Source: Trueperaceae bacterium (lineage in GTDB: Bacteria; Deinococcota; Deinococci; Deinococcales; Trueperaceae). Taken from it: DNA of 64,000 bases. Shown here piece after piece: positions 1 through 64,000 of this stretch (within the stretch, counting starts at the first letter, position 1; every line of letters begins with the position of its first letter). The stretch spans positions 2,144,001 through 2,208,000 of the forward strand of contig OZ243913.1 in assembly GCA_965213705.1 (NCBI GenBank). Direction: 5' to 3'. Position numbers and translations under genes: made by a program. Under the pieces are notes generated by a model. That model did not search any database. It had not been told where the DNA came from and saw only the letters and a program-made list of their open reading frames with translations.

Positions 1-692
1 AACTGGTAGTCGACCGACGAGTCGCCGAAGCCTTGCGCGATAAAGACGGGCTCGGGCTCGTCTAAGCAGAGTTTGTTGTTATAGGCGACCTCTTTCAGCA
101 GCTTGACGACCTCGCCCAAGTCCTCTTTGTAGGCGACGCCGACGTTTATGTCGACCCGGCGCAGCGGAAAGCGGTTGAGGTTGGTGATTTTCGTCTTCAC
201 CATCGTCTCGTTGGGAATGCGGATGAACAGGTTGTCAAAGGTACGCAGCTTCGTCGACAACAGGTCGATGCTTAGCACCTCGCCCGTGACGCCGTCGACG
301 GTGATGACGTCGCCGACTTCGACAGCGCGCTCCAGCACCACGAACAGCCCGCTGATAAGGTTCGACACCGACGTTTGCGACGCGAAACCGACCGCCAGGG
401 TGACGATGCCCGCCGCGCCGAGTAGCACCCCGAAGTCGAAGCCGAGTTCGCGCAACGCCGAGACGAAAAACAAACCCAAAATCGCGTAGGAGACGGTGCG
501 CCTGAGCAGCATGAGCTGCTGCCGCGACAGGGTTTTTCCAAAGGCCCGCACCGCGCCCACCCTGGCTAAACGCGCCAACACAAAACCGCTGACAATCAAA
601 ATAACGGCTTTTAAAACTGAGCCCAGTGCCTCGACCTGCCACACCTGGGCGACCCAGGTGGACAGGCTCGAGCGCAGCGCCTCTAAAGTCAC
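1..692 (-). CDS. mscS: Small-conductance mechanosensitive channel (MscS family), 3'-truncated by window edge
   Basis: Manual translation of a frame missing from the ORF track: GVLLGAAGIVTLAVGFASQTSVSNLISGLFVVLERAVEVGDVITVDGVTGEVLSIDLLSTKLRTFDNLFIRIPNE. GTG start overlaps the upstream stop (GTGA). Confidence 0.9.
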   Translation of the reverse strand, partial: MTLEALRSSLSTWVAQVWQVEALGSVLKAVILIVSGFVLARLARVGAVRAFGKTLSRQQLMLLRRTVSYAILGLFFVSALRELGFDFGVLLGAAGIVTLAVGFASQTSVSNLISGLFVVLERAVEVGDVITVDGVTGEVLSIDLLSTKLRTFDNLFIRIPNETMVKTKITNLNRFPLRRVDINVGVAYKEDLGEVVKLLKEVAYNNKLCLDEPEPVFIAQGFGDSSVDYQ

Positions 693-1492
693 ACGTCCTC
701 CTTGAACAGTTTGCTAAAGGCGCGCACTACCAGGTTTTTGTCCGCGTGTTGGCGGGGCTCGCCCAGGCGCACGGTCGGTCCGACCTCGCGCGGCACCTTT
801 TTGGAAACCTCCAGGCCCGCCAAGTCGCCGTCCGCTTCGCGCTCCAGGGTGACTTTCGGCGTCCACAAAAACCGGCTCTCGCCGCGGTACACCGCGAGGT
901 ACTGGACCGGCAGCTTGACGCGTTCTAAGAGCAGCGGGTTGCCCGCCCGGTTGCGCACGCACACCGGCGTGACCGCGCGGTGCGGGCGGAACACCAGCTC
1001 GCCCAGGCTCAAACGCCCGGCGGTGCGGCTGGCGTAACAGAACTCACCCGCGACGGTCGACGACCCGAACCAGGTGTCGGACGGGCGGTACGTGGGCAGC
1101 TCGAGCAGCGTCCCCGTCTTCTCCAGACCGACGCGCACCCACACCGGCGTGCTGACGTACAGGGTCGCCTCTTCGCCGCTCGGAACGTACAGCGGCACCT
1201 CCGGCTTGACCACGACGGCGCGGTCGGCCAGCACGGGGGCCAGGTTCAAGCCCGTCCCGGTTTTCCCGAAGCCGAAGCGCAGCTGCTCGGCACCCTCGGG
1301 CGGCGCGAGTTCGGCGGGGAGAGCGACGTCCACGGCGCTCTCGACGGGGTCGTCTTCCTGGCGGTAAGCCACGCGCCACTCGTGGGCTAAGTTACTCACC
1401 CACAGCTCCAAGGGGCCGACGCGCCAGTACCCCGTCACGCCCTCGGCCAACGCGAAGTCGCCCCAGGGGCTCGTTTTTGTTTCGGCTGCCAT
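689..1492 (-). CDS. Conserved hypothetical protein (possibly DUF432-like), coupled to mscS
   Basis: 267-aa ORF with a PSDTWFG...GEFCYA motif; family assignment is tentative. Confidence 0.6.
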   Translation of the reverse strand: MAAETKTSPWGDFALAEGVTGYWRVGPLELWVSNLAHEWRVAYRQEDDPVESAVDVALPAELAPPEGAEQLRFGFGKTGTGLNLAPVLADRAVVVKPEVPLYVPSGEEATLYVSTPVWVRVGLEKTGTLLELPTYRPSDTWFGSSTVAGEFCYASRTAGRLSLGELVFRPHRAVTPVCVRNRAGNPLLLERVKLPVQYLAVYRGESRFLWTPKVTLEREADGDLAGLEVSKKVPREVGPTVRLGEPRQHADKNLVVRAFSKLFKEDV

Positions 1493-1541
1493 AATTCAGC
1501 TTACCGCAGGCCCTGGCCTCAAGCCCAGACCTCGAGCCTCC

Positions 1542-2837
1542 TCAACCCATGCGCGCGGGCAAAAACAGGGCGAGTTGGGGGAACGCCGTCAGCAGCGCGG
1601 CCAACCCTAACAGCACGAGGAAAAAGGGAAAGGCGGCTCGAGCGACAAAGCCGATAGACTTGCCGCTCACGCCCTGAATTACGAACAAGTTGAAGCCGAC
1701 CGGCGGCGTAATCTGCGCGGCCTCGACCATCAGCACCAAAAAGATGCCGAACCACAGCGGCGAAAACCCGGCCGCCACGACCAGCGGCAGCGTGATGGGC
1801 AGCGTCACCACAATCATCGAAATGCCGTCCAAAAAGAAGCCCAGCAGGATATAAAACCCGACCAGCACCGCGACGAGCGCGTAAGGCGACAAACCCATGC
1901 CGACAATCGTTTGGGCCAGGGCCTTGGGGATGCCGAGCACGCCCATCGCGGTCGAGAGCACGGCCGCGCCCGCGACGATTAAACCGATCATGCAGGTGGT
2001 CCGCACCGAGCCGAGCACCGCCTCGAGAAAGCCCTCAAGCGTGAGCGTCCGGTAGAGGAGCGCCAGCAGCAGCGCCCCGACCACGCCGATGGCCGCCGAC
2101 TCGGTCGGCGTGGCGAGCCCCGCGTAGATGCTGCCCAGCACCGCCAAGATGAGCAAGGTGACCGGCAGCAAACCCAGCAACCCGCGCCACCGTTGCGCCC
2201 AGGTGTAGCGCTCACTGCGTTCCGGCGTGAGCGCGGGCCGCACCAAACTGATGCCGACGATGTAGAGCATAAACCCGCTCGCCAGCAGCAAGCCGGGGAC
2301 GACGCCGGCGATAAACAGTTGCCCGATGGACACCTGCGCCAGCACGCCGTAAATAATCATCACGAGCGAGGGCGGGATGAGAAAGCCGAGCGTGCCCGCC
2401 CCGCCGAGCGAGCCCAGCACGAGCGCGTCGTTGTAGCCGCGCTTGCGCAGCTCAGGAATGGTGATTTTACCAATCGTCGCCGCCGTCGCCGCCGACGAGC
2501 CCGACACGGCGGCGAACAGGGTACTCGCGACGACGTTGGTGTGAACCAGGCCGCCGGGCAGGTTTTCCAACCACGGTGCCAGGCCTGCGAACATCCGCTC
2601 GGAGATTTTGGTGCGCAGCAGCAACTCGCCCATAAAGATGAACAGCGGCAGCGCCACGAGCGCCCACGAGTTCGTGCTGTTGAAACCGATGGTCGCTAAG
2701 ATGTTCAGGGCCGGAAGGGGCGCGAACAACTGCAGCGCGGTCACGGCGAGCAAAAACAGCGACACCGCCACCCACACGCTGAGGCCCAACAGTAAGAACA
2801 GCAAGGGCAAAAGGACGGCGAGGGCGGTCAGAAGCAA
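1542..2837 (-). CDS. dctM: TRAP transporter large permease
   Basis: Polytopic membrane protein with ALPLFIFMGELL, AVSGSSAATAA, GTLGFLIPPS, ATPTES and ITPPVGFNLFV motifs. Confidence 0.93.
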   Translation of the reverse strand: MLLTALAVLLPLLFLLLGLSVWVAVSLFLLAVTALQLFAPLPALNILATIGFNSTNSWALVALPLFIFMGELLLRTKISERMFAGLAPWLENLPGGLVHTNVVASTLFAAVSGSSAATAATIGKITIPELRKRGYNDALVLGSLGGAGTLGFLIPPSLVMIIYGVLAQVSIGQLFIAGVVPGLLLASGFMLYIVGISLVRPALTPERSERYTWAQRWRGLLGLLPVTLLILAVLGSIYAGLATPTESAAIGVVGALLLALLYRTLTLEGFLEAVLGSVRTTCMIGLIVAGAAVLSTAMGVLGIPKALAQTIVGMGLSPYALVAVLVGFYILLGFFLDGISMIVVTLPITLPLVVAAGFSPLWFGIFLVLMVEAAQITPPVGFNLFVIQGVSGKSIGFVARAAFPFFLVLLGLAALLTAFPQLALFLPARMG

Positions 2838-2854
2838 GGTTACCTCCGGTTGGG

Positions 2855-2940
2855 TGGGGGAGTAGGGGAGTAGGATGTTGGGAAGTAGAAGTTTTACTTT
2901 CCACTTTCTACTCGGTCCTCGGTACTTTTTTCCTCTCTAC
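2855..2940. repeat. Purine/pyrimidine short-unit palindromic intergenic repeat, copy 1
   Basis: GGGAGTA/GGAAGTA units followed by TACTTTC/CACTTTC units. The 26-nt core at 2891-2916 is identical to 7828-7853. Confidence 0.7.
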
Positions 2941-3449
2941 AGCGACTGTGTGATGGGTGCCCGCTTCGCGCCGGGCAGCCAGGACTCGGCGACCATCACG
3001 AAGAACTGGAGCCAGAGCAGCGCGGCCCCCAGCGCGACCGCCCCGTGCGGCACGGCGAGGGGCGTCCGTGACGGCATAAACGAGCGCGAGGCGTAGGTAA
3101 CCGACGTCAAAAACTGCTTCCCAAAGGCGTAGACCAGCAGCGTCGCAAAAAACAGGCCGACCAGCAGCACGAAGCGCTCGAGCCACAAACCCGCCCGCTC
3201 GCCTAAGCGCTCGCGCAAGATTTCGACGCGGATGTGCTCACCTCTTTGCAGCGTGTAAGCCGCGCCTAAGTAAATCATCGCCGCCAAAAAGTAACCGCTG
3301 TACTCTTCGGCCACTTGCGTCGAGCGGCCGAAAAAGGTGCGCAGGACGATTTCAGTGGTGATGAGCGCGGTGGTGGCGACCAGGAGCAGGCCCGCCAGCC
3401 AGCCGCCGAACGCCACTACGCGTTTGAGAAGTTTGAGCACCGGACGCAC
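2937..3449 (-). CDS. dctQ: TRAP transporter small permease
   Basis: C-terminal part of ORF 2937..4016 (EIVLRTFFGRS..AEEYSGY..GAAYTLQRGEHIRVE); GTG start at 3449. Confidence 0.88.
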   Translation of the reverse strand: MRPVLKLLKRVVAFGGWLAGLLLVATTALITTEIVLRTFFGRSTQVAEEYSGYFLAAMIYLGAAYTLQRGEHIRVEILRERLGERAGLWLERFVLLVGLFFATLLVYAFGKQFLTSVTYASRSFMPSRTPLAVPHGAVALGAALLWLQFFVMVAESWLPGAKRAPITQSL

Positions 3450-3460
3450 GGCCGAGCGCG

Positions 3461-4438
3461 CTACTGTCCGCGGAACGTCGTCAAAACCTCGGCACCTTCG
3501 TCCCCGGCCAGCTCGAGCCAGCTCGTTTCCAGGTCGGCCGCGACCCCTCGCATCGCTTCGACAAGTTCGGGCGCAACCTCGCTCGTCACGGTCATCCCGT
3601 TGCTCTCCAAGGTGGCGACCGCGGCGTCGTCGGCTCCTCGGGACGCCGCCCACTGCGCGGTTTCGGTCTCGGCGGCGGCCTCCAGCAGGGCGTTTTGTTC
3701 GCTTTCGCTGAGCCTGTTGAAGGCGTCTAAGTTCACCGTCACCATGTTGAGCGGGAAGGCGTAGCCGATGCGGGTAAAGTCGTTCGTGACTTCCCACAGC
3801 GAGGCGTCGACGCCGGTCTGCGACGAGGTCAAAACCGAGTTGATAAGGCCGGTCGAAAGTGCGGTGTAGAGTTCGCTGAAGGGAATCGCCAGCCCTTGCG
3901 CCCCCAAGCCCTCGGCGAACTTGGCGCTGTTGGCGTCGTAGGTGCGCATCTTGAGGCCCTGGATGTCGCTCGGCGCGGTCAGCGGCGTCGCGGTGTAGAT
4001 GCCGCTCGGCGGCCACGGCGCGGCGTAGAGCAACCGCTGGTTGTTGCGCTCCAGCGCGGCCTCGTAAGCGGGCTTGGCGGTTTCATAGAGGGCGCGAGCC
4101 TCGTCATAAGACCCGACCAGCAGCGGCAACGAACTGAGGCCGAACAGCGGCACGTCGCCCTGCGCGTTGCCCATCAGGTTCTCGGCGATGGGCAGCGTGC
4201 CGTCGCGCACCACGCCCAGCACCTCCTGCCCCTGAAACCCGAGCGAGCCGCCCGCGTTGACGTCGATGACCAGACTGCCGCCGGTCTTTTCACTCACCAA
4301 GTCGGCAAAGTTCAGCACGCCCTGCGTGTGAAAGTTCGTCTCGGGCCAGGCGACGTGCATCGTCCACTTCGTCTGGGCGAAACCGGAAGAAACGAACAGC
4401 AAAACGACGAGTAAAAGAATCCTGCGGACATTCGGCAT
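3461..4438 (-). CDS. dctP: TRAP transporter substrate-binding protein
   Basis: Signal peptide MPNVRRILLLVVLLFVSSGFA; DIQGLKMRTYD and ELYTALSTG motifs. Confidence 0.92.
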   Translation of the reverse strand: MPNVRRILLLVVLLFVSSGFAQTKWTMHVAWPETNFHTQGVLNFADLVSEKTGGSLVIDVNAGGSLGFQGQEVLGVVRDGTLPIAENLMGNAQGDVPLFGLSSLPLLVGSYDEARALYETAKPAYEAALERNNQRLLYAAPWPPSGIYTATPLTAPSDIQGLKMRTYDANSAKFAEGLGAQGLAIPFSELYTALSTGLINSVLTSSQTGVDASLWEVTNDFTRIGYAFPLNMVTVNLDAFNRLSESEQNALLEAAAETETAQWAASRGADDAAVATLESNGMTVTSEVAPELVEAMRGVAADLETSWLELAGDEGAEVLTTFRGQ

Positions 4439-4699
4439 GGCGCTGACCTCCTGAAAGACGTTAGGGTCACGGCTCGAGATGGTTTGTAACCCTTTGCGCC
4501 AAAATAACATTTACTTTGTGAAAAGCTTGTGAGAGACCGAAGCTGCGTCCATTTTGAAAATTGGTAAGTTAGACTCGAGTGTACTTGCCTGACGTTAGAA
4601 ACCTTTTTTAACCTTGACACGCTCCTCTTAAACCCTGAATAATCATTTCAGCAAAACCAGACTGGCGGTTCACTGAGTGAAACAAATTAGGTTGACAAA

Positions 4700-5536
4700 G
4701 TGAAGCGAACCGACGTGCCGACGCAAGAGCGGCCGCTTTACCTGCTCGAGTTCTTCAGTCTCGCCCAACCCGCGTGGGGCCTGAGCGAGCTGGCGCAGGC
4801 GAGCGGCTTGCCCAAGGCGAGCTGTCTGCGGGCGCTGCGCGTTTTGGAAACGTACGGCCTCGTGCAGCGGAGCGAGCAGCGTTACCGCTTGGGCGCGCGC
4901 CTCATCGCCCTGGGCAGCCTGGTTCAGGAGAGCTTTCCGCCCCGCCGGGTCGCGCTGCCACACCTGCAAACCCTCCGCGACGCAACTCTGCAGTCGGCGC
5001 AGTGGGTGGTGCTGGAGGGGCTCGAGGGCGTTTACCTGGAGGTCGTCGAGTCGCGCTCGAGGGTGCGGCTGTACATCGCGCCCGGACGCCGCGCGCCGCT
5101 CTACGCCGGAGCCTCGACGCGGCTGCTGCTCGCCTTTGCCGACGCCGAGGTGCAGAACGAGGTGTTCGCAACCAAGCGGGTGCGCTACACCAGCACGACC
5201 CCGACCGACGCGGGCCAGCTCCGCGCCCTGTTGCGGACGAGCCGCCAGACCTGGTTCGCGGCGAGCTTCGGCGAGCTGGAGGCTTTTTCCGCCGAACTCG
5301 CCGCGCCGGTCTTCGGCGGCAAGGGCGAACTCGTCGCTACCGTCAGCGTCGCCGGGGCCGAGACGCACTACCGCGACTTGGTAACCCTGCGGGGCTACGT
5401 CGCCGCCCTGAACACGGCGGCCGAACGCGTCTCGCGCGAACTCGGGTTCGAAGCGCCGTGGGGCGGCGACCCGGCGGCGTTTATGAAGTCCATCGAAGCC
5501 AGGGTCGCCTTTTTGAACGCGGACGCGGTAGGCTAA
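4700..5536 (+). CDS. IclR-family transcriptional regulator (KipR-like)
   Basis: N-terminal HTH (LSELAQASGLPKASCLRALRVL) and GRRAPLYAGAS..LLLA effector domain; divergent from the TRAP operon. Confidence 0.9.
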   Translation: MKRTDVPTQERPLYLLEFFSLAQPAWGLSELAQASGLPKASCLRALRVLETYGLVQRSEQRYRLGARLIALGSLVQESFPPRRVALPHLQTLRDATLQSAQWVVLEGLEGVYLEVVESRSRVRLYIAPGRRAPLYAGASTRLLLAFADAEVQNEVFATKRVRYTSTTPTDAGQLRALLRTSRQTWFAASFGELEAFSAELAAPVFGGKGELVATVSVAGAETHYRDLVTLRGYVAALNTAAERVSRELGFEAPWGGDPAAFMKSIEARVAFLNADAVG

Positions 5537-5539
5537 CTT

Positions 5540-6304
5540 ATGCCGACCATCGACCTCAACGCCGACGCGGGCGAAGCCTTCGGACGCTGGCGGGTTGCCG
5601 ACGAAACGGCGTTGTTCCCGCACCTGACCTCGGTCAACCTGGCCTGCGGTTTCCACGCGGGCGACCCACGGACCATCCTCGAGTCCGTACGCCTCGCCAA
5701 GCGTTTCAGTGTGGCCGTCGGCGCTCACCCCGGTTTCCCTGACAAAGTCGGCTTCGGGCGGCGCGACCTGGCTGCTACGGAAGACGAGGTCTACGCCGAC
5801 ACCTTGTACCAGCTCGGCGCGTTGGGCGCGTTCTTAAAGCTCGAGTCCCTCCCCATGCACCACGTCAAGGCGCACGGCGCGCTTTACCTGAAGATGGCGC
5901 GGGACGAGAGGACGGCTCGCGGGGTCTCGGCAGCCGTCGCCGCCTTCGACCCCGCGCTGCCGCTCGTCGTGCTGGGCGGGCCGGGCGGCGAAACCATGCA
6001 GCGGGCCGCCGAGGCCGCCGGTCTAAAAACGGTCGCCGAGGCTTTCCCCGACCGCGCCTACTTAGCCGACGGCTCCCTCGCCCCGCGCGGCTTGACCGGG
6101 GCCGTCCTGGACGACCCCGAGCGCGTCGCCGAGCGCGCTATAAAAATGGCGACCGGTGCCGCCCTGGACGCCCTGGACGGCGGCACGGTCACCGTGCAGG
6201 CCGACACGCTCTGCCTCCACGGCGACAACGACCACGCCCCCGCCAACGCCGCCGCGGTGCGCCGCGCCCTGGCCGCGGCGGGCGTCGAGGTACGCACGTT
6301 CTAA
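5540..6304 (+). CDS. pxpA: 5-oxoprolinase subunit A (LamB/YcsF)
   Basis: IDLNADAGE, NLACGFHAGD, GAHPGFPD..GFGRR, HVKAHGALY, EAFPDRAY and TLCLHGD motifs. Confidence 0.95.
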   Translation: MPTIDLNADAGEAFGRWRVADETALFPHLTSVNLACGFHAGDPRTILESVRLAKRFSVAVGAHPGFPDKVGFGRRDLAATEDEVYADTLYQLGALGAFLKLESLPMHHVKAHGALYLKMARDERTARGVSAAVAAFDPALPLVVLGGPGGETMQRAAEAAGLKTVAEAFPDRAYLADGSLAPRGLTGAVLDDPERVAERAIKMATGAALDALDGGTVTVQADTLCLHGDNDHAPANAAAVRRALAAAGVEVRTF

Positions 6305-7797
6305 CCCGTGGGCTCTACCTGACCTTCGGCACGGGCCTGAGCCGCGAAGCGAACGCCGCGGTTCACGCGCACGCCGCCGCCCTTCTGCAAACTCTTCTCC
6401 CCGGCGTCACCGACGTCTTGCCGGGTTACAGCAACCTTTACATCGAATACGACGCCGCCGTCTTGACCGAAGAAACCGTTTTGCGCTGGGCCGAGGCGGT
6501 GGACACGGCCGGGGACAGAAGTGCCCCCCGCACCGTCACCGTACCCGTGCGTTACGACGGTGAGGACTTAGCCGAGGTCGCCGCCCGCACCGGTTTGAAC
6601 GTGGACGAGGTCGTGCAGCGGCACAGTTCGACGCCGTACCACGTCTACGCGCTGGGTTTTACGCCCGGTTTTCCGTTTATGGCCTCGGTCGACGAAGCGT
6701 TACGGCTGCCCCGCCGCGCCTCACCGCGCGCCGCCGTGCCCGCCCACAGCGTGGCGATAGCGAACGAACAAACCGGCGTCTACCCCTTGAGCACGCCGGG
6801 CGGTTGGAACTTGCTCGGCACGACCCTCGAGCCCGTTTACGACCCGCACCGCCCCGAGCCTTTTTTGCTGCGACCGGGCGACCGCGTGAAGTTCGAGCCC
6901 ACCCAGGGCGACGCGCCGCCGGAACCGAGGCGGCTCGAGCTGCTGCCCTTAGAACCGCGCCACCCCTTGTTTAAAGTCCATACCCCCGGCCTCCTCGACC
7001 TCGTCCTCGACCGCGGGCGCTTTTTGGCGGGCCGCTTCGGGCTCGGTCGGAGCGGCCCGCTGGACGCCGCCCTCGCCGCCCTCGCCAACCGCCTGCTCGG
7101 CAACCCGCCCGACGCCCCGCTCGTCGAACTCACCCTCACCGGCCCCACGCTCGAGGTGCTTCAAAAAGGCGTGCTCGCCTTTGCGGGCTGGTCGCTGCTG
7201 CCCGTCCTGAACGGGGAGGTGCGGGCACCTTTCTCGAGCTTTGGGGTCAAACGGGGCGACGTGTTGAGTTTTCAGCCTCAATCCAGAGGCTGCCGCAGCT
7301 ACTTAGCCGTGGCGGGCGGATTTCAGAGCAACACTTTTATGGGCAGCGCGTCGACTGACTTGAAAGGCTACGTCGGCCGACCCCTGAAAGGAGGCGACGT
7401 GTTGGGACAGGCCGAGCGGCGCACGCCTCGAGCGGGCCGCAGCTTCCAGCCCTACCGTTTCTTTTCGGAGGTCGAAACGCTGCGCCTGTTGCCGGGGCCG
7501 CAACCCAGTTCGGACGCCCTCGCCGTCCTGTTCGGAAACGCCTTCACCGTGGCGAGCGCGGACCGGATGGGGATTCGGCTCGAGGGTGCAACCGTCCCCG
7601 GCGGCGAAGTCTTGTCCCAAGCGATTCCCTTAGGAGCCGTGCAGGTCACGCCGAGCGGGATGCCGATTCTTCTCCTCCACGACCGCGGCACGCTGGGCGG
7701 TTACGCCAAGCCCGCCCTGCTGCACCCGCGCGACCTGGGCCGGGCGGCGCAGTTGCGACCGGGTGCGTTGGTGCGGTTTGTACCGGTAGAGGAGTAG
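6301..7797 (+). CDS. pxpBC: Fused 5-oxoprolinase subunits B+C (KipI/KipA-like); start uncertain
   Basis: LGFTPGFPF, QTGVYP..TPGGWNLLG, SADRMGIRL and DRGTLGGYAK motifs. The frame is open and protein-like from about 6301, but the first canonical start codon is TTG at 6418. Confidence 0.88.
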   Translation, partial: LTRGLYLTFGTGLSREANAAVHAHAAALLQTLLPGVTDVLPGYSNLYIEYDAAVLTEETVLRWAEAVDTAGDRSAPRTVTVPVRYDGEDLAEVAARTGLNVDEVVQRHSSTPYHVYALGFTPGFPFMASVDEALRLPRRASPRAAVPAHSVAIANEQTGVYPLSTPGGWNLLGTTLEPVYDPHRPEPFLLRPGDRVKFEPTQGDAPPEPRRLELLPLEPRHPLFKVHTPGLLDLVLDRGRFLAGRFGLGRSGPLDAALAALANRLLGNPPDAPLVELTLTGPTLEVLQKGVLAFAGWSLLPVLNGEVRAPFSSFGVKRGDVLSFQPQSRGCRSYLAVAGGFQSNTFMGSASTDLKGYVGRPLKGGDVLGQAERRTPRAGRSFQPYRFFSEVETLRLLPGPQPSSDALAVLFGNAFTVASADRMGIRLEGATVPGGEVLSQAIPLGAVQVTPSGMPILLLHDRGTLGGYAKPALLHPRDLGRAAQLRPGALVRFVPVEE

Positions 7798-7870
7798 GGG
7801 AGAGGAAGTAGGAAGTAAAGACTTTTGGTTTTACTTTCCACTTTCTACTCGGTACTTTTCACTTCTTTCA
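7791..7870. repeat. Purine/pyrimidine short-unit palindromic repeat, copy 2
   Basis: Same architecture and 26-nt core as 2855-2940. It lies between convergent genes and supplies the stop codon of the antitoxin ORF. Confidence 0.7.
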
Positions 7871-8216
7871 GCATCCCCTCACGCTTTTCCTCTTCGTAAA
7901 GCCGCTCGCCGACAAACTGTTTGAGGAGCGTCTGGTAGCCGGTGCCCTTCTTAAAGGCCAACGCCTTGAGGCGTTTGATGACGTCTGCCTCGAGCCGAAT
8001 CGAGGTGGTGCTCGAGCGCACCTTTGGGCGAGGCGGGGGCAGGTGGCTCGGCCGTTCGGCAGGGCGCTCGAACGCTGCTGCGTCCAAGTCGTGCTCGTCC
8101 CACCACGCTTGCTCCTCCGCCTCAGTTTCGAAATCGGGTACCTCTTGCAAACTTGCGACGGTGGCGCGTTCGCTCGCGCTCTTCGGGGTTGGTTTTTCCC
8201 TGGTCTTTGTGGTCAC
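7845..8216 (-). CDS. BrnA/CopG-like antitoxin
   Basis: VPDFETEAEEQAWWDEHD...TSIRLEADVIKRLKALA..KGTGYQTLLK; lies downstream of the brnT-like gene. Confidence 0.85.
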   Translation of the reverse strand: MTTKTREKPTPKSASERATVASLQEVPDFETEAEEQAWWDEHDLDAAAFERPAERPSHLPPPRPKVRSSTTSIRLEADVIKRLKALAFKKGTGYQTLLKQFVGERLYEEEKREGMLKEVKSTE

Positions 8217-8479
8217 CTCTGCTCCTTTCGGTACCGTCTTTTCTGGGTGTCATTGGCCTCTCGAGCCGTAACCGGCCTGATGTCGTCACCGCGCAAGGTG
8301 TAGACGACGAACAAAATCCGCCCTGCTTCGCTCGCGCCGATGATGGCGAAACGGCGCTCTACCGTTTTGCGAGCGGTCACCGTCAACAAGTCGGGATCTA
8401 ACAAAGCTTCCTCGACCTCATAAGGCTCGAGCCCGTGCCGTGCGATGTGGTCGATATTCGCATCATCCTAGTCGAACAA
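8213..8479 (-). pseudogene. brnT: BrnT-family toxin with premature amber stop at codon 4
   Basis: AGGAG RBS, then TTG TTC GAC TAG GAT GAT GCG AAT ATC GAC CAC = LFD*DDANIDHIARHG...ILFVVYTLRGDDIRPVTAREA. TAG at 8468-8470 sits where BrnT has F-x-W-D. Confidence 0.85.
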
Positions 8480-8583
8480 AAAGCCGCTCCTGACCTGCGC
8501 CTGAGTTTAAGTCTGTGTACCGACGATTGTCAATATACTGGTTTCTAATGATACTGACGGTCTCGGCACAGGTAAACTGGCGC

Positions 8584-9762
8584 ATGGACTGGATTAAAAC
8601 GGCGCAAGCCGAACTCGAGCGGCAAGGTTTGGCGGGCTGGCTTCTCTACGACTTTCGCGGCAGCAACCCCGTCGCCAAGCGGTTTCTCGACCTCGGCGGG
8701 GGCCTCCTCAGCCGCCGCGTCTTTTTGTACCTTCCCGCCGTCGGCACCCCGACCCTCCTCCTCCACGCCATCGAGCGCGGCTCATTGCCCGAACTTCCCT
8801 TTAAGGTGCGCGCCTACAGCAGCCGAGAATCGTTGAAGGAAGAATTGAAGAAGATGCTGCCGCAAGCCAAAGTCGCCCTGGAGTATTCTCCCGACAACGA
8901 CATCCCTTATATTTCTCATGTCGATGCTGGCACGGTCGACATGCTGCGCGGGCTCGGCGTGGAAGTCGTGAGTTCAGCCGACCTCCTGCAAGCCTTCAGC
9001 GCCTGGACGCCCGAACAGCTCGACGCCCACCTGAAAGCCGCCGAGCACGTGCTGCAGGCCAAAGACATCACCTTCGAATTCCTGTCCCTACAAACGCAGA
9101 TGGGCACGACGATTCGGGAGACGACCCTGCAAAAGGTCATCACCGACTACTTCGACGCGCAGGGGCTCGAGTACGACCACCCGCCCATCGTCGGTTTCGG
9201 CCCGCACGCGGGCGACCCACACTATTCTCCCAAAGCGGGCGCGGACGCCGTCCTCAAGCCGGGCGATGCCGTTTTAGTCGACCTCTGGGCCAAGCTGCCC
9301 GAACAAGACGCGCCCTATGCCGACATCACCTGGATGGGCTGCTACGGGGAACCCTCTGAAAAGTTGCAAGAGGTTTGGGAAACGGTGCGGGATGCTCGAG
9401 ACCTGGCCGTCGCCACCATCCAAAAAGCTTACGGCGAAGGCCGCTACCCGCAAGGCCGCGAAATCGACCGCGCCACGCGCGACTTTATCACCGGCAAGGG
9501 CTACGGCGACGCTTTTATTCACCGCACCGGCCACAGCTTGGGCACCCGGCACACCCACGGCGAGGCGGTTCACTTGGACGACTTCGAAACCCGCGACACC
9601 CGTGAGTTGCGGCCCGGCATCGCGGTGACGGTGGAGCCGGGGGTGTACCTGAAAGACTTCGGCGTGCGCAGCGAAATCAACCTTGTGTTGGAGGAGGGTG
9701 GGCCACGGGTGACGACGGAGGAGCAGCGGGAGTTGGTTGTCGTTCCGGTGCCGGGGAGTTAA
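8584..9762 (+). CDS. M24 family Xaa-Pro aminopeptidase/dipeptidase
   Basis: DPHY, YADITW, FIHRTGHSLG, TVEPGVY and GVRSEIN metal-binding motifs. Confidence 0.92.
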   Translation: MDWIKTAQAELERQGLAGWLLYDFRGSNPVAKRFLDLGGGLLSRRVFLYLPAVGTPTLLLHAIERGSLPELPFKVRAYSSRESLKEELKKMLPQAKVALEYSPDNDIPYISHVDAGTVDMLRGLGVEVVSSADLLQAFSAWTPEQLDAHLKAAEHVLQAKDITFEFLSLQTQMGTTIRETTLQKVITDYFDAQGLEYDHPPIVGFGPHAGDPHYSPKAGADAVLKPGDAVLVDLWAKLPEQDAPYADITWMGCYGEPSEKLQEVWETVRDARDLAVATIQKAYGEGRYPQGREIDRATRDFITGKGYGDAFIHRTGHSLGTRHTHGEAVHLDDFETRDTRELRPGIAVTVEPGVYLKDFGVRSEINLVLEEGGPRVTTEEQRELVVVPVPGS

Positions 9763-9781
9763 AGATTTGCGGAGAGGGTAG

Positions 9782-10027
9782 CTATTCTGCATAGGTGAGG
9801 TCGTTTTTGACAAAGTTATCTAAAGAATAGTTGGGGTACTCGAGCCCGTGCGAGGTGTACCAGCGGATGGCTTCTTGACGGGCTAAGCCCAAAACGCTCC
9901 CCGCCTTGGCAACTGTCATGCGTTCTTGCCGGACGAGGAGTAGCAGCACACCCTCGAGGATTTCGCGCTGCGGCTCGTTGCCTAAAGCCTCGAGGACTTC
10001 GGTGGGTAGCTCGAGGTGGAGGGTCAT
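9782..10027 (-). CDS. UPF0175-like protein (putative antitoxin), no adjacent toxin
   Basis: 81 aa: LELPTEV...ERMTVAKAGSVLGLARQEAIRW..SHGL. Confidence 0.65.
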   Translation of the reverse strand: MTLHLELPTEVLEALGNEPQREILEGVLLLLVRQERMTVAKAGSVLGLARQEAIRWYTSHGLEYPNYSLDNFVKNDLTYAE

Positions 10028-10156
10028 GAGTTTATCTTAATCGAAATAAGACTTGCGTAAGAATGATTTCGAAACAGTACGAGCGTATCAAGCTTACGCT
10101 GTCTGAAGTTCTCAGTCGCCCCTCTGTCTGCCGAAAGGGCTTTCGAACACGTCCTT

Positions 10157-13135
10157 TTACTCAGACTCGTTGAGGCGTTGATAAACCTTTTGTAGCATCC
10201 ACTCCTTCACTGCATCACTAAAGCCTCTGTTGTCCATAATCTTTGCAAAGATGTCCTGGTTCAGTTCCATGCGTTCAATCAACTTAGTCACGAAGGCTTC
10301 GTCGAACCCGTACTTGAAATTGCCAATCGTGTTGGTCTTGGCTTGCTGCGCCAGCACCTCGTCTTGCACAAGCTCTTCTTCGATTTGGTTGAAAAAGAAC
10401 TTGTCCGCGTTGGTAAAGTCTGTGCCGAAGCGGTCATTCAAAATGTCGATAATCTCCGAGAGCTTCGCCTCGAGTTCCTTTTCGGCGCGGTCGCCCGCTT
10501 CCGAAAGCGGGGTTAAGGCCGCGTCTCCACCTTTTTCTAAAACGATGTTGCCTTCGTTTATTTTTTGCAGGCGGTAATACTCGAGCGCAACCTCGTCGTT
10601 GAGTTGAAATCCCTCACCGACTTCACGTTGAGGCAGTTTGCTCCCCAAGAACCGCGCGTAAGCATAAAACTTTTCCAGCTCCACATCCTCGAAAGGTACA
10701 ATCTGTGCCAGAAATGCGTACAACCTTATAAATACCGTCAGTGCATTTTTGAAGTCTTCTTTTTTCTCGGCGGTATCCTGCGCTTTAAACCTGTCCACCG
10801 CCGGGTCGATGTACGCGTTAAGGCGCTGGTGGTCGCGGTAACTTCCCGTTTTGTGCGACCTGAAAAAGACCTGTGCAAACAGTTCGACTTCGTCCTCGTA
10901 AATAACCTGAAAAGCGCCCAGCTCGGTCTTCAGGTCGTAAAGCTTGTTGGGGTCGGTGTGCCCTGAGAGCGTCGTCTTTTCGTAAAACGGTTGAAACGCC
11001 TCCAGTATTTCCTCTTCTTCGTTGACAAAGTCGAGGACGAAGGTGTCTTCTTTACCGGGATAGGTGCGGTTGAGGCGCGAAATGGTTTGCACCGCCCGCA
11101 CGCCCGAGAGCTTTTTATCCACGTACATCGTGTGCAGCAGCGGCTGGTCGAAACCCGTTTGGTACTTGTCTGCGACCAAAAGCAGTTGATACTCCTCCGA
11201 CGCGAACCGCTCCGGCAGCTCCCGTTCGCCAAAACCGTTCAGGTCGAACTCGCTGTACTGAAGGCCCGTTTCCCTATCTGTAAACGCCGTGAACGCAACC
11301 AGCGCCCGAATATCGGTGTACCCTTTCTCTGCCAAGTAGTCGTCGAATGCCTTCTTGTAGCGCACCACATGGGGGCGCGACCGGATGACCACCATCGCTT
11401 TGGCCTTGCCGCCGATTTTGTACATCACGCACTGGCGAAAGTGTTCAATCATCACTTCTGTTTTTTGCGCCAAGTTGTGCGGATGCAGCGACACGAACCG
11501 CGCGATGGCTCGAGCCGCCTTCTTTTTGTTGATTTTGGGGTCGTCTTCGATTTCTTTTGAGAGGCGGTAGTACGTTTTGTAGGTCGTGTAGTTCTGCAAC
11601 ACGTTCATGATGAAACCCTCTTCGATGGCCTGGCGCATCGAGTAAAGGTGGAAAGGCTCGGGCTTGCCTTCGGCGTTGGGCGTGCCGAAAGCTTCCAGCG
11701 TTTTAGGTTTGGGCGTCGCCGTGAACGCGAAAAAGCTCAAGTTTTCTTGCCTACCCCGCGCCTGCATCGCTTTGCGGATGTCGTCCTCGGTATCGTCGGC
11801 ATTATCCTGGCTCGCAGCGTTCTCTAAATCCGTGTCGGACGTGCCCAGCACCTCGTTCAAACTTCTGGACGCCTCACCACCTTGCGAGCTGTGCGCCTCG
11901 TCCACGATGACCGCGTAACGCCGCTCGGTGAGTTCGTCGGCTTTACCCAGCACGAACGGGAACTTTTGCAAGGTTGTAATAATAATCTGCGTTCCCGCCT
12001 CGAGCGCCTCTGCAAGTTGGCCCGCGTCCTTGTCAATCCGTTGCACCACGCCCTGTTTGTGCTCGAACTGATAGATGGTGTCTTGCAACTGCCTGTCCAG
12101 CACCCGCCGGTCGGTAATCACGATGACCGAGTCAAAAACGCGCTCGTCGTCAGCATCGTAGAGCCCTGAGAGTCGGTACGCCAGCCACGCAATCGAATTG
12201 CTCTTGCCACTTCCCGCCGAGTGCTGCACCAAGTAGCTGTGGCCTGCGCCCCGCGCCTTGGCGTCCTCGGAAAGTTTGCGCACCACGTCCAGTTGGTGAT
12301 ACCTCGGAAAAATCAGCGACTCGCGCCGCACGGTGCGACCGTCCACCTTGAGTTCTTTCTTTTCCAAATGCAAAAACTTACCGATAATGTCCAGCCAAGT
12401 GTCTTTTGCCCATACCTCTTCCCACAGATAAGCCGTGCGGTGCTTGTGTTCGTTCGGCGGGTTGCCCGCCCCCTTGTCATGGCCCCGATTAAAGGGCAAG
12501 TAGCGCGTTTGCTCGCCGTCTACACGTGTAGTCATATAGGCTTCGTCGGTGTCTACCGCAAAATGTACCAACGCCCGCTTTTTGAACTGAAACAGCAACT
12601 CGCGCGGGTCGCGGTCTTGGCTGTACTGCCGCTGTGCGTTCGACACGCTTTGCCCCGTAAACTGGTTTTTCAGCTCGACCGTCGCCACGGGCAGCCCGTT
12701 TAAGCTGAGCAGCAAATCTACCGACTTGCGCGACTCCTTAGGGCTGTAGTGAAGCTGCCGCGTTACGGTAAGCACATTCTGGCGATAAAGCGCTATCGTC
12801 TCGGGGTTCAGCCCTGACGACGGCTTGAAATAGGCCAGCTTAAAGCGCACTCCGTAGTCGATAATGCCGTGACGCAGCACGTCCAACATGCCCCGGTTGT
12901 CCAGTTCCTTGAAAAGCCGCTGCGTGAGCTTCGCTTCGGCGCTCTCGCCGTGGATGCCGGAGAGCTTTTCCCACGCCTGCGGCTGCGTCGCTTTCAAAAA
13001 CGCCAGCACCGCCCCTTTGTCAAAAGCAAGCTCTTTGCTGAAGCCGCGCCCGTCTCCCTCGGTATAGCCGCCGTCCATGACCAAGCTGCGGACAATCGCC
13101 GCTTCAAAAGCATTTTCGGTCGTCGCCGTGCTCAT
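10157..13135 (-). CDS. hsdR: Type I restriction endonuclease subunit R
   Basis: D..LNGLPVATVELKN nuclease motif; QHSAGSGKS, DEAH, FTATP and KYQTGFDQP helicase motifs. Confidence 0.96.
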   Translation of the reverse strand: MSTATTENAFEAAIVRSLVMDGGYTEGDGRGFSKELAFDKGAVLAFLKATQPQAWEKLSGIHGESAEAKLTQRLFKELDNRGMLDVLRHGIIDYGVRFKLAYFKPSSGLNPETIALYRQNVLTVTRQLHYSPKESRKSVDLLLSLNGLPVATVELKNQFTGQSVSNAQRQYSQDRDPRELLFQFKKRALVHFAVDTDEAYMTTRVDGEQTRYLPFNRGHDKGAGNPPNEHKHRTAYLWEEVWAKDTWLDIIGKFLHLEKKELKVDGRTVRRESLIFPRYHQLDVVRKLSEDAKARGAGHSYLVQHSAGSGKSNSIAWLAYRLSGLYDADDERVFDSVIVITDRRVLDRQLQDTIYQFEHKQGVVQRIDKDAGQLAEALEAGTQIIITTLQKFPFVLGKADELTERRYAVIVDEAHSSQGGEASRSLNEVLGTSDTDLENAASQDNADDTEDDIRKAMQARGRQENLSFFAFTATPKPKTLEAFGTPNAEGKPEPFHLYSMRQAIEEGFIMNVLQNYTTYKTYYRLSKEIEDDPKINKKKAARAIARFVSLHPHNLAQKTEVMIEHFRQCVMYKIGGKAKAMVVIRSRPHVVRYKKAFDDYLAEKGYTDIRALVAFTAFTDRETGLQYSEFDLNGFGERELPERFASEEYQLLLVADKYQTGFDQPLLHTMYVDKKLSGVRAVQTISRLNRTYPGKEDTFVLDFVNEEEEILEAFQPFYEKTTLSGHTDPNKLYDLKTELGAFQVIYEDEVELFAQVFFRSHKTGSYRDHQRLNAYIDPAVDRFKAQDTAEKKEDFKNALTVFIRLYAFLAQIVPFEDVELEKFYAYARFLGSKLPQREVGEGFQLNDEVALEYYRLQKINEGNIVLEKGGDAALTPLSEAGDRAEKELEAKLSEIIDILNDRFGTDFTNADKFFFNQIEEELVQDEVLAQQAKTNTIGNFKYGFDEAFVTKLIERMELNQDIFAKIMDNRGFSDAVKEWMLQKVYQRLNESE

Positions 13136-14136
13136 GGCTGCTCCTCTTCGACAAACTGCATCGTTTCGACAAAGCGCACGTAGGCAACTTCCCGAAACAC
13201 GCTGATAAGCCGCTCACGCTGGCTCTCGGAGAGTGAACTTTTGAGCTTCATATTGTCATCGTAGCAGGTGCGCAAAAACTCGAAGTCGTCAAGCTCCTCA
13301 AATACTGTCAAATTGGGAATAAAAGAGGGTAAGGTGTCTTCTACAAGTTCCAACGTGTCTGGGTCGAAGTAGCGCACGCCCGGCCTGGCATGTTTCTCAA
13401 ATTCGCGGCCCTGAAAATTCGGCTTGCCGTTCCGTGAAGGCCAGTACACCCCGAAAAACTCCGCCGTGCCCGACTTGTAAACCTTAGCAATCTGCACCGA
13501 GCCGTCCACCTCGCGCTCGCTCTCGTCACGCGCCCTGCTGATGAGAACTTGGAGGGGTTCCATGTCGAGCTTAGCGTCGAACCTGTCGTCATCGAGGAAC
13601 ATCATTTTGAAGTCGTCAGATGCTTTATCAGCCAAATTGTCGGGATTGCCTAGAAACGTGTAGCTCCGCGTCTTGCTGGGGTCATTTGTGTACTCATTGG
13701 GGATAAACCCCTCAGCATCCTTGGAGTAGTAAAGCTGCCAAATCCGAAATCGGTTCTCAGACCAGCTCCAGCCACCGAACAAAAACCTCGCCTCTGCCCG
13801 CAGTTCGTGAATGTCTCTGCCCGCCGCGCCCGAGTCGTCGATGATGTTAGTCACCAAAGACGTAAACAAAGTGGCGAGGTAGTCAAGCACTTCGCTGATG
13901 TCGGTGCGGCTGCTCTGCAAACGCCGGTTGAGATTAATGGAGGAGATAAGGTTCAGGATGAGCGGGTACGCCCGCGCCGTGTTTCCCGCGAAGCAGATAA
14001 GGCAGTCGGAGCGCGGCAGTTCAAACAGCTTGATGCCCTGGTTCCACTTTTCGCCACCCGTAAGAGAACTGTCCGTCGCAAAGACCAGCTCCTCGGCGTC
14101 ATTCGCCTGCCGAATCCAGGCCGCGCAGAGCGTCAC
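13132..14136 (-). CDS. Uncharacterised protein with N-terminal Thr and an Ntn-hydrolase/proteasome-beta-like pattern, inside the hsd operon
   Basis: (M)TLCAAW...VFATDS...IKLF...ICFAG...FLFGGW...DGSVQIAKV. It overlaps hsdS (GTGA) and hsdR (ATGA). Confidence 0.6.
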   Translation of the reverse strand: MTLCAAWIRQANDAEELVFATDSSLTGGEKWNQGIKLFELPRSDCLICFAGNTARAYPLILNLISSINLNRRLQSSRTDISEVLDYLATLFTSLVTNIIDDSGAAGRDIHELRAEARFLFGGWSWSENRFRIWQLYYSKDAEGFIPNEYTNDPSKTRSYTFLGNPDNLADKASDDFKMMFLDDDRFDAKLDMEPLQVLISRARDESEREVDGSVQIAKVYKSGTAEFFGVYWPSRNGKPNFQGREFEKHARPGVRYFDPDTLELVEDTLPSFIPNLTVFEELDDFEFLRTCYDDNMKLKSSLSESQRERLISVFREVAYVRFVETMQFVEEEQP

Positions 14137-15464
14137 CCCGTCTCCCCCTCACCCCGCACGTCCACTTTCCCCGTTACCACCTCAGAAACAAGAGCCGTGC
14201 GGTATTCATGCAAAAGCTCAATTTGCTTTTCAGCTTGGCTGATGGTGGTGTCGATTTGGGAGGTTTTCTCGTCAAGATAAAAGATAATAGCTTCTTGTTC
14301 ATTGACTGGTGGACAGAGAATTTCAAAATCCTTGGTTTGAGACTGGTTAAGAATTGGAAGTGTTGCAGAATTAGCTGAGCTAACAACTTTTTCTTTGAAG
14401 GAGTATAAAAAATAAGTTCCAAAGTAAGGATTCATCTTTCCACCATCAAAATGAATAGCATTTATCTGTTGATTAGAAAAAGCAGAACCAGCGGTAATGC
14501 CTACTTTACCAAGTGTTGCTCCAATGCCTACCAATAATGTTGTTTCAGCGGGATAAGTCTTTAGATTTAGTTTGTCGAGTGCATGTCTGCTGATTTTCCT
14601 CTTCGAATTTTGGATGATTAGTTTGTCTTCAAAGTCAGATGGTGTGAACCAGTCAACGTCACCATTGAAGAAGTCGGGCTCATTAGTTGGTGGGGTTTTC
14701 CCAGTTTCTACACGGTGAGCAACACGCCTTATTTTCGTTACTTTCCAATGCTCCGGCACCTCCTCAATCCACTCCACCCCCGAATCTTTCATCTTCACCG
14801 CCGGGTCTAAGCCCTTGGTCACGGCCCGGTTAATCACGGCGGCGCGCTCCTCTTGCAAAAGCGCAATCATGCGCCGTTTTTTGCTTATCAGGTCATCAAT
14901 CTGCGCGGTATGGCGGTCTAGGTAAGCGGTGATGTGCTGTTGTTCCTCGAGGGGTGGTTTTATGGCTGGAAGTGCGTGGACTTTACTAGCATTTAAGTTA
15001 GCCTGAGTGTTGCTGCTTGCCAACTGGATAACGTGGGGTTTGATATGATTTAACCAATGGAATAAATAATCAGAAATTATCTTTGAACTGTTTAATTCAA
15101 TTCCTAAAATCGCTTGGTTGATAGAAGCCTCTGTACCCAACTTGGCAACTTTCCCGAGGCTGGCGTACATCGAATAGATTAACGTTCCCAAAGGCAGCAC
15201 ATCAAGATTTTTTGATTTAAGACCGTCATCCGTAATTCTCTTTTCGGTCTCAGTGACTATAGGTTCGCGCGTCATGTCCGCAATACTTACCCAAGCAACG
15301 CCTTCATCTACTTTGAACGTCCAATAATCAGTATTGTTTGTGTCAGGTGTTCCGCCAGAGTAAAATCTGTTAGTACAATATTTTACCTTCACAATTTCCC
15401 AATGCTCCGGTATTTCCCCAAGCCACTCAACGCCGGAATCTTTGTACCTTTTATACGGCTTCAT
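14133..15464 (-). CDS. hsdS: Type I restriction specificity subunit S
   Basis: Two KDSGVEW..E(I/V)PEHW conserved repeats, PPLEEQ/PPVNEQ motifs and two AT-rich TRDs. Confidence 0.96.
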   Translation of the reverse strand: MKPYKRYKDSGVEWLGEIPEHWEIVKVKYCTNRFYSGGTPDTNNTDYWTFKVDEGVAWVSIADMTREPIVTETEKRITDDGLKSKNLDVLPLGTLIYSMYASLGKVAKLGTEASINQAILGIELNSSKIISDYLFHWLNHIKPHVIQLASSNTQANLNASKVHALPAIKPPLEEQQHITAYLDRHTAQIDDLISKKRRMIALLQEERAAVINRAVTKGLDPAVKMKDSGVEWIEEVPEHWKVTKIRRVAHRVETGKTPPTNEPDFFNGDVDWFTPSDFEDKLIIQNSKRKISRHALDKLNLKTYPAETTLLVGIGATLGKVGITAGSAFSNQQINAIHFDGGKMNPYFGTYFLYSFKEKVVSSANSATLPILNQSQTKDFEILCPPVNEQEAIIFYLDEKTSQIDTTISQAEKQIELLHEYRTALVSEVVTGKVDVRGEGETG

Positions 15465-15530
15465 TTACGGCGAGATGACCGTCAGCTCGGGAAAGGCCGC
15501 CCGGTACACCTTTTGGTTAAACATTACCAC
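15465..15530 (-). pseudogene. In-frame internally deleted vapC remnant (21-aa mini-ORF)
   Basis: MVMFNQKVYRAAFPELTVISP* equals the first 2 codons plus roughly the last 18 codons of the vapC at 18092..18535 (FDQKVYRAAFPKLTIISP). Confidence 0.85.
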
Positions 15531-15772
15531 CCGCGCTGCTTGCCAAGCTCCGCCGTGATGCTTTCCGAGGTTTTGCCGCTGCCGTCGGCCAGTGCCCCGG
15601 CGTAGCGGGCGAACACGCCCTTCTCGCGCACCGGGCGCACGGTCATTTGGCCGTTGTCACCGACCTCGAACGTCAGCACGTCACCCTTGCGCAGTTTCAG
15701 CGCATCGCGCACCTCGGCGGGAATCGTGACTTGACCTTTGCTGGTGACCTTGGCATTTCCTACGACTGCCAC
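15524..15772 (-). CDS. AbrB/MazE/SpoVT-family antitoxin, copy 1
   Basis: AKVTSKGQVTIPAEVRDALKLRKGD; nearly identical to 18529..18777. Confidence 0.92.
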   Translation of the reverse strand: MAVVGNAKVTSKGQVTIPAEVRDALKLRKGDVLTFEVGDNGQMTVRPVREKGVFARYAGALADGSGKTSESITAELGKQRGW

Positions 15773-15788
15773 AAAGACGCACCTCCAA

Positions 15789-15833
15789 GTAAGGCAAGTA
15801 TACGCCTTACGGTAAGGTAGTGGCGCGGCTTAC
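15789..15833 (-). promoter_or_regulatory. TA promoter with inverted-repeat operators, copy 1
   Basis: GTAAGGC-N8-GCCTTAC and CCTTAC-G-GTAAGG around a TATACT -10 box (15802-15797); duplicated at about 18794-18839. Confidence 0.7.
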
Positions 15834-15845
15834 TTTACTGCTTCT

Positions 15846-17927
15846 TCATCCCTGCAAAACCTCTTGCAGCATCCCCTCGGTCTCCTGCTCCAAGCTCATA
15901 ATCTCCGCGCGGATGTCGCTCAGGGGGCGCAGCGGCTTGTACTGGTAAAAGTATTTGGTAAAGGAGATTTCGTAGCCCTTCACGGTTTTGCTTTCGTCTA
16001 TCCAGGCATCCGGCACGTGGGGCAAGACCTCGCGCCCGAAGTAGGCTTGTATGTCGTCTTTCAGCGGGACGTTTTCATAGTCGCGTAGTTGCGTATCCGG
16101 TTCGGGATTGCCTTTGCTGTCGGTGCAAATGTCGGCCAGTTCGTCCCGCTCGCCCAGTGCGTTCATAATGGCTTTTTTCAGGGGTGCGTTCAGTTTCAGC
16201 TCACTTTTCTTGATGGCAGCGTTCAGGTCACGCTCGAAGGCGTCGCGATTTTTGTAAAGTTTCTGGGTGTCCAGGGCTTGCAGCATGGCTTTAACGTCAT
16301 CCTGTAATTGTTTTCCCTCAGCTATCTCCGCTTGAGCCGCAGTGCCTTTTTTGTTGGATTTGGCTAAGTTGGCAAAAGCACTTTCGTCATCCAATCGGTC
16401 TAGGCGTTCTTCGTTCGCCTGGAAGCTCAAACGTAGCGGGCGCTCCACCGTGATGCGCCAGTAGCCGAAATCCTCGTTGTCGAAAATTTTGCTCACGGTC
16501 AGGGTTTCGTCGTCTCCGTTTTTGCCGAAGCTGCGCACCTCGCCGTCTCGGTTATCGCCGTGTATCTCGGTAATGGCGGCGATTTGGTTGGGACTACCCT
16601 CTTCGCCGTCGGCGATTTCGTTGCGCTTGTTACCGAGGCTGCGGCTCATCTTTTGATAGTAGTTCACGGCGTTGATAAGCTGGACCTTGCCCCGGCGCTC
16701 GAGCGCTTTATTGTTGCTCAAAATCCAGATGTAGGTGTAAATACCCGTGTTGTAAAAGAGCTGGTCGGGCAGCGCGATGATGGCTTCTAACCAATCGTTT
16801 TCGATAATCCACTTGCGTATGTCGCTCTCACCGCTGCCCGCGCCGCCGGAGAACAGCGGCGAACCGTTGAAGACGATGCCGACGCGGCTGCCGCCCTCGC
16901 TTTTGGGCTTCATCTTGGAAAGCATGTGCTGCAAGAACAAAAACGAGCCGTCGTTGATTCTCGGCAAGCCAGCGCCGAAGCGACCGGCGAAGCCTTTGTT
17001 TTCATACTCGTCTGTGATGTGCTTTTGCACCTTGCGCCATTCCACGCCGAAGGGCGGGTTGGAAAACATGTAGTCGAAGCGTTCGTCCCGTAGGCCGTCG
17101 CTGGTAAAGGTGTTGCCGAACTTGATGTTCGAGACGTTTTGGCCTTTAATCAGCATGTCGCTCTTGCAAATCGCGTAGCTCTCGGGGTTGATTTCTTGAC
17201 CAAAAACGACGGGTTTGGCGTCTTTATTGAGTTCGCGGATGTAGTCTTCTGCAATCGAGAGCATCCCGCCCGTGCCGCAGGCGGGGTCATAGATGGTTTT
17301 CACAACGCCCTTTTGTTGCAGTAACACCGCGTCGTTGTGAAGCAGCACGTTTACCATCAGCCGAATCACTTCGCGGGGGGTGAAGTGTTCGCCTGCGGTT
17401 TCGTTGGAGAGTTCGGAAAACTTGCGAATGAGTTCTTCGAAGACGTAGCCCATTTCCATGCTGTTGACCGCGTTAGGGTGCAAGTCGGTCTTGGCGAATT
17501 CTTTAAGAACCAGCAGTAGGATGTTGGCATTGTCCAGGCGGTCTATGTGTTCGTTGAAGCGAAAATACTCCATAATCTCGCGTCCGCTGGCTGAAAAGCC
17601 GTTGATGTAGTTTTTGAGGTTGGCGGCTAAGTTGTCGGGGTCTTCTTTGAGTTTTTGAAAGTCATACTTGCTGATGTTGTGAAAAGAGAGACCGGCTTGG
17701 CTGTTTAAGACAGGCTCCAAGTTACTCACGTTCAGCGCTTTGGCCCTGGTTTCGTAAAAGGTTATCACCTTGGCTTTGGTAGGCTCCAACACGCAGTCGA
17801 GACGGCGCAAGACGGTAAAGGGCAAAATCACCTTGCCGTAGTCGGCTTGTTTGTAGTCGCCGCGCAGTAAGTCGGCGACGCCCCAAATAAAACTGGCAAG
17901 TTCTTTCACTTTTGTGCTGCGGGTCAT
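15846..17927 (-). CDS. hsdM: Type I restriction-modification methyltransferase subunit M
   Basis: AGEHFTPREVI, YDPACGTGGML, NPPFG and FYNTGI motifs. Confidence 0.96.
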   Translation of the reverse strand: MTRSTKVKELASFIWGVADLLRGDYKQADYGKVILPFTVLRRLDCVLEPTKAKVITFYETRAKALNVSNLEPVLNSQAGLSFHNISKYDFQKLKEDPDNLAANLKNYINGFSASGREIMEYFRFNEHIDRLDNANILLLVLKEFAKTDLHPNAVNSMEMGYVFEELIRKFSELSNETAGEHFTPREVIRLMVNVLLHNDAVLLQQKGVVKTIYDPACGTGGMLSIAEDYIRELNKDAKPVVFGQEINPESYAICKSDMLIKGQNVSNIKFGNTFTSDGLRDERFDYMFSNPPFGVEWRKVQKHITDEYENKGFAGRFGAGLPRINDGSFLFLQHMLSKMKPKSEGGSRVGIVFNGSPLFSGGAGSGESDIRKWIIENDWLEAIIALPDQLFYNTGIYTYIWILSNNKALERRGKVQLINAVNYYQKMSRSLGNKRNEIADGEEGSPNQIAAITEIHGDNRDGEVRSFGKNGDDETLTVSKIFDNEDFGYWRITVERPLRLSFQANEERLDRLDDESAFANLAKSNKKGTAAQAEIAEGKQLQDDVKAMLQALDTQKLYKNRDAFERDLNAAIKKSELKLNAPLKKAIMNALGERDELADICTDSKGNPEPDTQLRDYENVPLKDDIQAYFGREVLPHVPDAWIDESKTVKGYEISFTKYFYQYKPLRPLSDIRAEIMSLEQETEGMLQEVLQG

Positions 17928-17980
17928 TTTGCAATCTTACCAACGTTTGAGGCTCGAGCAGAGCGTGTTAAACTCACGCC

Positions 17981-18066
17981 CACCATGAAATTCTCAGCCG
18001 CCACCCTCCCCACCGAACACGCCGAGCACGTCACCCGACAGCGCGTCACGGGGGCGGGGCTCGAGT
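17981..18066. repeat. ~85-bp imperfect direct repeat, copy 1 (copy 2 at about 18878-18964)
   Basis: CACCAT..TTCTCA.CCGCCACCCTCCCC.CCGAACA..GCACGTCACCCG.CAGCGCGTCACGG..CGGGGCTCGAGT; the two copies flank the abrB-vapC module. Confidence 0.85.
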
Positions 18067-18091
18067 CTTTACACTTTTCATACGCCTTCAT

Positions 18092-18535
18092 TTACGGCGA
18101 GATGATGGTTAGTTTGGGAAAGGCCGCCCGGTACACCTTTTGGTCGAAGGTGAGGAGCCGCGTCTGGTGGTAGCTCGCGTGCGCGCCGATGATGAAGTCC
18201 GCCAGGATGCGCCGGGGACCCTCGTCGTTCGGTTGGCTGTTGCGTTGGCTGCGGCGGCGCTCGATGTAACCCCCGTAGGCGCGGCCCGCCAAGCGCCACA
18301 GGTCGTTCGGCATAGCCCACTCGACCCGGATGCGCGTGTCTTCTAAAAAGGTGGTGACAAAACGTTCGCTGCGCGCGGGCTCGGCGATGAGTTCGCAGTA
18401 GACCGGCGGTGAGATGATGAGTTCGCCGGACTCAGCGGTAGACTCGAGGGCGCGCTCGAGGGCGTCCAAGTCCGCTGCCTTTTCTCCTTGCAGGAGGCTT
18501 AGCAGCACGTTGGTATCGACGGCGGTCGTTACCAC
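18092..18535 (-). CDS. vapC: PIN-domain toxin (VapC family)
   Basis: AVDTNVL, VYCEL, RILADFIIGAHA and LLTFD motifs. Confidence 0.92.
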   Translation of the reverse strand: MVTTAVDTNVLLSLLQGEKAADLDALERALESTAESGELIISPPVYCELIAEPARSERFVTTFLEDTRIRVEWAMPNDLWRLAGRAYGGYIERRRSQRNSQPNDEGPRRILADFIIGAHASYHQTRLLTFDQKVYRAAFPKLTIISP

Positions 18536-18777
18536 CCACGCTCCTTCTTAAGCTCCGCCGTGATGCTTTCCGAAGTTTTGCCGCTGCCGTCGGCCAGTGC
18601 CCCGGCGTAGCGGGCGAACACGCCCTTCTCGCGCACCGGGCGCACGGTCATTTGGCCGTTGTCACCGACCTCGAACGTCAGCACGTCACCCTTGCGCAGT
18701 TTCAGCGCATCGCGCACCTCGGCGGGAATCGTGACTTGACCTTTGCTGGTGACCTTGGCATTTCCTACGACTGCCAC
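18529..18777 (-). CDS. vapB: AbrB/MazE/SpoVT-family antitoxin, copy 2
   Basis: Same sequence as copy 1 except for the last few residues; overlaps the vapC start. Confidence 0.92.
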   Translation of the reverse strand: MAVVGNAKVTSKGQVTIPAEVRDALKLRKGDVLTFEVGDNGQMTVRPVREKGVFARYAGALADGSGKTSESITAELKKERGW

Positions 18778-18877
18778 AAAGACGCACCTCCAAGTAAGGC
18801 AAGTATACGCCTTACCGTAAGGTGGCGGTGCGGCTTACCTAGCGGCTCTACCTCCAGCTTGGGAGCACGTTAACCCC

Positions 18878-18964
18878 CACCATAAACTTCTCATCCGCCA
18901 CCCTCCCCGCCGAACAAGTCCGCGCACGTCACCCGGCAGCGCGTCACGGAGACGGGGCTCGAGT
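18878..18964. repeat. ~85-bp imperfect direct repeat, copy 2
   Basis: Aligns by eye with 17981-18066. Confidence 0.85.
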
Positions 18965-19252
18965 GCATCTTTTATACCTACCAGCCCGGTGTAACGTTCA
19001 AACGTCACCAGCACGAAGCGGAGCAGACTACAGTTGTACTGAGCGGCGAACTCGTCTTCGCTTTCGACGCTGAGGAGGTGGGTTCGGCGGGGGCGCGGCG
19101 GTGCTGATTCCAAGGGGTAAGCCGCATCGGGCTTACGGGCCGGAGGGCGTGCCGGAGACGCGCACCTACAACGTGTTCAGCCCGGTGCGTAACGAGTTGC
19201 CTCGAGCGGCTACGCGGTAGAATTACCAGTCTCGCGACCCGCACGCCCTGTC

Positions 19253-19705
19253 ATGCCGAGGCCTTATCTTATGCTCACCCACCCCGACCTGCGCACCCTC
19301 ACCCTTCACGCCGACTGGGACGACAGCCTCGTCTCCGAACTGTGCCACGTCGCGCTGTTTTACTGCGAGAACGGCTTCTGGGACCGGCTCAAGGACGAGG
19401 CGCTAAACGTCCTCGAAACGCTGAACGGCGACACCTCCAGTTTGCACCGGCCCTTGCGGCAAGCCTTCAACGCTTGGCTGCTCGAGACGCAAAAGTACGA
19501 CTTCGACTTTGGAGCCGCCGAAGATTTGAGCGACCTTACCGCCGCCGAGCAGCGCCTCGCGGACGAGGTGCTCAACTACCACGCCGACCCCGCGATGTAC
19601 TCAATCGTCCACGCGGTCGACGAAGACCGGGGCGACGACGCTTGGTTTTTGTGCTACCTGTCGGACGTTGAGGACTTGGGGTTGGACAAGACGATTTCGG
19701 CTTGA
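19253..19705 (+). CDS. Hypothetical acidic protein
   Basis: 150-aa ORF with host-like codon usage; TAGAAT -10-like box upstream. Confidence 0.7.
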   Translation: MPRPYLMLTHPDLRTLTLHADWDDSLVSELCHVALFYCENGFWDRLKDEALNVLETLNGDTSSLHRPLRQAFNAWLLETQKYDFDFGAAEDLSDLTAAEQRLADEVLNYHADPAMYSIVHAVDEDRGDDAWFLCYLSDVEDLGLDKTISA

Positions 19706-19905
19706 GCGGCTCATCAAAACACAACCGCTTTTGAACCCTGCCCCCTCAACAAGGGGGGTGGCCCTTCGGGCCGGGGGGATTTGCAACGAGGCCGCGAACT
19801 CGCCCAAACGTGAATTAGTTCGAGCCACAGAGGAGCGGGGTTCCGCTACGATTCAGGCATGACGTTTTTGAGTGATTGCCGACAGCTGAAAAAGCTCGAG
19901 CCCTC

Positions 19906-20106
19906 ATGCTGAGCCAAATACTTGTCGGACTTCTCACGGGCAGCGTCGGGGTGGGCTACTTCATGTACGGGAAAAAGCGCTCGAGATTCGTCCCCATGCT
20001 GGCGGGCGCGGCGCTCTGTCTTTACCCCTACGCGGTCAGCAACCTGTTCTGGTTGCTCGCTGTCGGCGCGGCGCTCCTCGCACTGCCTTTTGTGCTGAAG
20101 GTTTGA
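19906..20106 (+). CDS. Small membrane protein
   Basis: GSVGVGYFMYGKK...AGAALCLYPY; hydrophobic, 66 aa. Confidence 0.75.
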   Translation: MLSQILVGLLTGSVGVGYFMYGKKRSRFVPMLAGAALCLYPYAVSNLFWLLAVGAALLALPFVLKV

Positions 20107-20153
20107 GTCACCCCGACCTCTTTTTGCCGTGGTAAACCGTTACACTGGTCGCC

Positions 20154-20783
20154 ATGACAGCCCCGACCCTACCCGCCGAGCTAACTTTCGACGAGCGCGG
20201 CCTCGTCCCCGTCATCACCCAAGACGCTTCCAGCGGCGAGGTGCTGATGTTCGCCTGGGCGACCCGCGAAGCCGTAGAGAAAACGCTGCAAACCCGCCAA
20301 GCCCACTACTTCAGCCGTTCGCGCGGCGAACTGTGGCGCAAGGGCGCGACGAGCGGGCACGTTCAGGAGGTCGTCGAGGTCCGCTACGACTGCGACGGTG
20401 ACGCGGTGCTCTACCGCGTGCTGCAAACCGGCGCGGCCTGCCACACGGGTGCTCGGAGTTGCTTTTACCGCGCTTTGACCGAGGAGGCAAGTCCCTCACT
20501 GGGCGACGTGATGGGGCTGCTCGAGCGCGTCGTCGGCGACCGCCTGGCAACCCTGCCCGAAGGTTCTTACGTCACAAAACTGCACGAACGCGGTTTGGGT
20601 TATATCGCGCAAAAGGTCGTCGAGGAGGCGGGCGAGAGCATCGTCGCGGCCTTGGAGCACAAGGACGACGAACTGCTGGGCGAGGCCGCCGACCTCGTGT
20701 TTCACCTCACGGTGCTCTTGAAAGAAAGAGGTTTGAGTTTGAAGGAAGTGACGGACGTTTTAGCTGCGCGGCACCGAGACTAG
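20154..20783 (+). CDS. hisIE: Bifunctional phosphoribosyl-AMP cyclohydrolase / phosphoribosyl-ATP diphosphatase
   Basis: [37 protein letters not shown] and EAADLVFH motifs. Confidence 0.96.
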
Positions 20784-21063
20784 AAGGGAGCGGAGGAGGT
20801 ACAAGGTTCTCTCCCCCGCTCCTCCCAGTCCTCTCTCGCACGTCGGCGCCGAGTGCCAGGGCGAACAGGTAGCGACCTGTGGGTTCTTTGACGTGTGGGA
20901 CTCGACCGCGGGAGTGTTCAAGACCGCCCCCAACCCTCGGAACTGCTTACGGAAGTAAAAAATTTTGGATAGGGTGTCCCGACGCGCCTCTTTGAACTTG
21001 TCTACTCACGTCTCTAAGCAAAAGGGTGGGCGGGTTTCATGAGGCGCGGCGACACTGGTAGAC

Positions 21064-21291
21064 GTGGACGGGTTCAGCGCAGCAACGGTTTGGCTTCAAG
21101 AGGCGGCGCTCTCGCCCGCCGTCTGGCAAGGCGAGGTGGACTGCGTCGTCGGGCCGTTCTCGAGCCGCAAATTGGCCCAAAATTTTGTCACGTTCCAAGT
21201 CGACTTCGACCCCGAAGCTGCCGTCGTCAACGACCTTTTCGCGCGCGGCGACGCCTGGTACGTCGAGTTGCGCACCCTGCATTGGGGCTGA
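21064..21291 (+). CDS. Hypothetical small protein
   Basis: 75-aa ORF with GAGG upstream; convergent with the GT2 gene. Confidence 0.5.
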   Translation: MDGFSAATVWLQEAALSPAVWQGEVDCVVGPFSSRKLAQNFVTFQVDFDPEAAVVNDLFARGDAWYVELRTLHWG

Positions 21292-21303
21292 GAAAGCTCG
21301 CGG

Positions 21304-22194
21304 TCAGCGTTTGCGCTCGAGCCCGCGCAACGGCAACCGGTACAACTCGCGCCACAAGCCCGCTTTGGGGTAGTAGTCGGCACTTTTTAAGAACAGCCGG
21401 TACCCTTCGGCCTGGTGGCCGGTTTCGAAACAGCGCCGCACTCCGTAGCGAAACATGCGCGCCAGTACCAGGTTGCGGTCCCGGCGCCGAGCCGGGCCGC
21501 CTGCATATTCGTTGCGCCGGTCTCGTTCCAGAACGAAGTCGACCCCGAGGAGCAGCGAGGCGACCTCGTTCGTTTTGGTCGCCTCGTGTTGCCGGTAGCC
21601 GTAGATGACGGGTGAGGTCACGAACGCAAAACCCGGCGCGGTGCCGAGTCGCAAAAACAGGTCGTGGTCTTCCGACGAGATGTTTTTTTCCAGAAAGCCG
21701 CCGCTCGCTTTCAACAGGTCCGTCCGAACGGCCGCCGCTACCGTGATGGGGTAGCGGGCCCTGGCCGCCGCCAGGTAGTCCGGCCAATATTCGGCAGCCA
21801 GGGGTTCGCGCCGTGACGCCAAAAATGTGGCTTCGTCGCTGAACCTGTCGGGTTTGGACATAATGATGGTGGCCTGGTGCGCCCGCGCCACTTCGTCGTA
21901 AACGGCCAAGCTCCAGGGCAGCAGCAGGTCGTCGCTGTCCAAAAAGACGACGTACTCGCCGCGGGCATGTTTCAGGCCCAAGTTGCGAGCGCTGCCCGGT
22001 CCCCGGTTGGTCTGCCTGAGCGCGGTCACCCGGTCGCCGCACCTCTCCAGCAGGGCGTGCGTCTCGTCGGCGGAACCGTCGTCGACGACGATGGTTTCAA
22101 AATCTTCAAACGTCTGAGCGAAAACCGACTGCAGCGTGCGCTCGAGCAGCGCCGCGCGGTTGTAGGTCGGAATGATAAGGGAGAATCGGGGCAT
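21304..22194 (-). CDS. Glycosyltransferase family 2
   Basis: SLIIPTYNR, IVVDDGS, NRGPGSARNLG, FLDSDD and SEDHDL motifs; ATG at 22194. Confidence 0.92.
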   Translation of the reverse strand: MPRFSLIIPTYNRAALLERTLQSVFAQTFEDFETIVVDDGSADETHALLERCGDRVTALRQTNRGPGSARNLGLKHARGEYVVFLDSDDLLLPWSLAVYDEVARAHQATIIMSKPDRFSDEATFLASRREPLAAEYWPDYLAAARARYPITVAAAVRTDLLKASGGFLEKNISSEDHDLFLRLGTAPGFAFVTSPVIYGYRQHEATKTNEVASLLLGVDFVLERDRRNEYAGGPARRRDRNLVLARMFRYGVRRCFETGHQAEGYRLFLKSADYYPKAGLWRELYRLPLRGLERKR

Positions 22195-22441
22195 ACCACC
22201 CTGTATCCTAGCTGAAGCCGCCGTTTTGGGGTAGGAAAAAGAGCACGTCGCGGCCGTGCGTTTTTGCAGAAACGGCAGACCTGCTTGGGTAAAAAGTCGC
22301 GGGTGAAAAGTCTTGGGTGACCAGGGGTGTGAAGAAACCGGGTTGGCTGTGACGGGAAAGTCAGCTTGCGCGAGGCTGCGAGAGTCGCAAACTCGAGTAC
22401 ACCACGCCGTTGCCGAGGGCGCGTGTGCCACAATGACTTTC

Positions 22442-23497
22442 ATGACCAAAAAAAGGAACAGCTCAAGCGACGTAGCTCCCGGCGGTGCGGCACTGGCAAC
22501 GGACAGGCGCAGCGGCGGGATGGACATGGAGCGCGCCCTCGTCCTCGACACGGTGCGGGTGACCGAGCAAGCGGCTATCGCCGCGAGTCGGGTGGCGGGT
22601 AAGGGCGACGCGGACTTGGTCGACCAAGCGGGCACCGACGCCATGCGCACCGTCCTGAACGAACTCGACATCGACGGCGAAATCGTCATCGGCGAGGGCG
22701 AGCGTGACGAAGCGCCGATGCTCTACATCGGTGAACGGGTCGGCCGGGCCGGGCCGGACGCCTGGGCCGTCGACATCGCCGTCGACCCGGTCGAGGGCAC
22801 GAACATCACCGCGCGACTTATCAGCAACTCGGTCGCGGTCATCGCGATTGCTGAGAAGGGCGGACTGTTCCAGGCGCCCGACACCTACATGGAAAAGCTC
22901 ATCGTCGGGCCGCCCGCCGCGGGCAAAGTGGACCTGAGTTGGCCGGTCGCGGCGAACCTGCGCAGCGTCGCGATGAGCTTGGACCGCGCCGTAAGCGACC
23001 TGACCGTGGTGATTTTGGACCGCCCCCGGCACGAACAGCTCATCAAAGAGGTGCGCGAGACCGGCGTGCGCGTGAAACTCATCGGCGACGGCGACGTGAT
23101 TGCGGCCTTGTCGGCGGCGGTGCGCGGCACCAACGTCCACGCGGTCATGGGCACGGGCGGCGCGCCCGAAGGCGTCCTCGCGGCGGCGGCCATGAAGTGT
23201 TTGGGCGGCGAGATTCAGGGCCGTTTCAAACCGCGCAACGACGCCGAAAAAGCGCGTCTGGAGGCGATGGGCGCGTCTACCGAGAAAGTCTACACGACCG
23301 ACGACTTAGCGCCCGGCAAAAACATCGTCTTCAGCGCGACCGGCATTACCGACGGCGACCTGCTGCGCGGCGTCAAGTTTTTCAAAAACGGCGCACGCAC
23401 GCACACCGTGGCGATGGGGTACCACTCGAGAGTGGTGCGCTTCTCAGACGCGGTCCACCTGCTCGAGGCGGGCGCGCGGGTCAACATCCAGATGTAG
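22442..23497 (+). CDS. glpX: Class II fructose-1,6-bisphosphatase (start may be 22520 or 22526)
   Basis: [44 protein letters not shown] and ATGITDG motifs. Confidence 0.95.
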
Positions 23498-23682
23498 GTT
23501 CAAGTGTGGTTTTCCTGCAGGCCGGTAGCTACGGCTTTTACCTCTTTTACCTCCCGTCCCGCGTGCCGGCGGTCTGATGCCCGAGAACGAAGGTCGAGGC
23601 GGACAAGCCGGGGTGGTCCTGGGCGTCACGGTGAAACTAGGCGCCTCATGCAAACCGGACGGTTTTACCCTACACTGTCCGC

Positions 23683-24216
23683 ATGTTCGCCACCGACTTT
23701 TTCTTCGAAAAACTGTCCACCGGAGAAACGGCCTTTTACCCTTACGGCGCGATGAGTCGCGGTTACGTCTTGACACCCGAACAAGAAGTCGAAGCCCGGC
23801 GGCGCATGAAGCGCCTAGTGGGATTTTGGGTGGCGGAATTCGTTTCCATGATGTTGCTCATTTGGTTTGTGAGCTTCTCACCCGTAACCCTGGTGTTGCT
23901 CTTGGGCACGTTGGCCCTTTTGTCGGAAAGTGTCTCCCACTTTTACCTGAGTCCCGTTCTCAATCCGGCGCGCCGGGCACCCAAACTGGGTTTCAAAGGG
24001 TGGTTGCGTGGTTTGGGCAGGGTGCGGGGCCAAAGCCGAGCGGCAGGTATTTTCCTCTTCTTGACGGCTTTGCTGTGGATTTTTATTGGAATGTTGCCAC
24101 AGGGTCCAAACACGGGTCCAGACATAGCCGCCTTTCTTATGGCCGCTGTTTTTGTGGTTTTTGGCGCAGTCCATTTTTACGCTGCCGACGAACACGGTGT
24201 AAAAACGAGGCGCTGA
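23683..24216 (+). CDS. Hypothetical membrane protein
   Basis: 177 aa with about 4 hydrophobic segments and FYPYG..SRGYVL; lower GC than neighbours. Confidence 0.65.
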   Translation: MFATDFFFEKLSTGETAFYPYGAMSRGYVLTPEQEVEARRRMKRLVGFWVAEFVSMMLLIWFVSFSPVTLVLLLGTLALLSESVSHFYLSPVLNPARRAPKLGFKGWLRGLGRVRGQSRAAGIFLFLTALLWIFIGMLPQGPNTGPDIAAFLMAAVFVVFGAVHFYAADEHGVKTRR

Positions 24217-24301
24217 GAACCCGGCCCAGCCGGGTCGAACTGTAAGGTCTGCGCCTCGCGATGAGCCAGATGTTTGTGCCAAGTTCCGCTGGAGGCGTGA
24301 C

Positions 24302-25081
24302 GTGAAGCTCGAGCTGCTGCCCCTTTTGCAAACCCAACGAGACCTCTACGAGGTTCCGCGCGGCCCGGCGCGTTTTGGGGCTTATCTCGAGGCGATGACC
24401 GGGGGTGGGGAAGACCTCGTTTTGCCCTTGGCGGGCATGAACCCGCTGGGCAAGGAACACGTGGCCGCGCTCGTCGACAGCCTCCTCGCTTGGGACGCCG
24501 AAGCGCGAGTCGCCGAGGTGTTGGCGGTAGCTTCGGACCAGCTCGGTGGGTTTGACGGCGTTTTGAAAGTCGGCCTCGTGCTGACCGACGACCTTGGGGG
24601 CGGCTGGACGAACCGTTACCTGAGCGACATGACGCAGCGCTTCAAAAATGCTTATGACTTGGAGAACCGCTGGGCGCTCGTGCCGGTATGGACGAGCCAA
24701 GTTTGGACGCCGGCCGCCCTCGAGCAAGCCGTCCTGAGCACGGTCTACCGCACGGTTTACAAACAGGTTCACGGTTTGCCGGTCACGCTCGCGGAAATGT
24801 TGGAGCAAGAGGGGCGAGCTTTGGACTTTGCCGGGGTAACGTTCGCGCTCGAGCCGGATGACCTAGAGTACAGCCGTGCGGTGTTGGGGCCGTACACGTC
24901 CGCGACCGAGTGGGCGGTAATTTTACCTTGCCTTTACGGCGACGCGGCGGCGCGCTCGGTCGGACATCCGCCTTTGGGCTTGTCACCAAACGCGGGTTAC
25001 GCGGTGGCGCTCTCGGGCGCGCGGCGCGAAGCCGGTAGCGGCCTTACCCGTCGGCCTGACGTTCTCTTGACAGCCCCCTGA
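24302..25081 (+). CDS. Conserved hypothetical protein
   Basis: GGAGG RBS; MNPLGKEH, DDLGGGWTNR and CLYGD..A..VGH.PLG motifs. Confidence 0.75.
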   Translation: MKLELLPLLQTQRDLYEVPRGPARFGAYLEAMTGGGEDLVLPLAGMNPLGKEHVAALVDSLLAWDAEARVAEVLAVASDQLGGFDGVLKVGLVLTDDLGGGWTNRYLSDMTQRFKNAYDLENRWALVPVWTSQVWTPAALEQAVLSTVYRTVYKQVHGLPVTLAEMLEQEGRALDFAGVTFALEPDDLEYSRAVLGPYTSATEWAVILPCLYGDAAARSVGHPPLGLSPNAGYAVALSGARREAGSGLTRRPDVLLTAP

Positions 25082-25093
25082 CCTTGCGCTGAA
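25055..25093 (+). promoter_or_regulatory. PHO-box-like array upstream of phoX
   Basis: CCTGAC, CTTGAC, CCTGAC and GCTGAA at 25055, 25066, 25077 and 25088 (exact 11-bp period). Confidence 0.7.
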
Positions 25094-25146
25094 CTGCTTT
25101 CGTTACGCTGCGAGAGCTGCGAAAACAGCGAAAGGGAGGTAAGGGA

Positions 25147-26694
25147 ATGACGACCAGAACAGGACGCGTGTGGCTCGGTGTGGTGGTGGCAATGTTTTTT
25201 GCCGGGGCACAAGCTCAGGACCCGGCGCAAGCCCCGGACTCGCAACCGGCGGACGTGTATCCGACCGTGGCGATAGACAGCCCGGCTGCACCGTTTATCC
25301 TGACGAACCAGTACGCCCAAGCGCAGGGCGCGACCGCCGAGTGGCGCAAGATGGAAGGCGTCGCGCTCGACGCCGCCAACGGCCGCCTCTACATCGCCAT
25401 GAGCGAAATCGGCAAGGGCATGAGCGACGGCGAGGGTGACATTCAACTCGAGGAAAACCCCTGCGGCATCGTCTATACGGCCGAGCTGAGCGACACCTTC
25501 GAAATGGGCGCGCTGCAACCCCTCGTGGTGGGCGGCCCCTTCGACGAGACCGCCGCGGAAAACGAATGCAGTTTGGAGGGCATTTCCAACCCCGACAACG
25601 TGGCTGTCGACGCGCGCGGACGCGTCTGGATAGGCGAGGATTCGGGCTACCACCTCAACAACGCGCTGTGGGTTTACGACCCGGCGACGCAGGAGCTGAC
25701 CCGTTTCGCCACCGTCCCGCTCGGGGCCGAGGTGACGGGTTTACACGTCAGCGCCGCGGGTACGCTGTTCATGAACATCCAGCACCCCGACGCGACGAAC
25801 CTCTACCCCTTCAACCGCGGTACGGTCGGCGTGGTGACGGGTTTCAACGCCAACACCGACGACTTTACCGAGTTGGCCGTCCCGCAAGGCGACGCCCAAA
25901 AACAGGCGCAGGTCGCCGCGGGCGAGTACAGCGTCATCGGCCGCGTCGGCGACGCGATTCCAAGTGCACCGGGCGGCTCGAGCTTCGGCGAAATCAACGC
26001 CTTACAAACCGGTGAGCACCTGTTTTTCTGCAACGACCCCGACGGCAACATGTTTTTGCCGACGAGCGAGTCCGGCAATGAAGGGTACTTGTACACCAAC
26101 TTCGAATGCCGCCCCGGCGGCGTGAGCAAGCTCTACATCCGTCAGGCCGACGACGGCACCTGGAACGTGATTGAGGGCGAGCAGGTGGACTTTGCAGGTG
26201 TCAACGGCACCATGACGAACTGCTTTGCCAGCGTGACCCCGTGGAATACCGGCTTAAGCGGCGAAGAGTACCCGGCCGAACGCAGCGAGGACTGGACCGA
26301 CAACGCCGTCACCATGCGTGAGTACTTAGGAAAAGCGGCCAACCCCTTCGACTACGGTTACGTTATCGAACTCATCCCCGGCGAAGGCGTCGGCAGCGAG
26401 GTTGTCAAGCACTACGCGATGGGTCGCATCAGCGTCGAGAACGCGCTCGTCATGCCGGACGGCAAAACGGTCTACTACGGCAACGACGGCACCGACCGCG
26501 TTTTGCACAAGTTCATCGCCGACGAGCCCGGCAACTTAGACGCAGGCACCCTCTACGCCGCCAAGGCGGCGCAACAGGGCGACGGCAGCTTCGCGCTGAC
26601 CTGGTTGGAGCTGGGCCACAGCACCAGTGAAGAGGTTTACGCGGCTATCCGCGAGCTGGACGGCCAAATTACCCTGGCGGGGCAGGACCGGTAA
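25147..26694 (+). CDS. phoX: PhoX-family alkaline phosphatase (DUF839), circularly permuted
   Basis: All PhoX motifs are present (NC...TPWNT.LSGEE, AMGR..EN, GTLYAA, KMEG, NPDN, IGED, GAEVTG, NIQHP) with the two halves in swapped order; signal peptide; directly upstream of pstS. Confidence 0.88.
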   Translation: MTTRTGRVWLGVVVAMFFAGAQAQDPAQAPDSQPADVYPTVAIDSPAAPFILTNQYAQAQGATAEWRKMEGVALDAANGRLYIAMSEIGKGMSDGEGDIQLEENPCGIVYTAELSDTFEMGALQPLVVGGPFDETAAENECSLEGISNPDNVAVDARGRVWIGEDSGYHLNNALWVYDPATQELTRFATVPLGAEVTGLHVSAAGTLFMNIQHPDATNLYPFNRGTVGVVTGFNANTDDFTELAVPQGDAQKQAQVAAGEYSVIGRVGDAIPSAPGGSSFGEINALQTGEHLFFCNDPDGNMFLPTSESGNEGYLYTNFECRPGGVSKLYIRQADDGTWNVIEGEQVDFAGVNGTMTNCFASVTPWNTGLSGEEYPAERSEDWTDNAVTMREYLGKAANPFDYGYVIELIPGEGVGSEVVKHYAMGRISVENALVMPDGKTVYYGNDGTDRVLHKFIADEPGNLDAGTLYAAKAAQQGDGSFALTWLELGHSTSEEVYAAIRELDGQITLAGQDR

Positions 26695-26703
26695 GATTCT
26701 GAC

Positions 26704-26728
26704 GGGCCGGGGTACTGTACCCCGGCCC
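26704..26728. terminator. GC-rich hairpin after phoX
   Basis: GGGCCGGGGTAC-T-GTACCCCGGCCC. Confidence 0.6.
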
Positions 26729-26732
26729 GCCT

Positions 26733-26781
26733 CTTCACAAACGCTTCACCTTGTCCCGTCCTGACAAAGTCATGACACCTT
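26733..26781 (+). promoter_or_regulatory. PHO-box-like direct repeats upstream of pstS
   Basis: CTTCAC at 26733 and 26744; CCTGAC and CATGAC at 26760 and 26771 (two 11-bp pairs). Confidence 0.65.
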
Positions 26782-26808
26782 TTGAGTACATTTCTTTTCG
26801 GAGGCACC

Positions 26809-27702
26809 ATGAAAAAAATCACCTTGTTGCTAAGCACCCTCACCCTCTTGACGCTCGGTTCGGCCCTGGCCCAAGACATCAACGTCGCGGGCTCCTCGAC
26901 CGTTTACCCGATTACTTTGGGCATGGCCGAAGAGTACAACATCGAAACCGGCACCGACATCTCGGTACAGTCGACCGGCACCGGCGGCGGCTTCGAGCTG
27001 TTTTGCAACGGCGAAACCGACATCAATGACGCCAGCCGCCCCATCAAGCAAGAAGAAATCGACGCCTGCGCCGCCAACGGCATCACGCCTATCGAACTGT
27101 CGGTCGCCTACGACGCCCTGACCATCGCGGTGAACCCCGAAAACGACTGGGTCGACTGCATGACCACCGAAGAGCTGAACCTGCTCTGGCAACCCGACTC
27201 GGCCGTGCAGCAGTGGAGCGACGTCCGTAGCGACTGGCCCAGCGAACCCGTCAACCTGTTCGGTCCCGCCACCACGAGCGGAACGTTTGACTACTTTACC
27301 GAAACCATCATCGGCGAGTCGGGTGCCAGCCGCACTGATTACTTTCCGAGCGAAGAGGACGAGGTCCTGGCCGAGAACGTGACCAACGACCTTTACGCGC
27401 TTGTGTACCTGGGCTACGCCTACTACGCTGAAGACACCGAGCGCCTGAAAGCCGTCGCCATCGACAGCGGTGAAGGCTGCGTCGAGCCGTCGGTCGAAAA
27501 CATCGAGAACGGTACCTACACGCCGCTGTCGCGCCCGCTCTTTATCTACGTGTCGGACCAAGCGATGGCCGAAAACCAAAACGTCCGCGACTTCGTCGAG
27601 TTCTACCTGAACGCCGACAACCGCGAAATCATCGCCGATACCGGTTACGCCGTTTTAAACGACAGCGTTTACGAAGAAGGCATAAGCAAGCTTGGCGAGT
27701 AA
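26809..27702 (+). CDS. pstS: Phosphate ABC transporter substrate-binding protein
   Basis: GSSTVYP, GTGGGF..FC, DASRPIK, SGTFDYF and YTPLSRPLFIY motifs. Confidence 0.96.
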   Translation: MKKITLLLSTLTLLTLGSALAQDINVAGSSTVYPITLGMAEEYNIETGTDISVQSTGTGGGFELFCNGETDINDASRPIKQEEIDACAANGITPIELSVAYDALTIAVNPENDWVDCMTTEELNLLWQPDSAVQQWSDVRSDWPSEPVNLFGPATTSGTFDYFTETIIGESGASRTDYFPSEEDEVLAENVTNDLYALVYLGYAYYAEDTERLKAVAIDSGEGCVEPSVENIENGTYTPLSRPLFIYVSDQAMAENQNVRDFVEFYLNADNREIIADTGYAVLNDSVYEEGISKLGE

Positions 27703-27721
27703 AACCTCGCTGTAAGCTTTA

Positions 27722-27756
27722 GAGCGACCTCCGAGCTTGGAGCCCGGAGGTCGCTC
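27722..27756. other. Stem-loop between pstS and pstC (possible mRNA stabiliser)
   Basis: GAGCGACCTCCG-N11-CGGAGGTCGCTC with no U-tract. Confidence 0.55.
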
Positions 27757-27957
27757 GGCTGAGCCGCAGGACCGGCAAACCCGAAGCGAGCGGCGTCATA
27801 CCGACGTGTACCTGTTACTATTTTGAGGATGCTCCTGGTCGCTTCTTCGCGGCCGCCGCAAGGAGAAGACAAAGCTGGCGCGGTTGCTGACTACCTCGAC
27901 CGAGTTTGTAGGGCTTGGGGTCTAAAACCTGCACCGAACTATCTTTCGAGGAGGATC

Positions 27958-28890
27958 ATGGCGAGCCGACTACAACGTGCCGACCTGAGCAAGCGCGCCA
28001 ACCGCAACTTAGGCGAAAACGCTATTCAACTGGCGCTCCTGGCCTGCGCAAGTATTTCTGTCCTGACAACGCTGGGCGTCGTCGTCGCGCTGTCGAGCGA
28101 AACGGTGAGTTTTTTTGCCGAGCCGTCGGTCACGTTCCGGGAGTTTTTCACCGGCACGCAGTGGACGCCGCTGTTCAACGAAGCGCAGCGGCACTTCGGT
28201 ATTTTGCCGCTGCTGCTCGGCACCCTGCTGGTCACCTCGATTGCGCTCGTGGTGGGGATGCCCTTGGGCCTCGGCGCGGCCGTCTTTTTGTCGGAGTTCG
28301 CCTCGCGGCGCCTTCGGCGCGGCGTCGTGCCGGTTCTGGAAGTCTTAGCGGGCATTCCGACGGTGGTCTTGGGGTACTTCGCGCTCCTTACCGTAACACC
28401 GTTTTTGAAAGGATTTATTCCCGGCCTGTCGACCTCGAACGCGCTCTCGGCGGGCGTCGTGGTGGGTTTTATGATTATGCCGACCATCAGCAGCATTTCC
28501 ATCGACGCGATGCAAGCCGTGCCGCGCGGCCTGCGCGAGGCCGCCTACGGGCTCGGCTCGACCAAAGCCGAAGTCATTTCCAAAGTCATCATCCCGGCGG
28601 CGCTCTCGGGCATCGTCGCTTCGTTTATTTTGGCGATGTCTCGAGCCATCGGCGAAACGATGATAGTGACGCTCGCCGCGGGCCAGCTTCCCAACGTGAC
28701 CTTCGACCCGCGCGACACCGTCGAGACGATGACGGCCTTTATCGCCAACACCGCCCAGGGCGACCAGGAAGCGGGCTCGATAGGCTCGAGGTCGCTCTAT
28801 GCGGTCGGCATGTCGCTGTTTTTGATAACCCTGCTCCTCAACATCGTGTCGCAACAGGTCGTGCGGCGTTTCAGCGAGAAGTACGAGTAA
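27958..28890 (+). CDS. pstC: Phosphate ABC transporter permease
   Basis: FGILPLL.GT, EVLAGIPTVV, EAAYGLG and SRAIGETMIV motifs. Confidence 0.96.
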   Translation: MASRLQRADLSKRANRNLGENAIQLALLACASISVLTTLGVVVALSSETVSFFAEPSVTFREFFTGTQWTPLFNEAQRHFGILPLLLGTLLVTSIALVVGMPLGLGAAVFLSEFASRRLRRGVVPVLEVLAGIPTVVLGYFALLTVTPFLKGFIPGLSTSNALSAGVVVGFMIMPTISSISIDAMQAVPRGLREAAYGLGSTKAEVISKVIIPAALSGIVASFILAMSRAIGETMIVTLAAGQLPNVTFDPRDTVETMTAFIANTAQGDQEAGSIGSRSLYAVGMSLFLITLLLNIVSQQVVRRFSEKYE

Positions 28891-30164
28891 TGGACGCGAG
28901 CCAAGCCCAAGGTCGCGTCCCGGTCTCGAGCCCCAAAAAAGGGTTGCTGTCCGGCGCGGAGCGCGCGCAGCTCAAGCGCCGCCAACAGCGCGGCAAGGTG
29001 TTGCAGGTCGTCACGTTCGTGCCGGTGGTGGCCGGGCTACTCCTAATCGTGTTCGTGTTCGCCGCCAACATCAACCGGATTTTTTCCTGGCAGGTAGTGG
29101 CTCCGTCCAGCAGCTCGAGCGGGCAAACTTTCCCGGCCGACGAGGTCGAAAACGTGCGTGAAGGTCTGCGGCTCGAGCTGCTGGCCCAGGGTGAAACCGC
29201 CGAGGCCAATGACGCGCTGTTCGGCGACGCCGAAGAACTGCGCAAGTTCAACCGGCGCAACCGGGTCGACTACCTGCCCTACGCCGACGGTCTGAGCGAC
29301 CGCGTGTACGTGTGGTCGTTGCGCGACGACATCGAAGACCAGTACGGCTACTTGGAGGGCCGCGCTCGCCGCGACGAACTCTTGGCCGAAGCCCAGACCG
29401 AGAACTACAACTTTTTCCTCAACCCGATGCTCGACCGCGAGTTTGTAACGCGCGGCAACTCGCGCGCGCCGCAGATGGCCGGGTTTTACAACGCGATTGT
29501 CGGCACGCTCTGGGTCATCGGCTTGGTCATTTTGTTCTCAGCCGTCATCGGCGTGGGCAGCGCGGTGTACTTGGAGGAGTACGCGCCGAAGAACGCCTTC
29601 AGCGCTTTTTTAGAGGTGAACTTGCGCAACTTGGCCGGGGTGCCGTCCATCGTTTACGGCATTTTGGGGTTGTACGTGTTCGTGCGCGCCTTGTCGTTCG
29701 AGCGCAGTGTGATTTCGGCGGCACTCACCCTAACGCTCTTGATTTTGCCGGTTGTCATCATCGCCGCGCGCGAGGCGATTCGCAGCGTGCCCGACAGTTT
29801 ACGGCAGGCGAGCTACGGCTTAGGCGCGACGAAGTGGCAGACGGTGAGCAAAGTGGTCTTGCCCAACGCCGTCGGCGGCATCGTGACGGGCGTGATTTTA
29901 GCCGTCGCCAGGGCCATCGGCGAGACCGCGCCGCTGCTCTTAGTCGGCGGCGCCGGCCTGGTGACGAGCGTGCCTGGGGGCTGGGACGTGCTCAAAGACA
30001 CCTTCACGGTGATGCCGCTGCAGATTTACACCTACTTCGGGCTACCCAACCAGGACGCCTTTTTGCCGGTCGCCTCGGCGGGCATCGTCGTCTTGCTCAT
30101 CATTTTGATTTTTATCTACCTCGTCGCGTTCGTCATTCGGGCGCGCTTCGAGCGGAACTGGTAA
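28890..30164 (+). CDS. pstA: Phosphate ABC transporter permease with a large soluble N-terminal insert
   Basis: YLEEYA, NLAGVPSIVYG, QASYGLGATKWQ and ARAIGETAPL motifs; TAATG coupling to pstC. Confidence 0.95.
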   Translation: MDASQAQGRVPVSSPKKGLLSGAERAQLKRRQQRGKVLQVVTFVPVVAGLLLIVFVFAANINRIFSWQVVAPSSSSSGQTFPADEVENVREGLRLELLAQGETAEANDALFGDAEELRKFNRRNRVDYLPYADGLSDRVYVWSLRDDIEDQYGYLEGRARRDELLAEAQTENYNFFLNPMLDREFVTRGNSRAPQMAGFYNAIVGTLWVIGLVILFSAVIGVGSAVYLEEYAPKNAFSAFLEVNLRNLAGVPSIVYGILGLYVFVRALSFERSVISAALTLTLLILPVVIIAAREAIRSVPDSLRQASYGLGATKWQTVSKVVLPNAVGGIVTGVILAVARAIGETAPLLLVGGAGLVTSVPGGWDVLKDTFTVMPLQIYTYFGLPNQDAFLPVASAGIVVLLIILIFIYLVAFVIRARFERNW

Positions 30165-30249
30165 GGAGGGAATGAAAGTTATTCGTTTTTAGTTACTCGT
30201 TTTTGGTTTTACGAACGACGAGTAACGAACGGCGAACGACGCTCAACTT

Positions 30250-31065
30250 ATGGCACTCCCCGGCTTAAAGCAACTAGAAGGCCACAAAACCATTCGCACC
30301 GCACCCGTCGGCGACGAAGACGCGGTCGTGAGCATCAAAGACTTGGCGCTGTGGTACGGAGACTTTCAGGCGCTCCACGGCAACACGGTCAACTTTCCGC
30401 GCAACCAGGTGACCGCCCTCATCGGCGCCTCGGGCTGCGGTAAGTCTACGCTTTTGCGGTGCATCAACCGCATGAACGACCTCATTCTGGGCGTAAAAAT
30501 CAAAGGGCACGCCGTTTACGAAGGCGTCGAACTCTACGACCCGAGCATCGACGCGGTCGAGGTGCGCCGCCGCATCGGGATGGTCTTTCAAAAACCCAAC
30601 CCGTTTCCGAAAAGCATCTTCGACAACGTGGCTTTCTCCCCGCGCTTGAACGGTTACAAGGGCGACCTGAGCGCCCTCGTCGAAAAGTCTTTGAAGGGCG
30701 CGGCGCTTTGGGACGAGGTCAAGGACAAGCTCAAAGCGTCGGGCCTAAGTCTGTCGGGCGGGCAGCAACAGCGGCTGTGTATCGCTCGCGCGATGGCCCA
30801 GGAGCCCGAAGTGATTTTGATGGACGAGCCTACCAGCGCGCTCGACCCAATTGCTACCGACAAAATCGAAGAACTCATCAACGAGATAAAAAAAGACTAC
30901 ACCGTCATCATCGTCACGCACAACATGCAGCAGGCGGGCCGCGTCGCCGACCGGACCGTTTACATGCACTTGGGCTACATCGTCGAAGAAGGCCCCACCG
31001 ACCAGATGTTTACCAACCCCAAACACGAGGTGACCGAGCAGTATATTTCGGGGCACTTCGGCTAG
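30250..31065 (+). CDS. pstB: Phosphate ABC transporter ATPase
   Basis: [33 protein letters not shown] and VTHNMQQA motifs. Confidence 0.97.
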
Positions 31066-31163
31066 GAGTGCGCTTGCAGCCCTGCGGCGGCTCTCTACTT
31101 CTGCTCGGTAGAACTTGTCGCAGTGGTCTCGTCGCAGTAAACTTTCTGGTGCTACCATAAAGT

Positions 31164-31418
31164 ATGACCACACGTAGCACCACAGCTAAGTTCTCTATCA
31201 GTATTCATGCGGAGTTGATAAGTTTTCTCGAACGTTATCAAAGAGAGCACGGCCTCAGTAGCCGTAGCGAAGTCATCACGAAAGCTCTCAAGACGCTCCG
31301 CGAAGCCGAACTAGCGCGCGCTTACCAGGACCACGCTGAAGATTGGCAAAACGATTCCGACCGAGACTTTTGGGACCGAGCAGCCGTAGCTGACGGTTTG
31401 GATAACGACTCTCGCTGA
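31164..31418 (+). CDS. Ribbon-helix-helix antitoxin (MazE-like)
   Basis: KFSISI..EL..FLERY....G.SSRSEVI.KAL; TGATG-coupled to mazF. Confidence 0.88.
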   Translation: MTTRSTTAKFSISIHAELISFLERYQREHGLSSRSEVITKALKTLREAELARAYQDHAEDWQNDSDRDFWDRAAVADGLDNDSR

Positions 31419-31756
31419 TGCGCCTTGAACGTGGCGACATCGTGTTGGTGGACTTCGAACCCGCTAGGCAAACCGAAGCCGACAAAATTCGCCCGAGCAT
31501 CGTCGTTACCAATGACCAAGCCAACGCTTACGGTACGAGCGTCGTGGTCGTTCCCGTCACGAGCAATACCAAACGGGTTTACCCCTTTCAACTGTTTTTG
31601 CCTGCCGAACAAACCGGGCTGGATGAAAATAGCAAAGCGCAAGTCGAACTGTTGCGAAGCGTCAGCAGAAGCCGGTTGGGCAAACGCGTCGGCAGCTTAC
31701 CGAAACCTTTGCTGCTCGAGCTTGGTGAACGCCTCAAGCTTCATCTCGAGCTTTAG
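31418..31756 (+). CDS. mazF: PemK/MazF endoribonuclease toxin
   Basis: RGDIVLVDFEP....EADKIRP.IVV.ND, VVPVTSN and SKAQVE.LRSV motifs. Confidence 0.95.
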   Translation: MRLERGDIVLVDFEPARQTEADKIRPSIVVTNDQANAYGTSVVVVPVTSNTKRVYPFQLFLPAEQTGLDENSKAQVELLRSVSRSRLGKRVGSLPKPLLLELGERLKLHLEL

Positions 31757-31819
31757 CTCTACCGAGCAAAAAAGCTTTCCAGCGTCTTCCCCCTGGTCGC
31801 TTTTATAGCGGTCGGCGGC

Positions 31820-31999
31820 GTGGGGGTCTACCTCCCCTCCACCCACCTCACCCTTCACGAAAGCCACCAAGCGCTCCGGGGACTTGTCAAACAGGGCGTG
31901 GCCGAGGTTTGGGTCACCGACGAGGGGGGTATCGTCTACGTTTTTCCGGAGCTGTTCGCGGGCTACAAGGACGGAGCCAGCGGCCCCTTTGCGCGGTGA
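31820..31999 (+). pseudogene. Possible gene remnant (winged-helix-like C-terminus)
   Basis: THLTLHESHQALRGLVKQGVAEVWVTDEGGIVYVFPEL reads like a real protein end; no clear RBS. Confidence 0.35.
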
Positions 32000-32051
32000 T
32001 TTTGCAACCCTTGCCCCCAATTTGAACCGGTCTAACTGTACCAATTAGACC

Positions 32052-32525
32052 ATGGCACGTGGCACTGTCCGTCACCCCTTTGTGTCTGCTTTAATACTTA
32101 CAGCGGACAAACCGTCCGCGCTTCGGGGGGAGCAATACCTGCAGCCTTATCAGCTTCGGCAAGCGTTGCAGGTATTTTTTGCTCTTGTTCAGGGGGTAGA
32201 GGGTAAAGAGCGACACAACACCGGGACGCGGGGCCGCAGGTCGCCGTTGAACAAGCCTTTACGTGAGGAGCGTGGCGTGAGCCTACCCAAACGGTGCTGC
32301 AACGCCGACTTGGACTGCGCTTTGAGACGGTTCGAGACGCACCTTGGCGACTACCGAACGCTGGCCGACCCCGCCTCGTACCATTACGCTGCAAACACGC
32401 TTGCCACACTGAGGCTCGAGGCTGAAGCGGCCACCGACGCGCGACACACGCTGAAAAGGGTTGAAAGGTTGGCCCTGGCGTTGCACCGTGCGGTGCGTGA
32501 GTGGCAAGACGCCACAGTGCCCTGA
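32052..32525 (+). CDS. Hypothetical protein (start uncertain)
   Basis: 157-aa ORF; the C-terminal half is protein-like, the N-terminal half is doubtful. Confidence 0.35.
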   Translation: MARGTVRHPFVSALILTADKPSALRGEQYLQPYQLRQALQVFFALVQGVEGKERHNTGTRGRRSPLNKPLREERGVSLPKRCCNADLDCALRRFETHLGDYRTLADPASYHYAANTLATLRLEAEAATDARHTLKRVERLALALHRAVREWQDATVP

Positions 32526-32583
32526 CCCGCGGGAAAACCGTCGACCGTTCTTTTCAACTTGTAAAAGTGTGAAAGCTTCAGAC

Positions 32584-33921
32584 TCACCCTCCCGCCGAGA
32601 GTTCAACTTGCGTGCGGTAGTCGTCTTCGGCCGGCGTCCAAGCGTCCGGGTCCGCCGCACTTTGCGCGCCGCTGCGAATGTCCTTGACCTCGTGCGCAGT
32701 TGGGTCGTCGGGGTTGAAAAACCACACGTAGGGAATGCCCCGGCGCTCGGCGGCGCGAATCTGCTTGCCGAACTTTTGCGGCGCGGGGTGGACGTCGGCG
32801 GGAACGCCCCGCGCCCGCAACGCCTTGACGACCCCCGCGGCTGCCGCGCGCGTCTCCTCACTCGGCAACGCGACGAGGACGACGACCGGCGTCGAGCGCT
32901 TAGGTTTGAGAAGGCCGCGCCCGAACAGGTAGCCGAGCATCCGCGTCACCCCGAAGGACACGCCGACGCCGGGAAGTTTTATTTTATCATCGCTCGCCAA
33001 GTTGTCGTAACGCCCGCCGCCGCAGACCGAGCCCAAAGCTTCGTGCCCGACGAACTGGCACTCGAGAACCGTCCCCGTGTAGTAGTCCAGCCCGCGCGCC
33101 ACGCTGAGGTCGGCGACGAGGCTGCCCACGGGCAGGTCGGCGTTCGAAGTCATCAAAACCTCGAGTTCAATCAAACCTTCCTGCAACAGCTCGTGCTTTA
33201 GGCCCAACGCCTCGACCCGTCTCACAAACGAAGTGTCGGGCGTTTGAATGTTGCCAAGCTCGAGGCACAAACCGGCGTCCTTTTCGCTCAGCCCGACGTC
33301 CGTTTGCAACAGCCGCGCGACCTCACGAGGGCCGATTTTCTCTATCTTGTCGACGATTCGCAGCACGTTTCCAGCGTCCTCGACGCCCAACGCCTTGTAA
33401 AAACCCGACAGGAGCTTACGGTTGTTCACCCGAATCCGTGTGTTCGGCACCGGCAGACTCGTCATAATTTCGTGGATGAGTTGCGGAAACTCGGCGTCGT
33501 AGCCGAGCGGCAGTTCGCCCTCACCTATCACGTCGATGTCGGCCTGGTAAAACTCGCGGTAGCGGCCCTCCTGCGGGCGCTCGCCGCGCCAGGCTTTCTG
33601 GATTTGGTAGCGCTTGAACGGGAAAGAAAGTTGCCCTCTAAACTGCTGCACGTACCTTGCGAACGGCACCGTCATGTCGAAGTGCAAACCGAACTCGGGC
33701 GGCGCGGCGGGGTCTTCCTCACCCAACCGGCGCAGCGTGTAAATCTCTTTGTCGTCGCCCTTGCTCAGGAGCACGTCCAGCGGCTCGACCGCTCTAGGCT
33801 CGACGGGCGCGAAGCCGTACAGCTCGAACTTGCGGCGCAGCGTGTCCAGGAAAGTTTGCTCGAGCAGCTTTTCTTCCGGCAGCCACTCGGGAAAGCCGCT
33901 GACGGGCGTGATTTTTGCCAT
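32584..33921 (-). CDS. hisS: Histidine--tRNA ligase
   Basis: LHFDMTVPFARY, WRGERPQEGRYREFYQAD, ARGLDYYTG and GGGRYD motifs. Confidence 0.97.
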   Translation of the reverse strand: MAKITPVSGFPEWLPEEKLLEQTFLDTLRRKFELYGFAPVEPRAVEPLDVLLSKGDDKEIYTLRRLGEEDPAAPPEFGLHFDMTVPFARYVQQFRGQLSFPFKRYQIQKAWRGERPQEGRYREFYQADIDVIGEGELPLGYDAEFPQLIHEIMTSLPVPNTRIRVNNRKLLSGFYKALGVEDAGNVLRIVDKIEKIGPREVARLLQTDVGLSEKDAGLCLELGNIQTPDTSFVRRVEALGLKHELLQEGLIELEVLMTSNADLPVGSLVADLSVARGLDYYTGTVLECQFVGHEALGSVCGGGRYDNLASDDKIKLPGVGVSFGVTRMLGYLFGRGLLKPKRSTPVVVLVALPSEETRAAAAGVVKALRARGVPADVHPAPQKFGKQIRAAERRGIPYVWFFNPDDPTAHEVKDIRSGAQSAADPDAWTPAEDDYRTQVELSAGG

Positions 33922-34196
33922 GAACGTCTCCTAAGTTTTGAGGGAAAATGTGCTGTGGGAACGGCAGGCCGGCGGCTACGAATGCCGTCCGTACCTGACC
34001 CGGTGATAAAAAACCTTGTGGAAAATAACCTTGTGCGTTGGCAACTTCATCGGGATGATTATAAGGGAGCGCAGTCCGGCGCGTCACCCCTCGGCTTGCC
34101 GGCTTGCAGCGCTTGGCGTGGCAGCTTGCAGCGCTTGGCGGGTCAGCTTACGGTTGCGCACACCTTGTAGGGCTAAAACTGACACAGGAGGCAGTT

Positions 34197-34367
34197 ATGG
34201 ACGAAGACCAGAGGCTCGAGTACCAGTCACTCATCCGCAGCATCGTCGACCAGGCCGAAGCGATGGAAGACCCGGACCAAGAAGACGAAATGCTCTTCGA
34301 CAAGGTCGAAGCGCTCTCAGTCCGGGTGGAAGAGTTGCGCGACCTGATTGATTTAGTTTACGGGTAA
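34197..34367 (+). CDS. Small acidic hypothetical protein
   Basis: AGGAGG RBS before MDEDQRLEYQ..., 56 aa. Confidence 0.7.
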   Translation: MDEDQRLEYQSLIRSIVDQAEAMEDPDQEDEMLFDKVEALSVRVEELRDLIDLVYG

Positions 34368-34407
34368 CTTTCGGCAGTTAGCTGACGGCTGAACACAGGT
34401 GTAGAAA

Positions 34408-34429
34408 AGGGCGGGTTCGAACCCGCCCT
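34408..34429. repeat. REP-like palindrome
   Basis: AGGGCGGGTTCGAACCCGCCCT, related to 38576-38616. Confidence 0.6.
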
Positions 34430-34447
34430 CAAACGTCCGTGGAGAAT

Positions 34448-35314
34448 TCAAACCGGCTTGGCGGATTCCAAACCTTCCAGTTCGTGCGACAGCTCGAGCT
34501 GGCCCTGGGGCGCTTTTTTGAGTTCTTCGGGTACCTCTTCGCCTATGTTTCCGTGCGCGATGGTAATTCCGCCGTCGGCCAGAAAGAGCGCGCCAGTCAC
34601 GTAACTCGCCTCGTCGGAGGCTAAAAAGGCGTAGACGTTCGCCATCTCTTCCGTCGTGCCGCGCCGGGCCAGCGGCGTCGCCTTGACGACCATCTTCGCC
34701 GTTTTCTCACTCATCGCGCCGTGCTCGGGCCGGGTCATCTCGGTGTCGATGGGGCCGGGGCAAACGCAGTTGGCGCGCACGCCGTGTTTGGCCTGCTCGA
34801 CCGCCACGCCCTTCATAAAAGCGTGCATAAAACCCTTGGTGCCGCCGTAGGGCGTGAACGTCGGCGTGCCGTTCAGCCCCGCCTCGCTGCCCGCCGAGAC
34901 GATGTTGCCGCGCGTTTTGTGCAACTCGGGCAGCGCCGCGCGCGTCATCATGAAAGCACTCTGGACGTTGTTGTGCAGCAGTTTCTTAAACGCCTCGAGC
35001 GGGTAGTTTTGCGTCTCGGCGGTGTCGGGAATGGTGCCCGCGTTGTTCACGAGCACATCGAGCTTGCCAAAGGCGTCCAGGGCTTTTTGCACGCAGGCTT
35101 GCGCCTGGTCCTCTTCGGCGACGTCGCCGGTAAACGCGACCGCCGTGCCCGGATGCCCGTGTTGTTTTATCTTGCTCACCACGTCGTCCACCGGGTCGCC
35201 GGGCAGACCTGCGACGACCACGTTCGCGCCCTCGAGCGCAAACTTGTGCGCAATCGCCTCACCGATGCCGGTTCCTGCACCGGTTATGACAGCTACTTTG
35301 CCTTTAAGTCTCAT
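34448..35314 (-). CDS. SDR family oxidoreductase
   Basis: TGAGTGIG, NNAG, YGGTK and PGPIDT motifs. Confidence 0.95.
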   Translation of the reverse strand: MRLKGKVAVITGAGTGIGEAIAHKFALEGANVVVAGLPGDPVDDVVSKIKQHGHPGTAVAFTGDVAEEDQAQACVQKALDAFGKLDVLVNNAGTIPDTAETQNYPLEAFKKLLHNNVQSAFMMTRAALPELHKTRGNIVSAGSEAGLNGTPTFTPYGGTKGFMHAFMKGVAVEQAKHGVRANCVCPGPIDTEMTRPEHGAMSEKTAKMVVKATPLARRGTTEEMANVYAFLASDEASYVTGALFLADGGITIAHGNIGEEVPEELKKAPQGQLELSHELEGLESAKPV

Positions 35315-35589
35315 TTCTCCCCCTTCGTCTTGCCCTGCTATTTTCGACCCCGCCCGTTTTTCGCTGCTACCGCGTGGCTTACAGTTGGTGAGCGGGCACT
35401 GCCCGAAACCCGGTCCAAAAGGCGTGCTACGAGTCGAACTCTGTGCCGCAGAGGCAAGGCGACCGAAGCCGTGAAGGCTCGAGCCCGCCGGACTCGGAGT
35501 GAAACTTGCCTCTGCAGGGCTGGTTTAAGGCGGCTCGCGTCGTCGGTTTGAAGCTCGAGCGCGCGACCGACGCGGTTCCGGTGGGCGCG

Positions 35590-36648
35590 CTAGGCTTCAG
35601 CTTCAACTTTGGTTTCTTTGAGGTACTCCAAGACCGCCGCCTCACTCTCAGACATGCGTTTCAACTTGCGGCGGCGGACTTTTTTGACGATACGCTCGAA
35701 CTTGCTTTGCAGTTCGCCGCCCTCGAACGTCTCGATGATGAGCGGATGGACGTACGACGAGCGGCACACCGCGGGCGTGTTACCTAGGTGCTCGGCGACT
35801 TCTTTGATGGCCGTCGAGACGACCTTCTGGCGACCCTTGACCTCGGCGGGACACTCGTTCTGGCAGAGGGTTTCGGCGGCCAACACCGTCGCCGCCCAGG
35901 TACGAAAGTCCTTGGCGGTAAAGTCCTGGCCGGTCGTTTCTTGCAAGTAGGCGTTCACGTCGGCGGAGTCGACGACGTGTTTTTCGCCGTCCGCGTCCAG
36001 GTACTTGAACAGCTCGTAACCAGGCAGCTCGTAAGCCTCTTTGACGACCCTGGCAAGCTGTCTGTCCTCCAACGAGATGTGGTGCTCCTTGCCCGACTTG
36101 CCGACGAAGTCGAACGCCAAGTGACTGCCCTCGATGTCGACGTGTTTGCGGCGCATGGTGGTCAGTCCGTAGGAGTGGTTCTGCTTAGCGTATTCGCGGT
36201 TGCCGATGCGGATGAGGGTGGTTTCCAACAGCTTGACGATGGCCGCGACGAGCTTTTCTTTGGGCAGCCCCTGACGGCGCAGGTCACGCTCCAACCGCTC
36301 ACGCAACTCGGGCAGCGCCTCGCCGAAAGGCACGAGCGAGTCGAACTTGGCGCGGTCGCGCACCTCGCGCCACTTCTCGTGGTAGACGTACTGTTTGCGC
36401 TCTTTAGCGTCGTAGCCGGTCGCCTGGATGTGGCCGGCGGCGTCCCTGCAAATCCACACGTCTTCCCACATCGGCGGGATGACGAGGGCGTCGAAACGCT
36501 CTCGCAAACGTTTGTCCTTGACGTGTTTGTCGTCCGGGTCGTAGTAAGCGAAGCCCTTGCCGCTACGCTTGCGCGTGTAGCCGGGTTCCTCGTCGGAGAC
36601 GTAACGCAGACGGGCCTGGGCGGCGGCTTCGACGGGGTCGCTCAGCAC
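35590..36648 (-). CDS. DNA topoisomerase IB (bacterial/poxvirus-like)
   Basis: IPPMWEDVWI, GHIQATG.D...RKQY.YH, IRIGN, F.GKSG, KDFRTW and HLGNTPAVCRSSYVHP motifs. Confidence 0.95.
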   Translation of the reverse strand: MLSDPVEAAAQARLRYVSDEEPGYTRKRSGKGFAYYDPDDKHVKDKRLRERFDALVIPPMWEDVWICRDAAGHIQATGYDAKERKQYVYHEKWREVRDRAKFDSLVPFGEALPELRERLERDLRRQGLPKEKLVAAIVKLLETTLIRIGNREYAKQNHSYGLTTMRRKHVDIEGSHLAFDFVGKSGKEHHISLEDRQLARVVKEAYELPGYELFKYLDADGEKHVVDSADVNAYLQETTGQDFTAKDFRTWAATVLAAETLCQNECPAEVKGRQKVVSTAIKEVAEHLGNTPAVCRSSYVHPLIIETFEGGELQSKFERIVKKVRRRKLKRMSESEAAVLEYLKETKVEAEA

Positions 36649-36684
36649 AGGTGTACTTTCGGGTATAGGTTCATTCGTTTCCCT

Positions 36685-37743
36685 TCAGGCGGTGTGGTTG
36701 CGGACAGAATGGTCTCGGGCGGGGCTCGAGCCCTTGTACAAGTAGCGCACGCCGCCGCGCCGCACGCGGTTTTTGCGAATCTCGTCGCCGCGCTCTAAAA
36801 TCTTTACAATCGTGTCGGCGGTGTGGGCCAAGTGGGACTTGCCGCTGGGCAAAAAGCTCGAGTCGTCTAGGTAGTTGCCCGCGCCGTTGTGGTGAACCGG
36901 CCCCATCGGGATGTAGGTGAACTTGCCGCGGCGTTTGGCGCGGTTCCAGCTCGAGCTTGCTACCCAGGGCCAGCGGCCCGGAAAGAGCAGCGTGCTGAAC
37001 TTTTCAACCGGGTCTTTACTCCCCGCCAGGTGGTACAAGTAGCGCACGTCCAGCAGTCCGGCGTCCGCACTTATCACCCCGCCGAGCGAGACGAGGTCGA
37101 CGGGCGCGCTCAGCAAGCGCTTTAAAAACGGTGTCACCCCCGCTGCCACCTGCGCGCCGCCGCTGAAACCGATTAAAGTGATAGGCACGCCCGAGCCGGC
37201 CCGGTAGCCGTGCTCGAGCAGGTCTTTCATAACGGCCTGCGCCTCGCCGAGGTGGTAAATCGGACCGTAGCGCTTGTCGGCCGAGACGAGCACCTGGAAA
37301 ATGTTGCGCAGGTTGATGAGAAAGCCGAACGGGTGACGAGCGTCCTTGAGCTTGCGCTCGCGCGCGTAACGCCAGAAGCGCGACAAGGGCCGCGACGTGG
37401 TCAGCGGCGCGCCCGAGACCGCGTAGGGCAGCACGTCGCCCAAGACGGCCGCGTCGGGCAGCGCGGCGCTTAAATAGTCGAGCAAACTTTGCACGTCGCT
37501 GTAGTTTTCGGGCGTGGCCTTGGCGACGCCGTCTAAAAAAACCACGTAGTGCGCTTTTGGTGCAGTGCCCGAGTTCCCCTCGAGCAAACTCAACCCGCCC
37601 GGCACCGACGGGTGGGCGTCGTACCAGTCGTTGTACCAGCCCGCCCACCAGCCCAAAGCTTCCAAGGGCGCCAGCAACATCGCCGCCGACACGCCCACAA
37701 ACAAGACAAGCAGGAGTGCCAAAACCTCGGCTAAGCCCGGCAT
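36685..37743 (-). CDS. Hypothetical alpha/beta-hydrolase-like protein
   Basis: PLEALGWWAGW, VVFLDGV, LIGFSGGAQ (GxSxG-like), DPV and HNG motifs; ATG at 37743. Confidence 0.7.
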   Translation of the reverse strand: MPGLAEVLALLLVLFVGVSAAMLLAPLEALGWWAGWYNDWYDAHPSVPGGLSLLEGNSGTAPKAHYVVFLDGVAKATPENYSDVQSLLDYLSAALPDAAVLGDVLPYAVSGAPLTTSRPLSRFWRYARERKLKDARHPFGFLINLRNIFQVLVSADKRYGPIYHLGEAQAVMKDLLEHGYRAGSGVPITLIGFSGGAQVAAGVTPFLKRLLSAPVDLVSLGGVISADAGLLDVRYLYHLAGSKDPVEKFSTLLFPGRWPWVASSSWNRAKRRGKFTYIPMGPVHHNGAGNYLDDSSFLPSGKSHLAHTADTIVKILERGDEIRKNRVRRGGVRYLYKGSSPARDHSVRNHTA

Positions 37744-38402
37744 CACACCACCCGCCCCGAAGCGTCCTCGTACAGCCCGCGTTCCGCAAGCATTTCCTGG
37801 ACCAAGTCGTCGGTGCCCAGCACCTCGCGGATGCGCTCCACCCCGGCAGCTCTTGCCCGCAACCACTTCGACAGCGTGACGAGCGGGCGGCCCACCGTGC
37901 GCTGCACGGTTTGGAGCATCAGCCAACCCAAACCGCCGCACAGTGCGGCCTGCCACAGCCCCAACTCCAAACCCACCTGCGCCCCGACCACGATGGCGAG
38001 CAAACTCCACAGCGACAACAGCGACCCCAACCCCACCCCGAAAAATGGCACGAAAGCCAAAAAACTAAAGAGCAGCGGCGCGTAGCCCAAACCCACGGTG
38101 CGCACCGTTTGCTCCAGCGGCACGTCGCTTCCGAACAAGCCGTGGCCGATGCCCCACAAACTGAGCGCCCACACGAGGTAGTTAAAGACATAAAGCGCCG
38201 ACGACACCAACACCGTAAACCCAAAGCGCCGGGGTGAGACCTGGTTGATAAAAAGCGTTACGCTCTGCCCGAGCGCCGTCGACACCCCGGCCAACAACAC
38301 GGTGAGCAACGCCGAAAGCAGGCCGTTTGGCGCTTCGTAAATCGCCAAAAAGGCATTTTTGTCGAGCAGCAAGGCTGGTAGTAAAAGTTCGTGTAGGTCC
38401 AT
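37743..38402 (-). CDS. Yip1-like membrane protein coupled to the downstream hydrolase-like gene
   Basis: LAGVSTALGQSV.LFINQV.P.RF and LGYAPLL motifs; multiple TM segments. Confidence 0.7.
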   Translation of the reverse strand: MDLHELLLPALLLDKNAFLAIYEAPNGLLSALLTVLLAGVSTALGQSVTLFINQVSPRRFGFTVLVSSALYVFNYLVWALSLWGIGHGLFGSDVPLEQTVRTVGLGYAPLLFSFLAFVPFFGVGLGSLLSLWSLLAIVVGAQVGLELGLWQAALCGGLGWLMLQTVQRTVGRPLVTLSKWLRARAAGVERIREVLGTDDLVQEMLAERGLYEDASGRVV

Positions 38403-38575
38403 AGTCTCTGGGGCTTGCCACGGGAGACTGACGACGGCCGCCCCCCTAAAGTCTAGTGGACTTCGGCAAAACAAACCGTGACGGAAGGCGGTCTTGCAGT
38501 AGCAGAAAAGGCTCGCGGCCACGCTGCAGGTTTGACCTACCGGCTGTTTGGTTCCCCAACACATGACGAGTGTCG

Positions 38576-38616
38576 CGTCCTGTAGGGGTGGGTTCTGAAC
38601 CCACCCCTACAGGACG
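38576..38616. repeat. GTAG-type REP-like perfect palindrome, possible terminator after icd
   Basis: CGTCCTGTAGGGGTGGGTTC-T-GAACCCACCCCTACAGGACG. Confidence 0.7.
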
Positions 38617-38660
38617 GCGAAAAAGGACGTTTTGAGCGGCAGTTTTGATACCCTCTTTGT

Positions 38661-39923
38661 CTACATATTCTCAATCAGCGCCGAGCCGAACTCGCTCGTT
38701 TTGAGCAGGGTCGCGTTATCCATCAAACGTTCGAAGTCGTACGTCACGCGCTTTTGCGAAATCGTCTTGCTCATGCTGGTCAGGATGAGGTCGGCGGCGT
38801 CGTTCCAGCCCATGTAGCGCAACATCATCTCGCCGGACAAGATGACCGAGGAAGGGTTCACCTTGTCCTGACCGGCGTACTTCGGCGCGGTGCCGTGGGT
38901 CGCCTCGAACACGGCGTGACCCGAGACGTAGTTGATGTTCGCGCCCGGCGCGATGCCTATGCCGCCCACTTGCGCGGCGAGCGCGTCCGAGATGTAGTCA
39001 CCGTTTAGGTTCATAGTCGCGAGCACGCTGTACTCGGCGGGGCGCAGGATGATTTGCTGGAGCATGGCGTCGGCGATGACGTCTTTGACGGTGATGGTGG
39101 TGCCTGTCGCAGGGTTTTTCAGGGTGTGCCAGGGGCCGCCGTCGAGGGGCGTCGCGCCGAACTCACGCGCGGCCAACTCATAACCCCAGTCGCGGAACGC
39201 GCCCTCGGTAAACTTCATGATGTTGCCCTTGTGAACCAGGGTGACGCTGTCTTTGTCGTTGGCAATCGCGTAGTTGATGGCGGCGCGTACGAGTCGGTCG
39301 GTACCCTCGCGTGAAGTCGGCTTAATCCCAATCCCCGCCGTGTCGGGAAAGCGGATTTTTTCGTAGGATTCGGGGAAGTTTTCTTTGAGCAGCTCGAGAA
39401 ACTTTTCAGCCTCCTTTGAGCCCTCTTTGTATTCGATGCCCGCGTAGATGTCCTCGGTGTTCTCGCGGAAAATTATCATGTCGACGGCCTCGGGATTTTT
39501 GACCGGGCTCGGCACGCCCTGGAAATACTGCACCGGGCGCACGCAGGCGTATAAGTCCATCCGTTGCCGAATCGCCACGTTGATACTTCTGATGCCGCCG
39601 CCGACCGGGGTGGTCAAGGGTCCTTTGATACCGACGAGGTACTCGTCGAGCGCGTCGATCGTCTCGTCCGGCAGCCACACGACCTCGCCGTAAACGTCGT
39701 TCGCCTTGTCGCCCGCGTAGACCTCCATCCAGGCGATTTCTTTCTGGCCGCCGTAGGCCTTTTTAACGGCCGCGTCGAGCACGCGTTTGGAAGCCGCCCA
39801 AATGTCCGGCCCGGTGCCGTCGCCCTCGATAAAACCGACGATGGGCCGGTCGGAAACCTGCAGGTGGCCGTCTTGAATGGTGATTTTGTCGCCTTCGGGG
39901 ACCGTAATGTGTTGGTAGCTCAT
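38661..39923 (-). CDS. icd: NADP-dependent isocitrate dehydrogenase
   Basis: [39 protein letters not shown] and [12 protein letters not shown] motifs. Confidence 0.98.
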
Positions 39924-40145
39924 AGTTCTCCTTCATACGTGCTGGCACGAATTTTGTTTGCGGTTCGACACGAAAGTTGGTCTCGAAATCTTAGGGTCGA
40001 CCCAAAGCTTCTACAGGCCTCTAACTATACACTCGAGCTTCGTGGGTTCTACATGGACTTTGCCGTTTGAGATTTTTAGGGGTACGGACGGGGTCGCAAC
40101 GCACAAGAAAACGCGGCCCTCACCTGAGAACCGCGTTCTGAAAAC

Positions 40146-40191
40146 TGGTAGCGACGGAGAGACTTGAACTCTCGACCTCACAATTATGAGT
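40146..40191 (-). tRNA. 3' half only of a tRNA with CAU anticodon (Met or Ile2); att site
   Basis: ACTCATAATTGTGAGGTCGAGAGTTCAAGTCTCTCCGTCGCTACCA covers anticodon loop, T-arm and CCA. No D-arm or 5' acceptor strand upstream. Confidence 0.88.
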
Positions 40192-40287
40192 CATTCCGGG
40201 GGCAATTTCACCTGTTTTGGCTCCGTTATATTTAGTGTGATTAGTTGCGTTCCAGACGGTGCTTCTACGCTTTTGCTCTCGAACCTT

Positions 40288-40338
40288 GTTTGGGCACGTT
40301 TGGGCCTGTTTTGAACAGTTGGCACACTTTTGGCACAC
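40288..40338. repeat. Putative integrase arm-type binding sites
   Basis: GTTTGGGC twice (40288, 40298) and TTGGCACAC twice (40319, 40330), 100-150 bp from the att core. Confidence 0.55.
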
Positions 40339-40834
40339 AAATCTGAGCCTCGTTTTGCCCTCCAGCAGCGAAAATTTGGTTTGTAGGCGTGTAGACTCGA
40401 GCTTGTTTATCACGAGGCGATTCTGTCGGTGTCAGGCGCGTTTCGACAAGGAACCCCCAGCGAACGCTGCCCGAACCGCCAAGGTTCACTCACCTTTGTT
40501 CTGATTCCTCTGGTCGCTTCTCGGCACTTTGAAGCCTGTTTTCTTTCGTACTGTTCCTTTAGCCTGCACTGTCAAAAGCCAAGTTGAACCGAACCTGCCC
40601 CCTGAGTTTAGACTCGCTTCGAGAACGGAAGGGCGTGTTTGGGTGAGGTATACTGAGTCATTATTTGGATAATTGGCTTGGGGGGCCGATGGGGGATCCA
40701 ACTAAAAAGCAGTTAAACCTTTCTTTCGCCAACGACATTTGCGCTCAAAAAGAGCGCGCCACTGCGCTCAAGCAACAGCTTCTGATCGACCTTTGGTGTC
40801 TTTATCCAGACTTGTACCGGCGCCTGCAACGTAG

Positions 40835-41848
40835 GTGTTTCCGTCGTTTGCAGCCAGTAGTTGTTTGATGAACCCCAGCGTAGGCAGCTACCTGAGTTCG
40901 TATCTGGTTGTCGCCCACGCCCTCAGTGTGAAAGACGCCTACCGTTTGGCGCGCATCTTTTTGCACCGCACGAGGCGATACCGAACCCCGCGCTTCGAAT
41001 TTTACTACCAGCGCTATCGACGCACTCACGTTGACCCGTTGGAGGAACGCTCTCTAGCTGCCTTTGACACCTTCGTCGCCACTGCCAAGCTTCAAGTTGT
41101 TGTCGACGAACTCTGGCACGTCCTCGACAACTGGATGACAAACGTCTTTGTCTACCGCGACGCATTCCCCGTCTTGCCGCCCACGATGTTCTACCCGCCG
41201 CTGCAGGTCGTTGTTCTCGAGGAGCATCCCGACCTCGCCGTCGTCCCGGAACTCAAAGACGCGATGCGGGTCTCGCAGTGGTTGGCCTTGTCAGATGAGT
41301 TGGTGGAAGCGTACCAAGTCGCCATCGACCAGTGGCGGCGTGAGTTTGACGTAGAAGTCACCTGGTCTCGCGAGTTCGAACGCCTCCGCGACGTTTACCT
41401 GCGCGAGGTAACGGCGAGCTGGGACTGGGGCAAGTATAAAAAGACCGAGCACGCCACCGTCTTATTTGCGCTGCGTGAGGTCGAGGGGGTCGGCAACGAC
41501 ATCCTCGCCGAGGCGTTCTCGTTGGCGAAGTCCACTGTTCAGGGCCACATACGCGATATTGAGACGACGATTGGCTACAAACGTAAGCTATTTGGCGGTC
41601 ACCGGGGCGGCAGACACAGCCAAGACCGCAAGGACGCCTTGAAAACGCTCGAGCGCCGCCTGGCAGCCTACGACGCACGCCGAGAGCAGGCGCAGCGGTT
41701 GGCCCAACGGTGGGTGCCGGTGCGAGGCTACGACCTGGAAGCGTACGAAGCCACCGCCGAACCGCTCCGGCAAATCGTAGCACCACCCCCCGACCAGGCA
41801 CTTCCTTTCGTGCCTCGCCTGCGTGCCAAAGGCGATGAGTGGGCATGA
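40835..41848 (+). CDS. Hypothetical protein with a C-terminal HTH-like segment (start uncertain)
   Basis: 337-aa ORF; NDILAEAFSLAKSTVQGHIRDI resembles an HTH. Confidence 0.6.
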   Translation: MFPSFAASSCLMNPSVGSYLSSYLVVAHALSVKDAYRLARIFLHRTRRYRTPRFEFYYQRYRRTHVDPLEERSLAAFDTFVATAKLQVVVDELWHVLDNWMTNVFVYRDAFPVLPPTMFYPPLQVVVLEEHPDLAVVPELKDAMRVSQWLALSDELVEAYQVAIDQWRREFDVEVTWSREFERLRDVYLREVTASWDWGKYKKTEHATVLFALREVEGVGNDILAEAFSLAKSTVQGHIRDIETTIGYKRKLFGGHRGGRHSQDRKDALKTLERRLAAYDARREQAQRLAQRWVPVRGYDLEAYEATAEPLRQIVAPPPDQALPFVPRLRAKGDEWA

Positions 41849-42003
41849 TGGCGGTTGGGCGACCGACCCATTTAGCCAGACGGCCCGACCCCATTTGTCA
41901 CGGCAGCCGAACCTTTTAACCGAGCCGACCGGCTCTATGTAAGTTGGTGACCCCTTGCTAGGCTCTGGACGGGTCCGGACCCAAGCCAGCAAAAGGGAGT
42001 CAC

Positions 42004-42213
42004 ATGATGTCTAACAAGCTCGAAGGAATCGACTACGTGACAAAACGCACGGGGTGGTGCGTTTACGACCTCGTCGCTCAAGGGCTGCTCCCGGCAGTGA
42101 GGGCGGGGCGACGCCTTTACTTCGACCCGCAGCAGCTCGAAGCTTGGATCGAACAAGGCGGCCGCGCGAGTACATCAGAAGGCGTTGCTGAACCGTGGGT
42201 ATCCGGGCCATGA
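42004..42213 (+). CDS. Excisionase/AlpA-like HTH protein
   Basis: VYDLVAQGLLPAVRAGRRLYFDPQQLEAWIEQGG; GGGAG RBS. Confidence 0.85.
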   Translation: MMSNKLEGIDYVTKRTGWCVYDLVAQGLLPAVRAGRRLYFDPQQLEAWIEQGGRASTSEGVAEPWVSGP

Positions 42214-42713
42214 GGTGGGCCTGGACCTGGCCCTTGTCGCCGACCCAAAAGCTCACCCTCGTCGCCCTCGCCTGGCACAGCGACGGCCACGGCCACTGCT
42301 GGCCCAGCCAGGCGCGCCTCGCCCGGCTTTCGGGACTCAGCGAGCGCACCGTGCGTCGAGCGGTGAGAGACCTCGAGACCCAGCAGCTTCTCCGCCGCCA
42401 CAAGCGCACCACCGAAGCCGGGGCCGCAACGAGCGACCTCTACGTTCTGCAGCTCACGACCCACCCCCCGGACACGGTGACCGCCCCCAGCGGACAGGCT
42501 GACCTCCCGGTGCGGACAGACAAGGTCGCGCCCCCCGGACAGGGTGACCGCCAAAAGGGTTTGAAAGGTCATCTAAAGGGTTGGGAAAAAATCGAACAAG
42601 ACCGCCAACGCGCTGAAGAAGCCGCTGACGTGTTCTGGAGCGACCAAGAACCTGCCCAAGACCGAGAGCGGTGGCTGCGGCTCCTCAAGGGCACACCCCC
42701 GGAGACAAGCTGA
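42195..42713 (+). CDS. Phage/MGE replication initiator with N-terminal winged helix (HTH_36-like)
   Basis: AMRWAW..LSPTQKLTLVALA...CWPSQARLARLSGLSERTVRRAVRDLE; internal iteron-like repeats. Confidence 0.8.
   Translation: MGIRAMRWAWTWPLSPTQKLTLVALAWHSDGHGHCWPSQARLARLSGLSERTVRRAVRDLETQQLLRRHKRTTEAGAATSDLYVLQLTTHPPDTVTAPSGQADLPVRTDKVAPPGQGDRQKGLKGHLKGWEKIEQDRQRAEEAADVFWSDQEPAQDRERWLRLLKGTPPETS
42464..42552 (+). repeat. Iteron-like repeats inside rep (putative origin)
   Basis: CCCCCCGGACA(C/G)GGTGACCGCC at 42464 and 42531, plus CGGACAGGCTGACC (42491) and CGGACAG (42513). Confidence 0.65.
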
Positions 42714-42950
42714 CGCTGAGGCCACGTCAACCCCGAACCACCCTGTAGGCAGGATAAGCGTCCGCGCTCGCGCCTGGCCTAAGTCGCAACAAACTTGTCT
42801 ACCACCCATTTCAACCGCTTTGCCACACAGCGCGGACCGTGTACCTTCCGCGCGGAAGGAAACTTATGCCCAAACAACCCATCACCACCTGGCTGCGGCC
42901 GCACATTTACAAGCACCTTCAAGACCTCGCCGGGGCCAAAGGCTTGACCG

Positions 42951-43244
42951 TCACGCCCGCTCCTGACCTCGGACCAGGTGCGAATGCTGCCGCGAGACAA
43001 GACCGTCATTTTCAGCGACAACTACCCACCCATCCTCGCGGACCGGCTGGGGTATCAGAACATGCGGGTGTTGAAGGCGCGGAGTGAGTTCGGTCCGACG
43101 AGCATCCCCAAGGCTTCCCTACGCCCTACAACCAAGCCTTTGACGCTATTGGGAGACGGAACGTTCACCAAACCCGAGAAGAGCAAACCACTTTCAGAGG
43201 AAGCAGAGCAAGGAAGGTACATCGATCCGGAAACGCAGGCTTGA
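42951..43244 (+). pseudogene. C-terminal fragment of a VirD4/TraG-type coupling protein
   Basis: SRPLLTSDQVRMLPRDKTVIFSDNYPPILADRLGY resembles the T4CP RPLLTPDEV..LP..E..I....PI...K..Y tail; in-frame stop immediately upstream. Confidence 0.6.
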
Positions 43245-43321
43245 GTCGCGCAGTTAAAAAAGTCTCAACCGGCCACAGTGGGAGTAGCCAGTCAACCGTC
43301 CCGCTGTGGCTGCTCTCTAGT

Positions 43322-44570
43322 TCGTTCATCCCCACGCACGTGGGGAATAGGTCATCCTTTTCCTTCCTTGTCTTCGCTTTTACGGTTCATCCCCACGTGC
43401 GTGGGGAACAGCTCCTAACACAACCGACTTGTTGGCCCAAAGACGGTTCATCCCCACGTGCGTGGGGAACAGGTTCGCGTGGCAATGGCCCGAGTAGCGC
43501 CACTCGGTTCATCCCCACGTGCGTGGGGAACAGTCTTTTGGTTTGTAAGTTTGTAGTGCTGTCTACGGTTCATCCCCACGTGCGTGGGGAACAGATTACC
43601 AGCCCCAGGCTGCTAGAGTTGTCTTGCGGTTCATCCCCACGTGCGTGGGGAACAGCGTCGTCTAAATCCTTGCGCTGCTTGAAGGCGCGGTTCATCCCCA
43701 CGTGCGTGGGGAACAGACTTGTACCGATGCTCGCCAAAGCAAGCTCGGCGGTTCATCCCCACGTGCGTGGGGAACAGGTTGAAGGCGTCCATCGCGCCCG
43801 ACGTGACGGCGGTTCATCCCCACGTGCGTGGGGAACAGGTCTCGCGTGGCGGGCTGCTGGGCTTCTTAGGCGGTTCATCCCCACGTGCGTGGGGAACAGG
43901 TCCTCTACTATCGGCAGCTGCGGCAGGTTGGCGGTTCATCCCCACGTGCGTGGGGAACAGGGGTCGGGTGGGTCGGAAGGCAAGGGCAACTTCGGTTCAT
44001 CCCCACGTGCGTGGGGAACAGGGTAGCGGAAAGCGGGCCGCTGTGAATTGTTCCGGTTCATCCCCACGTGCGTGGGGAACAGCCCACCAAGAACGAACGC
44101 GGCACTCGCGTCTGCGGTTCATCCCCACGTGCGTGGGGAACAGGTTGGCGAGCACCGGGTCGACCTCGGTCGGGTCGGTTCATCCCCACGTGCGTGGGGA
44201 ACAGGCGGGTGTACTTGCTTGCGGCTGGTGCCATTACGGTTCATCCCCACGTGCGTGGGGAACAGAACAGGGTCACACCAATAACTTCGAACTCCCACGG
44301 TTCATCCCCACGTGCGTGGGGAACAGGACACGGTAGTTGCGGCGGTTCCCCAGTATCTCGGTTCATCCCCACGTGCGTGGGGAACAGTGAACGACATAAA
44401 AAACAAACTCGAACACGCTCGGTTCATCCCCACGTGCGTGGGGAACAGCTTGCTGTTGTGGTCGGCGTGGTCGTACTTCTCGGTTCATCCCCACGTGCGT
44501 GGGGAACAGGGCGTCGTTTATGCTATTTAGGACGGTTCCGACGGTTCATCCCCACGTGCGTGGGGAACAG
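43322..44570 (-). CRISPR. Type I-E CRISPR array 1: 21 repeats, 20 spacers of 32 nt
   Basis: Repeat (+) CGGTTCATCCCCACGTGCGTGGGGAACAG with 61-bp period; degenerate terminal repeat at 43322; leader on the right. Confidence 0.98.
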
Positions 44571-44632
44571 ACTAGACCAGCACGTAAAAACTAGCCTTCG
44601 GAGGCCCCTATGTCTCCTTTAGAGTTGTCATG
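44571..44632 (-). promoter_or_regulatory. Leader of array 1, overlapping the 3' end of cas2
   Basis: ACTAGACC...AAAAACTA...AGTTGTCA is shared with the array 2 leader at 58377-58440. Confidence 0.8.
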
Positions 44633-44944
44633 GTCCTCAGCGGGTTCGACGAACATCTGTTCCCAGGCTGCATTTTTCACCGCCACCAATTGTACGCCAT
44701 CCAAGTCGATGACGCTTCGCTCGACATCGCCCGCCATACGAATGGCGAACCCTTGTTCGTTGTTGACTCGGTAAACCTGACAGCAGCGGCCTGTGCGCTT
44801 ACTCTCTTCGCACTTTTCCCACAGTAGGTCGCGCACGAGCGCGCTCAACTTGCCGACGAACACGCCGGTGGACACCTCAATCATCCAGCGGCTCAACTCG
44901 CCCCGCAAACTCGCCGGCACCTTCTCTAAAGTCATTACCACCAT
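44591..44944 (-). CDS. cas2: Type I-E Cas2
   Basis: MVVMTLEKVPASLRGELSRWMIEVSTGVFVG..SALVRD.LW, NNEQGF and DLDG..LV motifs. Confidence 0.96.
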   Translation of the reverse strand: MVVMTLEKVPASLRGELSRWMIEVSTGVFVGKLSALVRDLLWEKCEESKRTGRCCQVYRVNNEQGFAIRMAGDVERSVIDLDGVQLVAVKNAAWEQMFVEPAEDHDNSKGDIGASEG

Positions 44945-45860
44945 AGCTCACACCTCCTTTCACATCGCCGCCCGGGTCCCACAGCTCGCCGGGAGCTGCG
45001 CCGTCCGCCGCGAAACGTTCACCGTTTTCAGAATCGCCGCTGAACAGGCTGTGCAGGTCGCTGACGACGCGCTCGAGCAGCCGACTCTCGCGCATGGCGT
45101 CCCGAAGCCGGTGGCGGATGCGGCTTTCGACGCCTTCAGCGGATTCGCCCACCGTTTCGAACGCGGCGGGCACGACCACCTCGGTTTTGTACAGGTCGGC
45201 GATGTCGTAGACGAAAGAAAGTTGCTTGCCGGTGTGGACGAAGCCGAGCGCGGGGCTGTAGCCCGCCGAGACGATGCCCGCGTGGCAGACGCCGTACAAA
45301 CAGGCCGCCCCCGCCGAAAGCGCCCGGTTGATGGGGTCGGCGTTGCCCCAACTGCCGCGGCGGTACGAGCGGCCCGACCACGCCACGCCCGCTTCGGCGC
45401 TCGCTCTAGCGTAAATGGTGCGCACCCGCACACCTTCCTTGCCGCGAATCTGTTGCAGGGTGAGGCCGGGCTCGAGGCCGTCCGTAAAACGCATGGTGTA
45501 CATCTGCCGGACGACGTTCAGGTGTTTAACCGGGTCGGCCCACCACTGGGCTTGCCGCATGAGGTTGGCGCTGCTGCGCGTTTCACCCAAACCGCTCGCG
45601 TAGAAGCGCACGCCTTCCTCGCCGACCCAATTGACCAAGCAGCCGTTGTCGGCCAGCGCCTTGACGGCTTCGTGCGTGATGCTGGTGCCGGGGCCGAGCA
45701 TGAGGACGCCCAAGCTGGATACCGGCACGCTGACCTTGCCCTCCGCGCCGTACCAGGCAACGGCTTTGGCTTCTTGTTCGATGCGCCCGCGTTCGATGTA
45801 GAGGTACGAGAGGCTGTCGCGGAACTTGGGGAGTTCGCGGAGGTTTTTCGACGTTGCCAT
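44877..45860 (-). CDS. cas1: Type I-E Cas1
   Basis: LMLGPGTSITH, WVGEEGVRFYA, RGKEGVRVR and GYSPALGFVHTG..LSFVYDIADLYK motifs. Confidence 0.97.
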   Translation of the reverse strand: MATSKNLRELPKFRDSLSYLYIERGRIEQEAKAVAWYGAEGKVSVPVSSLGVLMLGPGTSITHEAVKALADNGCLVNWVGEEGVRFYASGLGETRSSANLMRQAQWWADPVKHLNVVRQMYTMRFTDGLEPGLTLQQIRGKEGVRVRTIYARASAEAGVAWSGRSYRRGSWGNADPINRALSAGAACLYGVCHAGIVSAGYSPALGFVHTGKQLSFVYDIADLYKTEVVVPAAFETVGESAEGVESRIRHRLRDAMRESRLLERVVSDLHSLFSGDSENGERFAADGAAPGELWDPGGDVKGGVSYGGNDFREGAGEFAGRVEPLDD

Positions 45861-45861
45861 G

Positions 45862-46470
45862 TCAGCCTTTCGCAATCGAAAGGAGGCCCATACCGAAACC
45901 CTTGGCAGAACCGACGCCCGCTTTGAGAGTTGCTAAAAAAGCTGCCGGTTCCTCCACCACCAACCGCCCTTGGAAGGTAACGGCGTGAAGCGTCATAGTT
46001 TGGCTGTCCCGCTTTGCTTGAAGAGTTTCTTGTTGTAAGGGCGTGACGGACAAGAGGGCAAAACCACCCTGTTCCGCTTTGCGCTGAAGCCACTCGAGCT
46101 GCTCGTCTAAGTCGTATAAGGCCAGCCGCTTTTTCTTGTTCCCGACAGTACGCTTGACTGTGGGATTGGCTCGCAGGTGAAACGTGAGGGTCTGACCTTG
46201 CGCAAAAGCGAGGTCTACAGCTTTAGACGCTGGAGCTTCTTTCAAGTAACTGGGGGGCACATCTTCGACAAGATACGACCAGTCCGGTTTGTGGAGCGTC
46301 TGCACTATAATGTTGATTTGGTTTTGTCCGTCGACCCGCCACAACAGCCGCTCATCCTCCTGCGCTACGCCCCGGCTCAGTGTGCGGTGAAGGTCGTAAG
46401 GGTTTTCTAGGTCACGGCGGGCTTTGGCGCTGCGCAGGTTCGGCGTGAGTTTGGAGAGGTACAGACTCAT
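45862..46470 (-). CDS. cas6e: Cas6e (Cse3/CasE)
   Basis: YDLHRTL, LRANPT, WL.RKAE.GGF and GVGSAKGFGMGLL motifs. Confidence 0.96.
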   Translation of the reverse strand: MSLYLSKLTPNLRSAKARRDLENPYDLHRTLSRGVAQEDERLLWRVDGQNQINIIVQTLHKPDWSYLVEDVPPSYLKEAPASKAVDLAFAQGQTLTFHLRANPTVKRTVGNKKKRLALYDLDEQLEWLQRKAEQGGFALLSVTPLQQETLQAKRDSQTMTLHAVTFQGRLVVEEPAAFLATLKAGVGSAKGFGMGLLSIAKG

Positions 46471-47132
46471 GCGGCGTCCTCGAAAGGGTTGGGGCGGCTC
46501 TCGACGAGCACGCGGCGCTGCCCGAACTTGCGTGTTGAGAACGGCCCGAGCGGCTGGTCGGCGCGGAGGTGTGTGCCCCGCGGGTCCTCGGTGGCAAAGC
46601 GCAGGGTCGCGCGCCCCGACGCCGCGGGGTGAAGGGGTGGAAAAGTCGTGAGAGCCGCGCCGAGGGGTTCGTCTCTCAGTCCTTTGGGCAAGTAAACGCC
46701 GGGGCTAGGTACGAAGGATTTACGACCCAGAGAGAGCGGCCAGTGAGGCGTTTTGAGGACTCGGTGGAGGGTAGCTAAAAAAGACTTATCGGGATGCTCG
46801 AGTCCGACCAGAAAAACTGCGTCCGCTAAGTAAAAGCGCTCGCTTACCGAGTTGCGCATGTTTCGGTTGCTGTTCAACCTGCCATCCGCCTGTACAATTT
46901 CTTGGGCGGTGTGGTAATCGCGTTTCAAAACACCTTCTTTATCCACCCGCACACCCATTTTGAGCGCCGCCAAGTCGCTCACGTCCTCGCTGCGGTCGCG
47001 CCCCAGGGCGGCGGCCAACAGCCCCACAACTCCGCTCTTACTGGGCTCTAGGTGTGTATCTCGCTGCTCGAAGCGGCTGCTCGTGCCCCAGGCCTGCATG
47101 GGTCCGGCGAGACGTAGTAGAAGCGTCGGCAT
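46467..47132 (-). CDS. cas5: Cas5 (CasD)
   Basis: LRLAGPMQAWG, PSKSGVVGLLAAALG, DYHT and LGRKS..P motifs. Confidence 0.96.
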   Translation of the reverse strand: MPTLLLRLAGPMQAWGTSSRFEQRDTHLEPSKSGVVGLLAAALGRDRSEDVSDLAALKMGVRVDKEGVLKRDYHTAQEIVQADGRLNSNRNMRNSVSERFYLADAVFLVGLEHPDKSFLATLHRVLKTPHWPLSLGRKSFVPSPGVYLPKGLRDEPLGAALTTFPPLHPAASGRATLRFATEDPRGTHLRADQPLGPFSTRKFGQRRVLVESRPNPFEDAA

Positions 47133-48289
47133 TACGCACCCACAGCACGTTTGGCTGCCGCGACGCTTGAGGTGACAACGTCCTCTAAGCTCTCGCGTAC
47201 GTTAGCCGCCAAGTGCGCCAAGTCGCCCGTCAACTTGAGCACCGCGACCTCGTTTGCGTCGCCCACACCGAGCGCTTTATCGAAGGCAGCCCACTGCTCG
47301 TCCAAACGCGCTACCGACGCCTCTGTAAGAGAATACTTCCGGTCCGGGCGCACAGGTTTTTCAAAGGCGTTGGCGAGGTTGCGCGGTGCGGCATCGGAGC
47401 GCACGCTCACGGCGAAAAAACCGGGCGGGTTGTGGGCTGCAAAGCTGTTCTGTTTGCCCGAAGGCGCGGCGAAGTAGCTCGCCTCGAGAAAAGCTTTGAG
47501 CCCCTTTTCTAAAAGCTGGCTGTCACCCTGTAAGTTGTCAGCCAGCTTTTCTAAGTCGAGCGCGATGTAGCGATAGTAGCAGGCGCTGTTGAATTCGACC
47601 GTGCCGAGCATGTCCGCGCCCGCGTTGTCCTCCGGTTTTAGGTCGTCTACAGCGGTGTAAAAATCGAACTCGCGCTGCACCGCGTTGGTGCTGATGGCGT
47701 GGGCTACCTGGCAGGCGGCGTCACGGTTTTTTTCGGGCAGGTCGGCGAGCATCCGCCCAAAGAGGGCCAAGTCTACGGCCTTGCCGCCGTCCAAACTTTT
47801 CTCGAGGGCGGCAACGAGGTCTTTCTGAACATTACCCTTCGCGTCCTTTTTCGACTTTTTCTTGTCATCTTCCGCTGGGATAGCTTTGCGCAGCTCATCC
47901 CAATATGCGTCGATGCTGTTTGCCATATCTCGGATTTCGCTTTTGCCCAGGTAAAGAAGATACTGCGTCTTGCCCTCGTCCACGCTGAGCGACAGGCCCG
48001 CCAACGCGAGTTCGACTACCTTCCCAGCTTCGGCCATGTTCCGGCCCTTTTGCTCGAGTTGCCCGACCAGCTCGGCGGTTATGCGTTTGGTACGCACGGC
48101 CAGCGCGTCATCCTCAAGAAGTTTCTCGGCGCGAACATAGGTCCGCATGGCTCGCTTCAAGCTTTGCGAACTGATGCGGGCGCGGCGGTAGCCGCCGAAC
48201 TCGCAGTCTTTGGGGCTGCCGGTGTCGTCACGGTTCAAGTTGCTGGGGGCGAAGTTTTGCAGGGCGTGGATTTCTAGGAGTGCTTTCAT
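47132..48289 (-). CDS. cas7: Cas7 (Cse4/CasC)
   Basis: [38 protein letters not shown] and PSGKQNSFA motifs. Confidence 0.97.
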
Positions 48290-48867
48290 CGGGGTCCTTT
48301 CTGGTTTTCTTTTGTGTCGGAGGTGTCGGGAACATCGGGGTTAAAGCCGTAGTACTGTTGCGCCCAGCGGCGCTGAACATAGCGGCTCTGGTTTTGCCAG
48401 CCAAAGAGGTCGCGGAGTAGTGCCGCGTAGTTTAGGCCGATGCCCTCAGCTTTTAGCAGGCTGACGAGTTGGCGCAAGTGGTAGACGAGCTGTTTCTCTT
48501 CTTCCGCAGCCAAGAGCGCGAGAAAACGTTTCTCCAGGCTCCCGCTCTCGCGCCTGTGACTAAGAACCGCCATTGCCTTGCCGAAACCCCCCTGAGAGGC
48601 GGACTCTGGATGAGAGGCGTAGAGCCCCGCGACGAGGTAGAACATGGCGCGTCGCCAGTAGCCTGTGCTTTCGTCCAGCGTTGCGACGAACGGCTCGACG
48701 TAGGGGAATGCTGGAACATGCGTGCCCAGGTCGAAGCTGAGACTTTTTCTAAGCTCGGCCAAGTGTTGCCGTTTGGCTCCCCGCGTTTTGGCCGGGTTGA
48801 GCTTATCCAGGCGATGAATAAAGCGTTCGGCTACATCTGTTCGTGTGCTCGAGGGCGTGTCTGTCAT
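48286..48867 (-). CDS. cas11: Cas11 (Cse2/CasB)
   Basis: [32 protein letters not shown] and WA..YY motifs. Confidence 0.94.
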
Positions 48868-50378
48868 GCTGCCTCCTGTGGGGCTGGCCCAGTGGTTTCT
48901 TCGCGCAGGCGTTTGAGGTAGGTGTTGACGACCTTGCTCGCCTCAGCCCCGGCCCGCCAGGCGCGCTCGTTTTCCCCGGCGCTCTTTAAGGCAAGCTCCC
49001 AGGCTTCGCGCGTCACGGCGGTGATTTGCCCCAACCACCAACTGAACCGCTCCTCAAAGGTTTGAGTCTCGAAGCGCTCCAGCAGTTCGGGAAAGCGGGT
49101 CTCGAGCCTGCTCCAGTAGTGCATACTGGCGGGAAAGCTCGAGGCTAAGTTGCGAACATCTGCCGGGTCGGGTTTGCGTTCGCCGACGCTCAGTAACTTC
49201 TCCGCCAGGCGCTGCGTCGCGCCGTAGAGGGTGCGCCCGCCGTCGTCGGCGTACTCGAGCAGCCGCTTCATACCGGCGTAAGCTCCCGGTTGGAGGAGCA
49301 CCTGCGGTACATTGAACTGCTCGGTGCGCCACAGCACGATTTTGGCTTTGTCGTTGCTCAGGCCGGAAATTAATAGGGTGAGGGGGTCGCTGCGCTCGAG
49401 GACTGCGTACAGATTGCTCGCGTGTTTTACTGTCTGAGGCGCAAAAAACTTTTTGCCTTCAGGATCATCAGGATGAGGTATAAGTGCGTGAAAGTCCCGC
49501 CAGAATGCCTTGTATTTGTTGAAGGATACCGGCAGAAGCCCCCGCTTGTCGTCCCTGCGGTAGGCCAGCATGGGGTCGAGACTGCCTTCACTATCAAACT
49601 TGATTCCTGCCGCATAATGCAGCGCCGACACGGGCTTGCCTTCCTCGGGTTCTTGCAACTTAACGATGCGCGTCAGCCAGGTGTAACGCTCGGTGAGCCC
49701 TCTCGCGCCGCGCGGTTTGGCGGCTTTTACCGCCGCGCTCTTTGGTGTTCCTTGCTCCCAAATAGGCGCGTCATCCTCATTCGCCTCTTCAAAGTAAGGA
49801 ACGAGGTTGAGAACCAGTGTCTCGAACAGATTGCGACCTTGCGGCAGCACGAACGCCGCGCCGCCTGCCGGGCTGGGGCTGTAGCCCGCGCCCTCGGGGA
49901 TGGCGGTCATCTGCCGGGTCACGAGCAGTTGCGCGATTTCGGCGTGCGTCAACTCCGGCGGGTCGGCCTCCGCGGTGTGGTCGAAGAGGAGTTTGTTCGT
50001 GCCGCTGGCGAGTTCGGCTGCGAGCCGGGCGACCCCAGACACCTTATCTTCCGAGTCTGGCACCTGATAGAAGGGCCTTTCAGGGTGGAACAGGTCGAAG
50101 CGGTCTTGCCAGTGCTTGAGATAAGCGCCGACGCGCTCCGCCGGGAACCGACCCTGTTCGAACAACTCGACCCCTTCGTCGGTAGTGCGTGGCCCGTCCA
50201 GCGCCCGGTACAGCACAGCTAATAAAAAGCGGTGCAGCGCCGGGAGTACGGCGGGGGAGGAGTGGACTAGCCGCGCGTAGCGGTGGGCGTTTAACAAAAC
50301 CCCCTTTAGCGAGTCCTGGCCTAGCGAGCCGTCTGAGTTTTCGACCGGCAGCCAAGGTTCATGGACGAGGTTAAACAT
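48864..50378 (-). CDS. cas8e: Cas8e (Cse1/CasA)
   Basis: FNLVHEPWLPV, RFDLFHPERPFYQ, LFDH and GRNLFETLVLN motifs; AAGGAGG RBS. Confidence 0.95.
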   Translation of the reverse strand: MFNLVHEPWLPVENSDGSLGQDSLKGVLLNAHRYARLVHSSPAVLPALHRFLLAVLYRALDGPRTTDEGVELFEQGRFPAERVGAYLKHWQDRFDLFHPERPFYQVPDSEDKVSGVARLAAELASGTNKLLFDHTAEADPPELTHAEIAQLLVTRQMTAIPEGAGYSPSPAGGAAFVLPQGRNLFETLVLNLVPYFEEANEDDAPIWEQGTPKSAAVKAAKPRGARGLTERYTWLTRIVKLQEPEEGKPVSALHYAAGIKFDSEGSLDPMLAYRRDDKRGLLPVSFNKYKAFWRDFHALIPHPDDPEGKKFFAPQTVKHASNLYAVLERSDPLTLLISGLSNDKAKIVLWRTEQFNVPQVLLQPGAYAGMKRLLEYADDGGRTLYGATQRLAEKLLSVGERKPDPADVRNLASSFPASMHYWSRLETRFPELLERFETQTFEERFSWWLGQITAVTREAWELALKSAGENERAWRAGAEASKVVNTYLKRLREETTGPAPQEAA

Positions 50379-50435
50379 TTCGGCCTCCTTTCAAAAGTAG
50401 TGTAAGAGGGGGGTGCGTCATGTAGTGACGTCGCC

Positions 50436-50470
50436 AAAATAAAGAAGTGAGGCGCGGGATGCGCCTCACT
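50436..50470 (-). terminator. Intrinsic terminator upstream of cas8e
   Basis: AGTGAGGCGC-ATCCC-GCGCCTCACT followed by TCTTTATTTT on the minus strand. Confidence 0.85.
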
Positions 50471-50820
50471 ACGGCTAACGGTCTACGTCATTATCGAACG
50501 AGCTTGTCAGCATCAACTTTTGCCACTCTCCGTGTCGAAGGTTCAAGGCCGACTGAAAGTGGGGCCAGAACTTCCATAGCACGGGGCGGTCTCGCTCATC
50601 AACCTGGTATAGGCTGTCTCTAAAGGCTTGATAGGTTGCGTCATCTATGTCAAGCAGAGCACCACATCCTCACTTTGGTGAGAGGATGCCCTTCACGCTT
50701 GACCCCCACGTGACCAAGATTTAGAGCGGGGGTGGTAGATTAAGGTGAAGGACATATTCCTTCGGTGAAGAGCGAGATGACTATTGGAGTAGGAGTCTCG
50801 CTCTTCTCGTTTGCGGTCAC
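50436..50820 (-). ncRNA. Predicted ~380-nt structured transcript (CreT/CreP-like candidate)
   Basis: Bounded by a sigma70-type promoter and a terminator; several hairpins; contains a 20-aa ORF (50755-50693) and a 64-codon open frame (50669-50475) with no canonical start near its 5' end. Confidence 0.55.
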
Positions 50821-50826
50821 GAGCTT

Positions 50827-50888
50827 ACAGTAGCTCGAGTTCTTTCGAAAGTCAATGATATTTATCCTCTTGCAGAGGAGTTGTACTT
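50827..50888 (-). promoter_or_regulatory. Promoter with adjacent AAG-PAM protospacer for the mini-array spacer
   Basis: TTGACT (50855-50850), 17 bp, TACTGT (50832-50827); protospacer 50885-50861; PAM AAG at 50888-50886. Confidence 0.8.
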
Positions 50889-50908
50889 AACTTCATCAGG
50901 TGACGTCA

Positions 50909-50990
50909 AATATAAACCCCACATTAGTGGGGAAGTTTTTTACCTTATGCAAAGGACTTGTATGGTTCATCCCAACGTTGTCGGGAAAAT
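50909..50990 (-). CRISPR. Degenerate mini-array: two pseudo-repeats and a 25-nt spacer (creA/creR-like)
   Basis: Minus strand: ATTTTCCCGAC-AAC-GTTGGG-ATGAACCA, spacer TACAAGTCCTTTGCATAAGGTAAAA, AACTTCCCCAC-TAAT-GTGGGG-TTTATATT. Confidence 0.85.
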
Positions 50991-51051
50991 ACTTCATTAT
51001 CTATTCTACCCATAACCGTTGTACCTACGTGGTGCAGGACTATCTTTTGGG

Positions 51052-51450
51052 CTACCCTGTTACTCCCTCTGCTTTTTCATCGGGCTTTATGCTGAGCGGT
51101 TTTGGCGCGGTAGCTTCAAGCATTGGTACAAACAGCGTAGCGACCTCATCACGGGTCTCGGCATCTTGCAAGGTGATGTCAAGACGGCACCCTACCGCGT
51201 GGGCGTAGCGGCTGAGCACCTCGAGCGCTAATGCCGTACCCTCGACACTTTCAATCTGCGATACGCGTGGACGCGTCACGCCCATGCGCTCGGCAACCTC
51301 ACGCTGGCTCAAACCCTTAGCCTCACGCATAGCGCGCAGCGCCGCTCCAATCTCTTCGTTAGCGACCTCACGGTACAGAGCAGCGTAACCGGGGTCTTGC
51401 AAAAACTCTTTGCTTAGGTCGCTCGCTCGTTTCAAGGGACGTTTTGGCAT
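51052..51450 (-). CDS. XRE-family HTH antitoxin (HigA-like)
   Basis: LRAMREAKGLSQREVAERMGVTRPRVSQIE...L.RYA.AVG. Confidence 0.9.
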   Translation of the reverse strand: MPKRPLKRASDLSKEFLQDPGYAALYREVANEEIGAALRAMREAKGLSQREVAERMGVTRPRVSQIESVEGTALALEVLSRYAHAVGCRLDITLQDAETRDEVATLFVPMLEATAPKPLSIKPDEKAEGVTG

Positions 51451-51454
51451 GGCG

Positions 51455-51814
51455 TTACTCCTTGTTATATTCCTCGTAAGCTGCCAAAGCTTTCCTAATA
51501 AGCTTACGGTCAGCTTGGTTCTGCTGCTTCACCTCTCCCGCGGCGGCGATGAATATATTTTTGTCCTGTTGCCAGTAATAAATGCGTACGGCGTTACGTC
51601 CGGTTTTGCCGCGCAGTTCGTAAATCGGCCCATCTATATGACTGACGTAGGGAAACGACAGTGTTTTACCTTTGTCCTCGAGCAGCGCGATGAGCCAATC
51701 GACTTTCGCAGAAGCTTTAGGATTGGAGCGTCTAAGCACCTTGCGCCACTCCCGGAACTCGGAGTAACCGTTTTCGTCCTCGTACTCATAAACAATGTAC
51801 GGTGTAGAACTCAC
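51455..51814 (-). CDS. RelE/ParE-superfamily toxin (HigB/Gp49-like)
   Basis: LLEDKG..LSFPYVSHIDGPIYELR......RIYY..KQ motif; toxin gene precedes the antitoxin. Confidence 0.88.
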   Translation of the reverse strand: MSSTPYIVYEYEDENGYSEFREWRKVLRRSNPKASAKVDWLIALLEDKGKTLSFPYVSHIDGPIYELRGKTGRNAVRIYYWQQDKNIFIAAAGEVKQQNQADRKLIRKALAAYEEYNKE

Positions 51815-51915
51815 TACGTCCTCAATAGCATAGTAGTTGAAATAGTGGGGTTAGTCAAGGCTAACTTCCGCGCTTGCACAGCAAGCCCAGTTGTTTGTAA
51901 GGCTTCTGGGCAAAG

Positions 51916-54900
51916 CTACTCATACACAATTCCCAACGCATCGTCATAGCGAACAGTCAATTTCCCAACCACCGCCACCCCCCCCTCAAAAATGAGCGGG
52001 AAACAGTAGCGCAGCAGCGGCTGCTTCTGCCAAGCGGGTACTGGATGTTTAACAAGCTCGAACACAAGCCCTTTACGGCTCAGCTTGAGGTGTTGCAGAT
52101 AGAGGGTTCTCGCCGCTTGCCATGAGGGTTCCTTGTTCAACACGATTTCGGTTTCGTAGGAGGGCTCGAGGTAAAGCTTGTCATCCTTTTTGTGTAAGGG
52201 GATGACCGTGACGCTGGGATCGCCTAAACGGGTCATGGGCCGGTAATGTTCATGAATGCTGGGGTCTTCGTCGTCCTCCGCTAAAATATCTTTTGCGACA
52301 CCGTCGATACCTGCATAATCTTTGGGCAACGCTACTACAGTCTTATTATCGTGTGCCTTTCGTTTGTGAAGTTGCACCACCTCTTCTTGATTGGCGCGGC
52401 TTTGCTCAACCACCTCACGGGCAAAACCCGGCAGCGCCGTCACATCGGGCTCGCCGTATACGGCTTTGACAAGCGGCTCAAAGTCTTCAGGTAACGCAAT
52501 AACTTCCTTATCAGCCAAGGTCCACCACGTCATGTACAGAGTGAACGCTTCGTAAATTCGGTCGAAATATTCGCCGCTTTCGCCGCTGATGTCCGGGAGC
52601 GTCTCGGCGTCGGTCAGCCCTGCCACGTAGAGGACGGGCGACGCGTGGGTGGCGGAACGTTCGCGCTCGTGGCGGTGCATCCGTCCGGCACGCTGCAAGA
52701 GTAGATCGACAGGTGCTAAGTCACTCACCATCACGTCGAAGTCCAAGTCCAGGCTCTGCTCGACCACCTGCGTGGCGATGAGAATAGCTTTGGCTGGGCG
52801 CTCCCCATTCTTGCCGAACTTCTCCAGCACCGCTTGTTCTCGCTTTTGCCGTTCCGCCGCAGGATAACGAGCGTGAAACAAATAAACCTCGGTGTCGTCA
52901 GGCAAACGCTTTCCGGTCTCGAGACTTTCACCTTCTCCCAACAAGCTGTAAAGAGCCTGTGCCCGCTGCACTGTGTTTAGAATAGCCACCGCACAACCGC
53001 CGTCCGTTACTAAATTTGTGAGGAGGTTTGCGACTGTCTCGAGTCCCAAGCTGACCCTTTTCAAATCTATAGGCTTCTGCTCTCTCACCGAGAACGAATA
53101 CTCCTTGGTCTTTCCGCCCAGCACCTGCGTGATGCGCGGGTAGGAGACAGACTCCTCGGCCTCGCCACCCCCAAAAGCCTTGACTAAATCTAAACGCTTG
53201 GCGGCGGGCAACGTCGCGCTCATGATGATGACCGACGAGCCGAGCGCGTGCAGCCAGCGCACGAGGCGCTCGATGAGTTTGCTCGTGTAAAGCTCGTAGG
53301 CGTGAACTTCGTCTAAAACAACCGTGCGGTTGCCCAACCCCCACAGGCGGACAAACTGGTGCTTGATGTTGAGAACGCTCAAAAGCGCCTGGTCGACCGT
53401 GCCCACCCCGTTTTCAGACAGCAGCGCTCGCTTTTTACTTGTGAACCAGGTTCTGGCCCACACCTCGCCCTCTTTGTTGTCCACCCCATCTACATCCTTA
53501 ACTTGGATGGTGGCGTAAGCGTCGTTGAGCAGGCTTGCGCCGTGCAAAAGCTGCAAGTCGGGTGGCGCGTCGCGCTCGAAGGTGCCGAGCAGGTCTTTGG
53601 TGCGCTCGAACATGGCATTACCCGTTGCTTGTGTGGGCAGCGCCACGTATAAGCCTCGGTGTCCCAACTGCCGCTGTAAAGTGACGTGAGCGTAGAAGGC
53701 AGCCTCCGTTTTACCTTCACCCATCGGTGCTTCGATGATGATGAGGGAGGGTTTATGAGTTTTCTCAACAAGGTCGACGATGTGCGCCTGAAGACCGTTG
53801 GGCTCAAAAGAAAAAATGGTGTTGAAGGCTCGCGGTTCCGCCGCTAAAGGCTCACGGCGCTCCCAGCCTATCTTGTCTAGGGCCTTACGCGCTTTTAGCA
53901 GTGAATCGAGAAAGTGTTCTCGCAGATTTATTACTTTTCGGTCGGTAGGAAAAAAGTCGACCGTTGAGCCAATCCAATCGGCGAAGCTGGTCAAGCCTGC
54001 CAACCTGATAAAGCCTTGCCCTGTGAGTGCGGTGGTGGTCGGCGGCGAGATTTGAACGACTTCTACTGCTTTCAGGAACTCAGTTAGAACCTCCTGCCGG
54101 GTCTCTTGCCAAGCGTCGTCGCCCATATCTTGCTTTGGAATTACGTTGTCTGACAAGTCACCCTTTGCAGTTCGCAGGCCGTGATGTGCGCCTACGGCGT
54201 CGGCAACTTGAGCGACGAGATTCCTGCCTAAGCCGTAGGTTTTAAGTTCGGTCTGCAAGATTTTCTGTGAGAGTTTTCCGTGTGCAGTGCCCTTGTCACC
54301 CTTACTAAAAGTAAGCCCCGCCGCCTCGACCACCAGTCGTCCTGGTTCCCATTGCCGCTGGAAGGCCGGGGTCGCCTTGCCGATGTCGTGCAAACCGGTG
54401 AGCGCGGCTATCCACCGTTTAGCGTCGCCGGGCTCGAGCCCCAAATCCTCCGCGTAAAGCCGCAAAGTCTGCGGGGGTTCGCGCTCGAGCAACACTTGCG
54501 CCACCGCCGCCACATCCAACAGATGTCCCACGAGGCTGTAGCCCTGCTCGTCTTCGCCACTTTTGGCCCACAGGGCCGCCGCCTTTGCTGAAAGATTGGT
54601 CATGGGTTCAGTGTGTCCTTTTGGTGCGTCATTTACTGACGCGAGCCTCGTTTTTAGGTGGGGATGCTGTAAGGCGACGGCGCTGGCTTCACTCAACCAG
54701 CGTTCGCGCAAAGCTTTGGGCGCTAGAACGTCAACTCGTGGCCCCCAGCTTTGCACCCAAGGGAGAATTTCTCTTGGAAAGCCTGCGTTGTCGGTGCCCA
54801 CCTTGATTTCGACCTCGAGCGAGCCGTCCGCGAGTTCTTCTTTTAAAACCAAGTTGGGATAACCGCCTTCTCTAATACGCGCAGCAGCCTCTGGCTTGAA

Positions 54901-55617
54901 GCGCAGATACACCGTAGCAACCTCAGCTTCTTGCCCGCCCATCACGCCCCAGGCAGCGCTCAGATATTCACTCGGCACAAAGGTTTCAGGAACAATGTAG
55001 CTGGTTTCCAAAATCCGAACATCGCTCATCCGCGAGAGCTTGAAGGTGAGGACTCGGTCGAAGCTACATTCTTTGCCGATGGCGTACAAAGCCAAGTTGT
55101 CGCGACTGACCTCGATCAAATAAGTTTCCAGCTCGCGCCACTCTGCACGGTTGGGCTTGTCAGCCGTAGTGTATTTGAAACGCAGAACTCTGCTCTCAAA
55201 CCAAGCCCGCGCCACAAACTCCAAGGCTCGGTCGTCGCTGGAACGCACTTTCAGGTCTTGCGCACTTGCCGCCGCGATTCCCTTGGCAGGTTCGGGTAGC
55301 AGTGACGCCAGCTTCTCCAACGCCGAGCGGTAGTAAAGGTTTCGAGTGGGTGAGTGGTGATACAAAAGCCTTACCGCCGCGTGGACTGCAAGCCCTTCGA
55401 CAGCGTTGAGCGACGAACCCGTCGGCGTGAGACGGTGGCGGAAATCCTCTGAGGTTTCGATAGCACAACCGCTCTCACGCAGCGTCTGAATGTCGCGCTG
55501 GATGGTTCTGACCGGCACGCCGTAGCGCTGGGCAAGTTCCTTGATGGTGTACGGCTTTAGCCGCAACAGTTCAGGCAACTCCGCCAAGCGCCGAGCTTTA
55601 CTCTGCGTCCGCGTCAC
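51916..55617 (-). CDS. cas3: HTH-WYL-WCX regulator fused to Cas3 (HD nuclease + SF2 helicase)
   Basis: Residues 1-~315 carry HTH (ELAQRYGVPVRTIQRDIQTL), TFKLSRM and WVQSWGPRVDVLAP. Cas3 follows with LWAKS, HLLDV, LHDIGKA, HHG, APMGEGKTE, DEVH, SAT and QRAGRMHRH. Single uninterrupted frame. Confidence 0.93.
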   Translation of the reverse strand: MTRTQSKARRLAELPELLRLKPYTIKELAQRYGVPVRTIQRDIQTLRESGCAIETSEDFRHRLTPTGSSLNAVEGLAVHAAVRLLYHHSPTRNLYYRSALEKLASLLPEPAKGIAAASAQDLKVRSSDDRALEFVARAWFESRVLRFKYTTADKPNRAEWRELETYLIEVSRDNLALYAIGKECSFDRVLTFKLSRMSDVRILETSYIVPETFVPSEYLSAAWGVMGGQEAEVATVYLRFKPEAAARIREGGYPNLVLKEELADGSLEVEIKVGTDNAGFPREILPWVQSWGPRVDVLAPKALRERWLSEASAVALQHPHLKTRLASVNDAPKGHTEPMTNLSAKAAALWAKSGEDEQGYSLVGHLLDVAAVAQVLLEREPPQTLRLYAEDLGLEPGDAKRWIAALTGLHDIGKATPAFQRQWEPGRLVVEAAGLTFSKGDKGTAHGKLSQKILQTELKTYGLGRNLVAQVADAVGAHHGLRTAKGDLSDNVIPKQDMGDDAWQETRQEVLTEFLKAVEVVQISPPTTTALTGQGFIRLAGLTSFADWIGSTVDFFPTDRKVINLREHFLDSLLKARKALDKIGWERREPLAAEPRAFNTIFSFEPNGLQAHIVDLVEKTHKPSLIIIEAPMGEGKTEAAFYAHVTLQRQLGHRGLYVALPTQATGNAMFERTKDLLGTFERDAPPDLQLLHGASLLNDAYATIQVKDVDGVDNKEGEVWARTWFTSKKRALLSENGVGTVDQALLSVLNIKHQFVRLWGLGNRTVVLDEVHAYELYTSKLIERLVRWLHALGSSVIIMSATLPAAKRLDLVKAFGGGEAEESVSYPRITQVLGGKTKEYSFSVREQKPIDLKRVSLGLETVANLLTNLVTDGGCAVAILNTVQRAQALYSLLGEGESLETGKRLPDDTEVYLFHARYPAAERQKREQAVLEKFGKNGERPAKAILIATQVVEQSLDLDFDVMVSDLAPVDLLLQRAGRMHRHERERSATHASPVLYVAGLTDAETLPDISGESGEYFDRIYEAFTLYMTWWTLADKEVIALPEDFEPLVKAVYGEPDVTALPGFAREVVEQSRANQEEVVQLHKRKAHDNKTVVALPKDYAGIDGVAKDILAEDDEDPSIHEHYRPMTRLGDPSVTVIPLHKKDDKLYLEPSYETEIVLNKEPSWQAARTLYLQHLKLSRKGLVFELVKHPVPAWQKQPLLRYCFPLIFEGGVAVVGKLTVRYDDALGIVYE

Positions 55618-56038
55618 CCACCCTCTTTTCTCCCCCCTTTACCTCCCACAGCACCGTGACCCCTGCAAACTTCTCAAATTCCGAGTCACGGCTGACGAGC
55701 GGTAAGTCCTCGACCAGCGCCTGCGCCGCCAAAGCTCGGTCAAAGGGGTCGCTGTGCTCGTGGGCCAACTCTCCTTCTTTCAGCGCGTGAACGCTGCTGA
55801 AAGGCAAGTCCGTAAAGCTGTACTGCGCCAGGCGACGATGGTAGTTGTGCCACAAGGATTCAGCTTGGGGCAGTTTGCCAATCCGCACCTTGATAGATAG
55901 CTCCCAAGCGGTAATAGCTGAGGTGTACACTTGTCGGTCACGTTCACGGAGCAAGGCTAGAATGCTCTCCGGCAACATTTCAGGGCTTACGCTGTACCAC
56001 AGCAGCACGTGGGTGTCGAGCAAAACCCCTTTACTCAT
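55598..56038 (-). CDS. vapC: PIN-domain toxin (VapC family)
   Basis: LLDTHVLLW, SAITAWELSIK..IGKL, HSDPFDRALAAQA and LVSRD motifs; overlaps the start of WYL-cas3. Confidence 0.93.
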   Translation of the reverse strand: MSKGVLLDTHVLLWYSVSPEMLPESILALLRERDRQVYTSAITAWELSIKVRIGKLPQAESLWHNYHRRLAQYSFTDLPFSSVHALKEGELAHEHSDPFDRALAAQALVEDLPLVSRDSEFEKFAGVTVLWEVKGGEKRVGDADAE

Positions 56039-56046
56039 TGAGCGAC

Positions 56047-56301
56047 TTACTCATCGCTGCGCAGTTTGGGGTTGTGCCAAGCGTCCAGATTTTCCAATGG
56101 GCGCAAAGACTCTTCGACAAACGTCTCATCGACGTCTTGCCGGTCGAGACCGACCGGCCGCAACGCCCCCGGTCCCTCAACCGGCACGAGCCGCACGAGG
56201 GGTTTGCCGTTACGGGCCACGACGACCTCGTCACCGGCAAGAGCCTGCTCGATAAGTTTAGAGAACTGCGTTTTAGCTTCGTGCATGTTGACTTGGGTCA
56301 C
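56047..56301 (-). CDS. Phd/YefM antitoxin
   Basis: VNMHEAKTQFSKLIEQA.AGDEVVVARNGKPLVRLVP. Confidence 0.93.
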   Translation of the reverse strand: MTQVNMHEAKTQFSKLIEQALAGDEVVVARNGKPLVRLVPVEGPGALRPVGLDRQDVDETFVEESLRPLENLDAWHNPKLRSDE

Positions 56302-56311
56302 AGGAGCCTCC

Positions 56312-56337
56312 TAGTCCAGTTTAGCATAAGTGGACTA
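56312..56337 (-). promoter_or_regulatory. Inverted-repeat operator over an extended -10 of the phd-vapC-cas3 unit
   Basis: TAGTCCA-N12-TGGACTA enclosing TGcTAAACT. Confidence 0.6.
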
Positions 56338-56358
56338 AATAGCTGGGTGGCTAAGAAT

Positions 56359-58376
56359 AGACTCATCCCCATGTGCGTGGGGCCGTCCGCGTATCCCGGT
56401 TCATCCCCACGTGCGTGGGAAACAGAGCGCTAGCGCGTCGGAAATGGAGAGCTGCAACGGTTCATCCCCACGGGTGTGGGGAGTAGCGCATCAGCACGCA
56501 GAAATTGCTTATCGGCAACGGTTCATCCCCACGGGTGTGGGGAGTAGGTGCAGGGTAGACTTCATATCGGTTTCCTTCCGGTTCATCCCCACGGGTGTGG
56601 GGAGTAGCGGAGGCGGGAGAAGTGGGGCAGGGTCCAGACCGGTTCATCCCCACGGGTGTGGGGAGTAGGGCGAGTACGCCGCGGCTGCCGAGACGCTGCC
56701 CGGTTCATCCCCACGGGTGTGGGGAGTAGCCGGGTGCCGGCCAGCAAGCTCGGCATCGACACGGTTCATCCCCACGGGTGTGGGGAGTAGTCAGGAGCAA
56801 GCCTTCTGGCTGTGGCTGTCCTCGGTTCATCCCCACGGGTGTGGGGAGTAGTTTGCGAGGATGGCTTTTCTCTAGCCAGACACCGGTTCATCCCCACGGG
56901 TGTGGGGAGTAGGACGATGTTGGCCGACGACTTTGCCGCGGTCGCGGTTCATCCCCACGGGTGTGGGGAGTAGCAGATATGGTTGAACCAGCTCTCTATC
57001 CCGTACGGTTCATCCCCACGGGTGTGGGGAGTAGTTCGACAGCATTCACCGTCACGAAAAACGGCGCGGTTCATCCCCACGGGTGTGGGGAGTAGGTCCT
57101 TTAGATTAACGGTCTAAAGGTAACGCCCGGTTCATCCCCACGGGTGTGGGGAGTAGAAACCGTTCCCGACATGGGCGCGCTGTGGGCGCGGTTCATCCCC
57201 ACGGGTGTGGGGAGTAGTTTGGCCTGGGTCTCAGTGAAGGCCTCCCTTGCGGTTCATCCCCACGGGTGTGGGGAGTAGCGCCGACGCGAGTTTGCGAAAT
57301 TGTTCGATAACGGTTCATCCCCACGGGTGTGGGGAGTAGGGGGTGTTGACACCTGAGCCCGCCCCGGTCTACGGTTCATCCCCACGGGTGTGGGGAGTAG
57401 CTTATGGACTTCTCACACTCCGCGCATGACGCCGGTTCATCCCCACGGGTGTGGGGAGTAGGGCATCGACACCAGCCGCTCTCAGGCCGACGCCGGTTCA
57501 TCCCCACGGGTGTGGGGAGTAGGACGAGACCAAGCTCAATACGCTGCACGAGGACGGTTCATCCCCACGGGTGTGGGGAGTAGCCCTACACCGAGCACAT
57601 GCTCGAGCGCACCCGCGGTTCATCCCCACGGGTGTGGGGAGTAGTCAAGTTTCGACATGTTGCGCGCTGCTGATGTCGGTTCATCCCCACGGGTGTGGGG
57701 AGTAGGTGGCTGCTCATGGGCGTGGTCGCCTCGCTGACGGTTCATCCCCACGGGTGTGGGGAGTAGCTTTGGTCGTGCGCGTCCTCTCGCTCTTTTAGCG
57801 GTTCATCCCCACGGGTGTGGGGAGTAGGCCCAAAGCGCCCTGCCGCCTGACGTGACCACGGGTTCATCCCCACGGGTGTGGGGAGTAGGGCAAGAATTTC
57901 GGCTTTGTGCTCGGCGGTCTCGGTTCATCCCCACGGGTGTGGGGAGTAGATGTCATACTGGTAATCGCTCATCCCCGCAGCCGGTTCATCCCCACGGGTG
58001 TGGGGAGTAGAAGGGTGAGCTTGCCGAGTATGTCCAGGATGACGGTTCATCCCCACGGGTGTGGGGAGTAGGTGGGCGCGGCTTTTCTTGTCCATCACCT
58101 CGGCGGTTCATCCCCACGGGTGTGGGGAGTAGCGTATCCGCTCCCCGCGTCGTAGCCTCTAAAACGGTTCATCCCCACGGGTGTGGGGAGTAGGCAGGGC
58201 TTCGTAGAGTTCAGCCCAATTCATACGGTTCATCCCCACGGGTGTGGGGAGTAGCTCCTTCCGGGGTTGCTGACGCAAATGCGCGACGGTTCATCCCCAC
58301 GGGTGTGGGGAGTAGCAGGGCGGGGCAGGGCTGAAAGTCTTTTTCACCGGTTCATCCCCACGGGTGTGGGGAGTAG
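56359..58376 (-). CRISPR. Type I-E CRISPR array 2: 32 repeats of type B plus 2 older array-1-type repeats at the trailer
   Basis: Repeat (+) CGGTTCATCCCCACGGGTGTGGGGAGTAG from 56458 to 58376, 61-bp period with one 60; array-1-like repeat at 56397 and a degenerate one at about 56359. Confidence 0.98.
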
Positions 58377-58440
58377 ACTAGACCCAGACAGAAAAACTAA
58401 GGCTTGATGCTACCTAAGTATCTTTCTAAAGTTGTCAATG
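58377..58440 (-). promoter_or_regulatory. Leader of array 2
   Basis: AT-rich, TTGACA on the minus strand, motifs shared with leader 1. Confidence 0.8.
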
Positions 58441-58613
58441 TGCGCGAGGTAATCACTCTTCAAGATTATAGCCAGCTTCAACGGTTTTATGTGAATTCCT
58501 CATAAAGCCTAACAGGAACTCGAGAAAAATCCACGGTCTTACGGTGAAGGGACAGCAAAGGTAGCCGAGGCGAACCCCCCTCCTGGGGCGACCGCCGCTG
58601 GTCTCTTCATGGT

Positions 58614-58770
58614 CGCCTGAGGCAGCGGAGCCGTGTGACACGGTCAAGCCACCCCCGCGACGGCTTCAGTCCTGCACCTACCAAACAAAGAATTAGCTTA
58701 TCCCACACTTCATGAGGGACTGAAGCCGTCTTACCCCCTGCGCTGACGCCCAGGGGGACCCCGGCTTGAC
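58614..58770. promoter_or_regulatory. Nested long inverted repeats (Frpo/ssi-like) with a conserved upstream motif
   Basis: GTCAAGCC (58643) pairs with GGCTTGAC (58763); GACGGCTTCAGTCC (58659) pairs with GGACTGAAGCCGTC (58717); motif CGCCTGAGGCAGCGGAGCCG at 58614. Confidence 0.55.
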
Positions 58771-58968
58771 TCTCGTTCTCTGCGAGGGCCTTATCTCACT
58801 GTAGGAAAAGCAAAAAGGTCAACCAGCGGCGGGCGCTTCTAAAGGATTGTCGTTGAGTTCTTTTGGGAGGTTGTGGAAGGTTCAGCAAGCCCCGAGGCAA
58901 AAGTTAGACCCGCTGAATTCCCTGCCAGGAAAGCGGGTCGTTAGTCCTCTCTGCTAGGAGAAAACTGT

Positions 58969-59337
58969 ATGAACACAGTAGCACAAACATTCGAAGACTT
59001 AGTAGCCGTTGTTAGAACCTGTCCCGAGTCGGAACAAGCCGAAGTTCACGCTGTCAATTTAGTTTCATACCTCGCAGCCATGCCCGAACGCAAAGCCTGC
59101 GTAGCGCTTGTGTGTGCTAAGAACTTCGCGCGCTTTGCCGGACTCGAGCGGGCGGTGTTCGTCCTGGACCTGTACGGCGTGCAACTGCTCAAGAAGTGGC
59201 ATCCGAAGGGTGGGGCGTTCTTTGTGTTTGCTGAACTCACCGACTCTGACCCCGACCCCTTTGCCGGGGCAGTGGTGATTAGGCTCGAGCCGGACGACAC
59301 TTTGGTAACTGCCGTTGAATTGAAGGTTGCAGCATGA
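58969..59337 (+). CDS. Hypothetical protein
   Basis: AGGAG RBS, 122 aa, ATGA-coupled to the next ORF. Confidence 0.7.
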   Translation: MNTVAQTFEDLVAVVRTCPESEQAEVHAVNLVSYLAAMPERKACVALVCAKNFARFAGLERAVFVLDLYGVQLLKKWHPKGGAFFVFAELTDSDPDPFAGAVVIRLEPDDTLVTAVELKVAA

Positions 59338-59570
59338 ACCGGGTCAGTATCCAATGCAGACTTTGCAACGGCGCGGGGCGGGTGGAGGAGTTCACCTGCC
59401 CTTGCTGTTTAGGGAGTGGTACATTCGAGAAGCCGGTGTGTGCCGAGCTGCCAGAGCGTCCAAGCACGCCAACCTGTTCAACACCACCCCTGAGTACGCC
59501 ATGCGGAAGAAGCGCCTTCTCAAGACCAAACGCCAACGCAACACCGTGGCGCTTGGCATCTTGGGGCTGA
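59334..59570 (+). CDS. Small CxxCxGxG zinc-finger protein
   Basis: CRLCNGAG...CPCCLGSG. Confidence 0.5.
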   Translation: MNRVSIQCRLCNGAGRVEEFTCPCCLGSGTFEKPVCAELPERPSTPTCSTPPLSTPCGRSAFSRPNANATPWRLASWG

Positions 59571-59610
59571 GCGACTTTCACCTAGAGTCCGACGAACGGG
59601 AGGGGGCGTA

Positions 59611-60492
59611 ATGCCCCCCTTTACTTCCAACACCAATAAAGCCGCCGAGCTGCTGGCCGAGAACGTCGCTAAGCTGATGGACGCGAGCACCTTTAAGGAG
59701 GCGCTCAAGTTCAAGAGCCGTTTCTACCGCTACAGCTTCAACAACTGCCTGCTCATCTACCTCCAGTGCCCGACCGCGACTTACGTGGCCGGGTACAAGA
59801 CCTGGCAGCAGTTGGGGCGGCAGGTGCGTAAGGGTGAGAAGGGAATAGCGATTCTTGCACCTATCGTTAAGAAGCTCGAGGAAAATGGACAGGAAGAGAA
59901 GCGCCTGGTCGGGTTCAAGTCGGCAAGCGTGTTCGACGTGCAGCAGACGGACGGTGAACCTCTACCCGAGCTGCCGAGGCCGCAGCGGTTGACGGGCGAC
60001 TCCGAAGCAATTCAACTCACTATCAAAGCCCTCGAGACCTACGCCACCGACCGAGGCTTTCCCGTCCGCAGAGAGCCCTTGCAAGGCAACGCGCTGGGCA
60101 AGTTCTCGCTTCAAAGCAAGACCATCACGCTGAGAGACGACCTCGAGCCCCTGCAAGAACTCAAAACGCTCGTTCACGAACTCGCTCATGCCCTGATGCA
60201 CCGGGAGATTACACCCGTCACGATGAAACGCCACCTGTGTGAACTTGAGGCGGAGAGTTGTGCGTTTCTGGTCTGCCACGCCCTCGGCCTGGACACCTCG
60301 AGATATTCGTTTGCCTACCTCGCCAACTGGGCCGACGAGCCCGCCGAACTCTTACCCGCGGCTGAGAAAGCTTCTCGGACGGCCGACGCGATTGTGGAGA
60401 CCCTTCGGGGTTTCTTTTCTTCTAACCCACAGGGTCAGCCGCTGCCAAACGCCCAGCTTCGCTCTCAACCTGTTTTGATGGCTGGAAGGTAG
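59611..60492 (+). CDS. ArdC-like ssDNA-binding protein with metallopeptidase-like domain
   Basis: YSFNNCLLI..Q.P.AT.VAGYKTWQQLGRQVRKGEKGI.ILAP, VFDVQQT.G, HELAH, ELEAES.A and YSF.YL..W motifs. Confidence 0.9.
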   Translation: MPPFTSNTNKAAELLAENVAKLMDASTFKEALKFKSRFYRYSFNNCLLIYLQCPTATYVAGYKTWQQLGRQVRKGEKGIAILAPIVKKLEENGQEEKRLVGFKSASVFDVQQTDGEPLPELPRPQRLTGDSEAIQLTIKALETYATDRGFPVRREPLQGNALGKFSLQSKTITLRDDLEPLQELKTLVHELAHALMHREITPVTMKRHLCELEAESCAFLVCHALGLDTSRYSFAYLANWADEPAELLPAAEKASRTADAIVETLRGFFSSNPQGQPLPNAQLRSQPVLMAGR

Positions 60493-60499
60493 ATGCGAG

Positions 60500-60802
60500 A
60501 TGGAAGGCTTACCCAAGACGATTCAAGGCCGCGCCTCGTTAGCCCTGCGGATGATTGCCCAGGCTCAACACAACAGCGGTTTGCTCGAGACGAAGGTCTT
60601 CACTCTGCTGTTCGAAGGCGAGGGGGGAAGACAAGTGCTCGCTCGAGTGAACGAACGGCTCGGCAGAGACGTGACTCTAGCAAGAGTGGCGCTTTCCCCG
60701 CCGGTGAGTTCTTACCTCAACTCGAGTACCCTGACCGCTGCAAGGCAGGCGCAAGCTGGCGACAAGCAGCCTTCGCTGTTCCCGTGGCTGGAGGCGACTT
60801 GA
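60500..60802 (+). CDS. Hypothetical protein
   Basis: 100-aa ORF directly followed by a terminator. Confidence 0.55.
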   Translation: MEGLPKTIQGRASLALRMIAQAQHNSGLLETKVFTLLFEGEGGRQVLARVNERLGRDVTLARVALSPPVSSYLNSSTLTAARQAQAGDKQPSLFPWLEAT

Positions 60803-60808
60803 GGTTCG

Positions 60809-60832
60809 AGGCCCTTCGGGGCCTTTTTTTTT
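60809..60832 (+). terminator. Intrinsic terminator
   Basis: AGGCCC-TTCG-GGGCCT followed by a long T run. Confidence 0.9.
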
Positions 60833-60849
60833 GCGGTCGCGCGGGGATA

Positions 60850-60952
60850 GGGGTAGCTTCGCTACTTTTGAAGCATGAAGCACCGCTTCAATGGCTGCGC
60901 CTGAAGCAGCGGAGCCGTGGCCGCATCCAAAAACCTGCGTTTTTGTCGCGGC
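60850..60952 (+). repeat. Conserved upstream repeat, copy 2
   Basis: GGGGTAGC..CGCTAC...CGCCTGAAGCAGCGGAGCCG..GGCCGC.TCCAA..AC.TGCGTTTTTGTCGCGGC; matches about 61703-61805. Confidence 0.85.
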
Positions 60953-61003
60953 CTCTGCTGCAAAACGCCAAGACAGATTTCTGTCACATGCTAGACTTGC
61001 TTT

Positions 61004-61258
61004 ATGCAAACGACCTTGCGTATCGATGACCACCTCTACCGCGAAGCCAAGGCAGAAGCCGCCCGCCAAGGCGTCACGATGACGCGCTTTATCGAAGAGG
61101 CCCTTGAGCTGAGGCTCAAACGCCGCCCGGTCGAAGGCGGTTCTGTGACACTGCCGACCTTTGGTTTTGGGGCGGGCTTCGACTTCGGCCCCGGCCAGCT
61201 CAAGCAACTTGGGCAAGAGAGTGAAGCTCAACACGACCTCGGCAAACTCACCCGCTGA
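61004..61258 (+). CDS. VapB-like ribbon-helix-helix antitoxin
   Basis: MQTTLRIDDHLYREAKAEAARQGVTMTRFIEEAL...LPTFG. Confidence 0.88.
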   Translation: MQTTLRIDDHLYREAKAEAARQGVTMTRFIEEALELRLKRRPVEGGSVTLPTFGFGAGFDFGPGQLKQLGQESEAQHDLGKLTR

Positions 61259-61260
61259 CG

Positions 61261-61691
61261 TTGTATCTTCTCGACGCCAACGTCCTCATCCACGCCTTTC
61301 GAGAGGATGCGCCTTTTCATCGGGTTTGCTATGACTGGCTCACCAACGCCCTCGCACAAGGTGAAGAAGTTACGGCCCCGAGCGTGGTCGAGTTGGCGCT
61401 GTTCGAATCACGACCTTGCCCAGCTTGGGAGACGCCGCCACCCCTGAAGCGGTTTTCGCCTTCTTGCAAGCCCTTAGACAAACCAGTTACCGGCGGCTCG
61501 AGCCCGGTGCGGCGCATGACGGGCACTTGCGGCATTTGTGCAACTCCCTGAACCTGCGGGGCAACGATGTCAACGATGCGTTTTTAGCAGCCCTTGCTTT
61601 GGAGCGCAACGCGGTCCTAGTCAGTGCCGACCAGGGCTTTAGGCGCTTTCCCATGATTAGCGTGCTTGACCCGACGGACGCCGCCCAATAA
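61261..61691 (+). pseudogene. vapC: VapC PIN toxin split by a frameshift near 61400
   Basis: LLDANVLIHA...WL...VELAL continues in another frame as RITTLPS...GNDVNDAFLAALALE...VSADQGFRRF. Confidence 0.85.
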
Positions 61692-61702
61692 ACCCGATGC
61701 AG

Positions 61703-61805
61703 GGGGTAGCGGCGCTACCTTATCAAAGCTAAAAGCTTTTCATCCACCACGCCTGAAGCAGCGGAGCCGAGGGCCGCGTCCAAGCACTTGCGTTTTTGTC
61801 GCGGC
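61703..61805 (+). repeat. Conserved upstream repeat, copy 3
   Basis: Matches 60850-60952; the 20-nt core also occurs at 58614. Confidence 0.85.
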
Positions 61806-61878
61806 TTTCCTCTTTAACTTGCTGCTTTTCCACGACTGATGTTTACCCAAACGGGCTCACTCGTGCTATCATCTGGAC

Positions 61879-62292
61879 ATGGACGTATTTCGCCCCAACA
61901 CCCCTGAGGCTGCAACTCCTCGAGCCAAGCCGTTCCGTGAGATCGTCTCCCAGGTCGAACAGGGCTACCCCTTCGACGCTTTCTTAGACCTGAGTGAGCG
62001 GCTTGGCGTGGCGCAAAGTCTGCTCGCCTTGGTGCTCAACATCAGCAGCAGCACCTTGCAGCGGCGGCGTGGCGGCGCGTTCGACGTGGCGGAGTCGGGA
62101 AGAATTTACCAGTTGGAAAAACTCGTCGACCTGGCCGAAGCGACCATCGGCGACGAGGGAGACGCCCGGCGCTGGCTGACGACGCTCAACCCGAACCTGG
62201 GTGCTCCACCTTTAGAGTTGGCCCGAACAGCGCCTGGGATAGAGGCCGTCACGCGCTACTTGGAGCAAATTCAAGCCGGAGTTTATCTCTGA
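61879..62292 (+). CDS. Xre/MbcA/ParS-type antitoxin
   Basis: VEQGYP, LNISSSTLQRRR, ES.RI, ARRWL...NP.LG..PLELA.T..G...V..YL..I..GVY motifs. Confidence 0.9.
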   Translation: MDVFRPNTPEAATPRAKPFREIVSQVEQGYPFDAFLDLSERLGVAQSLLALVLNISSSTLQRRRGGAFDVAESGRIYQLEKLVDLAEATIGDEGDARRWLTTLNPNLGAPPLELARTAPGIEAVTRYLEQIQAGVYL

Positions 62293-62294
62293 AG

Positions 62295-62801
62295 GTGTTC
62301 CGGCTCAGCAGTGAGCCTTATCATCAGCCGAAAGACGCCTTCAGCGGTGTGGGCGCAGCCAGGTGGGGCGGTCGCTGGAACGGTCCCGGTGTGAGTCTCG
62401 TCTATACCTCTTCTTCTCCCTCGCTGGCGGCCCTCGAGCGCCTGGTTCACACCTTCTCGGTACGTGGATTGGCAGGCTTGTGGATTTACAGCGTCGAGGT
62501 CGACGAAGATAACAGCCTCTACCTGCCCGACGACGAGCTGCCGCCGGACTGGGACCGGGTACCGGTGCCCCCGGATTGGCACGCGCCGCCCTTAAAAGAG
62601 ACGCAGCTCATCGGGAACGACTGGTGCGAGCGCAGTGCTTCGCTGCTGTTGCGAGTGCCGAGCGCGGTGGTGCCGGGCGAGTACAACTACCTGCTCAACC
62701 CGGCCCATCCTGCTTGGGGAACGGTGCGCCTCGAGCCGCCTCAACAGTTTCATTTTGACGAGCGCCTAAAAGGTTTGGTCGGGGCTTATGAGGCTCGGTA
62801 G
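62295..62801 (+). CDS. RES-domain toxin
   Basis: FSGVGAARWGGRWN.PG..VYTSSS.SLA.LE, LP.DW and VPSAVVP.EYNYLLNP.HP motifs. Confidence 0.92.
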   Translation: MFRLSSEPYHQPKDAFSGVGAARWGGRWNGPGVSLVYTSSSPSLAALERLVHTFSVRGLAGLWIYSVEVDEDNSLYLPDDELPPDWDRVPVPPDWHAPPLKETQLIGNDWCERSASLLLRVPSAVVPGEYNYLLNPAHPAWGTVRLEPPQQFHFDERLKGLVGAYEAR

Positions 62802-62809
62802 AGCTGACC

Positions 62810-63010
62810 CATCACAAGGAGTTTTGAGGTGAGATTCGACTCGCCCCCCAAACAGCTTAAACAACTTGGGCAAGAGAGTGAAGCGCGACGGCAAACTCAC
62901 CCGCTGACTTTGTACATGCCCGCCGCCAACCTCCTCATCCACGCTGTTCGCACTGATTTGCCGTTTCAGCCGCTTTGTTGCACCTGGCTCACTCACGGCC
63001 TCGTGCCAGG
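62810..63010 (+). pseudogene. Degenerate partial copy of the vapB/vapC junction at about 61160-61362
   Basis: Shares CAACTTGGGCAAGAGAGTGAAGC, CGGCAAACTCACCCGCTGAC, CGCCAAC.TCCTCATCCACGC and CTGGCTCAC. Confidence 0.8.
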
Positions 63011-63167
63011 AAGCGCTTGCTACCACTAACCCTGTGTCCGGGCGGCAGCTGCCTCTAAAGGCGAGCAAGCTTTAGACTATGCTCCCGCCCTTGGAGCAGT
63101 TGGTGAATGCCCTGGTGTTTGCCAACTACGGGGTTTGGTCTGTAGTCGAAAACCGGTTAGGGTAGTG

Positions 63168-63590
63168 CTAAAGAGGTAATGATTGGTTGTAGTGGTGAAT
63201 GAAGGTCCAGATAGCGCCGATGTGATTGTCGAGCTTTTTGGAGAAGGAAAGCGTTTTCCGCACCAACCTGGAGCAGCGTTGCCTGAGCGTGTTGTTGAAG
63301 CGCTCTGTGTGGTTGGTTTGCCCCGAATCTTTGCCGACCTGATGCAGCTTGTCAGCATAGAAAATCGCTTCGTAGGCGTGCCAGAAGTCGGTGTAGGTGT
63401 CTGCGTCCAGGTAACACTCGGGCAAACTCTGCCACAAACGAACAGCACCGTCCTCGTCCCGTGAACCGACGTAGCAACCGACGATTTCGCGTGTCGCTCG
63501 GTCCATTGCCAACCACACCCACTGTTTGTTTTGCTTGCTGTCGACAAATGACCATAGTTCGTCACATTCGATGACTAGAGCCCTTTTTTA
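63168..63590 (-). CDS. insB: IS1 InsB (DDE domain), reached by -1 frameshift
   Basis: ECDELWSFVDSKQNKQWVWLA, YTDFW..Y and ERFNNTLRQR motifs; A6G slippery run at the end of insA. Confidence 0.9.
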
Positions 63591-63871
63591 GCCTTGACCT
63601 GAACTTGCTTCTCGACAACTTCGTATTTCTCGTTGACGTAAGCTTGCAACCATGTCTCAGAAACGTCTTCAACACGCGCAATGCCTGCTAAAGAAAGTTT
63701 CTCCAAAAGCAGTTTGTCGATACGCGCTTTGGTTTCTTCGCTGATGGTTTTGTTCGTTGGGTTCAAGACAAACTGTCTGCCACAGTCTTTACACAGGTAA
63801 CGCTGCTTGCCGTTGTGGATATGGCCGTTCTTGATGGTTTGTTCGCTCTGACAGTTTGGACATGCGTTCAT
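63575..63871 (-). CDS. insA: IS1 InsA (zinc finger + HTH)
   Basis: CPNCQS..TIKNG....GKQRYLCKDCGRQF. Confidence 0.93.
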   Translation of the reverse strand: MNACPNCQSEQTIKNGHIHNGKQRYLCKDCGRQFVLNPTNKTISEETKARIDKLLLEKLSLAGIARVEDVSETWLQAYVNEKYEVVEKQVQVKAKKGL

Positions 63872-64000
63872 GCTTTAGCTTAAACCATTACCTGTGAGGC
63901 ACTACCCCGGTTAGTCAGCCATCGACCTCCAGATACATATTTTTGTATCGAGCGTTTACACTGTCCTGAACGGGTTTTCTATTGACCTGTGTGCCGGAAG

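Follow-up and report, generated by a model that had tools for sequence, protein, structure and literature searches.

What does a promoter express when a CRISPR guide encoded beside it seems to keep it under control? This question is raised by the DNA upstream of cas8e in a Trueperaceae bacterium, analysed here within a window, that is, the whole stretch of 64,000 nucleotides. The first-pass annotation had proposed a toxic RNA or a small protein that is released upon loss of Cascade; the protein payload stood, whereas the RNA branch as proposed, with a CUCCU loop and a 20-aa peptide, found no support, as neither is conserved. That a guide controls a small gene at this place is highly probable as a regulatory architecture. 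The further reading of its 60-aa product (P0001) as a candidate CRISPR-repressed fail-safe toxin of a new family, CrePA-like and associated with a type I-E system, has in our estimate a somewhat better than even chance of being right.

The locus lies within a 4.25-Mb single-contig genome and shows on the minus strand the order vapBC-like pair, HTH-WYL-WCX regulator running into cas3, RelE/Gp49-like gene with HTH partner, a gap of 670 nt, cas8e and the remaining type I-E operon, with a CRISPR array at each end. The second half of the gap upstream of cas8e is occupied by the small-gene unit (Table 1), and the description of a separate unit of about 380 nt under a guide-targeted promoter and closed by a terminator held for every feature at the place given (385 nt). 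The two flanking type I-E arrays (43322-44571 and from 56397) have differing repeat variants. Three toxin-antitoxin pairs occur in or near the locus (51814-51052, 56301-55598, and 61004-61691), in addition to a RES-type pair (61879-62801); the labels of the pair at 61004-61691 and of the RES-type pair are presumptive and based on motifs. A stop between the HTH-WYL-WCX frame and cas3 is absent in two genomes (window 55617-51916, minus; L019 1091-4780), and Cas3 might also be made on its own from an internal ATG, 6 nt past a -10-like hexamer; fused as well as free protein is possible.

Table 1. Features of the small-gene unit and its neighbourhood, in positions of the window.
Feature	Position	Strand	Remark
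cas8e (Cse1), first gene of the type I-E cascade operon	48864..50378	-	
Promoter-like motif of cas8e	50399..50431	-	palindrome (A/G)CGTCA-N5-TGACGC, N10, TACACT
Intrinsic terminator-like hairpin with U tract	50436..50470	-	-18.7 kcal/mol
P0001, small protein gene (payload)	50475..50657	-	60 aa, CTG start, acidic, helical
Long second hairpin	50683..50761	-	pairs SD of upstream ORF
Upstream ORF, 20 codons	50693..50755	-	position conserved, peptide not
First leader hairpin, 11 bp	50767..50806	-	inner CUA/UAG, AAUAGUCA motif; pair probability 0.99
Predicted promoter TTGACT-17-TACTGT	50827..50855	-	same geometry in relatives
Self-target, AAG PAM (50888-50886) and protospacer from 50885	50861..50888	-	30 nt upstream of -35
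Degenerate repeat 2	50909..50937	-	CCCCAC...GTGGGG hairpin retained
Guide spacer, about 25 nt	50938..50962	-	19/26 match to target
Degenerate repeat 1 of mini-array	50963..50991	-	3' GGGATGAACC end of array repeat retained
RelE/Gp49-like toxin and HTH antitoxin pair	51052..51814	-	upstream of mini-array; own promoter-like site
HTH-WYL-WCX regulator	51916..55617	-	in frame into cas3

The mini-array has the build of a CreA or CreR guide, with two degenerate repeats around a short spacer and a partial match to a PAM-flanked site beside a promoter. PAM-proximal mismatches between guide and target are located at positions 6 and 11. The genome contains 210 sites that match the seed exactly; 6 of them have AAG, and the self-target is the best of these 6, matching in 12 of 15 scored positions. 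Transcription was inferred to start near 50820; the predicted promoter was not listed by a consensus promoter scan. In a Trueperaceae MAG with identical gene order (L019), spacer and target both differ from those of the window, yet they match each other over 19 consecutive bases, at a site 28 nt upstream of the -35. Guide and target co-vary more generally, and in 13 of 14 loci distinct spacers have their own AAG target with matches at 12-15 of 15 positions. In runs X1 and X2, three variants of the module were observed in one sample, with differing leaders and at least two different guides.

The 60-aa frame downstream of this promoter had been put forward as a possible payload needing an unusual start, and it is present with the CTG start as written and is under purifying selection. 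When compared with its counterpart in L019, it shows a dN/dS of 0.09 (Sd 21/37, Nd 12/140), a value no higher than those of the cas genes (0.14-0.16). Differences fall in third positions in 20 of 33 cases, this frame is the only one of six that is open in both the window and L019, the other five containing stops, and pN/pS was 0.13-0.41 in all seven other pairs. The L019 counterpart starts with GTG where the window has CTG, and database homologues at 79% and 72% were called as genes with M at the position of this CTG. GTG and TTG starts count as weak evidence, because TTG also opens cas8e itself in many of the loci. A near-identical contig from run X1, possibly the source of the window DNA itself, shows no differing letters and therefore does not contradict the CTG start. 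Since this CTG is the sole such start among 13 loci and is predicted to be 0.02 unpaired, the copy in the window may be nearly silent.

P0001 was modelled as helices (pLDDT 77). The hydrophobic membrane helix characteristic of type I toxins is missing, the best 19-residue hydropathy being -0.16. Searches of Pfam, NCBIfam, PADLOC and PHROG gave no significant match to P0001, and no known toxin domain was seen in the small proteins. Fold searches with two models returned generic helices only (best Z 6.1 and 5.6), PDB sequence searches gave nothing below E 0.3, and the ESM Atlas no usable match.

DNA upstream of cas8e was collected from 364 Deinococcota genomes (91 with a match), and the other mini-array loci contain small ORFs at the same place. 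The homologues upstream of cas8e that the first-pass annotation had suggested looking for were thus found in Trueperaceae, Meiothermus and Deinococcus, that is, in three Deinococcota families, as helical proteins of 50-67 aa without family name (among the named members are Truepera radiovictrix WP_041947270.1 and one of Meiothermus ruber). A joint profile retrieved 18 proteins, of which the named ones are all 'hypothetical'. P0021, the intact form of a gene that is frameshifted behind an intact guide in L032, matches P0001 with 35% across 87% of its length, and the piece from L032 matches the P0001 group with a probability of 84% (E 7.5e-6). Between the P0001 group and the Meiothermus-type group, 26 C-terminal columns match (probability 58%, E 1e-4). 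With the P0001-group profile, 7 of 13 Meiothermus-type proteins scored above all 32,382 background frames of the window's genome; with a profile of the seven new members alone, P0021 and P0030 scored above all background frames and P0001 at background, its scores with profiles of the distant groups being -0.4 and -1.1 bits. From these sequence comparisons a single family is likely, with P0001 as a divergent member whose connection to the distant ones runs indirectly via P0021; L051 and L094 are its least sure members.

Searches with single proteins found only two close homologues of P0001, and three repeat-protein matches from these searches were rejected. Longer forms were absent among 544 candidates. 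L020 (Bradyrhizobium) was dropped as it has no fitting ORF, as were weak genome matches inside long ORFs (among them G141 and G282). No relatives were found in viral contigs, plasmids or phages, the result for phages covering P0008 only. A literature search found no paper on the small-protein family, and supplementary tables, among them the large ones of PMC10120712, may already list these mini-arrays; the genus names are absent from two supplements of that paper.

For 94 cas8e loci the presence of the family was compared with that of a guide, a guide locus being defined by two repeats and a PAM-flanked target with at least 11 of 15 positions. The family is carried by 15 of 19 guide-bearing loci and by 0 of 75 others, counts that include related, non-independent genomes; once the 8 loci from which the profile was derived are excluded, the numbers are 7 of 11 versus 0 of 75, with the same non-independence of kin. 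None of the 75 loci scored above 4.6 bits; they take in two short contig ends, L027 with its mini-array and weak target, and L102 with a single repeat, and the repeat pattern used may miss degenerate guides among them. In six loci found by the protein alone (five from metagenomes and G301), the gene always lies 46-65 nt before cas8e, and five of them have guide and target, the sixth sequence being incomplete. A final profile search of the 364 genomes gave 14 strong matches, each of them at cas8e with no strong copy elsewhere, and two weak matches that fall within long ORFs.

The guide loci without the family are L118, L123, L031 and L043. In L118 (306-446, minus) and L123 (705-842), the same guide-controlled Deinococcus slot holds a second family of 46-47 aa without family name (pN/pS 0.38; no significant match in Pfam, PHROG or NCBIfam). 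L031 has an unrelated open frame in the slot. About 290 nt before its cas8e, a targeted promoter and a hairpin are followed by a four-codon frame with tandem AGG codons, possibly a CreT-like minigene, which overlaps the SD of a 62-codon frame lacking a usual start. In L027 (3127-3453, minus) a RelE/ParE-family gene (E 1.3e-14) stands directly before cas8e, separated by the mini-array from its HTH partner; this gene is frameshifted and the guide-target match is poor.

This distribution bears on a non-toxic role, in which the small protein would be a host-made brake of Cascade or Cas3, or a decoy for anti-CRISPRs, made once repression lifts. The family is found only before cas8e, heads the cascade operon in Meiothermus-type loci, and in 10 of 10 members tested consists of small, acidic proteins (pI 4.1-5.0), all of which is consistent with such a role. 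Several Cas8e-binding anti-CRISPRs are likewise small and acidic. A complex prediction for the L046 protein and Cas8e scored 0.00, which is neither support nor counter-evidence. However, 79 of the 94 surveyed cas8e loci lack the family, which therefore is no core subunit, unrelated cargo occupies the same slot, and six Deinococcus members are devoid of the acidic tail, and so we regard a brake or decoy as rather unlikely.

The RNA of the unit is predicted to fold strongly as well (z = -4.67 for the 385 nt; 0 of 100 shuffles fold equally well). The 11-bp stem proposed earlier is present, and its CUCCU loop is not retained in L019, where the stem is replaced, fold and motif are retained and CCTAC...AATAGTCA is still present. 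Although the leaders of the window and L019 do not align (z 1.6), they form the same two hairpins. A third variant, known from contigs of one sample only, keeps 31 of 34 letters of the first hairpin and 124 of 151 of the ORF. Of the 20-aa ORF only the position is conserved: L019 has 21 codons at +57, in the matching place, encoding an unrelated peptide. Of the two hairpins said to hide ribosome sites, GAAGGA/TCCTTC is predicted in nascent RNA (SD 0.02 unpaired at +85 nt) but not in the full transcript (probability 0.05), in which a long hairpin from +68 to +133 (p 0.95) displaces it; CATCCTC/GAGGATG appears in the local fold, but for the full RNA its CATCC/GGATG arm is given p 0.07. Other partners nevertheless keep the two SDs mostly paired (0.34 and 0.35 unpaired in the leader plus 57 nt). 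In constrained folding with a ribosome on the upstream ORF, the main SD went from 0.35 to 0.43 unpaired and the start codon was at 0.02, and because the main start is barely opened, translational coupling is unsupported by this test. The Meiothermus-type leader has 66 nt, a 5' hairpin with 4 compensatory of 18 predicted pairs and a paired SD; SD-locking hairpins together with a covarying 5' hairpin occur in 9 leaders. CCA is frequent in the loop of the first hairpin (window leader 50820-50658, L032, L118, L125, L131 and Meiothermus-type loci) and absent from it in L019, L051, L123 and L133. Two further readings were rejected on account of frame shifts: a leaderless 26-codon GTG ORF at +1, whose frame is disrupted in the third variant, and an N-terminal extension across the leader of Meiothermus type, whose frame is disrupted in L071.

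Could the leader RNA be the toxin, in the manner of CreT, or share the job with a secondary protein? The third variant conserves its first hairpin better than the ORF, the Meiothermus-type loop CGCCGCCA does not vary across the 9 leaders compared, and Acinetobacter CreT is reported to need only an SD, a start codon and a hairpin (PMC10097628). In that type, SD and start codon are inside the stem, whereas the AUG of the upstream ORF lies in the loop of the nascent hairpin. The AGA-AGA minigene had been noted as absent, and indeed there is none, although positions +14 to +19 do read AGA-AGA, behind an ACG without SD. When all frames of the unit with an ATG, GTG, TTG or CTG start were scanned, none had tandem AGA/AGG, ATA-ATA or Pro-Pro behind it, and the unit thus differs from tRNA-sequestering or proline-codon CreT (SD, start, tandem AGA/AGG, AUA or proline codons, stem-loop). 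Loop sequences vary between groups, including the loss of CUCCU in L019, Rfam returned nothing near gathering score, and it is the protein that is common to all groups and under selection. An RNA toxin is therefore very unlikely, and a protein toxin is the reading pursued below.

Downstream of the small gene two layouts were encountered. The terminator stem of the window spans 50470-50446 (pair probability 0.99) and is followed by TCTTTATTTT, and in both the window and L019 the order is small gene, terminator, palindrome with N10 and TACACT, and cas8e. Six Deinococcus members have strong hairpins past the gene, mostly without a U tract. Meiothermus-type loci have a gap of 20-65 nt between gene and cas8e and no terminator, so that small gene and cascade genes would come under joint repression by the guide. 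Autoregulation of CreR type, named earlier as the alternative, is accordingly not exclusive: it fits the Meiothermus-type loci, but in the window cas8e has its own promoter-like motif past the terminator. As a complete account, plain CreR-type control of the cas genes, with the small gene as passenger or translational-coupling leader, has in its favour that CreR is established for type I-E (10.1101/2023.03.10.532045), that Meiothermus-type loci read straight into cas8e and that in L043 guide and target come without an ORF of this kind in the slot. It leaves the purifying selection on the protein unexplained, and conserved cargo, terminator and separate cas8e motif set the window apart from a stand-alone CreR, in which the target controls a cas promoter without cargo; we hold it to be very improbable.

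The palindrome before cas8e is, by analogy, a candidate site of the WYL regulator of the locus. The genome contains three copies, the second (54642-54626, minus; with -10-like hexamer to 54610) before the internal Cas3 ATG and the third at G000 1847221, and the palindrome stands before cas3 in 5 of 6 WYL-bearing loci examined. GCGTCA-N5-TGACGC with N10 and a -10-like hexamer was observed before cas8e and/or cas3 in the window, L019, L076, L077, L078, L080, L032 and L035. Since the PafBC motif tGTCgg(N10)tA(N3)T has the same spacing (PMC8635444), activation by the WYL protein is suggested, and Trueperaceae loci with the WYL gene may form a candidate WYL-activated CRISPR regulon. A wider proposal, in which the family would be the first non-toxic output of CRISPR self-sensing (an anti-CRISPR decoy or Cascade brake made on Cascade loss) and the WYL protein would separately activate cas3 and cas8e via the PafBC -26-like palindrome, giving one locus two alarms, is unlikely.

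That the small protein is an orphan antitoxin-like module of TIGR02574 type, acting against a RelE/ParE toxin such as the one encoded 800 nt upstream in the window and L019, is extremely improbable. The position of that gene and weak contacts of 6 of 24 alignment members with this family (best E 0.011; L046 14.5 bits versus a cut-off of 31.9) speak for it; against it, neither P0001 nor any of 10 further proteins matches the family, the upstream RelE-like toxin has its own HTH partner, and 12 of 14 loci show no RelE homologue in the DNA compared.

A toxin role for the small protein is our best guess, because cargo of the known circuit is toxic, cargo in the slot is interchangeable and includes a RelE-like gene, and translation looks locked. 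The mini-array would be cut into a short guide, and Cascade carrying it would occupy the AAG-flanked target immediately before the -35 and dampen the promoter. Pairing of the two ribosome sites and the CTG start would leave any leaked RNA poorly translated. If Cascade disappears, loses out in competition or is inhibited by an anti-CRISPR, synthesis of the 60-aa protein would follow and stop growth. Co-transcription with cascade genes in Meiothermus-type loci would be tolerable for a potent toxin only if translation is tight. The unit of the window defines a type I-E candidate family over three Deinococcota families with named genomes, offers natural guide-target pairs for swap tests and encodes a protein that falls into no known fold or family. 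Should it prove toxic, this protein would found a toxin family of its own and could report on type I-E anti-CRISPRs in thermophiles; otherwise it would represent an output of a kind new to such circuits.

Type I toxin mRNAs (hok/mok, ldr) have a long folded leader, paired ribosome sites and an upstream ORF. The unit resembles them in all three respects, and differs from them by the missing membrane helix and by its probable repression through a CRISPR guide. CRISPR-repressed toxins have been described in types I-B and I-F (PMC8501985, PMC10097628, 10.1101/2024.01.05.574328), while for type I-E the text consulted describes autoregulation only (10.1101/2023.03.10.532045), and the question whether other CRISPR types and targets also have such modules is posed in a review of 2025 (PMC12737573). 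RNA toxins of CreTA systems are reported from haloarchaeal I-B (PMC8501985), Acinetobacter I-F (PMC10097628) and, as a proline-codon toxin, Pseudomonas I-F (10.64898/2026.06.02.729485), and the CreTA1 promoter is shared with cas genes (10.1101/2024.10.29.618823). Like CreTA, the unit gives a short hairpin-rich transcript, and as in the Pseudomonas modules (10.64898/2026.06.02.729485) the guide target lies about 30 bp upstream of the -35; unlike those RNAs with minigenes of 5-11 codons, it contains a 60-codon ORF under protein-level selection. As in type I-E CreR (10.1101/2023.03.10.532045; 10.1101/2023.03.03.530964), the mini-array lies in a long gap between cas3 and cas8, the target has AAG and position 6 is mismatched, whereas here a conserved protein gene is inserted between target and cas8e and, in the window, a terminator closes the unit. 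In the type I-F CrePA of Acinetobacter baylyi ADP1, CreP is a KilAC domain of 103 aa whose gene is situated between cas3 and csy1, some 120 bp past the target, and homologues are confined to this gap (10.1101/2024.01.05.574328); the terms I-E, Thermus, Meiothermus, Deinococc and Truepera are absent from that paper. Two degenerate repeats, a partial PAM-flanked target and a small protein gene downstream of it, between cas3 and the effector operon, are common to CrePA and the window. The protein of the window is no member of the CreP family proper (KilAC, about 103 aa, type I-F): it has 60 aa and no family match, belongs to type I-E and is preceded by a 163-nt folded leader with an upstream ORF. 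The circuit is thus of a kind already known, but its protein family is new, and the literature consulted reports autoregulation only for this CRISPR type.

What the first reader, a model, noticed from the sequence alone, without database searches (positions are those of the whole stretch)
50827..50990. Hidden CRISPR mini-array whose spacer targets the adjacent promoter through an AAG PAM
Seen: two degenerate repeats lie between cas3/higBA and cas8e on the minus strand. Repeat 1 (50990-50963) keeps a CCCGAC/GUUGGG stem, whose G-U pair works only on the minus strand, and the handle AUGAACCA (canonical AUGAACCG). Repeat 2 (50937-50909) keeps CCCCAC/GUGGGG. The 25-nt spacer TACAAGTCCTTTGCATAAGGTAAAA matches TACAACTCCTCTGCAAGAGGATAAA (50885-50861) at 19/25, with mismatches at 6, 11, 16, 17, 21 and 22. 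It is preceded by AAG and ends 5 bp upstream of TTGACT-N17-TACTGT. Known: AAG is a canonical I-E PAM, Cascade does not pair every 6th position, and short partially matched guides repress rather than cleave (CreA of CreTA, CreR). Inference: this RNA guides Cascade to silence the promoter. Array finders would likely miss it.
Basis: partly seen in the sequence, partly recalled or inferred. Interest (0 to 1): 0.92.

Follow-up and report, generated by a model that had tools for sequence, protein, structure and literature searches.

The report
CRISPR guide RNA silencing small gene
A worn-down two-repeat mini-CRISPR very probably steers the cell's own Cascade complex onto the promoter of a tiny unstudied gene in front of the Cascade genes; guide RNAs of this kind are known, but this gene and its apparent second, antisense-RNA brake look undescribed and may be a toxin that punishes loss of CRISPR immunity.

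Summary
Comparative evidence that this is a working guide is strong: in 23 different mini-arrays in front of cas8e in Deinococcota, the best spacer match, sought with no PAM rule, has AAG in 21, with mismatches at positions 6 (18/23), 12 (15/23) and 18 (16/22). The guide itself is a known kind (CreR/CreA), also noted by this scan on other DNA. X-like ORFs were found in 18 of 24 mini-array loci and 0 of 77 others and match no family, although homology between subfamilies is weak. Most leaders also carry a predicted cis-antisense RNA (15 of 17, against 5 of 17 on the sense strand). Best reading: a CrePA-like, Cascade-repressed toxin with a second antisense lock (0.5). Toxicity and expression are untested. 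New variant of a known kind.

The parts
51916..55617 (-). cas3 fused to an N-terminal HTH-WYL-WCX regulator
   Evidence: Pfam HTH_11, WYL, WCX, Cas3_HD, Cas3 C-terminal
51052..51814 (-). HigBA-like type II toxin-antitoxin pair (51814-51455, 51450-51052); not targeted by the spacer
   Evidence: Pfam Gp49 and HTH_3 (the HigBA label is recalled); own promoter-like site 51858-51830; no spacer match there
51003..51008 (-). candidate -10 box for the mini-array transcript
   Evidence: hexamer in a block conserved in L017; inference
50963..50991 (-). PsiR1, degenerate repeat supplying the 8-nt 5' handle
   Evidence: 19/29 to the array repeat, hairpin -7.4 kcal/mol, z -1.6
50938..50962 (-). 25-nt pseudo-spacer (guide); predicted mature RNA 50970-50917, 54 nt
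   Evidence: processing inferred from Cas6e rules
50909..50937 (-). PsiR2, degenerate repeat supplying the 3' hairpin
   Evidence: 17/29, hairpin -11.4 kcal/mol, z -2.6
50861..50888 (-). AAG PAM (50888-50886) and target (50885-50861)
   Evidence: best match in the genome, 0 of 20,000 shuffles; covariation
50827..50855 (-). target promoter P_X (-35 at 50855-50850, -10 at 50832-50827)
   Evidence: sequence; -35 conserved in L017; a -35/-10 pair lies beside the target in most relatives
50658..50820 (-). about 165-nt structured leader; hairpin 1 at 50806-50767; a 20-codon uORF at 50755-50693 with a poorly spaced SD
   Evidence: same fold in L017 with the sequence largely replaced; uORF
50736..50815 (+). 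predicted cis-antisense RNA: extended -10 at 50733-50741, RNA about 50748-50815, 5' hairpin plus terminator-like hairpin
   Evidence: -30.3 kcal/mol, z -4.3; same unit in 15 of 17 leaders; expression not shown
50475..50657 (-). ORF X, 60 aa, acidic, helical, CTG start (GTG in L017); candidate toxin
   Evidence: dN/dS 0.09 against L017; homologues P0001, P0002; model; no family
50438..50470 (-). intrinsic terminator after X
   Evidence: 10-bp stem plus T-rich tail, z -7.1, identical stem in L017
50399..50430 (-). candidate separate cas8e promoter: palindrome CGWCA-N5-TGWCG (50430-50416), 11 nt, -10 box (50404-50399)
   Evidence: only exact site with that -10 spacing in the genome; 28 of 101 cas8e loci, spacing 11 in all 28
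48864..50378 (-). cas8e (cse1), first gene of cas8e-cse2-cas7-cas5-cas6e-cas1-cas2, all frames intact
   Evidence: Pfam

Best explanation
A CRISPR-repressed small-gene module of the CreA/CrePA design in a type I-E system. (1) Cas6e cuts the two pseudo-repeats to give a 54-nt guide (inferred). (2) Cascade carries it to the AAG-flanked site next to the -35 box of P_X; pairing is long enough to bind and too short and broken to trigger Cas3, so the promoter is occluded (strongly supported by covariation, about 0.93). (3) P_X makes a structured leader plus ORF X and stops at a terminator; cas8e is driven separately from a palindrome promoter probably read by the HTH-WYL part of the Cas3 fusion (anatomy shown, regulation inferred, about 0.7). 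(4) A short cis-antisense RNA from inside the leader absorbs leaky X mRNA, a second lock as in type I toxin-antitoxin pairs (about 0.6). (5) X is a harmful protein released when Cascade is lost or blocked by an anti-CRISPR, making the cell addicted to Cascade (about 0.5).
For: Guide: own spacer scores 9 or 10 of 10 in 19 of 21 loci; 4 of 420 swapped pairs, all among three kindred spacers; AAG 21/23 unconstrained; 6-nt mismatch periodicity. X is a real protein: dN/dS 0.09 here, 0.12-0.17 in three other pairs. X is tied to the guide: 18 of 24 mini-array loci, 0 of 77 others; in 364 genomes all 17 hits at E<=2.4e-4 lie just upstream of cas8e, two of them held out, and each of those two then proved to have a matching mini-array. 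Guide without intact X occurs (L060 none, L026 truncated, L022 out of frame with its SD), X without guide was not seen. The cassette is accessory: 22 of the 28 palindrome-promoter loci lack it and 6 have it inserted upstream; synonymous divergence of X (1.05) far exceeds cas8e (0.35) and higB (0.16), as for an exchangeable module. Antisense unit. Precedent: CreP sits about 120 bp behind a CreA target in the cas3-csy1 gap (10.1101/2024.01.05.574328, section 5).
Against: No expression or toxicity data. X has no family, fold or membrane helix that points to a toxin. Homology of the window's X to the other subfamilies is weak (hhalign probability 0.6-6%), so they may be several families in one slot. 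A terminator after X was found in only 6 of 16 loci, and 18 of 24 mini-array loci lack the exact palindrome promoter, so there P_X probably also drives Cascade. In the window the antisense RNA starts about 90 nt upstream of the X start codon and cannot cover its SD (it does in 5 of 16 loci); its -10 pattern was chosen after seeing hits, no -35 consensus was seen, its U-tail is weak, and the loci fall into about six lineages. The X start (CTG) and SD are poor.
Confidence: 0.5

Rival explanations
1. Plain CreR autorepression: P_X is the (or a) Cascade operon promoter, and X is a passenger or leader gene; read-through past the terminator sets cas8e levels.
For: Published I-E mini-arrays target the cas8 promoter region through AAG. 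In 10 of 16 loci no terminator was found after X; L060 has a guide and no X. One CreA can repress both toxin and cas promoters.
Against: In the window and L017 a strong, conserved terminator and a second promoter lie between X and cas8e; a passenger would not need purifying selection, strict linkage to the guide or an antisense unit.
Confidence: 0.25
2. The guide represses X, but X is a non-toxic feedback regulator: when Cascade is scarce or blocked, X rises and boosts cas transcription or Cascade/Cas3 activity by binding a Cas protein, the WYL regulator or RNA polymerase.
For: X occurs only in I-E loci, is small, acidic and amphipathic, and no phage source was found, unlike CreP.
Against: No binding partner is indicated; loss of X with the guide kept is seen in three loci; most I-E loci do without it.
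Confidence: 0.15
3. The harmful or active product is the leader RNA (CreT-like), with X secondary.
For: Leader fold is kept while its sequence is replaced, and both closest loci have an AUG inside a hairpin opening a 20-21 codon frame; hairpin plus start codon are the active parts of Acinetobacter CreT (PMC10097628 passages).
Against: No strong SD or tandem rare codons; four loci carry X (one truncated) with a leader of only 6-23 nt; the hairpins fold better on the antisense strand in 13 of 16 loci.
Confidence: 0.07
4. Array debris, or a duplicated transcription-factor operator (spacer and target both contain short inverted repeats), with no guide function.
For: The target contains a 6-bp inverted repeat; PsiR1 folds only weakly (z -1.6).
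Against: Different spacers track different targets with AAG and 6-nt periodicity in 21 of 23 loci, on either strand, which only R-loop geometry explains.
Confidence: 0.03

Closest known systems
CreR of Salmonella enterica type I-E (Liu et al., 10.1101/2023.03.10.532045; sections 5, 8 read) and I-E mini-arrays of Shmakov et al. (10.1101/2023.03.03.530964; sections 22, 24 read)
   Same: Two degenerate repeats, PsiR1 keeping the 5' handle and PsiR2 the 3' stem; partial match; AAG PAM; position-6 mismatch; between cas3 and cas8e, target beside a promoter.
   Different: CreR is defined as standalone and represses the casA promoter; here the promoter drives a conserved ORF closed by a terminator, and cas8e has a second candidate promoter.
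CrePA of Acinetobacter type I-F (Shu et al., 10.1101/2024.01.05.574328; sections 5, 13 read)
   Same: CreA-type guide in the cas3-effector gap, target about 120-200 bp upstream of a small protein gene found almost only in that slot.
   Different: CreP is a 103-aa phage-derived KilAC domain with shown toxicity; X is 45-89 aa, has no known domain, no phage match and untested toxicity; subtype I-E; predicted antisense RNA in addition.
CreTA RNA toxins (PMC8501985, PMC10097628; passages read)
   Same: Two-PsiR guide; 10-17 nt of pairing; structured transcript behind the repressed promoter.
   Different: CreT is an RNA with a mini-ORF, strong initiation signal and often tandem rare codons; X is a 60-codon ORF under amino-acid selection.
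Type I toxin-antitoxin loci (hok/sok, ldr/rdl; recalled, not from a call)
   Same: Long structured leader, small ORF, short cis-antisense RNA with its own -10 box and terminator; invariant UUGGCG loop in one subfamily.
   Different: X is acidic and not hydrophobic (GRAVY -0.73); no Rfam match; transcription is under Cascade control.
DriD operator (PMC9186387; passages read), for the cas8e palindrome only
   Same: WYL-family HTH regulator next door; inverted CGAC/GTCG arms 7 nt apart.
   Different: Here the site replaces the -35 region, 11 nt before the -10 box, and the regulator is often fused to Cas3; binding untested.

Membership tests
crRNA-like regulatory mini-array (CreR/CreA) | two degenerate repeats of the cognate array, handle on PsiR1, stem on PsiR2 | tested here: met
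crRNA-like regulatory mini-array (CreR/CreA) | partial, seed-anchored match to a PAM-flanked site at a promoter | tested here: met
   covariation
crRNA-like regulatory mini-array (CreR/CreA) | intact cognate Cascade and Cas6 genes | tested here: met
crRNA-like regulatory mini-array (CreR/CreA) | Cas6-processed RNA and Cascade-dependent repression | not testable with these tools
   no RNA holder listed
CreR (standalone cas autorepressor) | no coupled gene; target promoter drives the effector operon | tested here: inconclusive
   a conserved ORF and terminator intervene, but read-through is not excluded and 10 of 16 loci lack a detected terminator
CrePA | small protein gene behind the repressed promoter, confined to the cas3-effector gap | tested here: met
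CrePA | KilAC-domain, phage-derived protein | tested here: not met
   no Pfam, NCBIfam or PHROG match; no phage, plasmid or viral-contig match
CrePA | toxicity on derepression | not testable with these tools
   needs expression tests
CreTA (RNA toxin) | strong SD and start codon, mini-ORF with tandem rare codons or active hairpin | tested here: inconclusive
   uORF in a hairpin but SD only 2 nt from AUG, no tandem rare codons seen
Type I toxin-antitoxin | cis-antisense small RNA with promoter and terminator overlapping the leader | tested here: inconclusive
   predicted in 15 of 17 leaders; not shown expressed
Type I toxin-antitoxin | small hydrophobic membrane toxin (the usual case; recalled) | tested here: not met
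   GRAVY -0.73, net charge -4

The most novel reading that the evidence does not exclude
A phylum-wide, double-locked addiction module: an antisense-controlled (type I TA-like) small toxin gene of no known family, captured between cas3 and cas8e and placed under a Cascade guide RNA, so that it fires only when Cascade fails strongly enough to out-titrate the antisense RNA, while Cascade itself runs from a separate WYL-sensed promoter. It would be the first protein toxin safeguard for type I-E found in my searches, and a thresholded anti-anti-CRISPR switch.
Probability: 0.3. Interest if true: 0.82.

Novelty: new variant of a known kind. Interest (0 to 1): 0.6.

Why it matters
CRISPR-repressed toxins explain why costly CRISPR-Cas loci persist and how hosts counter anti-CRISPRs, but the toxins are tiny, diverse and hard to find; those I read of are in types I-B and I-F. 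This locus yields a list of about 18 candidate genes in type I-E with matched guides, targets and promoters, some in cultured organisms named by the protein database (P0013/P0019 Truepera radiovictrix, P0014 Thermus thermamylovorans, P0037 and P0038 Deinococcus spp.), so the question is directly testable. If the antisense layer is real it adds a threshold to the circuit that the papers read do not describe. Gene callers often annotate X wrongly as a 130-140 aa ORF running over the mini-array, which hides both parts.

Tried and rejected
Rfam: no match for the window or 14 cassette loci. RNA data: no RNA holder listed; the two runs laid were contigs and only confirm the assembly. X: no hit in Pfam, PHROGs, NCBIfam, PADLOC at curated or useful levels, the ESM Atlas (28, 98), Foldseek pdb/viral (66, 67) or VIA-align (best Z 6.0 and 5.4, generic helices; 96, 110); P0003-P0005 are repeat artefacts. 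A Rop-like idea (acidic two-helix protein beside an antisense RNA; recalled) got no support from the fold searches. Homodimer prediction for the L063 subfamily: no answer, score 0.36 under the mark of 0.42. No X in JGI metagenome contigs, viral contigs, phage or plasmid records; the longer-protein search returned only frames extended over the mini-array. Cas8e scans of metagenome and genome contigs gave one useful locus. The automatic hairpin picker chose the wrong stem in several loci (L097, L115, L117), so one search is the main antisense test. HigBA as the guide's target: rejected, no match at its promoter. A second 10-nt seed match with AAG lies inside a long reading frame elsewhere and was not pursued. 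Literature searches found no paper on this module; two supplementary PDFs of PMC10120712 do not name Truepera, Meiothermus, Deinococcus or Thermus, but that paper's large locus tables were not held and may list these mini-arrays.

Full report
Setting. The window is part of a single-contig 4.25-Mb genome, 61% GC, whose family relative with 89% Cas8e identity is titled Trueperaceae. On the minus strand lie an array, a vapBC-like pair, an HTH-WYL-WCX-Cas3 fusion, a HigBA-like pair, a 673-nt gap, then cas8e-cse2-cas7-cas5-cas6e-cas1-cas2 and a second array.

Observation. The target is the best match of the spacer in the genome; 0 of 20,000 shuffled spacers reached 19/25 with AAG and an intact seed in the gap. 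The predicted mature RNA is 8+25+21 = 54 nt. The promoter is weak by consensus (8/12) and was not listed by the scan.

Is it a working guide? L017 has the same gene order, but spacer, target and leader are replaced; its 32-nt spacer matches its own AAG-flanked target for 19 bases, 28 nt before the same -35 box. I then searched 364 Deinococcota genomes with Cas8e (105 matched) and read the region upstream of cas8e in 101 loci from 98 of those 105 genomes. A pattern search found 22 mini-arrays in the 90 loci first oriented (one duplicate dropped, one canonical array excluded); two more (L117, L123) were found by eye after the X profile pointed to them, so the detector can miss some. With AAG required, 19 of 21 spacers score 9 or 10 of 10 on their own region against 4 of 420 swapped pairs, all four among three kindred spacers. 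With no PAM rule and no exemption, the best site has AAG in 21 of 23 (others ATG, ATC) and mismatches fall at position 6 in 18/23, 12 in 15/23 and 18 in 16/22, against 0-2 at positions 1-5 and 7-10. Targets lie on either strand and mostly abut or overlap a -35 box. Kin are not independent, but the spacers differ, and this pattern is what Cascade R-loop geometry predicts. L048 is a weak case.

What does the promoter drive? Not cas8e directly. Behind it come about 165 nt of leader, a 60-codon ORF (X, 50657-50475), a 10-bp terminator conserved in L017, and a palindrome CGWCA-N5-TGWCG followed after 11 nt by a -10 box. That palindrome is the only exact site with this spacing in the genome and precedes cas8e in 28 of 101 loci, always at 11 nt; 23 of the 26 scored have a WYL hit in the stretch fetched. 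Its arms resemble the DriD operator (PMC9186387 passages). 22 of the 28 loci have no cassette, so the cassette is an insertion upstream of a self-sufficient cas8e promoter.

X is a real protein: dN/dS 0.09 against L017, and 0.12-0.17 in three other pairs; three more pairs were saturated. Two database homologues begin at the same residue. Most other mini-array loci carry a small acidic helical ORF in the same slot, often ending in L-x-x-E-x-x-L-x-x-x-G-x-[LY]-D. A profile hits 18 of 24 mini-array loci and 0 of 77 others; 13 of those 18 were in the profile and one duplicates a member, the held-out hits being L117, L123, L022 and L081 (E 3e-6 to 0.014). Genome-wide, the 17 hits at E<=2.4e-4 all lie just upstream of cas8e; 9 weaker rows (7 inside long frames, 2 not examined) were set aside. 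Against a single family: the window's subfamily aligns to the others at only 0.6-6% probability, while two others align at 85%. No family, fold, phage or plasmid relative was found (see Tried and rejected).

A second brake. The leaders fold into a long first hairpin. On the opposite strand, 15 of 17 leaders have a -10 box followed by a 60-85 nt RNA with a terminator-like hairpin, against 5 of 17 on the sense strand and 34 of 204 shuffles (shuffles destroy hairpins, so the strand comparison is the fairer control). With the hairpin kept, TANANT lies 27-41 nt from it in 12 of 16 loci, where shuffles give 0.01-0.14 per locus. The antisense strand folds better in 13 of 16 (G-U pairs 61 against 21), and four loci show 5 pairs with two-sided changes around an invariant UUGGCG loop. 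The four nearly leaderless loci have no such box. In 5 of 16 loci the RNA covers the SD and start of X; in the window it starts about 90 nt upstream and covers a uORF start instead. The hexamer pattern was partly chosen after seeing hits, about six lineages are involved, and no -35 consensus was seen; I put this layer at 0.6.

Mechanism. Shown: anatomy, covariation, coding selection, linkage. Inferred: Cas6e processing, promoter occlusion without cutting, termination before cas8e, antisense control, toxicity. A conserved, exchangeable gene that is never seen without its repressing guide, can decay while the guide stays, and appears to carry a second brake is best read as a CrePA-like addiction toxin (0.5). 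CreR-type cas autorepression (0.25) is the main rival and may act as well where no terminator intervenes (10 of 16 loci); a single CreA doing both is published.

Known and new. The guide is a member of the CreR/CreA kind by every feature testable here (10.1101/2023.03.10.532045 sections 5, 8 and passages; 10.1101/2023.03.03.530964 sections 22, 24, which also report toxin-antitoxin cargo behind mini-arrays, enriched in I-E). It works like CrePA (10.1101/2024.01.05.574328 sections 5, 13) but X is not CreP. Also seen: passages of PMC8501985, PMC10097628, PMC12737573; abstract and outline of 10.1101/2024.10.29.618823; listing and a zero-hit term search of 10.64898/2026.06.02.729485. Eight searches found no description of X, of an antisense layer, or of these Deinococcota loci; subscription papers and Shmakov's locus tables were not visible. 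Earlier notes of this scan report CreR-type arrays elsewhere but none on X.

Verdict: real, well supported guide RNA of a known kind; the downstream gene and its wiring make it a new variant. Interest 0.6.

Noticed in passing
window 50399-50430; L021, L023-L026, L054, L069-L092 upstream of cas8e; L024:3789 and L026:4625 between the WYL part and cas3: Palindrome CGWCA-N5-TGWCG with a -10 box exactly 11 nt downstream in 28 of 101 cas8e loci, and before cas3 in some: a likely WYL-activated promoter class for type I-E systems of Deinococcota, with DriD-like arms. Not found described in searches.
   Followed up: partly
window 51916-55617: HTH-WYL-WCX regulator fused in frame to Cas3 (1233 aa); separate frames or divergent genes in many relatives.
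   Followed up: partly
L018, L057, L062, L063 between cas3 and X: In 4 of 4 loci of this group an ATG overlapping the cas3 stop opens a frame that runs without a stop through the mini-array, target and promoter into X; indels of 3 and 12 nt keep the frame, with little codon-position bias. Possibly translation guarding against polarity, or a long X form destroyed by Cas6e cuts. Not so in the window.
   Followed up: partly
L048 (G122:C9) between cas3 and cas8e: Mini-array with a weak AAG target beside the promoter of a frameshifted HigB/RelE-like gene, its antitoxin-like gene upstream of the array: possibly a type II toxin under guide control.
   Followed up: partly
L110:356-496, L115:5705-5842, L051: Other small ORFs, not hit by the X profile, fill the same slot; L110 and L115 keep the antisense unit.
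   Followed up: partly
window about 55598-56300 and 51052-51814: Two type II toxin-antitoxin pairs (PIN-domain toxin with an upstream partner; HigBA-like) flank cas3 inside the CRISPR locus.
   Followed up: no
window 43322-44567 and 56363-58400: The two arrays (21 and 33 repeats) differ in the 5' and loop bases of the repeat; the pseudo-repeats are slightly closer to array 1.
   Followed up: no
window 50893-50907: A one-mismatch copy of the palindrome lies just upstream of the PAM, without a -10 box; absent in L017.
   Followed up: no
G000:C1:2029438-2029450: Second AAG-flanked site with a perfect 10-nt seed, inside a long reading frame.
   Followed up: partly
L024:6740-7880: A transposase-like insertion (read by eye) sits between cas3 and the cas8e palindrome promoter.
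   Followed up: no
window 38576-38616: Perfect 20-bp inverted repeat downstream of the isocitrate dehydrogenase gene, REP- or terminator-like.
   Followed up: no
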